Shown: positions 1 through 63,998, numbered from the whole stretch's first letter. The stretch is DNA of 63,998 nucleotides, filler included, from a bacterium (GCA_026985515.1; 8 parts of 8 records of this genome joined end to end with filler, not necessarily neighbours in it); one strand, 5' to 3'. Notes: generated by a model from the sequence alone, not told the origin. Program-made: numbers and translations.

Positions 1-1
1 A

Positions 2-424
2 AGGAGGTGGAGGGGGCGTCCCATCCACAGTTAATGTGAAAGTGGTTGAGTAGGTTCTGTTGTTATCTGTGGTCGTTGTGAGAATGAAAGGATACTTTCC
101 ATCCTGAAAATCAAAAATATATTTATCCCCGGTTTCAGTTGTAATGGAATTTGATGTTATGTAAAATCTGACTGTCACTCCTTCCTGGCAGGAAATATTT
201 TTCAAGGCCGCCTTTTCTTCAGTTCCATTTTTATATTTTAGAGTGTATCTCCCATCTGCAGGGGGTGTCCAGAAAATGTAAGCCTTTCCAGCAGGGATGT
301 TGGGGTTAATGTTTATAATAAGATCCTGAGGTGAAACATAGTCAAGTTTCAGAGGTTCATCTGCTACCAGGTTGAAGGAAAAGAGGAGGAGAAGTAAAAC
401 TCCTCCTCTACAGATATTTTTCAA
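2..424 (-). CDS. Secreted Ig-like/beta-sandwich protein, 5' part (runs off window edge; absent from ORF track)
   Basis: Manual translation from TTG at 424, overlapping the asd end, gives 141 open codons: MKNICRGGVLLLLLFSFNLVA-DEPLKLDYVSPQ...YSTTFTLTVDGTPPPPP. Signal-peptide-like N-terminus and a typical Ig-domain 'TVDxTPP' end. Confidence 0.7.
   Translation of the reverse strand, partial: MKNICRGGVLLLLLFSFNLVADEPLKLDYVSPQDLIININPNIPAGKAYIFWTPPADGRYTLKYKNGTEEKAALKNISCQEGVTVRFYITSNSITTETGDKYIFDFQDGKYPFILTTTTDNNRTYSTTFTLTVDGTPPPPP
382..409 (-). terminator. Possible terminator/attenuator hairpin at the asd stop
   Basis: Perfect 10-bp inverted repeat AGAGGAGGAG-N8-CTCCTCCTCT followed by only a short T run on the minus strand; lies inside the next coding frame. 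Confidence 0.35.
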
Positions 425-1433
425 TAAGAATTTCAGCAATTTGTATGGCATTAAGGGCTGCCCCCTTACGAATATTGTCCGCCACTATCCACATATTTAT
501 ACCGTTGGGTATGGAAAAATCTTCTCTGATTCTTCCCACAAAGACCTCATCTTTTCCTGCGGCATTAATGGCAAGTGGATAGATGTTGTTCTTCGGATCA
601 TCCTCAACCACTACTCCGGGAGCTTTTTTAAGGAGTTCCCTCACTTCATCTGGAGTGATTTTCTTTTCCGTTTCAATATTAACAGCTTCAGAGTGTCCGT
701 AGAAAACGGGTACTCTAACGCATGTTGCTGTTACCTGTATGGAGTCATCATGCATTATTTTCTTGGTTTCATTAACCATTTTCCACTCTTCTTTGGTATA
801 GCCATCGTCAAAAAATACGTCGATGTGGGGTAGTACATTGAAAGCTATTTGATGGGGGAAAACTTTTGGTTCAGTTGGACCCTTCCCGTTAAGTATACTT
901 ACTGTTTGCTCAAAGAGTTCATCCATTGCTTTTTTTCCTGCTCCGGAAGTAGCCTGATATGTTGCAACAACTATTCTTTTAATTTTTGCCACGTCATGGA
1001 TTGGTTTCAGAGGAACAACCATCTGGATGGTGGAGCAATTTGGATTTGCTATAATGTTTCTGTTCCTGTACATTGCTATGTCTTCAGGATTGACTTCTGG
1101 AACCACAAGAGGGATGTCCGGTTCCATTCTCCATGCACTTGAATTATCAATTACCACTGCTCCAGCCTCTGCCGCTATAGGGGCAAACTTTTTGCTTGTA
1201 CTTCCACCTGCGGAAAAAAGGGCGATTTCAATTCCCTTAAATGAGTCCTCTTTCAATTCTTCCACCATAATATCCTCACCCTTCCACTGGAGGAATGTAC
1301 CAGCTGACCTGCTTGAGGCAAGGAATTTTATGTTTTTTACGGGAAAATTTCTTTCCTGCAGAATACTGATAAATTCTCTCCCAACTGCCCCTGTTGCACC
1401 AACCACTGCTACATTGTAACCTTCCTTCTTCAT
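408..1433 (-). CDS. asd: Aspartate-semialdehyde dehydrogenase
   Basis: VAVVGATGAVG Rossmann motif, IIANPNCSTIQM catalytic Cys, DNIRKGAALNAIQIAE. Confidence 0.97.
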   Translation of the reverse strand: MKKEGYNVAVVGATGAVGREFISILQERNFPVKNIKFLASSRSAGTFLQWKGEDIMVEELKEDSFKGIEIALFSAGGSTSKKFAPIAAEAGAVVIDNSSAWRMEPDIPLVVPEVNPEDIAMYRNRNIIANPNCSTIQMVVPLKPIHDVAKIKRIVVATYQATSGAGKKAMDELFEQTVSILNGKGPTEPKVFPHQIAFNVLPHIDVFFDDGYTKEEWKMVNETKKIMHDDSIQVTATCVRVPVFYGHSEAVNIETEKKITPDEVRELLKKAPGVVVEDDPKNNIYPLAINAAGKDEVFVGRIREDFSIPNGINMWIVADNIRKGAALNAIQIAEILIEKYL

Positions 1434-1450
1434 TTTATAAAATCCTCCTT

Positions 1451-2539
1451 TTATGCCTTTAAAATATTTTCTAAGTTTGCGGCAATTATGTCACCCATTT
1501 TTTTTGTACCTACAACAGTGGTTCCTTCTTCATAAATATCCTGAGTTCTGTAGCCATCTTCAAGAGCCTTTTCCACCGCTTTTTCAATTGCCTCCGCTAT
1601 TTTATCCTGTTTGAAAGTGTATCTGTACATCATTGCCACAGAGAGAATTGTTGCAATAGGATTGGCTTTATCCTGGCCGGCAATATCGGGAGCACTCCCG
1701 TGTACCGGCTCATACATACCTCCTTTTTCACCAAGACTTGCTGAAGGTAGCATTCCTATTGATCCCGTCAACATGGATGCTTCGTCACTCAGGATGTCAC
1801 CAAACATGTTGCAGGTGAGGATAACATCAAATTGTCCGGGATTCCTGACAAGCTGCATTGCGCAGTTATCCACATACATGTGGTTAAGTTCCACATCGGG
1901 ATAATCCTTGTGGACTTCTTCCACAACGTTTCTCCAGAGTTCCGTGGCTTCGAGTACATTTGCTTTATCAACGCTTGTTACTTTTTTCCTTCTCTGTCGT
2001 GCAATTTCAAAGGCTATTTTTGCAATTCTCCTTATTTCATCCTCGGTATAGGCAAGGGTGTTAACCCCTTTTCTTCTGCCATCAGGCAGAGTTTCCACGC
2101 CCTTGGGTGTTGCAAAGTAGAGGCCGCCTGTCAATTCTCTGACCACTATGAGGTCAATATTTTTAATGACATCCTCTTTGAGCGTAGAGGCAGACAGGAG
2201 TTGGGGAAAAACCCTCGCTGGCCGAAGATTGGCAAACAATCCAAGTTCCTTTCTCAGGGCGAGCAGTGCTCTCTCGGGTCTGATTGAATAATCCAGAGGT
2301 TCCCATTTAGGTCCACCCACAGCTCCCAGCAGTACGGCGTCAGCGGAGAGTGCAAGTTGAAGATTCTCATCTGTTAGGGGAACACCATATCTGTCAATGG
2401 AGGCACCTCCAGCAATTCCCTCCCTTATCTCAAGCTGTACGTCGGTTAATTTATTTACAGTGTCAATAATTTTCCTGGCCTCTGCAACAACTTCCACTCC
2501 AATTCCGTCTCCCGGGAAAACAGCGACGGTATATCTCAT
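1451..2539 (-). CDS. leuB: 3-isopropylmalate dehydrogenase
   Basis: [43 protein letters not shown]. Confidence 0.97.
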
Positions 2540-3046
2540 CTATTTTCCTCCCAGGTTATATTTTTTCTTTATGTATTCCATCAGTCCTCCAGCTTCCAGA
2601 AGTTCCTCCATGAATGGTGGTATGGGATTGGCTTTGTAGGTGATTCCCGTTCGTGTATTTTTTATGGTACCAGCTTTGGTGTCTATTTCAATTATGTCTC
2701 CCTCTTCTATGCCATCCACAGCCTCCGGTGCTTCAAGAATGAGGAGTCCAGTGTTAAAAGAGTTTCTGTAGAAAATCCTTGCAAAGCTCTTAGCAATAAC
2801 TGCGGCAACACCCGCTGCTTTAATGGCTATGGGAGCGTGTTCCCTGCTTGACCCTGATCCAAAATTTTTTCCGGCAACAATTATGTCACCCTTGCTTACT
2901 TTTTTGGGAAAATCTGGATCTGCATCTTCCATGCAATGTTCTGCAAGTTTTTCAGGATCTGAGGTGTTGAGATATCTTGCAGGAATGATCCTGTCTGTAT
3001 CAATATCATCACCAAATTTCCAGACCTTACCTCTTATAATAGCCAT
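2540..3046 (-). CDS. leuD: 3-isopropylmalate dehydratase small subunit
   Basis: [32 protein letters not shown]; start reassigned to ATG 3046, just after the leuC stop. Confidence 0.93.
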
Positions 3047-3047
3047 T

Positions 3048-4322
3048 TTAATCTTCCCCCTGATAAACTTCATCTGGATGAGTTATCCTACCTGTTATAG
3101 CTGAGGCAGCAGCAACTGCCGGACTTGCAAGATAGACCTCACTTTCAGGATGTCCCATTCTTCCCACAAAATTCCTGTTGGTGGTTGCAAGTGCCCGTTC
3201 CCCTTTAGCAAGTACCCCCATGTGACCTCCAAGACACGGACCGCATGTGGGTGGTCCGATTACTGCTCCGGCCTCAGTTAAAATTTCAATGATGCCTTCC
3301 TTTAAAGCCTGTCTGTAAATTGTGGGTGTTGCAGGAATTACTATGAGTCTGAGATATTTCTTTTTCTTCTTTCCCTTAAGAATTTTTGCTGCTATTCTGA
3401 GATCTTCAAGTCTTCCATTTGTGCATGAGCCTATGAAGACCTGATCAATTTCGATATGGGAAACTTCCCTTACATTTTTAGTGTTTTCCGGGAGGTGAGG
3501 TAGAGCCACCTGTGGTTCGATTTCAGTAACATCTATGTCTATGACTTCACTGTATTTTGCATCACTGTCGCTGTAGTAGAGTTTGTAACTTCTCTTTGCT
3601 CTGTTTTTTATGAATTCGAGTGTAATTTCGTCTGGCGGAATAATTCCATTCTTGGCACCTGCTTCAACAGCCATATTGGCCATTGTAAATCTATCTGACA
3701 TGGGTAATTCTTCAATTACAGGCCCACGGAATTCCATTGCCTTGTAAAGCGCTCCATCTACACCAATTTTCCCAATGGTGTAAAGTATGAGGTCTTTCCC
3801 TGTTACCCATCTATTTCTTTTGCCATGATAGACAAATTTTATACTTTCAGGTACCCTTAACCATATTTCACCGGTTACCCACGCAGCAGCTAAATCTGTG
3901 CTTCCCACCCCTGTTGAAAAGGCGCCAAGTGCTCCATATGTGCATGTGTGACTGTCAGCACCTATTACCAGATCCCCGGGGAGAACTATTCCCTGCTCAG
4001 GAAGGAGAACATGTTCAATCCCCACTTCACCCAGTTCAAAGTAGTGGGTAATCCCATATTCCCGAGCAAAATCCCTGAGTATCTTGGCCTGAGTTGCTGA
4101 AAGGATGTCTTTGTTGGGAGTGAAATGATCAGGTACAAGTACAACCCTGTTTACATCAAAGACCTGTTTGGCTCCCAGTTCTTTAAATTTTCTTATTGCA
4201 ATGGGTGCTGTAACATCGTTACCCAGTGCAATATCCACTTTCACCGTGATGAGTTCACCTGGCTCAACGCTTTTCTTACCGGCGTGATCAGCAAGTATTT
4301 TTTCGGTAATTGTCATTCCCAT
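3048..4322 (-). CDS. leuC: 3-isopropylmalate dehydratase large subunit (LeuC type 2/HacA-like)
   Basis: [34 protein letters not shown] Fe-S cysteines; lies with leuD and leuB. Confidence 0.93.
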
Positions 4323-4336
4323 TGTGCTTCTCCATG

Positions 4337-4813
4337 TTACCAGTTCTTCTTTTGATATTCTTTTATTTCCCTTTCCATTTCGCGTTTCATCTCTTTTTCT
4401 CTGATTATTTCTCTTTTGTCGTACTTCTTCCTGCCCTTAACAAGGGCAAGCTCGACCTTTATCTTACCATTTTTAACATATACTTTCAAAGGAACGAGAG
4501 TGAGACCTTTTGTTTTCAATTTACCGGCAAGTCTGTCTATTTCCCTTCTGTGAAGGAGAAGTTTCCTCCTTCTGTAAGGATCCACTCTGTCGTATGTGGA
4601 ATATTGATACGGTGGAATATGCGAATTGAGCAAAAAAACTTCTCCGTTATCGATTATTGCAAAAGAGTCCCTGATGTTTATGTGACCATTTTTTGCCGAT
4701 TTAACTTCACTTCCTTTAAGTTCTATACCAGCTTCGATTGTTTCGAGTATCTCGTAATTGTGATAGGCTTTTTTATTTACTGTCAGAACCTTTACTGAAT
4801 CGTTTCTGGTCAT
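4337..4813 (-). CDS. smpB: SsrA-binding protein
   Basis: [40 protein letters not shown]; start reassigned to ATG 4813. Confidence 0.96.
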
Positions 4814-5417
4814 TTTCTCCTCCGGGCGTGTAGATTCCACCCGAAATGATGAATGAAAATGCATCATCAATGCTGATGTCAAGAGGAATCAACTCCTCTT
4901 CGGGTGCAAGAATTACGAAGCCGCTTGTTGGATTTGGTGAAGTTGGTATAAAGAGGGTAACTAAGTTATCCTTTTCCCCATTTTTGATAAAATTTTTTTC
5001 TGATGTGACAAAACCTATGGCAAATATGCCCTTTCTCGGATACTCAATTGCAACCACTTTGAGAAATCTGCTTCTGTCAATTACTGTTATATTCTGGGTG
5101 ATTTTTTTTATGCTTGTGTAAATTCCCCGTATTCCGGGTATTTTCTGGAGGAATTGCTCCCAGTAGAAAAGCAGTTTTTTGCCGAAGTATCTGTTTGAGA
5201 AGAATCCTATAAGGTAGATGATGATAAATGCCAGAAGCAATCCAAGGCCAGGTATTTCAGGAATTCCTTTAAATGGAATGAGAATTTTGAGAAGTTTGTT
5301 GGAAAATTTTATCAGAATGTAAAGCACATAAATTGTGCCGATAAATGGCAGGAGAAGCAACAGTCCTGTTATAAAGTTTTGTTTAATGTGAAGTGAAAAG
5401 CTGTTTTTTTCCTTCAT
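4773..5417 (-). CDS. DUF502 family membrane protein
   Basis: FITGLLLLLP, two TM segments, EYPRKGI, FIPTSPNPTSGF signature. Confidence 0.88.
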   Translation of the reverse strand: MKEKNSFSLHIKQNFITGLLLLLPFIGTIYVLYILIKFSNKLLKILIPFKGIPEIPGLGLLLAFIIIYLIGFFSNRYFGKKLLFYWEQFLQKIPGIRGIYTSIKKITQNITVIDRSRFLKVVAIEYPRKGIFAIGFVTSEKNFIKNGEKDNLVTLFIPTSPNPTSGFVILAPEEELIPLDISIDDAFSFIISGGIYTPGGENDQKRFSKGSDSK

Positions 5418-5435
5418 ATCCCCCTCTATTTGAGC

Positions 5436-5481
5436 AAAATAAAAGGGGGAATGTTCCCCTCCAGGAATTCCCCCTTATTTT
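5436..5481 (-). terminator. Rho-independent terminator after panD
   Basis: Minus strand AAGGGGGAAT...ATTCCCCCTT stem followed by TTATTTT. Confidence 0.65.
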
Positions 5482-5503
5482 AGCTGGAGATGAACAGAAG
5501 CAC

Positions 5504-5878
5504 TTATACCAGTTGCGGACCTTTAATTTCTTTTATCCTGTTGTTTTCATCTACAAGGACAATTGTGGGAACATGATTTCTTGCTTCTTCCTCACTCATT
5601 GTGACATAGCAGGCAATTATGATAAGATCACCAACAGCAACTTTCCTCGCTGCAGCTCCATTGAGGCAGATTGTCCCACTTCCTCTTTCTCCTTCAATTA
5701 CATAAGTTGAGAATCTTTCTCCATTCGTTATGTTGTAAATGTCAACTTTTTCATAGGGAAGCAATCCTGCAGCATCCATAAGGTTTCTGTCTATGGTTAT
5801 ACTCCCTTCATAGTTGAGGTCGGCTTCTGTAACCTTCGCTCTGTGAATTTTGGATTTGAGAATGATCCTTTCCATCAA
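5504..5878 (-). CDS. panD: Aspartate 1-decarboxylase
   Basis: [17 protein letters not shown] autocleavage site, [15 protein letters not shown]. Confidence 0.97.
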
Positions 5879-5888
5879 AAATCCTCCT

Positions 5889-6737
5889 TTAGGGTTTAAG
5901 GATAGTGTTGTCTATCAGTCTTGCCTGACCAACCCAGACCGCAAGGGCAAGAAGAGCTCCGCTCTCTGGAAGTTCATCAATTGTTACGAGAGTTTCAGGA
6001 TCAGTTGTTTCAACATAATCTATCTTTGTATGGGGATATTTTTCTATAAATCTTTTGACTTCTTCTCTTATCTTTTTCAGATTCCTCTCTCCTTTTTTCA
6101 CCATCTCTTCGGCGATTCTGAGAGCTCTGTTTAAACTGAGGGCAGATTCTCTTTCCTCTGGAGAAAGGTATTTGTTCCTTGAACTCATTGCGAGACCATC
6201 TTTTTCCCTCACTATTGGCATTCCAATAATTTTCACCGGGAAATTCAGGTCCCTTACCATTCTCTCAATAATTTTCAACTGCTGGTAATCCTTCTTTCCA
6301 AATATGGCAATATCTGGTTGAACTATGTTAAAGAGTTTTGTAACCACAGTGGTAACACCTCTGAAGTGCCCCGGCCTGCTTTTTCCGCAGAGATACTTTG
6401 AGAGTTCTGTTACTTCAACAAATGTCTGATAACCCTCAGGGTACATATCCTTCATTTCAGGATAAAAAATATAATCAACCCCTTCTTTTTCACACAGCTT
6501 CTTATCCCGCTCAAAATCTCTTGGATATCTATCGAGGTCTTCATTGGGTCCAAACTGGGTGGGATTTACAAAGATACTGACAACCAGAATATCACCTCTT
6601 TTTCTACCTTCTCTTATGAGACTCAAATGACCCTCATGCAGGTATCCCATGGTTGGAACAAATGCTATTTTTTCTCCTTTAAGTCTGTGCTGAAAAATTA
6701 TCTTCTGCATTTCTTCTGGTTTCTGGACTATCTTCAT
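5889..6737 (-). CDS. panC: Pantoate--beta-alanine ligase
   Basis: [40 protein letters not shown]. Confidence 0.97.
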
Positions 6738-6740
6738 CTT

Positions 6741-7544
6741 TCATCCCTCAAATGAGTGGTTTTCATCCGGGAAGATTTCCTCTTTTACTTCCTTTATATA
6801 CATACCCACTGCTTCGGTAATGAGTGTGTGCAGATCAGCGTATTTTTTCAAAAATCTGGGATTGAATTCCTTATCCATTCCAAGTAAATCGTAAATCACA
6901 AGTATCTGCCCATCGGTGTATTTTCCTGCACCTATACCAATTGTTGGAATAGATATGCTTTCTGTAATCTTCTTTGCAAGAGGCCAGGGGATACTCTCCA
7001 GTACAAGAGCATAGGCACCTGCTTCTTCAATTGCTTTTGCAGATTCGAGAAGATACCTGGCCTGTTCCTCATCCCTTCCCTGAACCCTGTATCCACCAAA
7101 TTTATGAACTGATTGGGGTGTTAATCCTATATGCCCCATAACCGGGATTCCTGCCGAGGTTATTTTCCTGATGGTTTCGGCCCTTTCAACTCCTCCCTCA
7201 AGCTTGACTGCTTCAGCAAATCCTTCTTTTATGAGCCTGCCGGCACTCTCAAGAGCCTGTTCGGGAGAGATCTGATAACTCATAAAGGGCATGTCTGCTA
7301 CAAGATGAGCTCTTTTTATACCTCTTGATACAGCCCGGGTGTGATAAATAACATCTTCCAGGGTTACCTGAAGGGTTGTTTCTCTTCCCTGTATGACCAT
7401 TCCGAGGGAATCACCTACAAGGATAACCTCCACTCCGGCTTCATCAAGGATTCTTGCAAAGGTGGCATCGTATGCTGTTAGAGCTGTAATTTTCTCCCCC
7501 TTCTTTTTCATTTCTTTGAGGTAGGGGGCTGTAATCTTCTTCAT
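6741..7544 (-). CDS. panB: 3-methyl-2-oxobutanoate hydroxymethyltransferase
   Basis: [37 protein letters not shown]. Confidence 0.97.
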
Positions 7545-7555
7545 CTTCCATCTCC

Positions 7556-7586
7556 AATAAAAAAGGCCTTCCGAACCGGAAGGCCT
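7556..7586 (-). terminator. Intrinsic terminator in the panB leader (attenuator)
   Basis: Minus strand AGGCCTTCCG-GTT-CGGAAGGCCT followed by TTTTTATT, about 12 nt before the panB ATG. Confidence 0.88.
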
Positions 7587-7604
7587 GGATTTTCCTCCTC
7601 CAAA

Positions 7605-7636
7605 CCGTCCCGGTCCGGAATTACCGGATCCAGGCG
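7605..7636 (-). ncRNA. pan RNA motif-like cis-regulatory hairpin
   Basis: Minus strand CGCCTGGATCCGG-TAATT-CCGGACCGGGACGG folds into a stem with two bulged adenosines in the panBCD 5' UTR, matching the described pan motif from memory; no covariance search run. Confidence 0.7.
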
Positions 7637-7649
7637 TATGTCAATTATA

Positions 7650-7677
7650 AGTTTATATGTTTTTTCTTTTGTGTCAA
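7650..7677 (-). promoter_or_regulatory. Putative sigma70 promoter for panBCD
   Basis: TTGACA-N16-TAAACT, with an additional TATAAT at 7644-7649. Confidence 0.5.
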
Positions 7678-7786
7678 GGGATTAAATGAATCAATAATAT
7701 TCAATACAAAAAACCAAAAAGATAAAGCGGGATTACTCCTTTTTCTCCGTAAAGAATATCATCTTTTCGACAAAAGCAGGTTGTTC

Positions 7787-7816
7787 TTGACACACAATTG
7801 AGAATATGTTTAAATT
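7787..7816 (+). promoter_or_regulatory. Putative sigma70 promoter for trpB2
   Basis: TTGACA followed 17-18 nt later by TTAAAT/TAAATT. Confidence 0.45.
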
Positions 7817-7850
7817 ACTTTCAAAATGCAAACATCCAGGAGGTCGAAAG

Positions 7851-9206
7851 ATGGATATTAAAATTACTCTACCTGAAAAGGAAATTCCTTCTCAGTGGTA
7901 TAACATTCTGGCAGATCTTCCATCTCCTTTACCACCTCCCCTTCATCCAGTTACAAAGAAGCCGGTTGGACCGGAGGATCTTTCACCGATTTTTCCGATG
8001 GCGCTTATTGAACAGGAAGTGAGTACGCAGAGATGGATAGATATTCCCGAAGAGGTCAGAGAAATATACAGGCTATGGAGACCCACACCACTGATCAGAG
8101 CAAGAAGACTTGAGGAGTATCTTGGTACCCCTGCTCACATTTATTACAAGTATGAGGGTGCAAGTCCACCGGGGAGTCACAAGCCCAATACCGCCGTTGC
8201 CCAGGCTTATTACAATAAGAAGGAAGGTGTTAAGAGATTGACCACAGAGACAGGTGCCGGTCAGTGGGGAAGTGCTCTTGCCTTTGCAGGAAGGATGTTT
8301 GGTCTTGAAGTGGTGGTGTATATGGTAAAGGTAAGTTATCATCAGAAGCCATACAGAAGAGTAATGATTGAAACCTGGGGTGCCAATGTTTATCCCAGCC
8401 CAACCAACAGAACAGAGGCTGGAAGAAAAATTCTTGAAGCGGACCCTGATAATCCTGGTTCCCTTGGTATTGCAATAAGTGAAGCTGTGGAGGATGCTGT
8501 AAGTAGAGAAGATACAAAATATGCTCTTGGAAGCGTTTTGAATCATGTTTTGATGCATCAGACTGTAATTGGGCTTGAGGCCAAAAAGCAGTTTGAAATA
8601 GTGGGAGAGTATCCTGATGTTGTTATAGCACCCTGTGGAGGAGGAAGCAATCTTGGTGGGATCTCTTTTCCATTTCTGGCAGACAAGTTTGCTGGCAGAG
8701 AAGTTAGAGTAATCGCAGCTGAACCAACTTCATGTCCAACACTCACAAAGGGAGTGTACACATACGATTATGGTGATGTTGCTCAGATGACACCCCTTAT
8801 GAAAATGTACACTTTAGGCCATGATTTCATTCCTCCTGGAATACACGCGGGGGGACTCAGGTATCATGGAGATTCTCCCATTATCAGCCTCTTTGTTAAG
8901 GAGGGATTGATGGAAGCTGTGGCTCTTCCGCAGACTAAGGTGTTTGAAGCGGCAATAACCTTCGCAAGAACAGAGGGTATGATTCCTGCTCCTGAAACAA
9001 ATCATGCAATTGCTGCTGCCATTGATGAAGCTCTGAAAGCAAAGGAAGAAGGCAAAGAAAAGGTGATTCTCTTTAATTTTTCCGGACATGGTCTCCTTGA
9101 TCTGGCTGCTTATGATGCTTATCTTTCCGGTAAACTTGAGGATTACGATTATCCTGAAGAGAAAGTTAAGGAAGCCCTTGAAAGATTGCCAAAAGTTGAA
9201 GAATAG
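7851..9206 (+). CDS. trpB2: TrpB-like PLP enzyme (tryptophan synthase beta chain 2, TrpB2)
   Basis: [18 protein letters not shown] (PLP Lys), [26 protein letters not shown]; start reassigned to ATG 7851 after GGAGG. Confidence 0.95.
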
Positions 9207-9228
9207 GGAGGTTTTTCCTCCCTTTTTT
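9205..9228 (+). terminator. Rho-independent terminator after trpB2
   Basis: AGGGAGG-TTTTT-CCTCCCT followed by TTTTT. Confidence 0.8.
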
Positions 9229-9251
9229 CAATTTCGTAAGGGGAATCAATT

Positions 9252-9821
9252 ATGGTACCGCTGGGTATAATACCACCTGCAAGGCCATACATTGCGGAGG
9301 CTGAGACATTTTTTGAGTTTCAAATGTTTCCTGATGTTGATCAGGCGGTTAAGGCACTTGAGAGGAAGGTTGTGGATGGAATAATAATTGACAGAAGGTT
9401 GTATCCATCTGAGATTCCCCCCGAGTGGAAGGAGGTAATTTTAATAGATTCTTTTACTCTTGTTAAGTTCAAAGATGAAGCGGTAATAAGATATGAGGAT
9501 CTTTCCCATGTGCGTGTGAATGCATATGTAGAAGATGAAGGTATTGAGGAAATTTTAAAAGAACTTTTACCGGATCCGGATATGGTATTTTTTCATGGTG
9601 ATCTTGAAAGAGCTTGCAGTTTTGCTTTTGCCAATGATGAGCCGGTGCTAATAAGGTGGAGTGATTTTCACAGGATGAATTTTAAGTTGCTCATTCCTGT
9701 GGATGAAAATCACAGAAGGATTCAGAAGTTCAGAACCCCGGTGCTTTACTATGATAACCTGACTGATGAAGAAGTGAAGATTTTGAGAGACATAATAAGA
9801 AAACCTTCTCAGTCTCTTTGA
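9252..9821 (+). CDS. Hypothetical protein
   Basis: 189-aa ORF with AAGGGG RBS, filling the intergenic space; no confident family. Confidence 0.7.
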   Translation: MVPLGIIPPARPYIAEAETFFEFQMFPDVDQAVKALERKVVDGIIIDRRLYPSEIPPEWKEVILIDSFTLVKFKDEAVIRYEDLSHVRVNAYVEDEGIEEILKELLPDPDMVFFHGDLERACSFAFANDEPVLIRWSDFHRMNFKLLIPVDENHRRIQKFRTPVLYYDNLTDEEVKILRDIIRKPSQSL

Positions 9822-9825
9822 TTCC

Positions 9826-9834
9826 TGCTATAAT
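9826..9834 (+). promoter_or_regulatory. Extended -10 promoter (likely leaderless transcript)
   Basis: TGCTATAAT 8 nt upstream of ATG 9843; no Shine-Dalgarno sequence. Confidence 0.55.
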
Positions 9835-9842
9835 ATTGTATC

Positions 9843-11435
9843 ATGTATGATCCAGACATACAAGTAGCCAGAGTTGAGGTACCGGCAAGGGTTCAGGAAT
9901 ACTTCTATGAGAGAATAAGAACAGGAAAAGATTCCCTTGACCAGATTCTGAGCGAGGTCCTTTATCTTGAAAGAAACAGGATTAAAGAAGAGAAACTTAA
10001 TAAAAGAGTTAAGTCAGATATCCAGTTTCTCAGACGTTTAAACAAGATCTTAAACAGAGGAAGCGAAGAAGAGAAAAAGGAAATTTTTGAAGAACTGGTA
10101 AATAGATATCTTGTTGAAATTACAGGTCATTTCAGTAAGCCTGTGTATAAATTTGCCACAATTGTTCTTCCCAGAGCCATAGGTCTCATGCTGAACCCTC
10201 TTTCTATTAAAAAGCTCATTGAAGATTTTCCCAATTTGCCATCTGTGGAGAATAATATCCATATTTCCGGAGAGATCGATTTGCTAAAATCTCTGTACAG
10301 GAAAGGAACTATCATTCTCACCCCCACCCACCAGAGCAATCTGGATTCACCCATTATTGGGCTTGCGATTTACATGATGGGGTTTGATCCTTTTCTCTAT
10401 GGGGCTGGTTTGAATCTCTTTGAAAATCCTGTCTTCAGTTTCTTCATGCACAATCTTGGAGCATACACTGTGGACAGGAAAAAGAAAAATGAAGTTTATC
10501 ATAAGACTCTGCGTGAATATGCTATATTTGCGCTGGAAAGGGGCTACAACATGCTCTTTTTCCCGGGGGGTACAAGGAGCAGAAGTGGTGCTGTGGAGAA
10601 AAGGCTCAAAAAGGGTTTGCTTGGAACGGGGATTAAAGCGTATATAAATAATCTTCTGCTCAAAAGGGAAAAACCAGATATATTTGTGGTTCCGCTGAAC
10701 ATGTCATATCAGCTTGTTCTGGAGGCTGAGACACTTATTGATGATTATTTAAAGGAAAGTGGAAAGTCTCGTTACATCATTGAGGATGATGAATCAAGCA
10801 AAATTGAAAAAATGGCTCTGTTTATCGCCAAGTTGTTTTCACTTGACGCACAGATATACCTGCGTGTTGGTAAAGCCATTGATGTTTTTGGTAATTTTGT
10901 GGATGATGAAGGAATATCTTATGACCAGAGAGGAAGGAGAGTTAACAGAGTTGATTATCTTACTGAAAATGGCGAAATTGTCCTGGATGATCAGAGAGAC
11001 AGAGTGTACACAGATGAGCTTGGTGAAACAATTTTGAAGGAATTCAAGAGAAACAATATTGTTCTCACCAATCATCTTGTATCCTTTGTTGCTTTTGAAA
11101 TCTTCCGGAAGTATCATAGAGATATTGATCTATATAAACTTGTAAAAATAGGTGTTACTTACAAAGGTATTCCCCTCCGGGATCTTGCCAGAAGTGTGGA
11201 CAAGTTAAAATCAGAACTGGTGAAGATGCATGAAAATGATCAAATTTTCCTGAGTCCAGAAGTGCTGAATTACAATGCTCTTGATATCATCAATGATGCG
11301 TTGAGATATGGAAGTATATACCACAAGAACGCTTTTCTCTACAGAGTAGGGGATAAAATATATTCGGATGATCTTGCAGTTTTATTCTACTATCATAACA
11401 GACTTGATGGGTATGGTTTAGAACAGAAGGTATGA
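9843..11435 (+). CDS. Glycerol-3-phosphate/lysophospholipid acyltransferase (PlsB/PlsC superfamily)
   Basis: PTHQSNLD (HX4D), LGAYTVDR, FFPGGTRSRSG acyltransferase blocks; adjacent to gpsA. Confidence 0.88.
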   Translation: MYDPDIQVARVEVPARVQEYFYERIRTGKDSLDQILSEVLYLERNRIKEEKLNKRVKSDIQFLRRLNKILNRGSEEEKKEIFEELVNRYLVEITGHFSKPVYKFATIVLPRAIGLMLNPLSIKKLIEDFPNLPSVENNIHISGEIDLLKSLYRKGTIILTPTHQSNLDSPIIGLAIYMMGFDPFLYGAGLNLFENPVFSFFMHNLGAYTVDRKKKNEVYHKTLREYAIFALERGYNMLFFPGGTRSRSGAVEKRLKKGLLGTGIKAYINNLLLKREKPDIFVVPLNMSYQLVLEAETLIDDYLKESGKSRYIIEDDESSKIEKMALFIAKLFSLDAQIYLRVGKAIDVFGNFVDDEGISYDQRGRRVNRVDYLTENGEIVLDDQRDRVYTDELGETILKEFKRNNIVLTNHLVSFVAFEIFRKYHRDIDLYKLVKIGVTYKGIPLRDLARSVDKLKSELVKMHENDQIFLSPEVLNYNALDIINDALRYGSIYHKNAFLYRVGDKIYSDDLAVLFYYHNRLDGYGLEQKV

Positions 11436-12436
11436 AAAGAAAAAGTGAAAAGTCGGGAGTAGGTGTCATTGGTGGAGGCAGCTGGGGGACAACCATTGCT
11501 CAGCTGCTTGCGAGAAAGAGAAACAGGGTAATTTTGTGGGTGAGGGATGAGGCTCTGGCCAGGGAAATTAATGAAAAAAGGATTAACTCAAAGTATTTCC
11601 CGGCGCACAGGTTGAGTTCCCTTATTGAGGCAACCACGAGTATGGCAAAGGTGGCTGATGAATCCCAGGTTATTTTTGTGGTTGTACCATCAAGAGTGTT
11701 CAGGGAAGTGGTGAGAAGACTTGGAGATTTCCTTCACGGTGAGCATATTCTTATATCCGCGACAAAAGGGATCGAGGATGAAACATTTAAAAGAATGTCG
11801 GAGATTATCAAAGAAGAAACTCCTGTAAAGAAAGTGGGAGTACTGTCGGGACCAAATATTGCAGAAGAGATAATGAGGGGTCATCCATCTGCTACCATTG
11901 TTGCTTCAAGATTTGAACTGGTGAAGAGTAAAGTAATATCTCTCCTCAATCATAGATTATTCAATGTGTATGGCAGCAGTGATGTAACAGGGGTGGAACT
12001 GGCAGGAACATTCAAGAACATTGTGGCAATTGCGTCTGGTATAGCCCACGGAAAGGGATTTGGAGTGAACACATTTTCTTATCTAATGACCGAAGGCCTT
12101 CGCGAAATGAAAATACTTGGTGAAGCTATGGGAGCGGAGGGGGATACTTTCATTTCTCTTGCTGGAATAGGGGATCTCATTGCCACCTGTACAAGTCAAT
12201 ACAGTAGAAATTTCCGTTTTGGAAAGGCTCTTTCAGAAGGTTTATCACCGGATGAAGCTTTGAAAAAGGTAAATCAGACTGTTGAAGGTATATACGCAGC
12301 AAAAGTGATGTATCATTATGCTGAAAAACATGGGGTTAATCTTCCACTTCTCACAGCAATTCATGATGTTATTTACAGAGGATTAAAAGTTGAAGATGCC
12401 ATTGAAAAACTTACCAGAGTTCCTCAGGAAGAGTAA
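11432..12436 (+). CDS. gpsA: NAD(P)H-dependent glycerol-3-phosphate dehydrogenase
   Basis: VIGGGSWGTT, ATKGIE, LSGPNIA, KNIVAIASG, GIGDLIATC, SRN. Confidence 0.95.
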   Translation: MKRKSEKSGVGVIGGGSWGTTIAQLLARKRNRVILWVRDEALAREINEKRINSKYFPAHRLSSLIEATTSMAKVADESQVIFVVVPSRVFREVVRRLGDFLHGEHILISATKGIEDETFKRMSEIIKEETPVKKVGVLSGPNIAEEIMRGHPSATIVASRFELVKSKVISLLNHRLFNVYGSSDVTGVELAGTFKNIVAIASGIAHGKGFGVNTFSYLMTEGLREMKILGEAMGAEGDTFISLAGIGDLIATCTSQYSRNFRFGKALSEGLSPDEALKKVNQTVEGIYAAKVMYHYAEKHGVNLPLLTAIHDVIYRGLKVEDAIEKLTRVPQEE

Positions 12437-13316
12437 AACTGTTAAGAGGAATATTTATCCTGAGAGAATTGATTCTGTTTTTTATCCTCTGGTTATTTTC
12501 AGAGAACGTGACTCCTTTCCTGCGACCGGGAGAGTAATAATCAGCGATATTGATAAAACCTACCTGAACACCGATTTTGAATCCTTAAAGGGGCTTATGT
12601 GGATACCTCTTGAGGTGGCTGTTGATAAAGTGACCATTGACAGAATGAATCTTGTTTATCAGGCGCTGCGGCATGGTAGGGGGGATCAACCTGTTTTGAC
12701 GCCTTTTGTATTTGTAACTGCTTCTCCACCATTTCTTTTTTCTCCTTTGAGTGACAAGATGCTGAGGGATGGTGTGGAGTATGACGTTATAGCGATGAAA
12801 GATCAGCCTGCACTTTTCAAGAGATTTGAATTTGATCAATTAAGGTCTCAGGTTACATTTAAACTCTTTGCTCTATTTGAGATTTTGAGGCTGATGGATG
12901 GGAAAAGACATTCACTCATATTATTCGGAGACGATACAGAAAGTGATCTTCAAATTTATCTACTTTTTAAGAAAATAGTTGAAGAAAAACCACGGATGTT
13001 TAGAGTAGCAGATTTGTTGCTTGAAAATGGAGTTTCTCTCAAGTACATGGAGAAGCTGCTAAAGTTGATAAGAGAGTTTTACACGATGAATGTTTCAATA
13101 AAGGTTGATTATATTTTTATCTATCTTTCAAAGGGAGAATTTTTACCAGGAGGTGTTTATCCACCAGTAGTTGAATATACCTCTTCCTCACAGGTGGCAA
13201 TTTTCCTGTTTGAAAAGAAATTGATAAACAGGTATTATTTAGAAAAAATTGTTTCACCGGAGAGTGAAGAGTATTTTCTTGCTACGGAATGGTTAAGAGA
13301 TTACGGATACCTGTGA
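12390..13316 (+). CDS. HAD-family phosphatase, App1/DUF2183-like
   Basis: ISDIDKT (DxDxT motif I), FVTASP (motif II), FKL (motif III), LFGDDTESD (motif IV); exact start uncertain. Confidence 0.72.
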   Translation: MKMPLKNLPEFLRKSKTVKRNIYPERIDSVFYPLVIFRERDSFPATGRVIISDIDKTYLNTDFESLKGLMWIPLEVAVDKVTIDRMNLVYQALRHGRGDQPVLTPFVFVTASPPFLFSPLSDKMLRDGVEYDVIAMKDQPALFKRFEFDQLRSQVTFKLFALFEILRLMDGKRHSLILFGDDTESDLQIYLLFKKIVEEKPRMFRVADLLLENGVSLKYMEKLLKLIREFYTMNVSIKVDYIFIYLSKGEFLPGGVYPPVVEYTSSSQVAIFLFEKKLINRYYLEKIVSPESEEYFLATEWLRDYGYL

Positions 13317-14678
13317 ATGAATAAATTACGAAAAGCTCTGCTTTTTCTTTTTCTTATTTGTCTTAATGGTTCAGTTGTTTTACTGGCTGAAGAGGATCTT
13401 TATCTAAAATACAAAACTCTCGTTCAGCAGTTTCCCGATAACCCTGTTTATCATTACAATCTTGGAATAATTCTTGCAGAAAGAGGAAACTTATCTGAAG
13501 CAGAGAAAGAGGTGGAGAAGGCAGCAGAACTTGAGGAAAAGCCTGAATTTTACTATTCCCTTGGGATGATAAGAAAAGATCTTGGTAAAGTGGACGAAGC
13601 CATTGTGTCTTTTAAAAAAGCCCTTTCTCTAAAGCCAGATTATGTTGATGTTTTTCTTCCTCTTGCCAGACTATTGCACAAGAAAGGGAAAGATGATGAG
13701 GCACTCAGATATCTTGAAAGTGGATTGATTCTGGCTCCTGATAATGTTGATATGCTGATGCTTGATGCGAGGATTTCCGGAGAAATGGGACTTTTTTCAA
13801 GAACCATTAATGACCTCAAACATGTTGTGCAGATTGATCCTTCCAATTTAGAAGCTCACTATTTCCTTTATCAGGTTTATTTTAATCTGGGCAATTTTGA
13901 CCTTGCTCTTAAAGAAATTTTTTTCGTGGAAACACTCGATCCCCGGAATTATAAAGTTTATCTGGAGAAGGGCAGGGTTCTTCAAAAGATGAAACGTTAC
14001 AGTGAATCCAGAAAGGCTCTTGAGAAGGCGATAAAACTGAATCCCGGATGTTCTATTTGTTACAGTATACTTGCCATGGATCTTTATTTTTTGAAAGATT
14101 ATGCTGGCGCTCTTTTAAATTTTAAAAAATCCCTGCAGATTCATTATGATGAGACTGTAGCCAGCAATTACAGTAAGTTGCTTTCATATATTTCAGCAGT
14201 AACACTTGATATGATGAATGGAAGTAATCTGGATAAAGCGGAGAAATATGCCAGATTACTTGTTCAGGTTGAACCGGCAAATCCATCATATATGGTGCTC
14301 CTGGGAATGGTTTTGTTGAACAAAGGAGAATGTGAGGAGAGTATCAGGATTTTGTCTGAAGCGGTTGAAAAGGAATACAGTAAACCTGAAGTTGTTTACT
14401 ACAATCAGGGTATCTGCTATTTTAAACTTGGGAAGTATAATGAAGCTGAAAAGGTGTATGAAAAGGTTGTCAGGAAGAGGCCTGATTTTGCAGAGGCGTG
14501 GTACAATCTTGGGAGTACTTATGAAAAGGAGGGGAAAAAAGAGAAAGCGATTCTCGCTTATCTAAGATTTATTTCCCTTAAACCAGATTCAACACTGGTA
14601 CCGCTGGTTAAGCACAAAATATCGGTTCTCAGGGGAAGCCTCACTCATACTTCAACTTCGGTTGACGGGCAGCCCTGA
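13317..14678 (+). CDS. Exported tetratricopeptide repeat protein
   Basis: Signal peptide followed by about 10 TPRs (YHYNLG...A...A...P, AWYNLG...). Confidence 0.9.
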
Positions 14679-14990
14679 CCTCATCAAGGCGGGATACGAG
14701 GGTATTCTCTGGCGCATTTCTTATTTTTTCAGGATTTTTTTCAGCCTCTTCAGCAATTTCAATCATTGCATTTATAAACTGGTCGAGTTCCTCTTTACTT
14801 TCAGTTTCAGTTGGTTCAATCATTATTGCATCTTTAACCACCAGCGGAAAGTAAACTGTGGGTGGGTGAAATCCCCTGTCAATGAGTGCTTTGGCAATAT
14901 CCATCGTTGTAACATGATTTTTCATCTGATACCTGTCAGTAAATACAACTTCATGCATTGAAGGGGTTTCAAAGGGAAGATGAAAATGTT
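14641..14990 (-). CDS. gcvPB: Glycine dehydrogenase subunit 2, C-terminal fragment (truncated by linker)
   Basis: [49 protein letters not shown]. Confidence 0.92.
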
Positions 14991-15090
14991 NNNNNNNNNN
15001 NNNNNNNNNNNNNNNNNNNNNNNNNNNNNNNNNNTTAATTAATTAANNNNNNNNNNNNNNNNNNNNNNNNNNNNNNNNNNNNNNNNNNNN
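14991..15090. other. Artificial contig linker
   Basis: N44-TTAATTAATTAA-N44 six-frame stop spacer. Confidence 0.99.
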
Positions 15091-15385
15091 GTATGCCAGA
15101 AAAGTCAAAATGAAGTATGGCAAAACTGTTCCTCAGAGGAGTGGGATTCCTCCCTATGTAGGTATCCCCAAATAACTCCTCAAAATGCTCCTTCATCCTG
15201 ATGTCGTAGTAATGCTCCAAAATGGAGAGAAAGAGAGATTTACCAAATCTGCGGGGACGGAGAAAGAAGAGATAACGACTGCCAAGTTTCTCCAGTTCTG
15301 GAATAAAATGGATCTTATCCACAAAATAGTAATTATCCCTCTTCAGCGAATCATAATTGGCAATACCATAGGGGATCTTCTTCAT
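15091..15385 (-). CDS. AAA-ATPase-like protein, N-terminal fragment (family usually fused to a PD-(D/E)XK domain)
   Basis: MKKIPYGIANY...YFVDK...FLRPRRFGKSL Walker A; start reassigned to ATG 15385. Confidence 0.88.
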
Positions 15386-15391
15386 GGGTAT

Positions 15392-15400
15392 ATTATAGCA
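15392..15400 (-). promoter_or_regulatory. Extended -10 promoter (likely leaderless transcript)
   Basis: TGCTATAAT 6 nt upstream of ATG 15385; no Shine-Dalgarno sequence. Confidence 0.6.
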
Positions 15401-15575
15401 GAGGGAGGGGAAAAGGGAAAGAATGCGCTTTAGCTCCAAAATAATCTTACCGAAAGCCGAGATCCTCAATAAAAATCTGGTCAATCCAGTATCTGCTTTT
15501 TATCTCTACAAATCAGCACATCTTCCGTTATCCAGAAGGTGACTCCAGATAAAGGAATTTTATTTACCCAATATC

Positions 15576-16712
15576 TCATAATTGAGATTTTGAGATATTG
15601 AGAAAAATTGAAACCACCCTTTGGGTTGCCATTCTCAGAAGAGGCCCTGAATTTTTTAGAACAAATTCAAAATTAACAAAATCTGTTACAATGGGGAAAA
15701 GAATATCAAATTTTTCAAAAAGATCAGACTCCGAATAACTCAACACCCCGGATATGGCAGCAACCTTTTTCCCCGCATCTTTTGAAATTTCAAGAACCCT
15801 TCCAGGTATCTTGCCGTAGAAACTCTGTTCATCAATTCTGCCCTCACCGGTTATAACCAGTTTTATCTCTTCATCCCTCAGCTTATCCACAAGACCCGAG
15901 ATTTTTATTATCTCTTCGCTTCCCCTTCTCACCTCTGCTCCCAGAAAAGCACTCAGGAAAGCAGGAACACCCCCCGCTGCACCACCACAGCAGACATTCT
16001 CCGGATTAACTCCGGTGATTCTCTGAGTAAGCTTTGCAAAATAGCTCAGGTTTCTCTCAAGTAACTCCACATCTTCCTTTCCCGCCCCCTTCTGGGGTGC
16101 ATAAACATGTGCGGCACCACTCTCACCAAGGAGGGGATTCTCAACATCGGACAGGATGACCAGATTCCTTCCCCTTCTTTTAAGCTCAGCGGGTATTTTA
16201 ACGGCACCTATCCTGTGAAGATTCCCGCCAGCGGGGATGAACTCCTTCCCGCCAACATCTATGAACTTCACCCCCAGAGCCGCGAGTATCCCTGCTCCAC
16301 CATCCACTGTGGCGCTTCCACCCACGGCAAGAAAAACTTTCTTCCCGGTGGAGAGAGCATATCTCAATAATTCCCCCGTTCCATATGTGGTGGTTATCAG
16401 CGGGTTAAGTTCTTCACTTTTTAAGAGTTTCATACCCGAGGCAGAAGAGAGTTCAACCCACACGGAGTCACCACCTTCCAGCAATTCAGCCTCCCTTTCC
16501 CTCCCCAGAGGATCATGAACCCTCACCTTCAGGAATCTCCCGCCAATATAGAAGTGGACAACTTCCAGAGTCCCATCTCCTCCATCTGCAAGGGGAAGGG
16601 AGATTACACCACACCACTCACACGCATCTTTCACCCCCTTCTCCATCCATTTCACCGCTTCAGCGGAAGAAAGGGTGCCCTTAAATGAATTTGGAGCAAG
16701 TATGATTTTCAT
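15576..16712 (-). CDS. glxK: Glycerate kinase (GlxK/GarK family)
   Basis: APNSFKGTLS, PLADGGDGT, TTYGTGEL, GGSATVDGGAG, YAPQKGA, ITGEGRIDEQS. Confidence 0.93.
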   Translation of the reverse strand: MKIILAPNSFKGTLSSAEAVKWMEKGVKDACEWCGVISLPLADGGDGTLEVVHFYIGGRFLKVRVHDPLGREREAELLEGGDSVWVELSSASGMKLLKSEELNPLITTTYGTGELLRYALSTGKKVFLAVGGSATVDGGAGILAALGVKFIDVGGKEFIPAGGNLHRIGAVKIPAELKRRGRNLVILSDVENPLLGESGAAHVYAPQKGAGKEDVELLERNLSYFAKLTQRITGVNPENVCCGGAAGGVPAFLSAFLGAEVRRGSEEIIKISGLVDKLRDEEIKLVITGEGRIDEQSFYGKIPGRVLEISKDAGKKVAAISGVLSYSESDLFEKFDILFPIVTDFVNFEFVLKNSGPLLRMATQRVVSIFLNISKSQL

Positions 16713-16713
16713 A

Positions 16714-18015
16714 TCAAAAGATAAAGGGGAGTTCGTTTCGTTTATTCAACCTTCCCCTGAAGAATTTAAACAAGATGTGACCCCTCTCAATTTTTTCTTC
16801 CTTTAACCTCTCTATCCACCTTTTTCTAAAATCTCTTATTCTCTCAATATAATCCTCCCGAAGTGTCTCGGTGTAATTTTTCAAAAGTTCCCCAACAAAC
16901 TCTTTTTCTATCCTGTCTCTTTCAGCTCTGTACTCATTGAAAAGATACCATCTGTTTATCAGCATCCTTACCAGAACCTCATGTTCCCACCACCAGGAGC
17001 CCTGGGTAAACACCCCATGTGGAGGAGAATCTTCAGGGATAAATTCATCAGAGGAAAATTTCACAGGTATGAAAAAGGATGTACATGGAAGGGAGGTGCC
17101 TGTGAAAAAAATGTCAAATTCTCCCTTACCCCGATATCTCACCACCATTGAATTTGCAGTCTGGCTTATCCTCACAAGAGGATCCACAGCATGCATACAC
17201 AGATCAGAATTACCACCCTTTGCAGGGTGAAAATCCTCCGATGAATGAGCTCTGTGAAGATCAAAAATTTTCCAGAGATCCACCTTTCCCATCTCTTTCA
17301 ATTTTCTCCCGAAAAGTTTTTTCCTCTCCTTTCCTCCAGCAAATGTGGTATAGAGCCAATCACTGTATGTTTTGAAAAGATCAATTTTGCCCCTATACGA
17401 AACGACCTTCCTTACATTTTTTCCTATTCCTTCAGAGACCTCATCATAGTCCGTTGAAAGGGAAATAATGTTGGATATTGATGTACTTCCATCGACCTCT
17501 CTGAAAGCCCATTCCCTGCCGTAAGTTTCAAGAACTATCGCACCCTTGCCATCGACAATTAAAAAAGAATTGTCGTAGCGCAATTTCTTATTTCTATGCC
17601 CACAGGGACCTTCCTGTCCATACTCAGCAAGCAAAGATGTAATAACCTCAACAGCTTCCTCCCTGTTTTTTGCTCTCTCAAGGGCGAGGCGAAGAAGGTC
17701 CATCCCGATGAGACCATAACTATCTTCCCTCTTCACCTTTGTGAAAATCGCCTCATTGCCGATGGCAAGACCAAACTCATTCACACCCATTTCTGCTCCC
17801 CAGATCCAGTAGGGACGGGAGATGATGATCCCGTAGGTGTGTCTGACCTGGGGGATTTCAATGTATGTGGCCCTTAACCCTGCTCCGTCGGGATGGTCCT
17901 GCAGGGGGTGGATCTCCACCACCTGAGCCTCATCGGGCTCCCTGTCAGAATTCTTTCCAAAGTAAAAACTGCCATCTTCTGTATCTGCAGGGAAGATCAC
18001 ATATGTGTCACACAT
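16714..18015 (-). CDS. Peptidase C69/secernin-like Ntn hydrolase
   Basis: MCDT N-terminal nucleophile Cys, FGKNSDREPDEAQ, WGAEMGVNE, GMDLLRLALER; start reassigned to 18015. Confidence 0.9.
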   Translation of the reverse strand: MCDTYVIFPADTEDGSFYFGKNSDREPDEAQVVEIHPLQDHPDGAGLRATYIEIPQVRHTYGIIISRPYWIWGAEMGVNEFGLAIGNEAIFTKVKREDSYGLIGMDLLRLALERAKNREEAVEVITSLLAEYGQEGPCGHRNKKLRYDNSFLIVDGKGAIVLETYGREWAFREVDGSTSISNIISLSTDYDEVSEGIGKNVRKVVSYRGKIDLFKTYSDWLYTTFAGGKERKKLFGRKLKEMGKVDLWKIFDLHRAHSSEDFHPAKGGNSDLCMHAVDPLVRISQTANSMVVRYRGKGEFDIFFTGTSLPCTSFFIPVKFSSDEFIPEDSPPHGVFTQGSWWWEHEVLVRMLINRWYLFNEYRAERDRIEKEFVGELLKNYTETLREDYIERIRDFRKRWIERLKEEKIERGHILFKFFRGRLNKRNELPFIF

Positions 18016-18121
18016 CATATAAAGGATAGCATCACATACTCTCTTATTCAACACTTTATCCAGAATTGCCCAACAAACTCATATGTGGTAAACTCTAACT
18101 ATCAAAGATGGAGGGGGATCA

Positions 18122-21100
18122 ATGAAAAAGGTCTTGCTGTTTTCCTTCATTTTTTTTATTTTTCTCGGATGCAGTGAAAATAACAGGAAGACATCAATGG
18201 TAATCATTCATTTCCCTGGCATCGAAAGAAACAGAATATACAGTGGCTTCAATCCACTCCTTGAAGATAAAGAGGGTAATGAAATAACGGGAATTGGACT
18301 GGCAATAAGAACAAACGGAAAAACTGTAAAAAAAATATCCACCAGGTACCAGAGCAGTGTAACAGTTGAACTTGAATCAAGGAAAAGATATATTTTTGAA
18401 GCATTCGCATGGGCTGATAAAGATGACAGGGAATCCCCATACATAATCTATTCGGGCAAAACCACCAGATATATTGATCAACCACGCGAAGAAATTGAAA
18501 TAATTCTCAATTCACGAATTCATCTGGTTAAAGTTAACTTTAATTTCGGATCAGAAAAATTTCCCAGAATATCTTTCGTTTCAGATTTTCTTGCCACTGA
18601 AACACCATTTATTCAGATGTTAAATTTGCAACGCTTAAAAATCAATTCGCTTTATCTTCCACAGAATTTTCCCGTAAAAGTCCTGGCAATCACACCTGAG
18701 GGGGATAGATCTGTACAGAAAAATCTGATCCCCTCCAGCAATCTCAATGTGGATCTCTCTCGCTGGACTTCTGAAAGGATCCAGAATTCATATTTAGCTT
18801 CACTACACGGATCAGCAGTCAAATATGGGAAACCTCTCCTGGATGGAATCATTTTTCTTGTAAACCAGAATTACTTATACCAGCCCCAGCCACTCCATAT
18901 AACTGAGCTTCCATCCATAGATATTCTGGCGGGAATCTCAGAATCAATAGGTGAGATAAAAAATGGAAAGTATGAACTCACAAACATTTTGCCCGGAAAA
19001 TATTATGCAATCTTCATAGCCAATAAGGATGGTTCCACCAGGGTAGAAGATATTTTTGAGGGGCTAACCAGTGATCCCCTCTCCCTCGGTACAATCTACA
19101 ATGTAAAAGCTCAATATGTAAATCTGAGACCGGGTGATCTGGTAAAGCTGGAGACAGTTGACCTCACCCCACCACTCACATATTTAACCCGATATCCCAC
19201 ATATCCAAAACCACTGACCTACACGGGTACAGTATCAGGTACTTCGGCTCTTTTTGAATTTTTCTCTTCCGCAGAGTATGCAATTTTTGAATGCAGTCTT
19301 GACGGAGGAGAATGGCATCTGTGCACATCCCCCTACAGCGTAAAAGTTGATGAAGGTATCCACACATTCAGTGTCAGGAGTATTGATCAGTATGGCAATC
19401 TGGGACCGGTGGTAACATATTCCTGGATTGTAAAAATAACAAAATGGAGAACAATCTCTACTGGACCCTCTCACGCATGTGGTGTAAAAGATGATGGCAC
19501 ACTCTGGTGCTGGGGTTACAACTCGGAAGGAGAAGTGGGGGAACCGGGCAGAAGTTTCATAAGTTATCCTGAACAGATTTCTCCAACCATTGAATGGGTT
19601 ACAGTCTCGGCAGGTTACAATCATACCTGTGGAATTGATATAAATGGTGATCTCTACTGCTGGGGAGACAATTCATATGGAGAACTGGGAAACGGCACAT
19701 TTGAAAATTCTCCCTATCCTGTGAAAGTTCTCTCATCTGAAAAATGGAGTGATGTTAAAGCAGGTTATCTCTTTACCTGTGGACTCACGACTGACAACAT
19801 AATGGAGTGCTGGGGAGATAACACCTCGGGTAAACTTGGTGACGGTGGTATTGAGGGATACAGAAACTATCCTTCACCCGTGACAGGCCCTTTTTACTGG
19901 GAGAAATTTGCTGTGGGTGATAACCACACCTGTGCCATAAACATGAATGATCATACAGTATGGTGCTGGGGCAAAAATAATAACTACCAGCTTGGGATAA
20001 CAACAGTCTCATATTCCTCTTCGCCAACACGAGCCTCTACCAGAAGATGGCTGGATATTTCGGCGAGCAGTGACCATACCTGTGCAGTTTCGGAAGATGG
20101 ATCTCTCTGGTGCTGGGGATATGAAAATTATTTCCCGGGAGATGTTGAGTTCTACTATGGTATGACGCAGGGATCCACCGGTAACCCCCCTCATAAAGTT
20201 ACTGACTCAACCGACTGGACCAGTGTGAGCTGTGGGGTACACCAGAACTGCGCTTTGAAGAATGATGGATCGCTTTGGTGCTGGGGTAGAAATGTGAGAG
20301 GTGTGTTGATGGATCTTCAGGGTAACATCATCCTCACCCCGGTGCAAACAGGTACATCCAGCTGGCAAAAAATAAGCATCGGAGATGATTATATATGTGC
20401 CATTAAAGATGATGGAACATTGTGGTGCTGGGGTAAAAACAATGAGGGCGAAGTGGGAACAGGTGAATCAGGCATAACACTCTATCCAGAGTATATTTCC
20501 TCAAAAACGATAGACAACTTCGCTTTACTTTCAGCAGGATCCAGCTTTGTAATTGCCACATCATATGATTCAAGTGAACTGTATGGATGGGGTAAAAACA
20601 TTGATCATGAGATATTCTCATATCCGGAATTGTTAACCGAGTCTCCCTTCTTCATGGGGAAAATAACAGAGGTTTCATATATCTCCTCAGGATTCAACCA
20701 TGTGTGTGTCATAGCAGGGAGCAGTGACTCTCTCCTCTGCTGGGGTGATAACAGTGCAGGAGAAATTGGCAACGGTATAACCTCAGACTCTGTAACATCC
20801 CCCACAACCGTCACCTCTGGTGTCTTTCAGGTCTCAGCAGGGGCTGGTTACACCTGTGCCATATTCAGCGACTCAGCATTGAAATGCTGGGGTACCAATA
20901 ATCGTGGACAGTTAGGTACAGGTAATACACAGGAACTTCACTCTCCAACCCTTATCGGCACCAACTGGCAGTACATTTCCACCTCAAAATTTCCATGGCA
21001 TCAGTCCACATGTGGTATCAAAACAGACGGCTCACTATGGTGCTGGGGTGATAACAACTGGGGTCAGGGTGGAAGTGGATTCTATTCAGAAAAAATAACC

Positions 21101-21586
21101 ATCCCTGTCCAGTCAGGTACGGGGAATAACTGGAGTAAAGTCTCTGTGGGCGGAAGACATGTATGCGCAATTGACAACTCCTACAATCTCTACTGCTGGG
21201 GTGACAATGGATATGGGCAACTGGGACTTGGAAAGGGAAGCGAAGCCGAATACAACACACCGCAGTTTGTTGGCACAGACTTTATTGATGTCTCAGCTGG
21301 TTCCAACCATACCTGTGGTGTGAAACTTGATGGCTCAGTCTGGTGCTGGGGTGACAATTCAGCGGGGCAGGTAGGTGCAGGGGATATAAACTTAACATAT
21401 TCATCTCCAGTGATGGTTATTGATTCCGGGGGAATTATGGTTGAAACCGGGGAGGGATTCACCTGCGCAGTGCGACAAACAGAATATGACCACTACTCAC
21501 TTATGTGCTGGGGTAATAATTACTACGGTGAGACAGGAAACGGGAAAGGATGGTCCTACCATCCCGTTAAAGTTACGACAAAATAG
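18122..21586 (+). CDS. RCC1/BLIP-II repeat lipoprotein with an Ig-like domain
   Basis: Lipobox FLGC; FECSLDGGEW...HTFSVRSID Ig-like module; 14 repeats of H(T)C...L(W)CWGxNxxGxLG. Confidence 0.9.
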   Translation: MKKVLLFSFIFFIFLGCSENNRKTSMVIIHFPGIERNRIYSGFNPLLEDKEGNEITGIGLAIRTNGKTVKKISTRYQSSVTVELESRKRYIFEAFAWADKDDRESPYIIYSGKTTRYIDQPREEIEIILNSRIHLVKVNFNFGSEKFPRISFVSDFLATETPFIQMLNLQRLKINSLYLPQNFPVKVLAITPEGDRSVQKNLIPSSNLNVDLSRWTSERIQNSYLASLHGSAVKYGKPLLDGIIFLVNQNYLYQPQPLHITELPSIDILAGISESIGEIKNGKYELTNILPGKYYAIFIANKDGSTRVEDIFEGLTSDPLSLGTIYNVKAQYVNLRPGDLVKLETVDLTPPLTYLTRYPTYPKPLTYTGTVSGTSALFEFFSSAEYAIFECSLDGGEWHLCTSPYSVKVDEGIHTFSVRSIDQYGNLGPVVTYSWIVKITKWRTISTGPSHACGVKDDGTLWCWGYNSEGEVGEPGRSFISYPEQISPTIEWVTVSAGYNHTCGIDINGDLYCWGDNSYGELGNGTFENSPYPVKVLSSEKWSDVKAGYLFTCGLTTDNIMECWGDNTSGKLGDGGIEGYRNYPSPVTGPFYWEKFAVGDNHTCAINMNDHTVWCWGKNNNYQLGITTVSYSSSPTRASTRRWLDISASSDHTCAVSEDGSLWCWGYENYFPGDVEFYYGMTQGSTGNPPHKVTDSTDWTSVSCGVHQNCALKNDGSLWCWGRNVRGVLMDLQGNIILTPVQTGTSSWQKISIGDDYICAIKDDGTLWCWGKNNEGEVGTGESGITLYPEYISSKTIDNFALLSAGSSFVIATSYDSSELYGWGKNIDHEIFSYPELLTESPFFMGKITEVSYISSGFNHVCVIAGSSDSLLCWGDNSAGEIGNGITSDSVTSPTTVTSGVFQVSAGAGYTCAIFSDSALKCWGTNNRGQLGTGNTQELHSPTLIGTNWQYISTSKFPWHQSTCGIKTDGSLWCWGDNNWGQGGSGFYSEKITIPVQSGTGNNWSKVSVGGRHVCAIDNSYNLYCWGDNGYGQLGLGKGSEAEYNTPQFVGTDFIDVSAGSNHTCGVKLDGSVWCWGDNSAGQVGAGDINLTYSSPVMVIDSGGIMVETGEGFTCAVRQTEYDHYSLMCWGNNYYGETGNGKGWSYHPVKVTTK

Positions 21587-21617
21587 TACCTTATTGTATC
21601 CATCCAGTTCCCGCCTT

Positions 21618-21646
21618 TTGTGTTATGGCATCAGTTTTGTTATAAT
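21618..21646 (+). promoter_or_regulatory. Putative sigma70 promoter for lon
   Basis: TTGTGT-N17-TATAAT with an extended TG. Confidence 0.55.
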
Positions 21647-21669
21647 AAATAGAAGAAAGAGGTAGTTGT

Positions 21670-24051
21670 ATGTTCAGACACTTCAGACATGATGAAAGGA
21701 AAGTTTTACCGCTTGTAATTCTGAGCAGCGAAATACTGTTCCCACACCGCCACATGGATCTAATCATTCCCGACAGAAAAAATAGACTCGCGCTATCCAG
21801 AGCCACTGAAAGAGATGAGAATGTGGCTATATTTTTCAGAACAGGATTTGAAGAAGATCCTCCTGAAATGATGGGGGTTGAAGCAGAAGTTATCTCTCTG
21901 AGGGAACTGGCAAATGGAAGCTACAGGGTAAATCTTCTTGGAAAGCGAAGAATAATTTTGAGGGATATTTTAAGAGAAGAGGAGTCTCTCTCGGCAGTTG
22001 TTGAACCGATGAAAGAAGATCTGAACATAACCCTTGAAGAAAAAGCAATGTTTCTCAATATGATAGAATCACTCAAGGAATACTCACACCTGAAAGATCG
22101 TGATGTGCCTGTGACTCTGAACAGAAAAGAATGGGCTCCCCCGGCAATGAGTGAAATTATAGATGCCATTCCGGAATTTATGGAACTGGCTCCAGAGAAA
22201 AGTTACCCCCTCCTGAAAGAAAGTAACCTGGGGGAAAGAATCAAAATCGCCTTTGAACTTGTTGAAAAAGAACTGGTAATCCTGAAATTGCAGAAAAAGA
22301 TCAAGGAGGATGTAAAAAAGCAGATCGAGAAAAACCAGAAGGAGTACTACCTAAACGAGCAGTTAAAAGCCATCCAGAAAGAACTGGGGCACTTCGAGTC
22401 CTTCAAAGAAGAGATAACACAGCTGGAACAGAAAATATCTGAAAAGGATCTACCACCCAGAGTAAAAGAAGTCGCACTCAGAGAACTGAAAAAACTCAAT
22501 TCAATGCAGCCCACCTCTGCAGAGGCAACTGTTGTGAGGAACTACCTTGACTGGATACTCTCCCTTCCATGGAAGGAGAAAACCAGAGACAGATTGAGTC
22601 TTTCAAGGGCGAAAAAGATACTTGACAGGGACCATTATGGGCTGGAAAAGGTTAAGGAGAGAATCATTGAATACCTCGCAGTAAAAAAACTGAATCGTAA
22701 GTTCAGGGGAAACATACTCTGCTTTGTTGGACCTCCAGGTGTCGGGAAAACATCACTTGCAAAATCCATTGCAAAATCTCTTGGGAGAAAATTTGTGAGA
22801 ATATCTCTTGGTGGAGTGAAGGATGAAGCGGAAATACGGGGACACAGAAGAACCTATGTGGGAGCTCTGCCCGGAAAAATAATTCAGGGAATGAGAAAGG
22901 CAGGGACCATAAATCCAGTCTTTCTCATGGACGAAATCGATAAACTCTCATCTGACTATCGTGGAGATCCCGCATCAGCCCTTCTTGAAGTTCTGGACCC
23001 CGAGCAGAACAACGCATTTCTCGATCACTACCTTGATATTGAGTATGACCTCTCCAATGTTTTCTTTATCACTACAGCCAATTATCTTCCTGCCATCCCT
23101 CCGCCCCTCAGGGACAGAATGGAGATAATCCCCATTGAAGGTTACACAGAACATGAAAAAGTGGAAATTGCTCTGAGACACTTGATCCCCAAGCAGAAAA
23201 AGGAACATGGACTGGGAAAGGTCAAAATAGAATTCAGCCGCGAAGCCATCCTCAAAATAATCAATGAATACACCAGAGAAGCTGGGGTAAGAAATCTGGA
23301 GAGAGAAATTGCAAAGATTATGAGAAAGATTGCCATGGAAGTTGCCACATCAAGGAAGAAAAAAGATGAGATCCATATCGTTATTGATGTGGACAGCATA
23401 GAAACCTATCTTGGCATACCCAGGTTCAAGAGCATTGGAACAGAAAAGATACTCATTCCCGGCATCGTCAACGGACTTGCCTGGACCGAATATGGAGGAG
23501 AGCTTCTCATAATTGAAACCACCATCATACCCGGCAGCGGTAAGTTGACCCTCACGGGGAAACTGGGAGATGTGATGAAGGAATCCTCTCAGGCTGCCCT
23601 CACCTACATCAGATCCATATCGGAGGAGCTTGGTATTGAAGAGGATTTTTATAAAAAGTATGACATTCATGTTCATGTTCCAGAAGGGGCAGTACCAAAG
23701 GATGGTCCCTCTGCAGGTATTGCCATTGCAATCTCCATTGCCTCTGCTCTCACCGGCAGGGTGGTTGATTCACAAATAGCAATGACAGGGGAAATAACTC
23801 TCAGGGGAAGGGTGCTGCCAGTAGGAGGAATAAGAGAAAAACTGCTCGCAGCCCATAGAGAACACATAAAGAAGGTAATTATACCCGCTGAAAACATCCC
23901 TCACCTGGAGGAAATTCCCGATTTTGTCAAAGAAGAGTTAACCATCATACCTGTGGAACACATGGATGAAGTGGTAAAAATCACTCTTGGAAAAGAGATT
24001 GTCAGGTCACTAATCGTTGAATCTGAGGAAGAAAACAACCTTTTTCTATAA
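21670..24051 (+). CDS. lon: ATP-dependent Lon protease
   Basis: DHYGLEKVKERI, GPPGVGKTS, FLMDEIDK, PKDGPSAG catalytic Ser, GGIREK. Confidence 0.97.
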   Translation: MFRHFRHDERKVLPLVILSSEILFPHRHMDLIIPDRKNRLALSRATERDENVAIFFRTGFEEDPPEMMGVEAEVISLRELANGSYRVNLLGKRRIILRDILREEESLSAVVEPMKEDLNITLEEKAMFLNMIESLKEYSHLKDRDVPVTLNRKEWAPPAMSEIIDAIPEFMELAPEKSYPLLKESNLGERIKIAFELVEKELVILKLQKKIKEDVKKQIEKNQKEYYLNEQLKAIQKELGHFESFKEEITQLEQKISEKDLPPRVKEVALRELKKLNSMQPTSAEATVVRNYLDWILSLPWKEKTRDRLSLSRAKKILDRDHYGLEKVKERIIEYLAVKKLNRKFRGNILCFVGPPGVGKTSLAKSIAKSLGRKFVRISLGGVKDEAEIRGHRRTYVGALPGKIIQGMRKAGTINPVFLMDEIDKLSSDYRGDPASALLEVLDPEQNNAFLDHYLDIEYDLSNVFFITTANYLPAIPPPLRDRMEIIPIEGYTEHEKVEIALRHLIPKQKKEHGLGKVKIEFSREAILKIINEYTREAGVRNLEREIAKIMRKIAMEVATSRKKKDEIHIVIDVDSIETYLGIPRFKSIGTEKILIPGIVNGLAWTEYGGELLIIETTIIPGSGKLTLTGKLGDVMKESSQAALTYIRSISEELGIEEDFYKKYDIHVHVPEGAVPKDGPSAGIAIAISIASALTGRVVDSQIAMTGEITLRGRVLPVGGIREKLLAAHREHIKKVIIPAENIPHLEEIPDFVKEELTIIPVEHMDEVVKITLGKEIVRSLIVESEEENNLFL

Positions 24052-24072
24052 AACAAAACAACGGAGGTCATC

Positions 24073-24831
24073 ATGTCTGGACACAATAAATGGAGTTCTA
24101 TTAAACACAAAAAAGCAAAAGAGGACGCAAAAAGGGGAAAACTTTTCAGCAAACTGATAAGGGAGATTCAGGTTGCAGCGAGGATGGGTGGAGGAAATCC
24201 TGACACCAATCCCCGCCTCAGAGCAGTCATTGAAAAGGCTAAAGCTGCCAACATGCCTCAGGAGAATATCATAAGGGCAATTAAAAAGGGAACCGGAGAG
24301 CTGGAAGGTGGAGCAAAATATGAGGAGGTCATTTACGAAGGTTATGGACCCAACGGAGTGGCAGTAATGGTAAAAGCTCTGACCGATAACAAGAGAAGGA
24401 CTGCTGCTGATGTCAGACATATCTTCTCAAAATATGGTGGCAGCCTGGGTGAAACAGGCTGTGTTTCCTGGTTATTCAATGAGAGAGGATACTTCCTCTT
24501 CAACAAAGATGAAGTTGACCCTGATCAGGTAATGGAGATAGCCCTTGATGCGGGAGCAGAGGACATAAATGAACCTGAAGACGACAATATTATCGAAGTA
24601 ATCACAGATGTAAAAGACTTTGAAAAAGTTAAAAAAGCCTTTGATGAAGCTGGAATCAAGTACACCAGTGCCCAGATATCAATGATTCCTCAAACACAGG
24701 TGAAATTGAGTGGAAAGGCGGCTGAACAGATGTTGAAACTCATGGAGGCTCTGGAGGAACTGGATGATGTTGATGAAGTTTATGCAAACTTTGATATTTC
24801 CGTTGAAGAGATGGAAAAGTTAGCATCATAG
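24073..24831 (+). CDS. yebC: YebC/PmpR family protein
   Basis: [38 protein letters not shown]. Confidence 0.96.
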
Positions 24832-24836
24832 TGTAA

Positions 24837-25307
24837 ATGAGGATTTTAGGCATAGATCCTGGAACAAAAATTGTGGGACTGGGGATTATAGAGGTAAAAG
24901 ATGGAAAGATCAGTTATGTTCACCATTCTTCCCTTGACCTGAGAAGGGAAAAGGACAGCAGAAAGAAGTTAGTCCAGGTATTCAGGAAAGTTTCAGAAAT
25001 CGTTACTCAATACAGGATAGATGAAATTTCCCTTGAAAAGGCATACAGTGGAAAAGACTATCATGCATCTGAACTGTTAAACCAGGTTCGTGGAATTATT
25101 CTGCTGATAGGGGGATTGAAAAACATACCAGTTTTTGAATATCCTCCCGCAAAGGTTAAAAGAATTGTAACCGGTAATGGACGGGCTGAAAAATTTGAAG
25201 TTGCCAGAATTGTTGAATACACTCTCTCCCAAAAGCTTGATGGAACCCACGATTCCACCGATGCTCTTGCTCTTGCTCTCTGCAGATACTATGTCTCAAA
25301 GGAATAA
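24837..25307 (+). CDS. ruvC: Holliday junction resolvase
   Basis: ILGIDPG, VFEYPP, TGNGRAEK, DSTDALALA. Confidence 0.94.
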   Translation: MRILGIDPGTKIVGLGIIEVKDGKISYVHHSSLDLRREKDSRKKLVQVFRKVSEIVTQYRIDEISLEKAYSGKDYHASELLNQVRGIILLIGGLKNIPVFEYPPAKVKRIVTGNGRAEKFEVARIVEYTLSQKLDGTHDSTDALALALCRYYVSKE

Positions 25308-25310
25308 AAT

Positions 25311-25907
25311 ATGATTGGTTTTTTAAGAGGAAGAATCCTTGAAATACAAAGAGACAGGATCCTGATTGATGTGGGTGGAATTGGATTTGAAGTTAAGGTC
25401 CCCCTCAGATTGATTGAAGAGCCACAATTCTCAGAAGGTGACACAATTGAACTTTACATCCACACTCACTTTTACTCACAGGAATTTAAATTTGAGCTTT
25501 TTGGGTTTGAAACACCTGAAGAAAAGGATCTTTTCAGAATCCTGGTATCAGTTCCCACAGTGGGTACGAAACTGGCTCTTTCCATTCTCTCCACCTTTTC
25601 ATTTCCGGAACTGGCCACTATAATTTTAAGTGGGGATGCCGATGCTCTTACCCGTGCCAGAGGTGTTGGAAGAAAGGTGGCGGAGATGTTAATAGTTGAA
25701 CTCAAAGACAAGATAAAGGACCTTGGTGTTGAAGACATTAAAAACCTCTCCATCCTCAACGATGTTACAGCTGCTCTGAGATCCCTTGATTATTCAGAAA
25801 GTGAGTCGAGAAAACTTGCCAAAAAAGCTGTAGAGATAAAGGGTGAAAATGCCACCCTGGAGGAATTGATAGCCCTCGCAATTTCTCTTGGAAGGGGAGA
25901 AAGATGA
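25311..25907 (+). CDS. ruvA: Holliday junction branch migration protein A
   Basis: MIGFLRG, DVGGIGFEV, LFGF, HhH motifs (VGTKLA, GVGRKVA). Confidence 0.94.
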   Translation: MIGFLRGRILEIQRDRILIDVGGIGFEVKVPLRLIEEPQFSEGDTIELYIHTHFYSQEFKFELFGFETPEEKDLFRILVSVPTVGTKLALSILSTFSFPELATIILSGDADALTRARGVGRKVAEMLIVELKDKIKDLGVEDIKNLSILNDVTAALRSLDYSESESRKLAKKAVEIKGENATLEELIALAISLGRGER

Positions 25908-26893
25908 GTGATTACAATAAATTGAGGCCCACAACTTTTGATGAGTATGTCGGTCAGACGGAAATTAAAAAAAACTTGAAAATTGCCATACAGGCCGCCA
26001 TGGAACGGGGAGAGACCCTCGAACATATTCTGCTCTATGGACCTCCCGGACTTGGCAAAACCACCCTTGCCATGGTTATAGCCAGCGAACTTGGGGTTGA
26101 TATTATCACGACAACTGCTCCTGCCATTGCACAGAAAAAGGATCTTGCTGCAATTTTAACCTCCATTGAGAAGGAGGGAACTGTACTCTTTATTGATGAA
26201 ATCCACAGACTCTCCAGAGTTGTGGAAGAAATGCTCTACTCTGCCATGGAGGATTTCGTACTCCATATTATGATAGGCGAGGGAGCAGGAGCGAGACCCA
26301 TAAGAATCCCGATACCACCCTTCACCCTCATTGGTGCCACCACCCGTGCAGGTAAAATCAGTTCTCCCATGAGAGACAGATTTGGCATGTCTTTCAGACT
26401 TGATTACTATGGTGTGGAAGAATTAATGGAGATTCTTTTCAGATCAGCCACCATCATGAATGTGGAACTCACAGAGGGAGGAGCGAGGGCAATTGCTGAA
26501 AGATCCAAGGGAACTCCCAGAATTGCAAACAGACTTCTCAAAAGGGTCAGGGATTTTGCCCAGTTGAGAAATAACAACATTATCAATGAAGAAATAGCCC
26601 TTGAAGCCTTTAAAGAACTGGGCATTGATGAACTTGGACTTACCAGAGAAGACAGGGAGTATCTGACAGCCCTTGTTCATAAATTCAATGGAGGACCTGT
26701 GGGAATTGATTCAATTTCCACCGCCCTCAATGAGGAAAAGGACACCGTTGAAGATGTAATTGAACCATATCTCATGAGAATTGGTCTTATTCAGAGAACT
26801 CAGAAGGGGAGAAAGGCAACAGCAGTGACTTACCGCTACATGGGACTACCGGTGAAAGGTCAGGGAGAACTTTTTGATGGAAAAGATAGTTGA
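25904..26893 (+). CDS. ruvB: Holliday junction helicase B
   Basis: LRPTTFDEYVGQ, GPPGLGKTT, FIDEIHRL, GATTRAG, GTPRIANRLL. Confidence 0.97.
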   Translation: MSDYNKLRPTTFDEYVGQTEIKKNLKIAIQAAMERGETLEHILLYGPPGLGKTTLAMVIASELGVDIITTTAPAIAQKKDLAAILTSIEKEGTVLFIDEIHRLSRVVEEMLYSAMEDFVLHIMIGEGAGARPIRIPIPPFTLIGATTRAGKISSPMRDRFGMSFRLDYYGVEELMEILFRSATIMNVELTEGGARAIAERSKGTPRIANRLLKRVRDFAQLRNNNIINEEIALEAFKELGIDELGLTREDREYLTALVHKFNGGPVGIDSISTALNEEKDTVEDVIEPYLMRIGLIQRTQKGRKATAVTYRYMGLPVKGQGELFDGKDS

Positions 26894-29345
26894 GATTTTG
26901 ACCAGTTTCTACGAAAAGTTGCTTGATATTACCGGTCAGATTCTCCCATGGATAGAAAGCAGAGAATACAGAAGTTATGTGGTGGCAGGAGCTGGCATAG
27001 CCTTAATTTTTCTCCTCTACAGGTTGTTCCTCTCAGGGAGCAGGAAGAAAAATTTCACTCTTCCCCCACCCGGGAAACAACTTTCAAAAAGGGAGAAAGA
27101 AAAATACAGGAAAATAGCAGAAGGACTCGTGAAGGAGGGAGATATAACAAAAGCAGCGGACATTTACAGAATAATTGGAGAGATTCCGAGAGCTGTGGAA
27201 CTCTATCATAAGAGCGGAAAAACAATCATGGCAGCTCAACTGGCATCTGAGCATAACCTCAATGAATCTGCTGCCCTTCTCTATGAAAAGGCTGGAAGAT
27301 TCATGGAAGCTGCAGAAGAATGGGAGAAAGCGGGAAACTACCAGAAAGCGGTGGAAGCCTATCTCAAAGAAAAGAGTTTTGTAAAGGCAGCTGAGCTTCT
27401 CAGCAGAATCAACCAGCATGAGAAAGCTGCCGAGGTGTATGAAAGAGGAGAATATCTGGAGAAAGCCATAGAAGAATACATAAAGGCAAAGAATTACAAA
27501 AAGGCCTCTCAACTGCTATACAAAGTTTACAGAGACGAAAAGAAGTCCCTTGAGTCTCAGCAATCAATGAATCCCAACAGGATAAAAGACCTCAAAAAAC
27601 TTGCACTGAAGACAGCCACATATCTGGAGCTCGCCGGAGAGTATGAAAGGGCAATGGAAATGTATGAAGAGGGGGGGAATTACGCCAAAGCGGCGGAAAT
27701 TGCAGGAATTCTTGATATGTGGGAAAAGGCAGCAGAGTATTACCACATGGCTGGCTTACCCCTCAAGGCAGCAGAAATTTACGAAAAATTGGGGGATAAA
27801 AAGAGAGCTGCCCAGATCAGGGCAGAGGTTTATGAAAAAGAAGGTGACGAACTTTCTGCGGCGGAGAGTTATCTCCAGAGTGGAGATTATCTTTCAGCTG
27901 CAGAAATATTCAAAAGACATGGAAAATACTCCAGGGCTGGAGAACTCTACCTGAAAGCTGGGGATTATGCCCTTGCCGCCGATATGTTTGCCACAGATGG
28001 GAAATTTGAAAAAGCAGCGATGAGTTACGAAAAGGCAGGGGATTACCTTGCCGCGGCAGATATGTACAGAAAGGCAAACAACATTAAAAAAGTTATAGAA
28101 ATGTTGATAAAGGGCGGGCAAATAGTTGAAGCTGTCTCTCTTTCTTCAAAAAGCGACACCCTGGAAAATGCCGTTAAACTTCTTGAGCAACTTAAAGGGA
28201 ACTCCGAAGAGCTGACAGAAGCTGTAACTGCCGTTTTGAAAGTTTATCTTGAGAGAAATCAATGGGAAGAGGCAAAAAAAATATATGAAAAGTACAATCA
28301 AATAGAGGTCAGAAGGAACAATCTTGACATAATGTACACCCTGGCAGCAAGATATGAAAAAGAAGGTGATTACGAAAAGGCATTCGATATATACAGAAAA
28401 TTCATTGATAAAAAACTCTTCTACAAAGATGTGAAACAGAAATATGAACTCCTCAGAGCGAAGCTGGAAACGAAGAAAATAACCGGGGAAAAAAATCAGG
28501 AATCATCCTCTGAGTCTCCCGGAGTTCAGAAGGGAAGAAAAAGATACCAGATTCTACGCGAACTTGGAAGGGGAGGGATGGGAGTGGTTTATCAGGCTCA
28601 CGATACAGTACTTGACAGGATAGTGGCACTGAAGGTTCTCCCCCTTTCTCTGAGATTGAATCCCATTGCCATTGCGAATTTCAAAAGTGAGGCGAAGAAG
28701 GCTGCCGCCTTAAATCATCCGAACATCGTGACAATATATGATTATGGGGAAGATGATGGAGAATACTACCTCGTCATGGAATACATAGATGGAATCACAC
28801 TGAGGGATTACATAAAAAGGAAGGGAAGATTAAATCTGAAGGAGGTCCTCTTCATAGGGGTAAGTGTGGCAAAGGGCCTCGCCTATGCTCACAGATCAAA
28901 CCTTATCCACAGAGATATAAAGCCGTCCAACATTATGATAAGTATCAAAGATAAGGAATGGAGAGTTAAGATTGCGGACTTCGGACTCGCAAGAGCATGG
29001 CAGGATACAGCTCAGCACCAGACGATGGTGGTTGGTACTCCATACTACATGTCTCCAGAGCAATTTCTTGGTGAGAAGGTTGATGAAAGGAGTGATATTT
29101 ACTCCTTTGGAGCAACTCTCTATGAAATGGTTACTGGAGAAGTACCATTTAAAAAAGGGGAGATAGGATTTCATCATGTCCATACCCCTCCCACCCCACC
29201 AAGTGAAATAGTACCAGATGTTGACAAGGGACTGGAAAGAATAATCCTCAAGTGCATGGAAAAAGATCCAAACGATAGATTTCAGAATATGGAAGAGGTC
29301 ATAGCAGCTTTTAAGGAAATCAGAGGAAGGATGTCAAAATCATGA
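26877..29345 (+). CDS. Membrane-anchored Hanks-type Ser/Thr kinase with a long 13-aa helical-repeat solenoid
   Basis: N-terminal TM helix; AAExYEKAG-type repeats; kinase motifs LGRGGMGVVY, VALK, HRDIKPSN, DFG, GTPYYMSPEQ, SDIYSFG. Confidence 0.93.
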   Translation: MEKIVEILTSFYEKLLDITGQILPWIESREYRSYVVAGAGIALIFLLYRLFLSGSRKKNFTLPPPGKQLSKREKEKYRKIAEGLVKEGDITKAADIYRIIGEIPRAVELYHKSGKTIMAAQLASEHNLNESAALLYEKAGRFMEAAEEWEKAGNYQKAVEAYLKEKSFVKAAELLSRINQHEKAAEVYERGEYLEKAIEEYIKAKNYKKASQLLYKVYRDEKKSLESQQSMNPNRIKDLKKLALKTATYLELAGEYERAMEMYEEGGNYAKAAEIAGILDMWEKAAEYYHMAGLPLKAAEIYEKLGDKKRAAQIRAEVYEKEGDELSAAESYLQSGDYLSAAEIFKRHGKYSRAGELYLKAGDYALAADMFATDGKFEKAAMSYEKAGDYLAAADMYRKANNIKKVIEMLIKGGQIVEAVSLSSKSDTLENAVKLLEQLKGNSEELTEAVTAVLKVYLERNQWEEAKKIYEKYNQIEVRRNNLDIMYTLAARYEKEGDYEKAFDIYRKFIDKKLFYKDVKQKYELLRAKLETKKITGEKNQESSSESPGVQKGRKRYQILRELGRGGMGVVYQAHDTVLDRIVALKVLPLSLRLNPIAIANFKSEAKKAAALNHPNIVTIYDYGEDDGEYYLVMEYIDGITLRDYIKRKGRLNLKEVLFIGVSVAKGLAYAHRSNLIHRDIKPSNIMISIKDKEWRVKIADFGLARAWQDTAQHQTMVVGTPYYMSPEQFLGEKVDERSDIYSFGATLYEMVTGEVPFKKGEIGFHHVHTPPTPPSEIVPDVDKGLERIILKCMEKDPNDRFQNMEEVIAAFKEIRGRMSKS

Positions 29346-29569
29346 TGGGGGGAATTGGTAAGTTCCTGATAATAACTGGAATTATTCTGATTCTTTTCGG
29401 TCTCATCATCCTTCTGGGAGATAAACTCCCTGCTCTTGGGAAACTTCCGGGTGATATCCACATTTCGAAGGGAAACTTCCACTTTTACTTCCCCCTCATG
29501 ACCTCTATTATTCTGAGCATTGTTCTCAGCATTGTTATCACAATAATTGCAAAATTACTGAGCAAGTAA
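29342..29569 (+). CDS. DUF2905 family small membrane protein
   Basis: GKFLII...LGKLPGDI...FHFYFPLMTSIILSIVLS signature. Confidence 0.88.
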   Translation: MMGGIGKFLIITGIILILFGLIILLGDKLPALGKLPGDIHISKGNFHFYFPLMTSIILSIVLSIVITIIAKLLSK

Positions 29570-29570
29570 A

Positions 29571-29990
29571 ATGATCTTCAGAAAAAAGAAAAAATACGAA
29601 TTTCTTCCTCTTGAAGCAACTACAAAAGAGGGGAAAAAGAAGCTGAAGAAAGCTGAAAAACTTGAGAGTACAGGCCATTTTAAAGAAGCCGCTGACCTCT
29701 ACAGAGAAATCTCAATGTTCTCCGAGGCAAAGGAGCTGTATAAAAGAGCGGGAGCATACAGAGAACTGGGAGATCTTTTGCTTGAAGAGGGAGACAGAAT
29801 CGCCGCTGCATCCTTTTACGAAAAAGCAGGGGACAAGGCCCTTGCCGCAAAACTCTACGAAGAAAGCGGCAAATATCTTCTGGCAGCCAAACTCTATATG
29901 GAGACAGGTGATACTGTTCATGCTGCAGAACTTTTCTACAGAGGTGGAGAATTTCAAAAGGCGGGGGATCTCTTTTTCCGCAATGGATTA
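29571..29990 (+). CDS. 13-aa helical-repeat protein, N-terminal fragment
   Basis: AASFYEKAGDKAL/AAKLYEESGKYLL repeats like those of the upstream kinase; truncated by linker. Confidence 0.8.
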
Positions 29991-30090
29991 NNNNNNNNNN
30001 NNNNNNNNNNNNNNNNNNNNNNNNNNNNNNNNNNTTAATTAATTAANNNNNNNNNNNNNNNNNNNNNNNNNNNNNNNNNNNNNNNNNNNN
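29991..30090. other. Artificial contig linker
   Basis: N-run with TTAATTAATTAA. Confidence 0.99.
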
Positions 30091-30890
30091 GCCTCTTCCT
30101 TTGATCTCATGGAAAATGTTTTTCCCCTTGCTGCATCCCATAGTCTCGTTTCCTGAACCACTTTTTCACCAGACTCAATCAACATCACCTGCCGCTCAAA
30201 TTCATACTGCAGGGCTTTCTCAATATTGTGAAAGGAGTTCATATTCTTTATTTCAGTTTTTGTACCCAGTTCATCTGAACCCTTTGGCCTGACCGAAATA
30301 TTGGCATCAACCCTCATGGATCCCTCTTCCATGTTACCGTCACTGATACCCAGATACCTAACAATTCTTCTGAGCATCCTTGCATATTCAGCCGCTTCTT
30401 TCGGAGATCTTATGTCTGGCTTGCTCACAATCTCAAGAAGAGGGACTCCCGCTCTGTTGAAATCCACGTAACTGTTTCTATCTCCACCCTCTCCATGGAT
30501 AAGCTTACCTGCATCCTCCTCCATGTGAATCCTTATCAAACCAACCCTCTTTCTTTCTCCATCAAGATCAAACTCCACATATCCATCCTCTGCAATGGGA
30601 AGTTCATACTGACTTATCTGATACCCCTTGGGAAGATCAGGGTAAAAATAATTTTTCCTGGCGAAAACGCTCCTCCTGTTTATTCTGCAATGGGTGGCAA
30701 GGGCAAGCCTTATGGCATAATCCACCACCTTCTTATTGAGAACGGGCAAAACACCCGGCATTCCCAGACAAACAGGACACACATTGGTGTTGGGAGGTGC
30801 CCCAAACTTTGTACTGCAGCTGCAGAATATTTTTGTTTCAGTGAGCAACTGGACATGAACCTCCAGACCTATTACGGCTTCATATTCCAT
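30091..30890 (-). CDS. gatB: Asp/Glu-tRNA amidotransferase subunit B, N-terminal part
   Basis: [46 protein letters not shown]. Confidence 0.96.
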
Positions 30891-30893
30891 TTT

Positions 30894-32360
30894 TCAATCC
30901 TCCTCAAACTGTGAAGGTATCCTTCTGTGCCAGTCAGTTTCCTGCTGATAATTGTAACCGATTCTCATAATGGTAACCTCATCAAAGGGCCTTCCAATGA
31001 TCTGCATCCCAACCGGTAAACCATTCTGTGTAAATCCAGCAGGTATGGAGATGCCGGGCAAACCTGCCAGATTCACCGACACCGTGAAAATGTCAGAGAG
31101 GTACATCCGAAGAGGATCACTTATCTTTTCACCAAGTTTGAAAGCAGGGGTGGGCGTGGTTGGAGTTATAATTGCGTCAACCTCCTTAAAAGCTTCAAGA
31201 AAATCGTTCCTTATAATAGTTCTGACTTTCAGTGCTTTGAGATAATAGGCGTCATAGTAACCTGATGAAAGGGCATAGGTACCCAGCATTATTCTCCTCT
31301 TAACCTCAGCACCAAAACCCTTTGATCTTGTCTCAAAATAAGTGTCAATTAGATCCTTACCTTTAACCCTCAATCCATACCGTATCCCGTCATACCTTGC
31401 AAGGTTTGAACTTGCCTCAGCAGGTGCAACTATGTAGTACGTGGCTATGGCATACTCCGTATGTGGAAGTGAAATCTTTTTGAACTGCACCCCCAGTTTT
31501 TCAAGGACCTTTATTGCATCCTCAATCCTCTTTAACACCTCCTCATCCACTCCATCACCAAAATACTCCTCGGGTAAACCTATTTTTAATCCCTCCACCT
31601 TTTCCTTTATGAGAGATGGATAATCGGGAACTTCACGATCAACACTGGTTGAATCTTTCGGGTCTTTACCTGCAATAACCTTCAGCAGAATTGCGGCATC
31701 CTCAACATCTGAAGTGATTGGTCCCACCTGATCAAGAGATGAGGCGAAGGCTATTATTCCATACCTTGTAACTCTTCCATATGTGGGTTTAAGACCCACA
31801 ACTCCGCAGAAAGCGGCGGGTTGCCTTATGGAACCACCTGTATCTGTCCCAAGTGTTCCCGCTGCCAGTCTCGCAGCCATGGCCGCAGATGAACCACCAC
31901 TTGAACCACCTGGAGCCCTCTCCAGATTCCAGGGATTGTGAGTGGGACCAAAGGCACTGTTCTCAGTGGAAGAACCCATTGCAAATTCATCGAGATTTAA
32001 CTTTCCCAGAAGTACATAACCTTCTTTTTTCAGCTTCTCCACCACGGTACTGTCGTAGGGAGGTATAAAATTTTCAAGTATCTTTGAAGCACAGGTGGTT
32101 CTCAACCCCTTCGTGAGGAATATATCCTTGAGGGCCAGGGGGATTCCCAGAAGTTCACCTTCTTCACCCCCTGCAATTCTGGAATCCGCCTCTTCAGCTT
32201 CTTTCAGCGCGTTTTCATTGATGGTAAGGTAAGAAGAAATCTTTTCATCATACTTCTCTATCCTCTTCAGGAAAATCTGTGTGAGTTCCTTTGCAGATAT
32301 CTCTTTTTTTCTCAACTTCTCCCTCAACTCATGAATGGGGAGTGCCCATATTCTATCCAA
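30894..32360 (-). CDS. gatA: Asp/Glu-tRNA amidotransferase subunit A
   Basis: Amidase signature [29 protein letters not shown]; likely start is TTG 32360 after AAGGAGG. Confidence 0.96.
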
Positions 32361-32434
32361 ATCCTCCTCCTTTTGTTGTTTTAAACCAAAACTCAAAATC
32401 CCTGACCAGAATAATCAGGAACCCATTTATCGAT

Positions 32435-32728
32435 TCAACTCTCCTGTATGACTCTGGGAACAACGAAGAAACGGTCCTTTTTCTCAGGGGCATTCATGAG
32501 AATATCCTCAATGGGCAGCGATTCTTCAACCCTGTCCTCCCTGAAAACATTTTTCATTTCAACCACATGAGAAGTTGGTTCAATATTCTCGGTATCAAGT
32601 TCGTTGAGTTTATTGATGTAATCAAGAATCCTGTTCAGGTCTGTTCTGAATTTTTCTATTTCCTCCTCTGAGAATTTCAACCTTGCAAGTTTCGCCACAT
32701 TTTCAACCTCTTCCCTCGTAAGAGCCAT
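32435..32728 (-). CDS. gatC: Asp/Glu-tRNA amidotransferase subunit C
   Basis: VAKLARL, LNELDTENIEPT, FREDRV, FFVVPRV. Confidence 0.95.
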   Translation of the reverse strand: MALTREEVENVAKLARLKFSEEEIEKFRTDLNRILDYINKLNELDTENIEPTSHVVEMKNVFREDRVEESLPIEDILMNAPEKKDRFFVVPRVIQES

Positions 32729-34272
32729 CAGATCCCCTCCTTCTTCAACTCGCTCTTTCCTCTCTTCCTGTATTCAAGTTTATTGAGGGCATTTATGAAA
32801 GCCTTGGCGGCAGCAACGATAATATCTGTGTCACTGCCCTGACCCATTGAAACTTTACCCTCTTCCTCTATCCTGACCGTCACCTCACCCACAGCATCTG
32901 TACCACCGGTGATACTGCTCACATCAAACCTTACCAGGTGAACGCTATCCTTTCCGGTGGCTTTCTTTATGGCATTATAAATCGCATCAACTGGACCATC
33001 TCCAAAGGCTGCCTCCTTGACCCTCTTTCCCTCAACCTCCAGAATCACCGTACCAACAGGTAGCATGTCTGTTCCGCTGGTAACATTGGCACTGATAAAC
33101 CTGTACTTCTCCGACAGTCTGAGAATCTCCTCTGCAATGAGAGCCTCGATATCTTCTTCGTACACCTTCTTCTTCTTATCTGCAAGAGCTTTAAACAATT
33201 TGAAAGCTCTGTTGAACTGATCATCGCTCAAATCATAACCCATCTTTTCAATGAATTCCCTGAATGCGTGCCTTCCAGAGTGCTTACCGAGTACAAGTTT
33301 ATTGGTGGGCCAGCCAACAGATTGCGGCGTCATGATTTCATAGGTGATGGCCTTTTTCAAAACACCATCCTGATGAATACCAGACTCATGAGCAAAGGCA
33401 TTATCTCCCACAATAGCCTTGTTCGGCTGGACCCTTATACCTGTTATCTGCTGGAGCAATCTGCTCGAGGGATAAATCTGCTCCGTAACAATATCGGTGT
33501 AGTATGGAAAGAGATCCTTTCTCACCTTAAGTATCATTACAATCTCTTCCATGGCGGCGTTACCTGCCCTCTCTCCAATCCCGTTGATTGTTGCCTCCAC
33601 CTGCCTTGCTCCAGCTTTGATGGCATAGAGGGAATTGGCAACAGCCAGGCCAAGATCATTGTGGCAGTGAACACTTATAATTGCCTTATCTATGTTGGGA
33701 ACATTTTCCTTCAGGTACCTGATAAGATTGTAATACTCCTCAGGTACCGTGTAACCCACCGTATCAGGAACATTTATAACAGTTGCTCCCGCTCTGATAG
33801 CCTCCGTAAAAATCTTAACCAGGAAATCCCAGTCTGATCTCGTTGCATCCTCAGCAGAAAATTCCACATTATCTGTGAAACTCCTCGCCAGCTCCACAGC
33901 TTTAACCGCTTTCTCAAGGGCCTCTTCCCTGCTCATTCTCAGTTTGTACTTCAGGTGGATATCAGATGTGGCTATGAATGTGTGGATCCTGGGATTTCGT
34001 GCGTACTTTATTGCCTCCCAGGCTCTTACAATATCCTCCTCATTGGTCCGGGCAAGAGCGGCAATCTGGGGACCTGTAACCTCCATGGCAATTTCCTTAA
34101 CTGCCTCAAAATCCCCCTCAGATGCTATTGGAAACCCTGCTTCAATGACATCCACACCCAATTTAGCCAGCTGTTTCGCCACCTGAAGTTTTTCTTCAAC
34201 ATTCATGCTTGCACCGGGGGATTGCTCGCCATCCCTGAGTGTGGTGTCAAAAATATAGATTTTCTCACCCAT
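32728..34272 (-). CDS. leuA: 2-isopropylmalate synthase
   Basis: [38 protein letters not shown]-terminal regulatory domain GDGPVDA. Confidence 0.96.
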
Positions 34273-34283
34273 TTCAATCCTCC

Positions 34284-36154
<1,871 letters not shown>

Positions 36155-36763
36155 CTATACCTCCTTTTTTGGATCATATTCCTTCAATGTTACTCTTCCT
36201 CTCTGAAGAGAAACTATTCCCGTCCTTGCCACCTCAAGTAGACCCATATTCCTGAAAAGATCAATAAAAACATTCAGCTTATCGGGATCACCTGTGAGTT
36301 CAATGACATATGAATTGGGAGAAACATCTATGATTCTCGCCCTGAATATGTCAACCAGTCTGAATATTTCATTCTTGTTTTCCTCAGTTGCCCTCACCTT
36401 CAAGAGTAACAATTCCCTCTCAACATGCGGTTTATCAGTTACATCAACTACCTTGAGTACAGGAATCAACTTTCTCAGATGTTTTATGATCTGTTCAATC
36501 ACTGCTGCTTCACCGGTGGTTACAATTGTCATCCTGGAAATCTCGGGATTGGCAGTTTCAGCAACCGATAAACTTTCTATGTTGTAGCCTCTTCCACTGA
36601 AAAGCCCCGCAACCCTTGTTAGGACTCCAAACTCATTCAGAACGAGGACAGAAATAATGTGTCTCTCTTCCCCCGCCTCGACACATTCACCACCCCTCAC
36701 CGGTCTGGGCCACCATGCATCCTCAGTGCCACTCTTTTTTCTCTTTTCTATGGACTTTGCCAT
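36155..36763 (-). CDS. ilvN: Acetolactate synthase small subunit with an N-terminal extension
   Basis: HIISVLV...GVLTRVAGLFSGRGYNIESL ACT domain, EVARTG; start probably ATG 36763. Confidence 0.93.
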   Translation of the reverse strand: MAKSIEKRKKSGTEDAWWPRPVRGGECVEAGEERHIISVLVLNEFGVLTRVAGLFSGRGYNIESLSVAETANPEISRMTIVTTGEAAVIEQIIKHLRKLIPVLKVVDVTDKPHVERELLLLKVRATEENKNEIFRLVDIFRARIIDVSPNSYVIELTGDPDKLNVFIDLFRNMGLLEVARTGIVSLQRGRVTLKEYDPKKEV

Positions 36764-36774
36764 GCTTCCCCCTT

Positions 36775-38496
36775 TCACACAAGAAGCATTTTGTTCAGGG
36801 CTCCACCTGCGGGAACCATTGGAAAGACATTTTCCTCTCTCTCTATGAGGAATTCAACCACAACCGGTTTATCCCTCTCCTGAAGCACCTCAAGAATAAC
36901 CGGCTCCACCATCTCTTCTCTGTCAACTATGAAACCCTTTGCCCCGTAAGCCTCTGCCAGTTTTACAAAATCTGGCTGAACCTCTTCACATGTGTATGAG
37001 TACTTCCTGTCATAGAAGAGCTCCTGCCACTGCCTCACCATCCCCAGAAATTTATTGTTGAGTATGAAAATTTTCACAGGGAGATGATACTGAACAGCAG
37101 TGGCAAGCTCCTGTATGTTCATCTGGATACTTCCATCACCAGCAATATCCACCACAGTGGCATCGGGTCTTGCCACCTGCGCACCAATGGCGGCAGGAAA
37201 TCCGTAACCCATTGCACCCAGTCCCCCTGATGTTATGAAAGTCCTTGGATACTTTGCAAGAAAGTACTGGGCTGCCCACATCTGGTTCTGACCAACTTCC
37301 GTTGTGATAATTATATTTTCGCCCTTTGTTATTTTGTAGAGGGTTTCAATTACAAATTGTGGTTTCACAGTTTTCCCATCCCTTCTATAGGCAAGAGGAT
37401 AGGTCTCTTTCCACCTTTCTATGCTCTCATGCCACGGTTCCAGATCCTTATGGTACTGCTCCAGCTTCTCGGGTTTTTTCTGGATAATATCCTTAATTAT
37501 TTTCAACATATCTCTCACCACAATTTTCACATCACCAACGATGGGAATATCAACCTGAACATTCTTGCTTATACTTGCAGGGTCAATGTCAATGTGAATA
37601 ATCTCCGCCTGTGGTGCAAACTGGTTTACATCGCCAGTTACTCTGTCGTCAAATCGTGCACCTACAGCAATGAGGAGGTCCGACTCCGTAACAGCCATAT
37701 TCGCTCTGAATGTTCCGTGCATACCGAGCATCCCGAGAAAGAGAGGATCATCTCCGGGATATGCACCAAGGGCCATCAGGGTTGATGTAACTGGAATGTG
37801 CAGCAACCTTGCAAGTTCTCTGATCTCCTCAGATGCATTGGAAGAAATCACCCCACCACCAATATAGAGAACAGGCCTCCTCGCCTCAAATATTTTATTG
37901 ACAGCCTTCTTTATCTGTCCTATGTGTCCCTTAACATTCGGCTTATATCCGGGCAACTTCATCTCCACCCTGTCATAATCAAATTCCGCCCACTCAGCCA
38001 GGACATCCTTCGGAAGATCAACAACAACGGGACCTGGACGACCTGTTCTGGCAATGTAAAAAGCTTCCTTCACAATTCTTGCAAGGTCATTAACATCCTT
38101 GACCAGAAAATTATGCTTTGTGATGGGTCGTGTAATACCCACCATGTCAACTTCCTGAAAGGCATCGTTTCCAATCAGGTATGTTGGAACCTGGCCCGTA
38201 AATACCACTATGGGCACAGAATCCATGTAGGCAGATGCTATGCCGGTAACCGTGTTGGTAGCACCAGGTCCAGATGTCACCAGAACAACCCCAACCTTTC
38301 CTGAAGCCCTTGCATAACCATCAGCAGCATGAGCTGCTGCCTGTTCATGTCTCACAAGAATGTGATGAAAATCCATATCAAACAACTCATCATATATCTC
38401 TATGACGGCTCCACCAGGCAACCCGAAAATAGTATCAACACCTTCCTTTTTCAGAGACTCAAGCAGTATCCTGGTTCCTTTTAATCTCTCAGCCAT
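36775..38496 (-). CDS. ilvB: Acetolactate synthase large subunit
   Basis: [27 protein letters not shown] ThDP motif, LGMVRQWQ. Confidence 0.97.
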
Positions 38497-38508
38497 AAAA
38501 ACTTCACC

Positions 38509-40164
38509 TCACTCTTTCAAAATTGCACCGGTACTTGCAGAAGTAACCATTTTAGCGTAACGGGCAAGCCAGCCCTTCTTTATCTTTGGTGGCAATGGCT
38601 TAAATTCCTTTCTCCTTCTCTCCAGTTCTTCATCAGACAGCTTTACTTCAAGTTTTCTCGCAGGAATATCTATTACAATTATATCTCCATCCTTCAGCAA
38701 ACCAATGGGGCCCCCTGCTGCCGCCTCAGGAGAAATGTGTCCAATACAGGGGCCTCTTGTGCCACCGGAAAATCTTCCATCAGTTATGAGAGCAACCTTG
38801 TCTGAAAGGCCCATTCCCGTAATGGTGGCAGTGGGGTTAAGCATCTCCCTCATCCCCGGTCCACCCGCAGGCCCTTCATACCTTATAACCACAACATCTC
38901 CCGGCTGAATCTTCTTACCGAGTATCGCCTTCATCGCTTCCTCTTCTGAATTGAAGACCCTTGCCTTTCCCTCAAATTTCAACATGTTTGGAGCAACAGC
39001 TGACTGCTTTACCACGGCTCCCTCTGGTGCAAGGTTACCATAAAGAATGGCAAGACCACCCTCTGGATGAATGGGATCATCCATGGGTCTCACCACATCA
39101 TCTCTGAATATCTTTGCCTCGTCTGCAATCTGGTGGATCGTCTTGAAACTCACAGTTGGAAGATCATGTAATTTGGGCTTCAATCTCTTCAAAACCATTG
39201 GAACGCCACCAGCTGCATAGAGATCCTCAATGAGATACCTGCCGGCTGGCTGAAGATCAGCGAGATGCGGTGTATCCCTTCCAAGTTTATCAAAGGTATC
39301 AAGTGGTAAATCAACCCCTGCTTCATGAGCAATTGCCTTGAGATGCAACACCGTATTGGTTGAACCTCCCAGAGCCAGATCAACCCTTATGGCATTCTCA
39401 AAGGCTTCTTTAGTCATTATGTCTCTGGGCCTGATATTCTTTTTCACCAGCTCCACTATCCTTATGCCGCTTTCATAGGCAATTCTCTTTTTGTCGGCAA
39501 AAACTGCTGGGGTTGCCCCACATCCGACAAGAGACATTCCCATAGCCTCAGTTAAAATTGCCATTGTATTGGCGGTATACAATCCCTGACAGCTTCCGGC
39601 TCCAGGACAGGCTCTTATCTCCATCTCCAGCAGTTCTTCAAAGGTGATCTTCCCTGCATTGTACTCACCCACAGCTTCAAAGGTGTTTTTCACAAGGGAA
39701 AGCTTCTCCTGACCCAGCTGACCCCCGAGCATGGGACCAGCCGTAACAACTATGGCAGGAATGTTAAGTCGTGCAGCAGCCATCAGCATCCCGGGAGTTA
39801 TCTTGTCACAATTTGTGAGAAGAACCAGTCCATCCAGAGCATGCGCCTCAGCAATGGACTCAATTTCATCTGCAATGAGTTCCCTTGAGGGGAGTGAATA
39901 ATGCATTCCAAGATGCCCCATGGCTATACCATCACATATTGCAGGGACACCAAAAATAAAAGGCACTCCTCCTCCCGCTGCTATTCCCCTTTCAATGTAC
40001 CTTTCCAGTTCCCTCATTCCCACATGACCGGGAACAAGATCAGTAAAACTGGATGCAATTCCAATAAAGGGCTTATCAAGATCTGATGGATCAACTCCAG
40101 TTGCAAACATCAGACATCGGTTTGGTGCACGCTCAACCCCTTTTTTAACTCTGTCACTTCTCAA
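38509..40164 (-). CDS. ilvD: Dihydroxy-acid dehydratase
   Basis: [41 protein letters not shown]. Confidence 0.97.
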
Positions 40165-40214
40165 TTTCTATAACCTCCTTAAAATTTTCTATCTTTACCT
40201 GTGCTATTCTCTCC

Positions 40215-40436
40215 TTAATTCTGGTACTTTTTTATTATTTCAAGGATCCTGTCCTTCCCATGCAGTTTTTTGATCTGAATCTCCTTCTTTCTTATCTCAT
40301 CCTCCGTTGTCAGATAGGGTTTGCTTAGAAGCTCCTGGAGTTCGGCTTCAAGTTTGAGATGCTCCTCCCAGAGTGCCTTGAGTTCAGGATCCTTGTCCTT
40401 GTACTTTTCAATGATTTCAAGCTCTTTTGGCTCCAT
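40215..40436 (-). CDS. DUF465/YdcH family coiled-coil protein
   Basis: LWEEHLKLE...YLTTEDE...KKLHGKDRI; typical position between tsaB and ilv genes. Confidence 0.82.
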   Translation of the reverse strand: MEPKELEIIEKYKDKDPELKALWEEHLKLEAELQELLSKPYLTTEDEIRKKEIQIKKLHGKDRILEIIKKYQN

Positions 40437-40480
40437 AGAAACCTCCTTAAATAGGTTTTTATTTTACAAAAATTACCATT

Positions 40481-41164
40481 TTATTCAATTTTTTCTCGCT
40501 TTTTCTTCTCAAAGTTAATTTCTGCATCCGACTTCCTTATGTAAAAAGGTTCCACAGGTTTGCCCCTGTAACCCCTCTTTATTTCCTCCACAGCAATGAT
40601 TGCCACACCGTATGAGACAGGTTTAACAACTTCAACCTTAACGAGATTATCTCTGCTCAATAAAATATCACCATATCTTGTCAATCCATCTCCTGTCATG
40701 TATATCTCTTCGTTGGGAAGCATTTCAAGCCACTTTGCTGGATTTATGACCCTCTCTTCCTTCACAACACTGATCTTCTTCCCCTCAACTCTGTAAAGAG
40801 CAGTATATATCTCTCCCTTCCTTGCATCTATTACCGGCGAAATATATCCTTCTCTCCCGGTGGAAAGAGCCATAGCTCTCAAAGTAATAACTCCAACAAC
40901 AGGAACATCCCTTCTGAAAGTTATTCCCAGAATTGAGGCAAGTCCAATTCTGAGACCTGTAAATGAACCGGGACCAATAGCCACACCCCAGCCATCAATT
41001 GAATCAATTGTAATGGAATTTTTTTCCAGAATTTGTAAAAGATTCGGGATAAAGACAGGAGAATGACTTTTCACCCTGAAGTTTGCCTGATCAACTACCT
41101 CTCCGTTATGTAAAACAGTTATGCTTTCAAAGTTAACAGATGTATCAACACCTACGACAATCAT
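40481..41164 (-). CDS. tsaB: tRNA threonylcarbamoyladenosine biosynthesis protein
   Basis: GVDTS, GPGSFTGLRIG, IDARKGEIY, PFYIRKSDAE. Confidence 0.94.
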   Translation of the reverse strand: MIVVGVDTSVNFESITVLHNGEVVDQANFRVKSHSPVFIPNLLQILEKNSITIDSIDGWGVAIGPGSFTGLRIGLASILGITFRRDVPVVGVITLRAMALSTGREGYISPVIDARKGEIYTALYRVEGKKISVVKEERVINPAKWLEMLPNEEIYMTGDGLTRYGDILLSRDNLVKVEVVKPVSYGVAIIAVEEIKRGYRGKPVEPFYIRKSDAEINFEKKKREKIE

Positions 41165-41916
41165 TTACCTGTACTTTTGACACTCTGTGTTGTCTGGTGG
41201 GTATGTTTACCCCAGACTCTTTTTATGTCATTTTTTGTTACTGCAAGTGTTAGCAGGATAAGAAATATAAATCCAATCTGAAGAGAAATATTTATTACCT
41301 TTTCAGGTAAAGGCCTTCCCCTTATCGCTTCAATCAGGAAGAAGAGCAGGTATCCCCCGTCGAGAACAGGAATGGGAAGCAGATTCAGGATTCCAAGTTG
41401 AAGACTTATGAAAGCCATTAAAAGAAGGAGTTCCCCAAGTCCCTTTTTTACAGCCTCTCCTGACACAACCGCTATTTGAATGGGGCCCCCAAGCACCTTC
41501 AGAGAAAGTTTCCCCGTTACAAGTTTTCCAATGATTTTGAAAGTAAGAATAAACATTTCGATATTCTTTTGAATCCCCCTTCTAACAGCCTGAGTAAAAG
41601 AATATCTTTTCAGAACCATCTCAGAAGGAGCGAGAATCCCTATTATCCTTCTCCCCTTTTCAACTTCTGGAATAACTCTGAACCTGAGAATTTTTCCCCC
41701 TCTTTTCACAACCACGATGATGCTTCCTCTGCTCTCCCTTATTATTTTTCCTATGTCATACCACGAAGCTATCTTCACCCCGTTTATTTCTACTATTCTA
41801 TCACCATCCTTGAGTCCCGCCTTTTCAGCAGGGGAGTCTTTTAAAACCTTTCCTATAACAGGAGGTCGATAAGGATACAGACCGAGAGTGTAGAGATCCA
41901 CCGGTGATGGGAGGTG
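41161..41916 (-). CDS. rseP: RIP metalloprotease, C-terminal part
   Basis: PDZ domain (SPAEKAGLKDGD), GGPIQI, NLLPIPVLDGG. Confidence 0.93.
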   Translation of the reverse strand, partial: HLPSPVDLYTLGLYPYRPPVIGKVLKDSPAEKAGLKDGDRIVEINGVKIASWYDIGKIIRESRGSIIVVVKRGGKILRFRVIPEVEKGRRIIGILAPSEMVLKRYSFTQAVRRGIQKNIEMFILTFKIIGKLVTGKLSLKVLGGPIQIAVVSGEAVKKGLGELLLLMAFISLQLGILNLLPIPVLDGGYLLFFLIEAIRGRPLPEKVINISLQIGFIFLILLTLAVTKNDIKRVWGKHTHQTTQSVKSTGK

Positions 41917-42016
41917 NNNNNNNNNNNNNNNNNNNNNNNNNNNNNNNNNNNNNNNNNNNNTTAATTAATTAANNNNNNNNNNNNNNNNNNNNNNNNNNNN
42001 NNNNNNNNNNNNNNNN
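41917..42016. other. Artificial contig linker
   Basis: N-run with TTAATTAATTAA. Confidence 0.99.
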
Positions 42017-42972
42017 TGAAGAAGTATATCGTCCATAACATTTTTTGACTGTGCAAGAGATCTTATTTCCTGAATAGTGATTTTGGGACTCTCAAGTACC
42101 GAAAGGGCGACTATCTTGTTGGAATCTTTTATAAGTATCTTCCTTGCCTCCATGTTGCCTAAAAGGGCGAGTTTAACCTTTTCTGCAACGGACATCTGAT
42201 TTATTTTTTTATAGAGACTTTCAAATTCATCCTTCTTTTTCCCTTCCTCCTCTTCTTCCTCCTCTTTCAGAAGATCTTCTGGTATTTCAATTTCAACTTT
42301 TTCTTCTTCCTCTGACTCTGCTTCTTCCTTTATTGTCCTGAACAGATCATCCAGAGATTCACCGGATGCAGGCTCTTCTTCAGTTTCCCCTTCAATTTCT
42401 TTCTTTGTTTCATGGAAGGTGGTTATTTTTTCTTTTATTTCTTCTTCATCTGCGATTCCCGCTTCCAGTAAAACCTTTGCGGCGAAATTTCTGGTAAAGA
42501 ATTCCTCCACTTTTTTCCTCTGGATCAGTGGTAGAGCAGGATTGTCGATCAGCTTTTCAGCTATTCTTGGATTCTTGAGCATTTTTACCTGATTCTCTGC
42601 AATGAGAGAAAGGAGGTCAGGATCTCTTTCTTTTTCAGCAATTTTTTCAAGTTTTTTTGCCGAAAATGATTGATTTATGAGAAGAGCCTGCTTAATTTTC
42701 TTGTTATCTGTGAGGTCGTAAAGGAGAGAGAGAAGATAGGGTGGCACCGATTTATCTGAAGCAAATTCCAGAAGAGTACCCTCTGGCAGTTTCTTCAGTG
42801 TGGTGATTGCACTTTTTTTGATTTCTTCATCTTTGTCTCTGGAGAGGAAAAGAAGGACTGCCACCATTTCAACAGGTGTTGCACTGGGAAGTACCCCCTG
42901 TGCAGCCATCAATCTCTTTTTTCGCTCTATCTGACCTTTTATGATGGGTATAAATATCCTGTTGATATGCAT
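42017..42972 (-). CDS. Conserved hypothetical helical protein with an acidic linker (C-terminus truncated)
   Basis: AAQGVLP...; EKVKLALLGNMEARKILIKDSNKIV resembles a Deltaproteobacterial conserved family (from memory). Confidence 0.75.
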
Positions 42973-44052
42973 TTACAATCCTGTGATTTCAACTTTCAAT
43001 CCTATGGCTTTAAATTTTTTTAGAGCCTGTTCAGCTTCTTTCCTGTTTGTAAATTTCCCGATTTTGAGGAAGTATTTTTTTCTGGAAATCAGTTTCGTGA
43101 ATATTTTTCCCTCAATGTTCAATTTGGGAGTTTTTAACCTCTGAATTACGCTGGTGGCAATGACGGCAGAGTTGTATGGTCCGAGGGTTATTCTTACTTT
43201 ATTATTTTTAGCTTCATTGAGAGTGACTTTTCCCTTCTGATCAGGCATAAAGAGTTCAATTTTGAGCTTTTGTGCCATTGCTTTTGATCTGTCCATGATT
43301 CCAAGATCAATAAAAAATAGTGTTTGTTTTTCCTCGGTAAAGTAGTGTCTTACATTCCAGCCAGCGGCCTGCAGTTTGCTTTCCCATGTTTTTGCCTGAT
43401 TCTCATCCATTGGACCTGCGCGAAGAGAATACCTGGGAACAGGAATATATGGAGTTACAGGTTTTTCCTTTCTGGTTTCCTTAACATTTGCCACTTTTTG
43501 CACGGGGGGATTTATTTTTTTTGCCACAGGTTGCTGGGGAATTTTCTTCGCAGTTTCCACTGTTACCTTCTTTGTTGCAACTTCGTGAGTTGTGGGAGCG
43601 GGCTGGGCTTTGCTGGCTTTAGCAGGAATTTTACTTTTTGAGGTTCTGGTCAATCCATGAGCAGAAGTTTTCTTTGCAATCTTTTCAGATGTGTAAGATA
43701 GAGGTTTTTTGCTTTTAAAAAGGAAAAAATACCCTGCACCGCCTCCTCCCAGTAAAATCAGAATAATGACAAGTACAAGTATGGTGCTGCTTTTTTTCTC
43801 CTCCTTTTTCTCTTCCTTTGTTTCTTCTACACCGCTTATCTCAGTCTGGGCAGCTTTTTCCATTTCTTCTGCAGATTCTTCCTCTATCAGTTCTTCTTCA
43901 AATAATTCTCCTGTACTTATGGTTGTTTCACCTGTTGATTTTTCCTCTTCAATTTCTTCATCAAAGAGTTTTTCCTCTTTCTTTTCCTGCTTTATTCCGA
44001 AAAAATCATCCTGAAGCAGATCATCAATTAATCTTCTCTTTTTTTCTGGCAT
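42973..44052 (-). CDS. Bitopic membrane protein with C-terminal SPOR-like domain(s)
   Basis: Acidic cytoplasmic N-terminus, single TM, K/P/A-rich linker, [26 protein letters not shown]-like motif. Confidence 0.72.
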
Positions 44053-44839
44053 CCTTCCTTTCTCCCATTTTTTTAGGTCTGTTCAGCTCATAAATAATTT
44101 TTAATCCCTTCAGTGTCAAAAACTCATCTACCTCTTCAATGTATTTTGAATCCTTTGCCACAATTTTTGCAAGGCCTCATGTGGCGATGACCCTGGGTTT
44201 CCAGTTGTATGATGAAATCAATCTTTCTACAAGTCCATCAACCATGGATATATATCCGTAGTATAGACCTGATTGAATGCTGTTCACAGTGTTTCTACCA
44301 AGTATCTGGGGTGGTCTGGCTATCTCAACTTTGGGTAATTTTGATGCGTACTTGAATAGAGCTTCGGCTGAGATGGTAATTCCAGGAGCAATAATTCCTC
44401 CAAGGTATTCACCCTTTTCAGATATGCAGTCAAGAGTTGTTGCTGTGCCAAAATCAACGGCAATTATTGCCTGTCTGTACCTGTGATATGCAGCCACAGC
44501 ATTTACAATTCTGTCGGCTCCTACTTCTTTGGGATTTTCATAGAGAATGGCAATACCGGTTTTTATACCTGGTGCAACGAAGATGGGCTTCATGTGGAAC
44601 AATCTCTCACACATCCCCTCGAGGGGGATATTCAGAGGGGGAACCACGCTTGAAATTATACAACCTTCCACTTCATCCCGGGAAAGGTCGTGAAGATGAA
44701 AGAGATTGTGTATGAGAAGAGCAGTTTCATCTATGGTCATATTCCTCCTTGTGGAAATACGCCAGTGGTGGGTGAGATTCTCTCCCTGAAAGATTCCTAT
44801 AACAATATTGGTGTTTCCAACATCAATTACCAGTAGCAT
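44024..44839 (-). pseudogene. coaX: Type III pantothenate kinase interrupted by an in-frame TGA at 44177-44179
   Basis: IDVGNT, SSVVP, GADR, VDFGTATT; reads VIAT*GLA where VIATGG is conserved, and the frame continues 50 aa (…LTLKGL…) to a TGA at 44024. Confidence 0.85.
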
Positions 44840-45620
44840 TTTTTCTCCGAACTGAAACGTCTCCCGAAATTATTTTCATTTCACTTCCATCTGGAAGGGA
44901 CAGGATCAGAAAGCCATTCTCATCTATTCCAGCAGCAATACCAAATATCGTGGTATCATCACTGCTTACAAACACCTCTTTCCCTTTCCACTCAAAGTAT
45001 TGAAGCCATTTATCCCGAATTTTATAAAATTCGCCTTTTTCAAAAACATTATACCACAATTCAATATTTTTTAACAGATTGAGGAGAATGGAATTTCTAT
45101 CCCATGTTTGACCCGTTGCTATTTTTAGAGATGTTGCAATGGTAAGTATGTCTGTGGTGAAATCATCGTGATCAGTGTTGATATTTATTCCTGTTCCAAT
45201 GACGAGTTTCTTTATCTTATCCTTTTCAAATACGCTTTCTATCAGTATTCCAGCCAGTTTTTTTCCGTTAATCAGTATATCATTGGGCCATTTTACCGAT
45301 GTTTTTATACCAAGTTTTCCAAGAGCTTCTGCAACTGCCACTGCCATTACAATATTCAGCCTGGGTAGAGTAGATGGATCTAAAGGTGGATTGACCAGCA
45401 GAAATGAAAAATATAAGTTCTTCCCGGGTGGGGAAAACCAGCTTCTTCCCCTTCTTCCTCTGCCTGCTGTCTGCTGATCAGCGATTACGATACAGCCAGA
45501 TGGAAAATTGTTTTTTAGCAGATATGTGTTTGTGGATTCAAGTATTTTGTGAACTTCGACACATGAGAATAAGGACGATTTTTTAATAAAATCCTCAATG
45601 AGTTGTTCCAGGTTTTCCAT
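44823..45620 (-). CDS. birA: Biotin--protein ligase without an HTH domain
   Basis: STN, QTAGRGRRGRSWFSP, KWPND, KLAGILIE, GININ. Confidence 0.95.
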   Translation of the reverse strand: MENLEQLIEDFIKKSSLFSCVEVHKILESTNTYLLKNNFPSGCIVIADQQTAGRGRRGRSWFSPPGKNLYFSFLLVNPPLDPSTLPRLNIVMAVAVAEALGKLGIKTSVKWPNDILINGKKLAGILIESVFEKDKIKKLVIGTGININTDHDDFTTDILTIATSLKIATGQTWDRNSILLNLLKNIELWYNVFEKGEFYKIRDKWLQYFEWKGKEVFVSSDDTTIFGIAAGIDENGFLILSLPDGSEMKIISGDVSVRRKNATGN

Positions 45621-46557
45621 TACTCCAGTTCAGCAGTTATTTTTTTCCAGATAGCTCCATAGGTGAGAAATCCGGATGAGATGTAATCCACTCCGGGGAT
45701 GAGATACTCTTTGAGATTATCTCTGGTGATGCCACCGGATACCTCAATTTCTATTCCTTCCATTTTTTCTTTCACAGCCTCCCTCACCATCTCTGGTGAA
45801 AAATTGTCAAGGAGAATTATATCTGGTTTTTCTTTCAGAGCTTCTCTGAATTCTTCCAGATTGTCAACCTCCACTTCTATTTTAAAAACATGCGGAACTT
45901 TTTCTCTTACTTTTTTTATTGCCTTCTCCACCCCTCCAGCTGCAGCTTTGTGATTATCTTTTATCAGTACCCCCTCAGAAAGATTATATCTGTGATTGTA
46001 TCCTCCTCCACATCTCACTGCATATTTTTCAAGGATTCTCCATCCCGGGGTAGTTTTTCTCGTGTCAAGAAGTTTGATTGGCAAGTTAGATTTCCTTATA
46101 ATTTCAACCATTTCCGCTGTTAGTGTGGCGATCCCCGACAGTCGGGAAATAAAGTTTAAAATGGGTCTTTCCATCAGAAGTAATTTTTTAATCTCCCCGG
46201 TTAACACCATTATGATGGAATTTTTTGAAATCNNNNNNNNNNNNNNNNNNNNNNNNNNNNNNNNNNNNNNNNNNNNTTAATTAATTAANNNNNNNNNNNN
46301 NNNNNNNNNNNNNNNNNNNNNNNNNNNNNNNNCCCAGTTCCATCTTCAGTCAAAAAAGCAACCTTTATTGTCTGATCAACTTTTCTCACCAGTCGGGAAA
46401 CCACGAAATTGCCGCAGTAAACCATTTCTTCTTCTGCTCTGATAATGAGTTTCTTTACCTGATTTTCCTCAAAAATGGATTCCGATGTTATATCCCCGTG
46501 GGGAGAATCTTCCATGAGGGCAAGGTCAATTATTTTGTCCAGGAGAAAGCTGTTCAT
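45620..46557 (-). CDS. nadC: Quinolinate phosphoribosyltransferase, split by an assembly gap
   Basis: N-part ALMEDSPHGDITS (46333-46557); C-part LSGIAT, DTRKTTPG, HR, IKDNH, EVEV, LLDN, SGG (45620-46232). Confidence 0.93.
46233..46332. other. Artificial contig linker within nadC
   Basis: N-run with TTAATTAATTAA. Confidence 0.99.
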
Positions 46558-49208
46558 TTTATTTTTTCCAGTTTGTTGAGGTGGTCAGTTAGAGTGGTGA
46601 TTTTTTCACCTAATTCTCTGCTTCTAACTTCTTCCTTTTTTACAATTTCCGGGGGTGCCTTTTCCAGGAAGTTTGGATTGTTAAGTTTGGCCTGTATTCT
46701 TCTCAGCTCCTCTTCAGCTTTTTTTATCTCTTTCTGAAGCCTTGCAATTTCCTTATTTATATCTATTACACCTTCAAGAGGCACAAAAATTCTCGTTCCC
46801 TCTACCAGGGCTGTTGCTGACTTCTCTATTTCATTTTTATCTGTGAATTCAATTTCTGATACATGGGCAAGCTGCTGAATATAAATGGAATTCTCTTCAA
46901 TGAATTCTTTTCTGTCAGTGTTGAAAAGAACTTTTATCTTTTTACCGGCAGGGATATTTGTTTCACCCCTTATGTTCCGGATTGAGTAAATCAATGCTTT
47001 CAGAAATTCACCAGACCTGTAGGACTTTTTAAAGCCTGTGGTATCAAACTTTCTGGGAAATTTTGCTATCATGATGCTTTCTGTTTCTCTTACAGGTAGC
47101 CTGTGCCATATCTCTTCAGTTATGAATGGCATAAAGGGATGAAGAAGCTTCAGTGTGTTTTTAAGTACAAAAAGAAGCGCTTTCTGTGTGGCTTTTCTTT
47201 CTTCTGGTCCACCCTTTTTGCCATAAAGAACTGGTTTAGTCAGTTCTAAATACCAGTCGCAGAATTCGTACCAGAAAAATTTGTAGATGGAACTGGCAGC
47301 TTCATTAAAGTTGTAGGAATCCAGATGCTTTCTCACCTGAGCTATCGTTTCGTTTAACCTGAATTGGATCCATTGATCAATGAAATTTCCCTCAGTCACC
47401 GGTTCCTGTGGATCTTCTCCATCATAATCCTGCAGATTCATCAGGGCAAATCTTGATGCATTCCATATTTTGTTTGCAAAAGCTTTGTAACCCTGAATTC
47501 TTTTTTCAGAAAGCCTTATGTCTCTTCCCTGTGCCGCAAGGGCGGTAAGAGTAAACCTCAGGGCATCTGCACCATACTTTTCTATCATTTCAAGGGGATC
47601 AATTACATTCCCCTTTGTTTTGCTCATTTTTTCACCCTTCTCATCCCTTATCAGGGCGTGCAGATAAACGTCTCTGAAGGGTACCTCACCTCTGAACTTT
47701 AAACCAAACATCATCATTCTTGCCACCCAGAAGAAAAGAATGTCGAAACCAGTTATTAAAACAGAGGTTGGGTAGTACTTCTTTAATTCTTCAGTTTCGT
47801 CGGGCCATCCAAGGGTGCCAAGGGGCCAAAGACCGGAACTGAACCAGGTATCCAGAACATCTTCTTCCTGCTTGATGTTGGTGGATCCGCATTTTGGACA
47901 TTTCTGTAAATCTTCTTCTGAAGCCCCTTCCCAGCCACAATCCTCGCAGTGCCACACAGGTATTCTGTGTCCCCACCATATCTGCCTGCTTATACACCAG
48001 TCCCGGATATTTTCCATCCAGTTGAAGTATGTTTTTTCCCACATTTTGGGAATAATTCTTGTTTTGCCGGTTTTTACAGCTTCTATGGCGGGTTCTGCAA
48101 GGGGTCTGGTTTTGACGAACCACTGCGTGGAGAGGTATGGTTCCACTGTGGTCTTGCATCTGTAACAGTGGCCAACCATGTGTTTAATGGGTTCAATTTT
48201 CTCCAGTAAACCCTGATTCTTGAGATCTTCCACAACCGCTTTTCTTGCTTCATATCTCTCCATTCCCTGATATTTTTCGGGAACATTGTTGTTCAGATGC
48301 GCTGTTTCTGTGAAAATATTTATCACTTCCAGATTGTGTTTCTTCCCTATTTCAAAGTCATTGAAGTCATGGGCGGGGGTTACTTTCAAAGCACCTGTTC
48401 CATATTCAGGATCAACGTATTCATCCCCGATTATGGGTATTTCTCTTCCGACCAGAGGAAGGATAACTTTTTCTCCTATGAGATCCTTATATCTCTCGTC
48501 ATCGGGATTTACCGCTACGGCGGTGTCTCCCAGCATTGTTTCAGGTCTTGTGGTGGCAACGGTTATGAATTTGCTTCTGTCCTTTGCGAGAGGATATTTG
48601 ATGTAGTAAAGATAACCATCCTTTTCTTCAAATTCAACTTCAAGATCTGAAAGAGCTGTAAGGCATCTCGGACACCAGTTAATAATGTAGTTCCCTCTGT
48701 ATATGAGACCTTCGTTGTACAGAGTTACAAAGGCTTTTCTGACTGCTCTGCTGAATCCTTCATCCATGGTGAAGCGCTTCCTGTCCCAGTCGCACGATGC
48801 TCCGAGTCTCTGGAGCTGGTGAATAATTGTATCACCGTACTTTTCTTTCCATTCCCATACTCTCTCCAAAAATCTTTCTCTACCAAGTTCAAAACGGGAA
48901 ATTCCCTCTTTTGCCAGTTCCCTTTCAACAACTGTCTGAGTGGCTATCCCTGCATGGTCCACTCCGGGCATCCAGAGGGTGTTATAACCATCCATCCTTT
49001 TATATCTTACGAGTATGTCCTGCAGGGTGTTATTTAAGGCGTGACCTATGTGGAGTGAACCTGTAACATTGGGTGGGGGAATTACGATCGAAAAGGGTTC
49101 ACCATCCTCTTCTGGATCGGCGTGAAAGTATCTTTTTTCTAACCAGTATCTGTACCATTTTTCTTCAATGACCGCAGGATTATACTCCTTCTCCATTTCA
49201 AAATCCAC
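46554..49208 (-). CDS. valS: Valine--tRNA ligase
   Basis: PPPNVTGSLHIGH, DWCISRQ, KMSKT, C-terminal coiled coil. Confidence 0.98.
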   Translation of the reverse strand: MDFEMEKEYNPAVIEEKWYRYWLEKRYFHADPEEDGEPFSIVIPPPNVTGSLHIGHALNNTLQDILVRYKRMDGYNTLWMPGVDHAGIATQTVVERELAKEGISRFELGRERFLERVWEWKEKYGDTIIHQLQRLGASCDWDRKRFTMDEGFSRAVRKAFVTLYNEGLIYRGNYIINWCPRCLTALSDLEVEFEEKDGYLYYIKYPLAKDRSKFITVATTRPETMLGDTAVAVNPDDERYKDLIGEKVILPLVGREIPIIGDEYVDPEYGTGALKVTPAHDFNDFEIGKKHNLEVINIFTETAHLNNNVPEKYQGMERYEARKAVVEDLKNQGLLEKIEPIKHMVGHCYRCKTTVEPYLSTQWFVKTRPLAEPAIEAVKTGKTRIIPKMWEKTYFNWMENIRDWCISRQIWWGHRIPVWHCEDCGWEGASEEDLQKCPKCGSTNIKQEEDVLDTWFSSGLWPLGTLGWPDETEELKKYYPTSVLITGFDILFFWVARMMMFGLKFRGEVPFRDVYLHALIRDEKGEKMSKTKGNVIDPLEMIEKYGADALRFTLTALAAQGRDIRLSEKRIQGYKAFANKIWNASRFALMNLQDYDGEDPQEPVTEGNFIDQWIQFRLNETIAQVRKHLDSYNFNEAASSIYKFFWYEFCDWYLELTKPVLYGKKGGPEERKATQKALLFVLKNTLKLLHPFMPFITEEIWHRLPVRETESIMIAKFPRKFDTTGFKKSYRSGEFLKALIYSIRNIRGETNIPAGKKIKVLFNTDRKEFIEENSIYIQQLAHVSEIEFTDKNEIEKSATALVEGTRIFVPLEGVIDINKEIARLQKEIKKAEEELRRIQAKLNNPNFLEKAPPEIVKKEEVRSRELGEKITTLTDHLNKLEKIK

Positions 49209-49248
49209 TTTAACCCTCCTTAGATTATAGTGAGTTAAGTACGCCTGC

Positions 49249-51147
49249 CTATGAAGAAATCTCTTTTTCTAATTTTTCAATTTCTTCTCTGACAATTTTT
49301 TCGATTGATTTATATATTATTTCAGGGATAATTTTTTGCAAGGTGGATGTAACTTTTTCCTCAACAATTGGCGTAATTTTCTCTGCAATATCCATTCCTT
49401 CAATGGTACTCTTCAAGAGATTTTCTACCTTTTCCTGAATGAGAGTGGTTAATTTTTCCTCCGGGATTTGAAGCTCGGTTACTCTTTCAGTTTCAACTTC
49501 ATGTTTCTCTTCTTCTGATGGTGGCGTGAATTCACCGTACGCCTCCTCTGCTTCCAGCAGTTCTTCTTCCTCCTCAGAAGGTTGTTCTTCTATCTCCTTT
49601 TCCTCCACCGAGAGAAGGGGTTCTCCTGGCGTGGCAGTTTCTATTTTCTCTTCCACACCTTCTTCAATTCCTTCAGAAACTTCCTCAGGGAGTCTGTCAC
49701 TGATTACAATTTCCTGTTCCGCAGCGGGTTCCTCTTTTTCTTCTGTGAAAATTTCCTCCTCTGCGGGGATTTCTTCCGTTATTTCTTCGGCAGGCTGAAG
49801 TTCCTCTTCTGCGGCTGACTCTTCAGAAGGGGATGTAACTTCTGTTAAATCGTATGGTTCAGCAGACTTCTCCCCCTCCTGAGTTTCCTCAGCTTCCCCT
49901 CCAAGGACAGATTCAAGGTCTGATTCAGTTTCCACAACTGTAATCTCTTCCTTTTCTTCAACATATCTGGAAAGATCCGGCTCTTCCTTCTCCTGAAAGA
50001 CCTCTTCTCCTGCGGTTTCAGGGGATTCTTCTGAAGGAGTTGCTTCTTCTGCAATTACTTCTTCGGAGAATGTTTCCTTTTGTTCTTCAGCACCTGAGAG
50101 ATCTTCATAGGAAGCTTCGGTAGTTTCTTCAAAGGTTACTTCCTCCGACGTTTCTAATGCTTCAGTGGTTACTTCTTCAGATATTTCCTCTTCCGTTGTA
50201 AGAGAAGTTTCTGCAGTTTCACCGGTGAAGCCCTCCTCAGTTGCTTCTTCAATTTCGCTTATTTCTTCTTCCTGAAATGTTACCTGACCTTCTTCTCCAC
50301 CTGGTGAGCTGAGACCCTCCAGATCATACTCCACTGTTCCTGTTTCTTCCGCTGTTGCTATTTCTGCAGGTGTTTCAAACTGCTCCGGAACGCCTTCTTC
50401 TTCCGCAGCTGATTCTACCTCTTCAACTTCCTGAAGTTCTTCCTCTTCTGTTACTTCTTCAATTTCTTCTAATTCTTCAACAGGCTGAACTGTTTCAGTT
50501 TCCTCCGCTTCAGTTACAGGCTCTATTTCTTCAAGAGTTTCTGATTCACCAACTTCTTCTATTTCTTCTATTTCTTCAACTTCTTCCAGACCATATTCAT
50601 CCACTGTTTCTCCCGAGGGTTCTGATGTAATTTCCTCTTCAGGTGGCTGTATCTCTTCAGGGGGGGTAAAGGTTTCCTGTGCAATTGCCTCAGGAGAAAA
50701 TTCCACTTCTTCGAATGCAGGTTTTTCTTCCCGGGGTGTGGTTTCTTCTGTGAGCTGAGGTTTTTTTACCTGATCGGGGGGAAGGGCAAGGAGTTCATTG
50801 ACTTTGTCTATCAGAGCCCTGGTTTCAAAGGGTTTGGAAATATGGTCGTCAGCACCTACCTTTGCTGCTTTTTCTTCATCAAATGTTTCGAAGGTCCCTG
50901 TCAGAAGGAGAACGGGAATGTTTTCAAAACCGGGTGTGGTCTTTATGGCGTAGGTGAGTTCATAGCCATCCATTCCGGGCATTGTAACATCAGCAATAAC
51001 CAGATCAGGCTTTATTTCTCTTGCTTTTCTGAGAGCCTCCTCACCATTATCCACTATCTCAAGTTCATAATTTTCGTCGGCAAATGTTAGAGTGATTAAC
51101 TTTTGAATTGTAATGCTATCATCTGCCACAAGGATTTTTTTTGCCAT
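49249..51147 (-). CDS. Response regulator with receiver domain, long Glu-rich disordered linker and C-terminal helix (RomR-like)
   Basis: KILVADDS...ADVTMPGMDGY...LLTG...KPF receiver; about 430-aa acidic linker; IIPEII...IVREEIEKL C-terminus; upstream of valS. Confidence 0.85.
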   Translation of the reverse strand: MAKKILVADDSITIQKLITLTFADENYELEIVDNGEEALRKAREIKPDLVIADVTMPGMDGYELTYAIKTTPGFENIPVLLLTGTFETFDEEKAAKVGADDHISKPFETRALIDKVNELLALPPDQVKKPQLTEETTPREEKPAFEEVEFSPEAIAQETFTPPEEIQPPEEEITSEPSGETVDEYGLEEVEEIEEIEEVGESETLEEIEPVTEAEETETVQPVEELEEIEEVTEEEELQEVEEVESAAEEEGVPEQFETPAEIATAEETGTVEYDLEGLSSPGGEEGQVTFQEEEISEIEEATEEGFTGETAETSLTTEEEISEEVTTEALETSEEVTFEETTEASYEDLSGAEEQKETFSEEVIAEEATPSEESPETAGEEVFQEKEEPDLSRYVEEKEEITVVETESDLESVLGGEAEETQEGEKSAEPYDLTEVTSPSEESAAEEELQPAEEITEEIPAEEEIFTEEKEEPAAEQEIVISDRLPEEVSEGIEEGVEEKIETATPGEPLLSVEEKEIEEQPSEEEEELLEAEEAYGEFTPPSEEEKHEVETERVTELQIPEEKLTTLIQEKVENLLKSTIEGMDIAEKITPIVEEKVTSTLQKIIPEIIYKSIEKIVREEIEKLEKEISS

Positions 51148-51284
51148 AATATACCTCCTTGATAAAAGGATGCTTCCACTCTATTTTTTTATAATCATAC
51201 ACCAAAATGGGGAGATTGTAAAGAACTTTAGGAGTTATAAGGTACGAAGTCGTGTTAAAGTTTATAATTAATTTAACTATTTGA

Positions 51285-51313
51285 TTGACAACTTTTTTGA
51301 ATCATGCTAAATT
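51285..51313 (+). promoter_or_regulatory. Sigma70 promoter for the H-NOX cluster
   Basis: TTGACA-N17-TAAATT with an extended TG; AAGGAG RBS downstream. Confidence 0.65.
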
Positions 51314-51345
51314 TTTACCAAAGAAGAAATTAAAAAGGAGTAAAA

Positions 51346-51888
51346 ATGAAAGGTATTCTTTTGTTAGGAGGGTTTGATTACATAGTGACTCAATTCGGTG
51401 AAAAACCGTTAAAAGAGGCACAGAAAAAATGTCATTTGAGAAAAATGATTCTTCCATTTTCCGATGTAGATGAGGAATCTATTAAATGCTTGATAAATGA
51501 ACTTTCCATTAATTTAGGTTTATCATCAAAGGAAATTATGGAGAAAGTCGGTTATTACTGGACTCTTAAAAAAGCACCTGAATTTTACCCTCAATTTTAT
51601 GAAAAATATAATAGAAGTGTTAGGGAATTTCTAATAAATCTAAATTATATCCATAAAGTAGTTGTTGAGAATGTCGTTTCATCAAAGAAATTGAATCCGC
51701 CAGAATTTGAAGTAATCCGCGAAGAGAAAAATTACATTTTACTCAGATATATTTCAAAGAGAAATATGATACATGTTGCTATAGGAGCAATAAAAGGACT
51801 TGGACAGTATTTTAAGGAAGATATAAAAGTAGTAAAACAGTCAGATGACACTATGCTTGTTCATTTCATTCAAAATCTTTCCAGTTAA
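51346..51888 (+). CDS. Stand-alone heme NO/O2-binding (H-NOX/HNOB) protein
   Basis: MKG start, LNYIH proximal His, PPEF, YISKR (YxSxR heme motif), GAIKGLGQYF. Confidence 0.88.
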   Translation: MKGILLLGGFDYIVTQFGEKPLKEAQKKCHLRKMILPFSDVDEESIKCLINELSINLGLSSKEIMEKVGYYWTLKKAPEFYPQFYEKYNRSVREFLINLNYIHKVVVENVVSSKKLNPPEFEVIREEKNYILLRYISKRNMIHVAIGAIKGLGQYFKEDIKVVKQSDDTMLVHFIQNLSS

Positions 51889-51953
51889 TTTTTGTAAAAA
51901 GGTGACCAATTTGGTAAAATTCATTTAATTTAAAATGATGCAGGAGGTGTGAA

Positions 51954-53042
51954 ATGATAAAGAATCTTTTCAAAATTGGAAAGGATTTTTTCCTCTTAAA
52001 AAGTGAGGAAAGTGATTTTCACAGAAATATCTACTTCAGAGTATTTAGGGGAGAAAAGAGAAATGTGAATATGATTATGGATCCAGGTACCAAACAGGAT
52101 TTGAATAATATAATTACCGTTTCCAAGGAACTTTTTGGTGGGATAAACAATCTGGATCTTATTTTTCTCAGTCATCAGGATCCCGACCTGACCTCAATAC
52201 TTCCATCAATTGTTGCAATTGCTCCAAAGGCGAAAGTTATTGCTTCTATTGACACATGGAGATTGGTTAAAATGTATGGAGATATAAGCGAGAAGAGATT
52301 TGTTGCAATTGAGAACTTCAAAAGTGATGTTCTCACCATTAAGGCTACTGGTCACAGAGTCAGGTTTGTCTCTGCAATGTACTGTCACTTTCGCGGAGCT
52401 ATGATGCTGTACGATTATGAAAACAGGATTCTCTTCAGTGGGGATTTCCTGGGAGGGGTTGACACGAGAAAGGGAGAAGGTGTCTTTGCAGATGAGAGTA
52501 GCTGGGATGGTATAAAGATTTTTCATGAAATTTACATGCCCATTTCCGGAGCGGTTAAGGAAACAATTGATAGAATATCAACTTTAAACCCTTTCCCCGA
52601 AATAATAGCTCCGCAGCATGGAGATGTGATAAAGGGTGATCTTGTGGTAGAGTTTATGAGCAGGTTGTACGACCTAACTGTTGGTTATGATCTAATAAAG
52701 AAAGTTGAGCCAGAGAAAGAATTGACTATTGTAGCAATCAACGACTTTCTTGAACAGCTTAAAGGAGTATCTCCTCAACTTGGTAGAGAACTGATAGATT
52801 CTATAAGTTCTGCAGGTAATTTCACTTCACCTTTTGTTACCAAAGGTGATGCAATAACTGATTTTAAATTACCTTCATCTGATGCTATAAAGGTTTTGTG
52901 GGATAAAATCGAACTCCTTGCTCCGCCTGATAAGGAGAATGAGATAAAAACACTTTTCATTGCCAGTCTTGAACAGTACAATGTACCGCATAAATTTAAG
53001 ATAGAGGAAAAAATTGAGGAAATTGAAGATTTGTTTGATTGA
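51954..53042 (+). CDS. ODP-like di-iron metallo-beta-lactamase-fold protein with a C-terminal extension
   Basis: MDPG, SHQDPDL, HFRGA, LFSGDFLGG, FHEIYMP, IAPQHG; no flavodoxin domain. Confidence 0.82.
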   Translation: MIKNLFKIGKDFFLLKSEESDFHRNIYFRVFRGEKRNVNMIMDPGTKQDLNNIITVSKELFGGINNLDLIFLSHQDPDLTSILPSIVAIAPKAKVIASIDTWRLVKMYGDISEKRFVAIENFKSDVLTIKATGHRVRFVSAMYCHFRGAMMLYDYENRILFSGDFLGGVDTRKGEGVFADESSWDGIKIFHEIYMPISGAVKETIDRISTLNPFPEIIAPQHGDVIKGDLVVEFMSRLYDLTVGYDLIKKVEPEKELTIVAINDFLEQLKGVSPQLGRELIDSISSAGNFTSPFVTKGDAITDFKLPSSDAIKVLWDKIELLAPPDKENEIKTLFIASLEQYNVPHKFKIEEKIEEIEDLFD

Positions 53043-53063
53043 AATTTAAAAGGAGGATCTGTA

Positions 53064-53300
53064 ATGGCAGTACATAAAATAGTTGATGGTGTCTACCATG
53101 TGGGGGCACAGGATTGGGATAGAGAATTATTTGATGAGCTTGTCCCTCTTCCCGATGGTACGAGTTATAACGCATATCTTATAATTGGAACAGAAAAAAC
53201 GGCACTTATTGATACGGTTGATCCCACCAAGAAAGAGGTTCTTTTCAGAAATCTAGAAGTTCTTGGAGTTAAAAAAATTGATTATGTAATTTCCAGTCAT
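53064..53300 (+). CDS. fprA: Flavodiiron protein (FprA/Roo/NorV family), N-terminal fragment
   Basis: [30 protein letters not shown]...TALIDTV...IDYVISSH. Confidence 0.9.
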
Positions 53301-53400
53301 NNNNNNNNNNNNNNNNNNNNNNNNNNNNNNNNNNNNNNNNNNNNTTAATTAATTAANNNNNNNNNNNNNNNNNNNNNNNNNNNNNNNNNNNNNNNNNNNN
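53301..53400. other. Artificial contig linker
   Basis: N-run with TTAATTAATTAA. Confidence 0.99.
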
Positions 53401-55761
53401 CTAAAACATCAGAAGGTTCTGTCTCGCTACAACCACCTCCTCCGCCACTGCCACCCCCCGATGAACATGGGGAGATAGGATGAACTGCGGTATCCCAATA
53501 TAACGGAGTTGATGCCCATAAATCAATTCTATGAGTCTGAAAATCAGAAATGTCTCCGAAAAATAATCTCACATAATGTCTATCAGCACAAAGAGGGTCA
53601 CTGATAACTTTACCCAATACCACCAATTTTCTTACATCTTCTTCTACACCATAAGCGAAGGCAGAATGAGCTCCGCTATTATCCTCAATTATAGCAGTAG
53701 TAGGAATATAAGAATGCTCTACCGGGGAATTCTTTCCATGTATTTCATCATATAAGAAATTCCAGGGTGATTCCGCTTTAATTACAATAATCTCCTTCTC
53801 TTCTACATGCATACTACTAGGAGATGTGTCACCGAGAGATATCTGATGGACTAAGACTTTGTATTCCTTAACACTATCTTCAGTGTCGTATTCCATACCA
53901 TACAATTCCGCTACTTTTTTTATACCCGAAGATATATTCCATGGTAAAGTAAAACCGATAGGGGAAACTGTATACATTGCCGTATGAAGTCTTATAAGCA
54001 ACTTCGCAATAGCGTCATCCATATCACCTATGCATTTGTCATAATTACTTTTTCTCCATTCCCAGTATTTGAAAATCATAGCAGCCGTTGTCGGTGAACA
54101 CCCAACCCAACCATAAGAAGAAGGGAATTTGCTTTTATCCAATGCAACATTCCAAACTTTGTAAAGTCTACGTTTAAGATCTTCGTTTGTAAAACCACCC
54201 CACCTAAAACCACTTACAACATACTTTTTCACTTTTGTCACTTTACAACTTCCCACATATTTGCTAAACCAGCTGGATGATTTAAAAGTTTTAAATGAAC
54301 TTATAGATTCCGATGAGAAAGAAGAAATTGTCGAAACAGTAGAATAGGTAGCTGGATAAAGGAATTCTTTCCATTCATAATCCCGTAGAATTTGCCACTT
54401 AGTTGCAATAGTCACCGGTAGGCTTGAAAGATATCTCTGTGTTTCCATCGAAACTACATCAAAATAAAAAGGTTCTATCTTGGGAAAACCATCTCCCAGA
54501 CGATATATCCCTATATACTCACCTGTAGCAGCATCATAATATTCGGCGTAGAAAAACATAGGAGGTAGATAAATTATTCTCGTAAACACTGGTTTAATAT
54601 AACCTTCAGATGTAAGCTGCCTTCCATATTCATATGCTACAACCTGAGGAGGTATATGACCACCCCCAAGATCGACACCCGTTCTTCTGTCGGTCCCTAA
54701 GACTCTGTATGTTATTCCTGTCACATCAGGTGAAAATGGCTTGCTTAGATCAACATCTGAAGATGAAAAAATTGCAATTGCAACTCCTGGTAAATTTCCT
54801 CCTCCATCCGCATATTGAATAGTTATTACCTTCTTATCTTTTTCTCCTTCCATAAGCCTTATGGCATTTGCCAACTGCCTCATCACCATCTGACTGAACT
54901 TAACCTTCATCTTACCTTTATTGTGCAAGTTGTGTGCCACGAAAAGCCCTCCGTATATTTCAATCTCTGCATTGAAACCTGTCATCATCTGACCTGTGTA
55001 AATACCGGTATTAAATCTCCCATATCCGTCAACTATCAACATACCCCTGACAAGTAACCCTGGCCACTCAATACTTTGAAGAATAAGAGTGCTCTCGCTA
55101 TCAATAATTAACGCTCCATTCACACTCAGATCCCCAACTAAATCCACCCAAGCACCATTCATCTTTACCCCACTTTCAAAAACGGCACTTCCCCTTACAT
55201 AACCCTGTCCCTCTATAACCCATTCACCTCCATCCCATCTGAATGTTACCCCTCCAGTAGTGAATTCACCATAACCAACAATCTCTCCATCCTTGATCAC
55301 CTCTCCCGAATCAGAAAATATATATGTCGCATCAGAAATCCTTCTGCCATAATTCCTCCCAAAAAGATCATCGGGACCTTTGATACATCTATGTTCCTCA
55401 ATCACATCCTCTACATCCAGTTCCCCTTCCCTGTGAATTTTCCGACAGAACAGTTCTGCATTACTTCTGATAACACCACAATTATGCAGATCCTTTCCGA
55501 TGACTATATTGCTTCCTTCACCATCAAGGGTAATCTGACCCCTGTTTTGCAGCATATTACCAACCCAGATGGATGAAGGAACATTAAGTGTTACCTGAGT
55601 ACCACAATATCCATATCCTCCATGATGATTTTCATTATGATTTCCATGAGAAGGATGTGCTTCAAGAGTAAAGTCACTGAGTAAAAGAAAAGAAATAATC
55701 AGGAAAAAGTATCCAAAGATGTGTTTCAGGTAGGTAGGTAGGTAGGTAGGTTGAGCTTCAT
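53401..55761 (-). CDS. Secreted multidomain protein with a papain-like (C10/C39-like) cysteine peptidase domain; frameshifted at a 5' tetranucleotide repeat; C-terminus truncated
   Basis: GWVGCSPTTAAMIFKYW (Cys codon 54098-54100), GAHSAFAYG (His codon 53666-53668), C-terminal SSGGGSGGGGGCS. The true start is ATG 55761 with an AGGGG RBS; the signal-peptide coding region is out of frame with it. Confidence 0.75.
55728..55751 (-). repeat. (ACCT)6 simple sequence repeat
   Basis: The plus strand reads AGGT six times, beginning 10 nt into the gene from ATG 55761. Confidence 0.97.
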
Positions 55762-55789
55762 TTTTGCACCCCTGTGATTATTCATAAAA

Positions 55790-55819
55790 ATTGTAGAGCA
55801 AGTTTTTAATTACTGTCAA
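55790..55819 (-). promoter_or_regulatory. Sigma70 promoter for the peptidase gene
   Basis: TTGACA-N18-TACAAT. Confidence 0.65.
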
Positions 55820-55837
55820 GTTTATACCTTATAGAGT

Positions 55838-57127
55838 TCACTCAACCTTTCCCACTTCTTCAATCTTAATTTTCCCTGATGAACTGTCATAAAAAATCTT
55901 GTATACATTAAAATTATCTACACCTTTAAAATCACACTTACTCTTTTTCAAACCTAAGTCCACATTCCCGATGAAAAACATTTTATTACCAATCCATGCG
56001 AAATTATAGATATTTTTCTCGAAATTCCAACACCAGTAGGACTCATTCCTGCATATTTGTAAAGGATACAATTTAATCTCTTCGGGAATATAAGCTAATG
56101 GTATAAACGCTATGCTATGCACTGCCTCAACATCTCTGAAAATCACAAATATTCCATCACTTACTTTCCTGGCATACATCAGGGAAAGATCTTCCACCTG
56201 TATTCCATCCAGATTCAGTGTAATTTTCTTTATTAATCTCTTCTCCCGATAGTTATACAGGTAAAGAACTCCTCTGTCATCAGGATTGGAACAAAAAGTG
56301 GTACAATAGGAGTATTTCTGGGCAATCAAAAAATCACCTGCAAAAGCTATAAATTTAAATGGCTGCCCCAATGTATCCATCGTGATTTTTCCAAGATAAC
56401 TTCTAGGCTGAAAAATCTCACTGGATTCAGTGAAATTCAGTTGATCAACCACAATTTCGCTGGCTTGAACGAAAGAATATAAAAAACGCTCTGATTCTTC
56501 ATCGTAATTCAAATAATAATATTTTACACCCTCAGGATGATCTATTGGGATTTCCTTTCTTGTAACATAATCTTCTATGCAGGGTTCTTCATTTTTCGTA
56601 CCTTTTTCTGCAAGAATACCTAAGTTAAACACATCCAGGATACTTGATTCATTTAAGGGAATTGTATTCGCAAAATACAATGAATAGCGATCATCGCTGC
56701 ACTTATTTTTGGATGAATTAAGTTTCCCAATCCATTTCTTGTAATCATCTATAATATCATACAAGTACACATATCCATTCTTGGTATCTTCAAGAATAAC
56801 CCACTTCTTATCAAATGTCATGGGAGAAATTTTGTAATAATTAAACTCATACACTCCAGCTCCCCACTTATAGCTTCCTTTAAAGGTTTTGTGTTTTATT
56901 TTATTTATCCCGCTGTTACCCACCTTGTAAACATTAATGTCAGTTGTAAAAATTCCATCCTCACCATTATAAACGACCTTAACTGCGTAAAGATTTGAAG
57001 CATCTGACAGAAAGAAAGGGAAGCTATAAACGGGAGGAGTAGGATAATAGGGACAATATTCGCACCCATTTAATAAAATAATTGCAAAACTCAAAATAAA
57101 AATAATAATATGTCTATTTAGCCTCAT
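55838..57127 (-). CDS. Hypothetical lipoprotein (beta-rich, Cys-containing)
   Basis: MRLNRHIIIFILSFAIILLNGC lipobox; aromatic and beta-strand rich; AT-rich. Confidence 0.8.
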   Translation of the reverse strand: MRLNRHIIIFILSFAIILLNGCEYCPYYPTPPVYSFPFFLSDASNLYAVKVVYNGEDGIFTTDINVYKVGNSGINKIKHKTFKGSYKWGAGVYEFNYYKISPMTFDKKWVILEDTKNGYVYLYDIIDDYKKWIGKLNSSKNKCSDDRYSLYFANTIPLNESSILDVFNLGILAEKGTKNEEPCIEDYVTRKEIPIDHPEGVKYYYLNYDEESERFLYSFVQASEIVVDQLNFTESSEIFQPRSYLGKITMDTLGQPFKFIAFAGDFLIAQKYSYCTTFCSNPDDRGVLYLYNYREKRLIKKITLNLDGIQVEDLSLMYARKVSDGIFVIFRDVEAVHSIAFIPLAYIPEEIKLYPLQICRNESYWCWNFEKNIYNFAWIGNKMFFIGNVDLGLKKSKCDFKGVDNFNVYKIFYDSSSGKIKIEEVGKVE

Positions 57128-57156
57128 ATATTCTCTTCCTTTTGTAGAGAAAAAAC

Positions 57157-57256
57157 NNNNNNNNNNNNNNNNNNNNNNNNNNNNNNNNNNNNNNNNNNNN
57201 TTAATTAATTAANNNNNNNNNNNNNNNNNNNNNNNNNNNNNNNNNNNNNNNNNNNN
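57157..57256. other. Artificial contig linker
   Basis: N-run with TTAATTAATTAA. Confidence 0.99.
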
Positions 57257-59250
57257 AAACCCCTGAAGAGATCCAGGAATTTATGAAAAAGTTGAATGAT
57301 TCACCTCTTGCAAGCGGGAATCTCGTATCAAAGGACAAAAGAGCCTTAGGAATAATGCTGATGTTGAAAAAGGATGCCGACACGAAGAAGGTATCAAAAG
57401 AGGTGATTCAGATATACAAGAAGTACATTGATGATACAGTAAACATCTCAGCAACAGGGAAACCCATCGTTAATTACTATCTGAGTATCGGTGTTGGAAG
57501 AGACATGGGTATCCTTTTCACCATTGCCATCGTTGTAATTGTTTTTCTCCTTCTCATAACATTCAGATCAGTGAGGGGGGTCGCCATTCCTTTTTTTGTC
57601 GTAATTTCATCAGTTGCATGGACTCTCGGTACAATGGCTCTTACTGGATTTCCCATGTCTCACTCAACGGAAATGATGCCAATTCTCCTCATGGCGATTG
57701 GAGTAGCAGATTCAATACACATCCTCAAGTATTACTACTCCTTTTCTGAAAAATTTCGTGATCCGCAGGTTCTTGTGATGGAGGTATTCAGGGAATTATT
57801 TGCACCTGTTACCATGACTTCATTAACGACGATGGCAGGATTCATAGCGTTGAACACAAGTAAAACAGAATCCCTTGCAGAACTGGGATATTTTACAGCT
57901 TATGGAGTTTTTATAGCATGGATATATTCAGTCACCTTTGTACCGGCCACCCTCTCAATTCTTAAAGCTCCTTCTTCAGTCAGAGGAGGAATGGGCTGGT
58001 TTCAGAGAATAGTTGACAGGTTTATGGAAAAATACTCTGAATCCCTCTCGAAATATCAGAAAGCAATTCTGTGGGGAATTGTGGCACTGATACTCATATC
58101 TCTCACAGGAACACTGCAGCTCAAATTTGAACAGAGCTCCATAGCTGAGTTTCCCAGGAATCATCCGCTCAGAATTGCCGACAGAATAATTAATCAGCAC
58201 TTTGCAGGGAGTACCACATTTGACATTATGTTTGAAGGAAAATCAAACAATGTCATACAGGAACCATCTGTGCTCAGTGCAATTGATAGAATTGAGCAGT
58301 ACGCTTTAACTCTACCACATGTTGGTGGAGGTCAGAGTCTGGCAGACTTCATAAAATTGATGAACAGAGTGATGCACAACAACGACCCATCCTACTACAG
58401 GATACCATCAGAAAAGGAAAAAATAATAGATTATGATGAAAATGGAAATCCTGTAACGGTGGAGGTTAACGGGAGAGACCTTATTGCCCAGTACCTGACC
58501 CTGTATGAAATGAGTGCAAGGCCTGACGATTTTGCTCATCTTGTTGACCTTAACTACAGAAATGCAAGACTCATCCTCTTCATCAATTCAGACAAAAATA
58601 CAATTCTGAAGCCCATTGATAAAAAACTCACCGCCTTTGTGAAAAAAGAAGTCAAAGGCCTTCCAGTTAATGCTGAAATTACAGGCATTGCAAAACTCAT
58701 GATGGTGGTCAATGATTTGGTGGTAAGAGGACAGGCACTGAGTTTAATTGTTTCTCTTATCCTTATATGGATTCTCACAACAATAATGTTCAGATCACTT
58801 ACTGTGGGATTTTTCAATACAATCCCGCTTTTTATTTCCCAGCTGATAAATTTTGGAATCATGGGTTTCTTCTCAATACCTGTTCAGATTGTAACAATGG
58901 TCACAACAAGTGTGGCAATAGGTGTTGGGGTTGATTACGCCATCCACTATATCCACAATTACAGGTGGCATCTGGCACTGGGGGAAGATTATGACACTGC
59001 AATGAAAAGTAGCATAAAGGAAGCTGGTAGTCCCATCATCTTAAATGCACTGACTGTGGGACTTGGATTCCTAGTCCTTGTATTTTCCTCCTTCAGGGGC
59101 GTTTCTAACATGGGTCTACTCATTGGTCTGACAATGTTCACAACATCAATTGGAGCGCTGACAATTCTGCCTGTGATTTTTGTAACTGTGAAACCTAAAA
59201 GTTTATTAAAATCAGCGGAGGTGATAAAAAATGAGATTCAGAGAAGTTAA
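57257..59250 (+). CDS. MMPL/RND family transporter, N-terminus truncated
   Basis: Two repeats with AIGVADSIH and GVGVDYAIH, TSLTTMAGF, many TM helices. Confidence 0.92.
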
Positions 59251-60016
59251 AATTCTCCTGATTATTTCTACTCTGGCTATATTTTCAGCCTTTACCCCAG
59301 GTGAAGATATGAGACCACTCATGAAGCAGGTCTTCAGAAAAAGCACCTGGAACTCCATGTCGGCTGACATGACTCTGACCATCATTGATTCCAGAGGTGA
59401 AAAAAGGGTTAGAGAAGTAAAGTTCTACTCCAAAAAAGATAAAGAAGGAAACAACAGGATGCTGATGAGATTCGTCAGACCAAGGGAAGTTCTGGGAACC
59501 AGTTTCCTCCTCCTTGAACACAGGAACAGAGATGACGACAGGTACCTCTACCTTCCCGCCCTGAGAAGGGTGAAAAGGATAGTGGCATCTGGCAAAAAGG
59601 GAAACTTTATGTCTTCAGATTTCACCTACTACGATATAGGAGAACCCAAACTGGACGATTTCAAATACAGATTCCTTGGAGAGGAAACCTTCAGAGGAGT
59701 TAAGTGTTTGAAAATTGAGGCAACACCTTCATCTCCGAAGGTCCTTGAAGAAACTGGCTACTCAAAAATCATCTACTGGGTTGACCCTGATAAAAAAATC
59801 ATTTTAAAAGCGGAATATTACGATGAGAGGGGAAAACTGCAAAAAATCTTAAACATAAATAAGCACAAACTGATTAATGGAGTCTACTTTGCAACAGATA
59901 TGGTGATGAGAGATGTGCAGATAAGCCACATAAGCAGGATAAAGTTCAGCAACATAAAAATTAATGAATCGATTCCAGAAAAATACTTTTCTGTTAAGTT
60001 TCTCAGGAGGAGATGA
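59231..60016 (+). CDS. Outer-membrane lipoprotein-sorting protein (LolA-like/DUF1329)
   Basis: Signal peptide; FVRPREVLGTSFL, DDRYLYLPALRRVKRI, FMSSDFTYYD, YSKIIYWVD. Confidence 0.88.
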   Translation: MRFREVKILLIISTLAIFSAFTPGEDMRPLMKQVFRKSTWNSMSADMTLTIIDSRGEKRVREVKFYSKKDKEGNNRMLMRFVRPREVLGTSFLLLEHRNRDDDRYLYLPALRRVKRIVASGKKGNFMSSDFTYYDIGEPKLDDFKYRFLGEETFRGVKCLKIEATPSSPKVLEETGYSKIIYWVDPDKKIILKAEYYDERGKLQKILNINKHKLINGVYFATDMVMRDVQISHISRIKFSNIKINESIPEKYFSVKFLRRR

Positions 60017-60017
60017 G

Positions 60018-60957
60018 ATGCGGAAAACAATAGCCACTTTAATAACTCTTTTAATTTCAACCTCTCTTTTTGCCACCGAACCACATGGATTTGTGAAGAC
60101 ATCCATCATGATGGGTGTAAGGGGAGAAAATAGCGGTAAATTTCTCAATCGCAATGTAAGAACCCAGATCAATATTGATCATGACCTCGGGGAGGATGGA
60201 AATGTAACTGCAAGTTTTGACATACTCTATGAAAAGTTGATAAATTCTGAGCCTGAATTGAGAATTATCCCGGTTGAACTCTATGCTCAGTACTCCGGGG
60301 ATTACTGGGGAGTGAAAGCAGGAAAATATTACGATTTCTGGGGATTGTTTGAATGGATAAGCCCCAACGACATTATAAATCCATGGGATATGGGTCATAT
60401 ATCCTCAGATATAGAAGATTACAGAATTTCCACCTATGGAATAAATTTTTCAATGGGGAATGACATCATAAACTTTGAACTCAATCTCCTCCCTCTTTTT
60501 GAAGCATCAATTTTTCCGGGTTTTGAAATGATAAAAGAAAAGCCAGCAGAAAAGAAAGAGAGAAATAAAATAAAATCAACTGAAATTGCTGGAAAACTTG
60601 CCGGGACAATCAATTCCATCGGGCTGGATTGGGACCTTTACTATTTCAGAGGTCATAAAAGGTCACCTGATATTGTGGTGGAAACCTATCCGCCACAGGG
60701 AACAGGAGGAGAAAATCCACAGATCAGTCAGAATTTAGTTTATCAAAAGATAAATCTCTGGGGAGTTGATATGAGTTATCCCATCTCATCACTTCTTCTT
60801 AAACTTGAAGCTGCATATGTGGAAACTGAGGATAAAAAAGGTGAAAACCCATTCCTTGAAAATCCCTATTTCTCAATAGTTGCAGGGTTTGACTGGGCAG
60901 CCATGCCTGAACTCACTATCTCTGCTGCCTATAAATTGAAAAGTTACACAGAGTACA
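60018..60957 (+). CDS. Probable outer-membrane beta-barrel protein (DUF1302-like), C-terminus truncated
   Basis: Signal peptide MRKTIATL..., ELY...KAGK...WG...SPNDIINPWD, alternating beta strands; follows the MMPL and LolA-like genes. Confidence 0.72.
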
Positions 60958-61057
60958 NNNNNNNNNNNNNNNNNNNNNNNNNNNNNNNNNNNNNNNNNNN
61001 NTTAATTAATTAANNNNNNNNNNNNNNNNNNNNNNNNNNNNNNNNNNNNNNNNNNNN
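60958..61057. other. Artificial contig linker
   Basis: N-run with TTAATTAATTAA. Confidence 0.99.
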
Positions 61058-61128
61058 GACCAAAAAAGAGAAAAACAAAATAACCAGCAGTTTTATTATT
61101 TTCTTCACTTCATCAATCCCCCGGAGTT

Positions 61129-61590
61129 TTAAAAATGTGCAGACATTGCAAAGAAGGCTTTGATTTTCTCATTAGTTTCCCTCAATCTTGAGGAAAGGGT
61201 CCTCAAAAATGCCCAGAGTACAGAATAGGCAAGGTCCTTGTCAAGGAAGAGAAGATTTTCAAAATCCTCCTTACTTATTGTAAGCAATTCAGTGGGTTCA
61301 TTGGTTATGGCATCCGCAGAGCGGGGAAAATCATCAATCAGAGACATCTCTCCAAAAAAGCTTCCAGGTCCCAGAATAGCAAGGGCCTCTTCCCCAATTC
61401 CTTCTACTCTCTTACTGATCCTCACCTTCCCCTTGAGAATCACATAAAATTTATCCCCCCTGTCTCCCTCTCTGAAAATAACCGCATTGGCAGGATACTT
61501 CTCAATCTTTGAGATCTTAAGTATCTTCTCAAGTTCTCTGTTTGTGAGATCTTTGAATAAATAAATTTTTTTCAACAATTTTAAATCCAT
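61129..61590 (-). CDS. Stand-alone cyclic-nucleotide-binding domain protein
   Basis: IFREGDRGDKFYVILKGKV, FFGEMSLIDDFPRSA phosphate-binding cassette; no HTH domain. Confidence 0.92.
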   Translation of the reverse strand: MDLKLLKKIYLFKDLTNRELEKILKISKIEKYPANAVIFREGDRGDKFYVILKGKVRISKRVEGIGEEALAILGPGSFFGEMSLIDDFPRSADAITNEPTELLTISKEDFENLLFLDKDLAYSVLWAFLRTLSSRLRETNEKIKAFFAMSAHF

Positions 61591-61717
61591 CATCCCCTCC
61601 ACTCTATTTTTATAAATCTTATCACAATTGAGTTCCCAATTGCAACATGAGGAAAGATACTTCTCTCAAATTTGTAGCAAAGATAAGGTGTGATATAATG
61701 AGGTAAAGGAGAATATT

Positions 61718-62317
61718 ATGGATGAGGAATTGTTACTTCGTGTCCTGACAGGACAGGTTGTTGGTAAGTACATGATGAGGGAACTTAACAGGGTAGCCTT
61801 TCTTTCACAGGAGGATACTTTCTGTATATCCTTAATCTCCTCAGCTTCTTCTTCCTTTATAACACAGGCGGGGGGAAATGCAGGAATCTTCATTGTAACA
61901 GGGGAAAATATAACCACCACAATTGAGGAAATAGAAAGAAACCATTATCAGGCACTCTTTCTGGGTTTCGGGGGCAAGCAGGTGGAAGAGGGTAAAGAGT
62001 TGTTCCACCAGGTTATCAGGGAAGTTGCCCTCCGGGATCTGGAAGCAGACATCATAGTTCATCTAAAAATGTTATCAGAAAATGCTCTTCACTCTCTTTT
62101 AAATGATAGGGAGATCACCCTTTATCTGCAGGGAAGCAACAATCTCTATGTGTACACAGTTGATTTTGATAAAGGTTTTCTAATCCTTAATTTCGCCACA
62201 ATACATGAAAATCATTTTCACATTGAAGAAATAGAGAAATTTCCAATTTCGTTTCAGCACACAATTCTTTTTAACTCGCTGATAAAAAATAGAAATTTTA
62301 CCTGGAGAAATGAATAA
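61718..62317 (+). CDS. Hypothetical protein
   Basis: 199-aa ORF with AAGGAG RBS and an upstream TGATATAAT; no family recognised. Confidence 0.72.
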   Translation: MDEELLLRVLTGQVVGKYMMRELNRVAFLSQEDTFCISLISSASSSFITQAGGNAGIFIVTGENITTTIEEIERNHYQALFLGFGGKQVEEGKELFHQVIREVALRDLEADIIVHLKMLSENALHSLLNDREITLYLQGSNNLYVYTVDFDKGFLILNFATIHENHFHIEEIEKFPISFQHTILFNSLIKNRNFTWRNE

Positions 62318-62660
62318 CAGAGTTCTTTTCATTTTTATCCTGAACAATTCAGATTACCTGGACGATATCATAACCCTCTTTGTGGAGCTGGGAGTACCAG
62401 GCGCAACAATTGTTGAAAGTACAGGAATGGTCAAATATCTCTCTGAGGAGATTCCCATATTTGCAGGATTCAGGGAAATACTTCAGGGAGCAAGGGAGAG
62501 TAACAGAATAATATTCAGCGTGATGAATAAAGATCTGGTACCAAAGGTAATAAAGGGGATTGAAGAAATAGTTGGTAGCCTTAACGACCCGGGTACAGGC
62601 GTTGCATTCTCACTTCCAGTACTTGAAAGCTGGGGAACTGGAGGAAATGATGAAGGATAA
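62310..62660 (+). CDS. P-II-like (GlnB-fold) protein
   Basis: GVPGATIVESTGM, NRIIFSV, GSLNDPGTGVAFSLPV B-loop-like motif. Confidence 0.8.
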   Translation: MNNRVLFIFILNNSDYLDDIITLFVELGVPGATIVESTGMVKYLSEEIPIFAGFREILQGARESNRIIFSVMNKDLVPKVIKGIEEIVGSLNDPGTGVAFSLPVLESWGTGGNDEG

Positions 62661-62859
62661 ACCTCCTCTCCGGAGTTTTGCTGAAGTTCTTGCCTTTGCT
62701 ACTGAATTCTCCGTGGCTATATGGTTTCTAGGTTATGCAGGAAGTTACCTCGACAGGAAAATGGATACCCAGCCTCTCTTCTTTCTTGTGGGTCTACTCC
62801 TTGCTTTCATTTTTGGAGGTTATAGAATCTATAAGTTGATAAAATTCCTGAACAAATAA
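62647..62859 (+). CDS. AtpZ/AtpI family protein
   Basis: GYAGSYLDRKMDTQPLFFLVGLLL signature; GGAGG RBS; leads the atp genes. Confidence 0.85.
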   Translation: MMKDKPPLRSFAEVLAFATEFSVAIWFLGYAGSYLDRKMDTQPLFFLVGLLLAFIFGGYRIYKLIKFLNK

Positions 62860-62860
62860 A

Positions 62861-63220
62861 ATGGTCAACACGGTTAAAAAAGTTCTTATCATTTTAACAC
62901 TTTTTTTTGCAGTGGTGGCAGTTGTCCTTTCAGATTACAGGGTTGCCCTCACTATCGGAGTGATGGGAGCCCTTATGCTGATTGATTTTATTCTGATTGA
63001 GCGTTTCTCTCTCGCAGTTATTAATGGGAAAATGGGTCTTTCAACACAGAAGATTATTTTTTTCTTGAAACTTCCCCTTTTTATAGTTATAATATTACCG
63101 CTTTACAAACTTGATTTAATCGCTCCTCCATTTTTACTGGTAGGGGCAACTTTACTACCCATTGCAATTGTGCTGACACTAATTTTTAAAAGGGTGGATT
63201 TGCAAGATGGAGAAAGTTAG
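62861..63220 (+). CDS. atpI: ATP synthase protein I-like membrane protein
   Basis: Four hydrophobic segments; lies between the atpZ-like gene and atpB. Confidence 0.7.
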   Translation: MVNTVKKVLIILTLFFAVVAVVLSDYRVALTIGVMGALMLIDFILIERFSLAVINGKMGLSTQKIIFFLKLPLFIVIILPLYKLDLIAPPFLLVGATLLPIAIVLTLIFKRVDLQDGES

Positions 63221-63902
63221 AGTATGGTTTTCTCTTATACCTGGACTTGAAGATGTACCCTTTCACATTCTCATGGCCAACTTTGCAATGCTTATACTTG
63301 TTCTCCTTTCTATTGCAGCATACTTTTATGTTAAGAAGAAAATGGAAAAGAGGGATTTTCTGCCAGAGGATAAACCCGGAACAGGAAATATTCTGGTTCT
63401 TTCAGTGGAGCTTCTCAGAGAAATGGTTGTGCAGACAATGGGAGAGGAGGGAGAAAAATTTGTTCCCCTTTTTGGTTCAATTTTCATCTACATCTTCGTC
63501 AATAATCTCCTGGGACTGATACCTGGATTTGCACCGGCAACCTCAAATGTTAACACCAATGCCGCGGTGGCCATATTTGTATTCTTCGCAACTCACTACT
63601 ACGGGTTCAAATATCACAAATGGAAATATGTGAAACATTTTACAGGACCAGTATGGTGGCTTGTTATTCTGATGGTGCCAATCGAACTGATTGGACACTT
63701 AGTCAGGCCCGTTTCCCTTTCCCTCAGGCTTATGGGAAATATGTTTGGTGACCACACGGTACTTGAGATTTTCACGCATCTGACATGGATTGGTGTTCCC
63801 ATATTTTTCCTCATACTGGGGACTTTTGTGGCTTTTGTTCAGGCCTTCATATTTACAATGCTATCGATAGCCTACATTGCAGGGGCAATTGAAGAAGAAT
63901 AA
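63207..63902 (+). CDS. atpB: F0F1 ATP synthase subunit a
   Basis: NLLGLIPG, ATSNVN, PIELI...RPVSLSLRLMGNM, VQAFIFTMLS. Confidence 0.96.
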   Translation: MEKVRVWFSLIPGLEDVPFHILMANFAMLILVLLSIAAYFYVKKKMEKRDFLPEDKPGTGNILVLSVELLREMVVQTMGEEGEKFVPLFGSIFIYIFVNNLLGLIPGFAPATSNVNTNAAVAIFVFFATHYYGFKYHKWKYVKHFTGPVWWLVILMVPIELIGHLVRPVSLSLRLMGNMFGDHTVLEIFTHLTWIGVPIFFLILGTFVAFVQAFIFTMLSIAYIAGAIEEE

Positions 63903-63932
63903 AAAAACAATAAGCAGAAGGAGGAATCAAGG

Positions 63933-63998
63933 ATGAAGAAGCTGGCAAGCACGCTTTTCACCATTCTGGCCGTACTGGTTGCTGTACCGCTTTTTGCA
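63933..63998 (+). CDS. atpE: Probable ATP synthase subunit c, 5' end only
   Basis: AAGGAGG RBS then MKKLASTLFTILAVLVAVPLFA; assigned by position after atpB only, since the conserved core lies beyond the window. Confidence 0.55.
   Translation, partial: MKKLASTLFTILAVLVAVPLFA

Follow-up and report, generated by a model that had tools for sequence, protein, structure and literature searches.

Repeat-driven phase variation belongs to the textbook biology of host-adapted pathogens and commensals. In Haemophilus influenzae, the haemoglobin-binding protein genes hgp, whose (CCAA)n tract is located in the leader-peptide region, and licA, with a (CAAT)n tract, are surface-protein genes with a perfect tetranucleotide repeat in the 5' part of their reading frame; every third unit count is in frame, and variation in the unit number has been documented. 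In Neisseria, the translation of opa is switched by the repeat (CTCTT)n, which lies within the signal peptide, and the opa genes constitute a multi-copy, mosaic family of outer-surface proteins. In PMC2651432, hgp is described as a paralogous family with recombination between the copies, and the H. influenzae tracts tabulated in that paper mostly have 10-40 units. Phase variation of opa is covered, together with cut-offs for repeats, in PMC5953494.

We studied a tetranucleotide tract at the 5' end of an orphan gene from an uncultured, probably free-living bacterium. The gene resembles the H. influenzae loci in that a perfect 4-nt repeat stands in its 5' reading frame, with one unit count in three in frame. 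However, it has 6 units, another repeat unit, and a product of another protein family, and it is known from one assembled state. Like opa, it has the repeat in the part coding for a putative signal peptide, whereas opa has a pentanucleotide unit, encodes a beta-barrel adhesin (here, a predicted beta-solenoid with a Cys-His domain), and occurs in host-restricted bacteria. On balance, we favor the reading that this gene is a translational slipped-strand phase-variation (contingency) locus that was assembled in the OFF state. The mechanism is well known; the novelty would lie in the host lineage and in the orphan family of the protein.

The repeat tract and its reading frames

The window, that is, the whole stretch of DNA that was analyzed, comprised 63,998 bases (G+C content, 41.5%). 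It consisted of 8 contigs joined by N44-TTAATTAATTAA-N44 linkers and contained 63,298 real bases. As a correction to the preliminary description, the repeat-bearing gene sits on a contig of 3756 bp (53401-57156), the end of which cuts off the 3' end of the gene. Both genes of this contig are on the minus strand (Table 1). For the product of the upstream gene, P0001, searches against Pfam, NCBIfam, PHROGs, and PADLOC gave no significant family. An Rfam scan of the whole window gave no family, and a tblastn search with the family sequences detected no paralogue of the repeat gene in the window. No plus-strand gene was found across the tract, where the frames were merely 27-61 aa long.

Table 1. 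Features of the repeat-bearing contig (positions in the window)
Feature	Position	Strand	Description
Upstream gene P0001	55838..57127	-	429-aa orphan, lipoprotein-like N-terminus (…ILLNGC)
Promoter-like site	55790..55819	-	TTGACA (55819-55814)-18 nt-TACAAT (55795-55790); within the 76-nt gap downstream of P0001
Long open frame, P0002	53402..55777	-	792 codons; 3' end missing at the contig end
Shine-Dalgarno-like AGGGG	55769..55773	-	7 nt ahead of ATG 55761; direct sequence reading
Short frame in the 6-unit state	55726..55761	-	ATG, 11 codons (MKLNLPTYLPT), then TGA 55728-55726
(ACCT)6 tract	55728..55751	-	Perfect; proposed slippage site; exactly 24 nt, no partial unit on the flanks
Signal-peptide-like segment, residues 18-40	55658..55726	-	KH, hydrophobic core IFGYFFLIISFLLL, SDFTLEA; then a His-rich stretch
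N-terminal beta-solenoid-like domain, residues about 70-295	54893..55570	-	AlphaFold2 model, short regular strands
C-terminal domain, Cys560 (GCSP motif) and His704	53468..54250	-	Possible papain/C39-like peptidase, unproven
Gly-run and Cys, start of the C-terminal tail	53402..53455	-	SSGGGSGGGGGCSE...; tail cut by the contig end

The repeat unit reads AGGT on the plus strand and ACCT on the minus strand. In the output of Tandem Repeats Finder, the tract was the single period-4 array among 37 rows, with 6.0 copies and 100% matches. Our own scan of the window for tetranucleotide repeats of at least 3 units found no others except 7 linker-derived occurrences of TTAA ×3; thus, the scan agrees with the preliminary description, which had noticed no comparable tract in the window. 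We simulated the 63,298 real bases 300 times with a first-order Markov model. The longest tetranucleotide repeat fell short of 3 units in 94 runs, had 3 units in 201 runs and 4 in 5 runs, and reached 5 units or more in 0 of the 300. The tract is non-random.

The presence of a single tract in the 63 kb analyzed, which are a part of the genome, may speak against a switch; classical contingency organisms carry many such tracts. The same can be said of its length, as 6 units are at the short end of tract lengths. De Bolle et al. are said to have found in 2000 that the switching rate increases with tract length, and switching at such a short tract may therefore be slow. The six units exceed the cut-off for phase-variable tetranucleotide repeats, at least 5 units, that is given in PMC5953494.

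Upstream of the tract, the promoter-like site matched at 11 of 12 positions and had the top score among the 10 sites of this kind in the contig. Such sites were not enriched in the contig (10, versus 13.1 ± 3.6 in shuffled sequences), and the identification of the site as a promoter is suggestive only. On the minus strand, ATG 55761 is followed by AAG CTC A, the (ACCT)6 tract, and G; the tract begins 10 nt past the ATG. When we re-read the sequence, every element of the order promoter, ribosome-binding site, ATG, and (ACCT)6, as proposed in the preliminary description, was found at its position.

A unit of 4 nt does not make up whole codons, and the tract is placed within a reading frame, downstream of ATG 55761. 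The long frame reads ...QPTYLPTYLKHIFGYFFLIISFLLLSDFTLEAHPSHG... through the tract, and its first ATG, GTG, or TTG codon is ATG 55555 (M75), 206 nt downstream of ATG 55761. When a script varied the unit number only, 1, 4, 7, and 10 units put ATG 55761 in the long frame. One unit count in three thus corresponds to ON, and the observed count of 6, which gives a product of 11 aa, is a single step from it; the products are 27 aa with 5 units and 31 aa with 8 units. The script and the reading of the sequence together reproduced what had been claimed before about the frames, namely, the stop with 6 units, the joining with 7 or 4 units, and the distance of 206 nt. Over its 792 codons, the P0002 frame contained no second stop or frameshift, and the median stop-free runs in the two other frames were 10 and 7 codons. 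The gene is otherwise intact up to the contig end, so one phase would yield the joined product.

The encoded protein and its relatives

The long frame is stop-free for 74 codons ahead of M75; given the stop frequency of the contig, such a run would arise by chance with a probability of about 0.013. The signal-peptide-like segment within this run has its hydrophobic core at residues 20-34, and the Kyte-Doolittle value peaks at 2.8 over residues 24-34. The relative P0004 aligned to P0002 from residue 30, with 47% identity over 194 residues, and shows ...VVYA|SPHNG at the place equivalent to the putative cleavage region of P0002; another relative, P0008, aligned to P0002 from residue 44. The stop-free run, the hydrophobic core, and the alignments of P0004 and P0008 show that the sequence from the tract to M75 is truly coding. 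As the long frame is coding in this stretch, yet has no ATG, GTG, or TTG before M75, the out-of-frame ATG 55761 is the only canonical start for the signal peptide. Of the "good signal peptide" of the preliminary description, the hydrophobic core and the conserved coding stretch are supported, and its cleavage site is a putative one.

The features of P0002 that may point to export are the hydrophobic, signal-like core and the beta-solenoid-like model; in addition, an anchor-like C-terminal tail is seen in relatives. At the C-termini of P0003, P0006, and P0007, a Gly-run with a Cys is followed by a hydrophobic segment and then by a basic end. This layout resembles that of C-terminal signals for sorting or anchoring, of which PEP-CTERM, GlyGly-CTERM, and MYXO-CTERM are known families. 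In P0002, the contig ends shortly within the same Gly-run and Cys motif. An NCBIfam scan (E <= 1) detected no curated sorting-domain model in these three sequences. Their tail would imply export, despite the incomplete signal peptides predicted among the relatives that cover the N-terminus.

P0002 had no significant match in Pfam, NCBIfam, PHROGs, or PADLOC. The full-length AlphaFold2 model was good at residues about 70-295 only, where the pLDDT of the blocks was mostly 77-92, with lower blocks (44-69) around residues 121-150, 231-240, and 251-260. In a Foldseek search, the model of this N-terminal part matched ComZ pilin best (E 1.3e-4), followed by tapirin, DUF3494 ice-binding proteins, and bactofilin. 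The TM-scores of these beta-solenoid surface proteins were low (0.09-0.15 on the query, with a maximum of 0.59 on bactofilin, a small protein), the identity was 8-13%, and none of them had a sequence-family match with P0002. The relative P0005 gave a sub-threshold match to Bactofilin (E 0.0062).

In the C-terminal domain, Cys560 and His704 were invariant in 5 of 5 sequences. The order of Cys then His is shared with Peptidase_C39_2 and papain-like peptidases; in the predicted model, the Cys of the GCSP motif lies at the start of a helix and the His at the start of a strand, and the two residues may be catalytic. Relatives matched Peptidase_C39_2 at E 0.24 and 0.087 (12.4 and 13.8 bits, versus a cut-off of 24) and Mplas_Cys_pep, a putative mycoplasma cysteine peptidase family, at E 0.046 (13.6 bits, versus a cut-off of 45); thus, no match reached the curated cut-off, and the peptidase fold is a putative one. 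The model of the C-terminal domain was poor (mean pLDDT, 42.4) and had no Foldseek match at E <= 0.001, a search that such a poor model makes meaningless. Profile searches against PDB gave Gly-linker artefacts only. The preliminary description had named the product a cysteine peptidase. As P0002 matched no family, its relatives had sub-threshold matches only, and what is left is the invariant Cys and His, we do not retain the name; it is a lead and is not established.

The family of P0002 is very rare: 6 matches at E <= 0.001 were found among 1.84 billion representatives, and 1 match was found among 8000 scored candidates from a set of 5.8 billion sequences. Two scans of 185,579 species-representative genomes detected no relative; the P0002 query gave 56 pattern matches and the 5-sequence alignment gave 51, with 0 confirmed in either case. 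There was no tblastn match in plasmids and phages. A search with residues 1-130 for N-terminal fragments or ON-state forms gave 24 candidates, none of which was significant.

Among the 4 relatives that cover the N-terminus, a complete signal peptide was predicted in none. P0003, which comes from a separate contig of 13,157 bp, starts exactly at the equivalent of M75. P0004 has merely 11 residues ahead of its VYA|SP site, P0008 has merely 8 residues ahead of LFA|GP, and the start of P0005 lies past the position of the cleavage site. The lack of complete signal peptides in the four relatives is odd, given the anchor-like C-terminal tail of the family, and may be what gene calling produces when the true start is out of frame. 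Alternatively, the shortened N-termini may reflect fragmentary contigs or the choices of gene callers. P0003 apparently also has no in-frame start, and two OFF states out of two would fit a random phase and also a fixed arrangement.

P0002 and P0003 were identical at 187 of 200 positions over residues 75-274. Beyond residue 274, the identity was 37-54% per block up to residue 774, and it was 67% in the last 18 aligned residues. This mosaic would be typical of variable surface-protein families. The 5' frame break might be a trait of the whole family, which we consider rather improbable. On that reading, a conserved 5' cassette (promoter, start, tract, signal peptide, and solenoid) would be combined with divergent C-terminal halves, and on/off switching and mosaic variation would occur together, as in opa and hgp, outside host-associated lineages.

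Explanations of the 5' frame break

If the locus is a phase-variable switch, the gene would encode an exported protein with a beta-solenoid and a Cys-His domain, and the tract would lie where the signal peptide begins. Slipped-strand mispairing in replication would add or remove 4-nt units. With 1, 4, 7, or 10 units, ATG 55761 would be joined to the body of about 790 codons, and the ON product, MKLN-(LPTY)n-LKH followed by the hydrophobic core, would be exported. With 6 units, translation would stop after 11 codons, and the gain of one unit would turn the gene ON. We favor this reading because of the exact tract close behind an ATG with a ribosome-binding site, its non-random length, the single step to ON, the intact long frame, the coding stretch ahead of M75, and, among the relatives, the incomplete N-termini and the mosaic with P0003. 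That cells of the population differ in unit number, that the product is exported when the gene is ON, and that switching brings an adaptive benefit are our inferences.

The frame break could also have arisen from a one-off slippage in a tolerated repeat, which would make the gene a young pseudogene with no maintained switch. The sole state seen is out of frame, the tract is short, with six units, P0003 may be out of frame too, and the 63 kb contains no further tract of the contingency type, all of which would suit a pseudogene. We nevertheless regard this explanation as fairly unlikely, since the 792 codons carry no second lesion, and since a perfect array of six units, which arose in 0 of 300 simulations, in itself points to continuing slippage and to mutability that is either selected for or tolerated. 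Moreover, one +1-unit event reverts the gene, so that the loss would be reversible by nature. It is unlikely that the 6-unit state is an assembly or consensus artefact, that is, that the true count is in frame (e.g., 7), or that a mixture was collapsed to 6, and that the gene is ON. Base-calling errors would not typically remove exactly one complete 4-nt unit from a tract of 24 nt; P0003, encoded on another contig (13,157 bp), likewise starts at M75, which would be expected if it, too, had no in-frame start upstream; and a mixed population would in itself be phase variation. These points are to be set against the short contig (3756 bp) and the fragmented assembly.

The 6-unit state might not be fully OFF, as translation could reinitiate at a CTG of the long frame or start at M75 without a signal peptide; both routes taken together seem distinctly unlikely to us. 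The TGA of the leader overlaps the CTG (CTGA, 55729-55726), and the CTG product would have a signal peptide of 24 residues (M-KH-IFGYFF...TLEA) with a compact n-h-c layout; however, bacteria initiate very weakly at CTG, and reinitiation leaves the perfect six-unit repeat unexplained. The call of P0003 from M75 favors the latter start, but the best purine-rich match upstream of M75, GGTTGG, is a weak ribosome-binding site, and a protein starting there would drop the conserved hydrophobic and His-rich segment, although the relatives carry the anchor-like C-terminal tail. Programmed ribosomal frameshifting at the tract, which would join the frame of ATG 55761 to the long frame, was rejected because the direction is wrong and a slippery site is absent. 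The stop directly after the tract and the G-rich element upstream loosely recall the RF2 gene. However, the offset of the long frame from the ATG frame is -1 (or +2) instead of +1, no slippery heptamer of the X-XXY-YYZ type occurs in the tract, and ACC is unable to re-pair in the -1 position; such frameshifting is thus highly improbable. We retain the slipped-strand switch as the favored explanation.

Host lineage and biological meaning

The closest relatives of the valine-tRNA ligase (ValRS) encoded in the window were 83-84% identical. The nearest named relatives, at 58-63%, were from Deferribacteres, Thermosulfidibacteraceae, Schekmanbacteria, Deltaproteobacteria, and Thermodesulfobacteriota MAGs. 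The host is probably an uncultured, environmental lineage. The environmental organism assumed in the preliminary description is thus plausible, as the ValRS relatives are uncultured MAGs, and phage or a predator as the selective agent is pure speculation.

Our literature searches, with a scope that most subscription-journal papers fell outside, found no survey of phase variation driven by repeats that covers metagenomes or bacteria living free of a host. A 2025 review (PMC11868660) asks, as an open question, whether genomes rich in phase-variable loci are truly confined to pathogens, as they appear to be, or whether the databases are biased, and urges that phase-variable loci be mapped across the microbial phylogeny. 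If verified, a tetranucleotide switch that controls a protein exported by a deep-branching, uncultured bacterium would count as one data point in favor of "bias". Gene callers truncate genes of this kind to the first ATG that is in frame, as may have happened with P0003, and thereby hide the signal peptides. If the favored explanation is correct, the orphan family of P0002 would be surface-exposed and under fluctuating selection.

Composition of the window and neighbouring genes

The window comprises eight contigs with linkers between them (see the table), and the adjacency of the contigs need not reflect their order in the genome. Seven TTAA x3 "repeats" in the window, as well as every open frame that spans a linker, are artificial.

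The N-terminus of the 429-aa protein encoded upstream of the repeat-bearing gene resembles that of a lipoprotein (…FAIILLNGC). This protein contains several Cys residues, and no family was found for it among Pfam, NCBIfam, PHROGs, and PADLOC. On another contig, a 1154-aa open reading frame (18122-21586, +) adjoins lon (21670-24051); NCBIfam gives no match to this frame at E <= 1e-5.

Features of the window discussed in this section
Feature	Position	Strand	Description
Linkers	14991-15090, 29991-30090, 41917-42016, 46233-46332, 53301-53400, 57157-57256, 60958-61057		N44-TTAATTAATTAA-N44
C-terminal tail motif of P0002	53402-53455		Contig end falls exactly within the motif
His-rich stretch	55615-55657	-	HPSHGNHNENHHGG; P0002 residues 41-54
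CTGA overlap	55726-55729	-	TGA of the 11-codon frame over CTG of the long frame
Upstream gene	55838-57127	-	429-aa protein

Frame overlap and N-terminal region of P0002

The CTGA overlap in the repeat-bearing gene has a geometry identical to that of the ATGA overlaps of translational coupling. The long frame (P0002) might be weakly expressed through this overlap in the OFF state, in which the tract has the observed six units.

The His-rich stretch of P0002 is located directly 3' of the putative signal-peptide cleavage site, and two related proteins, P0004 and P0008, have comparable His- and Asn-rich stretches at the equivalent position. In mature P0002, the stretch may form an N-terminus that binds metal.

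C-terminal tails and the mosaic with P0003

In the relatives P0003, P0006, and P0007, the C-terminus starts with a Gly-run and a Cys (e.g. GGGGGGCS...), after which come a hydrophobic segment and a tail of basic residues. This arrangement looks like a C-terminal sorting or anchor signal, but no NCBIfam model matched at E <= 1. In P0002, the corresponding motif is interrupted by the contig end.

Comparison of P0002 residues 75-792 (window 53402-55555) with P0003 revealed a sharp mosaic: 187 of the 200 residues at positions 75-274 are identical, whereas the blocks between there and residue 774 show an identity of only 37-54%. The break falls at around residue 300. This pattern suggests that the two genes have a 5' cassette in common, joined to divergent C-terminal halves, either via recombination or as paralogues.
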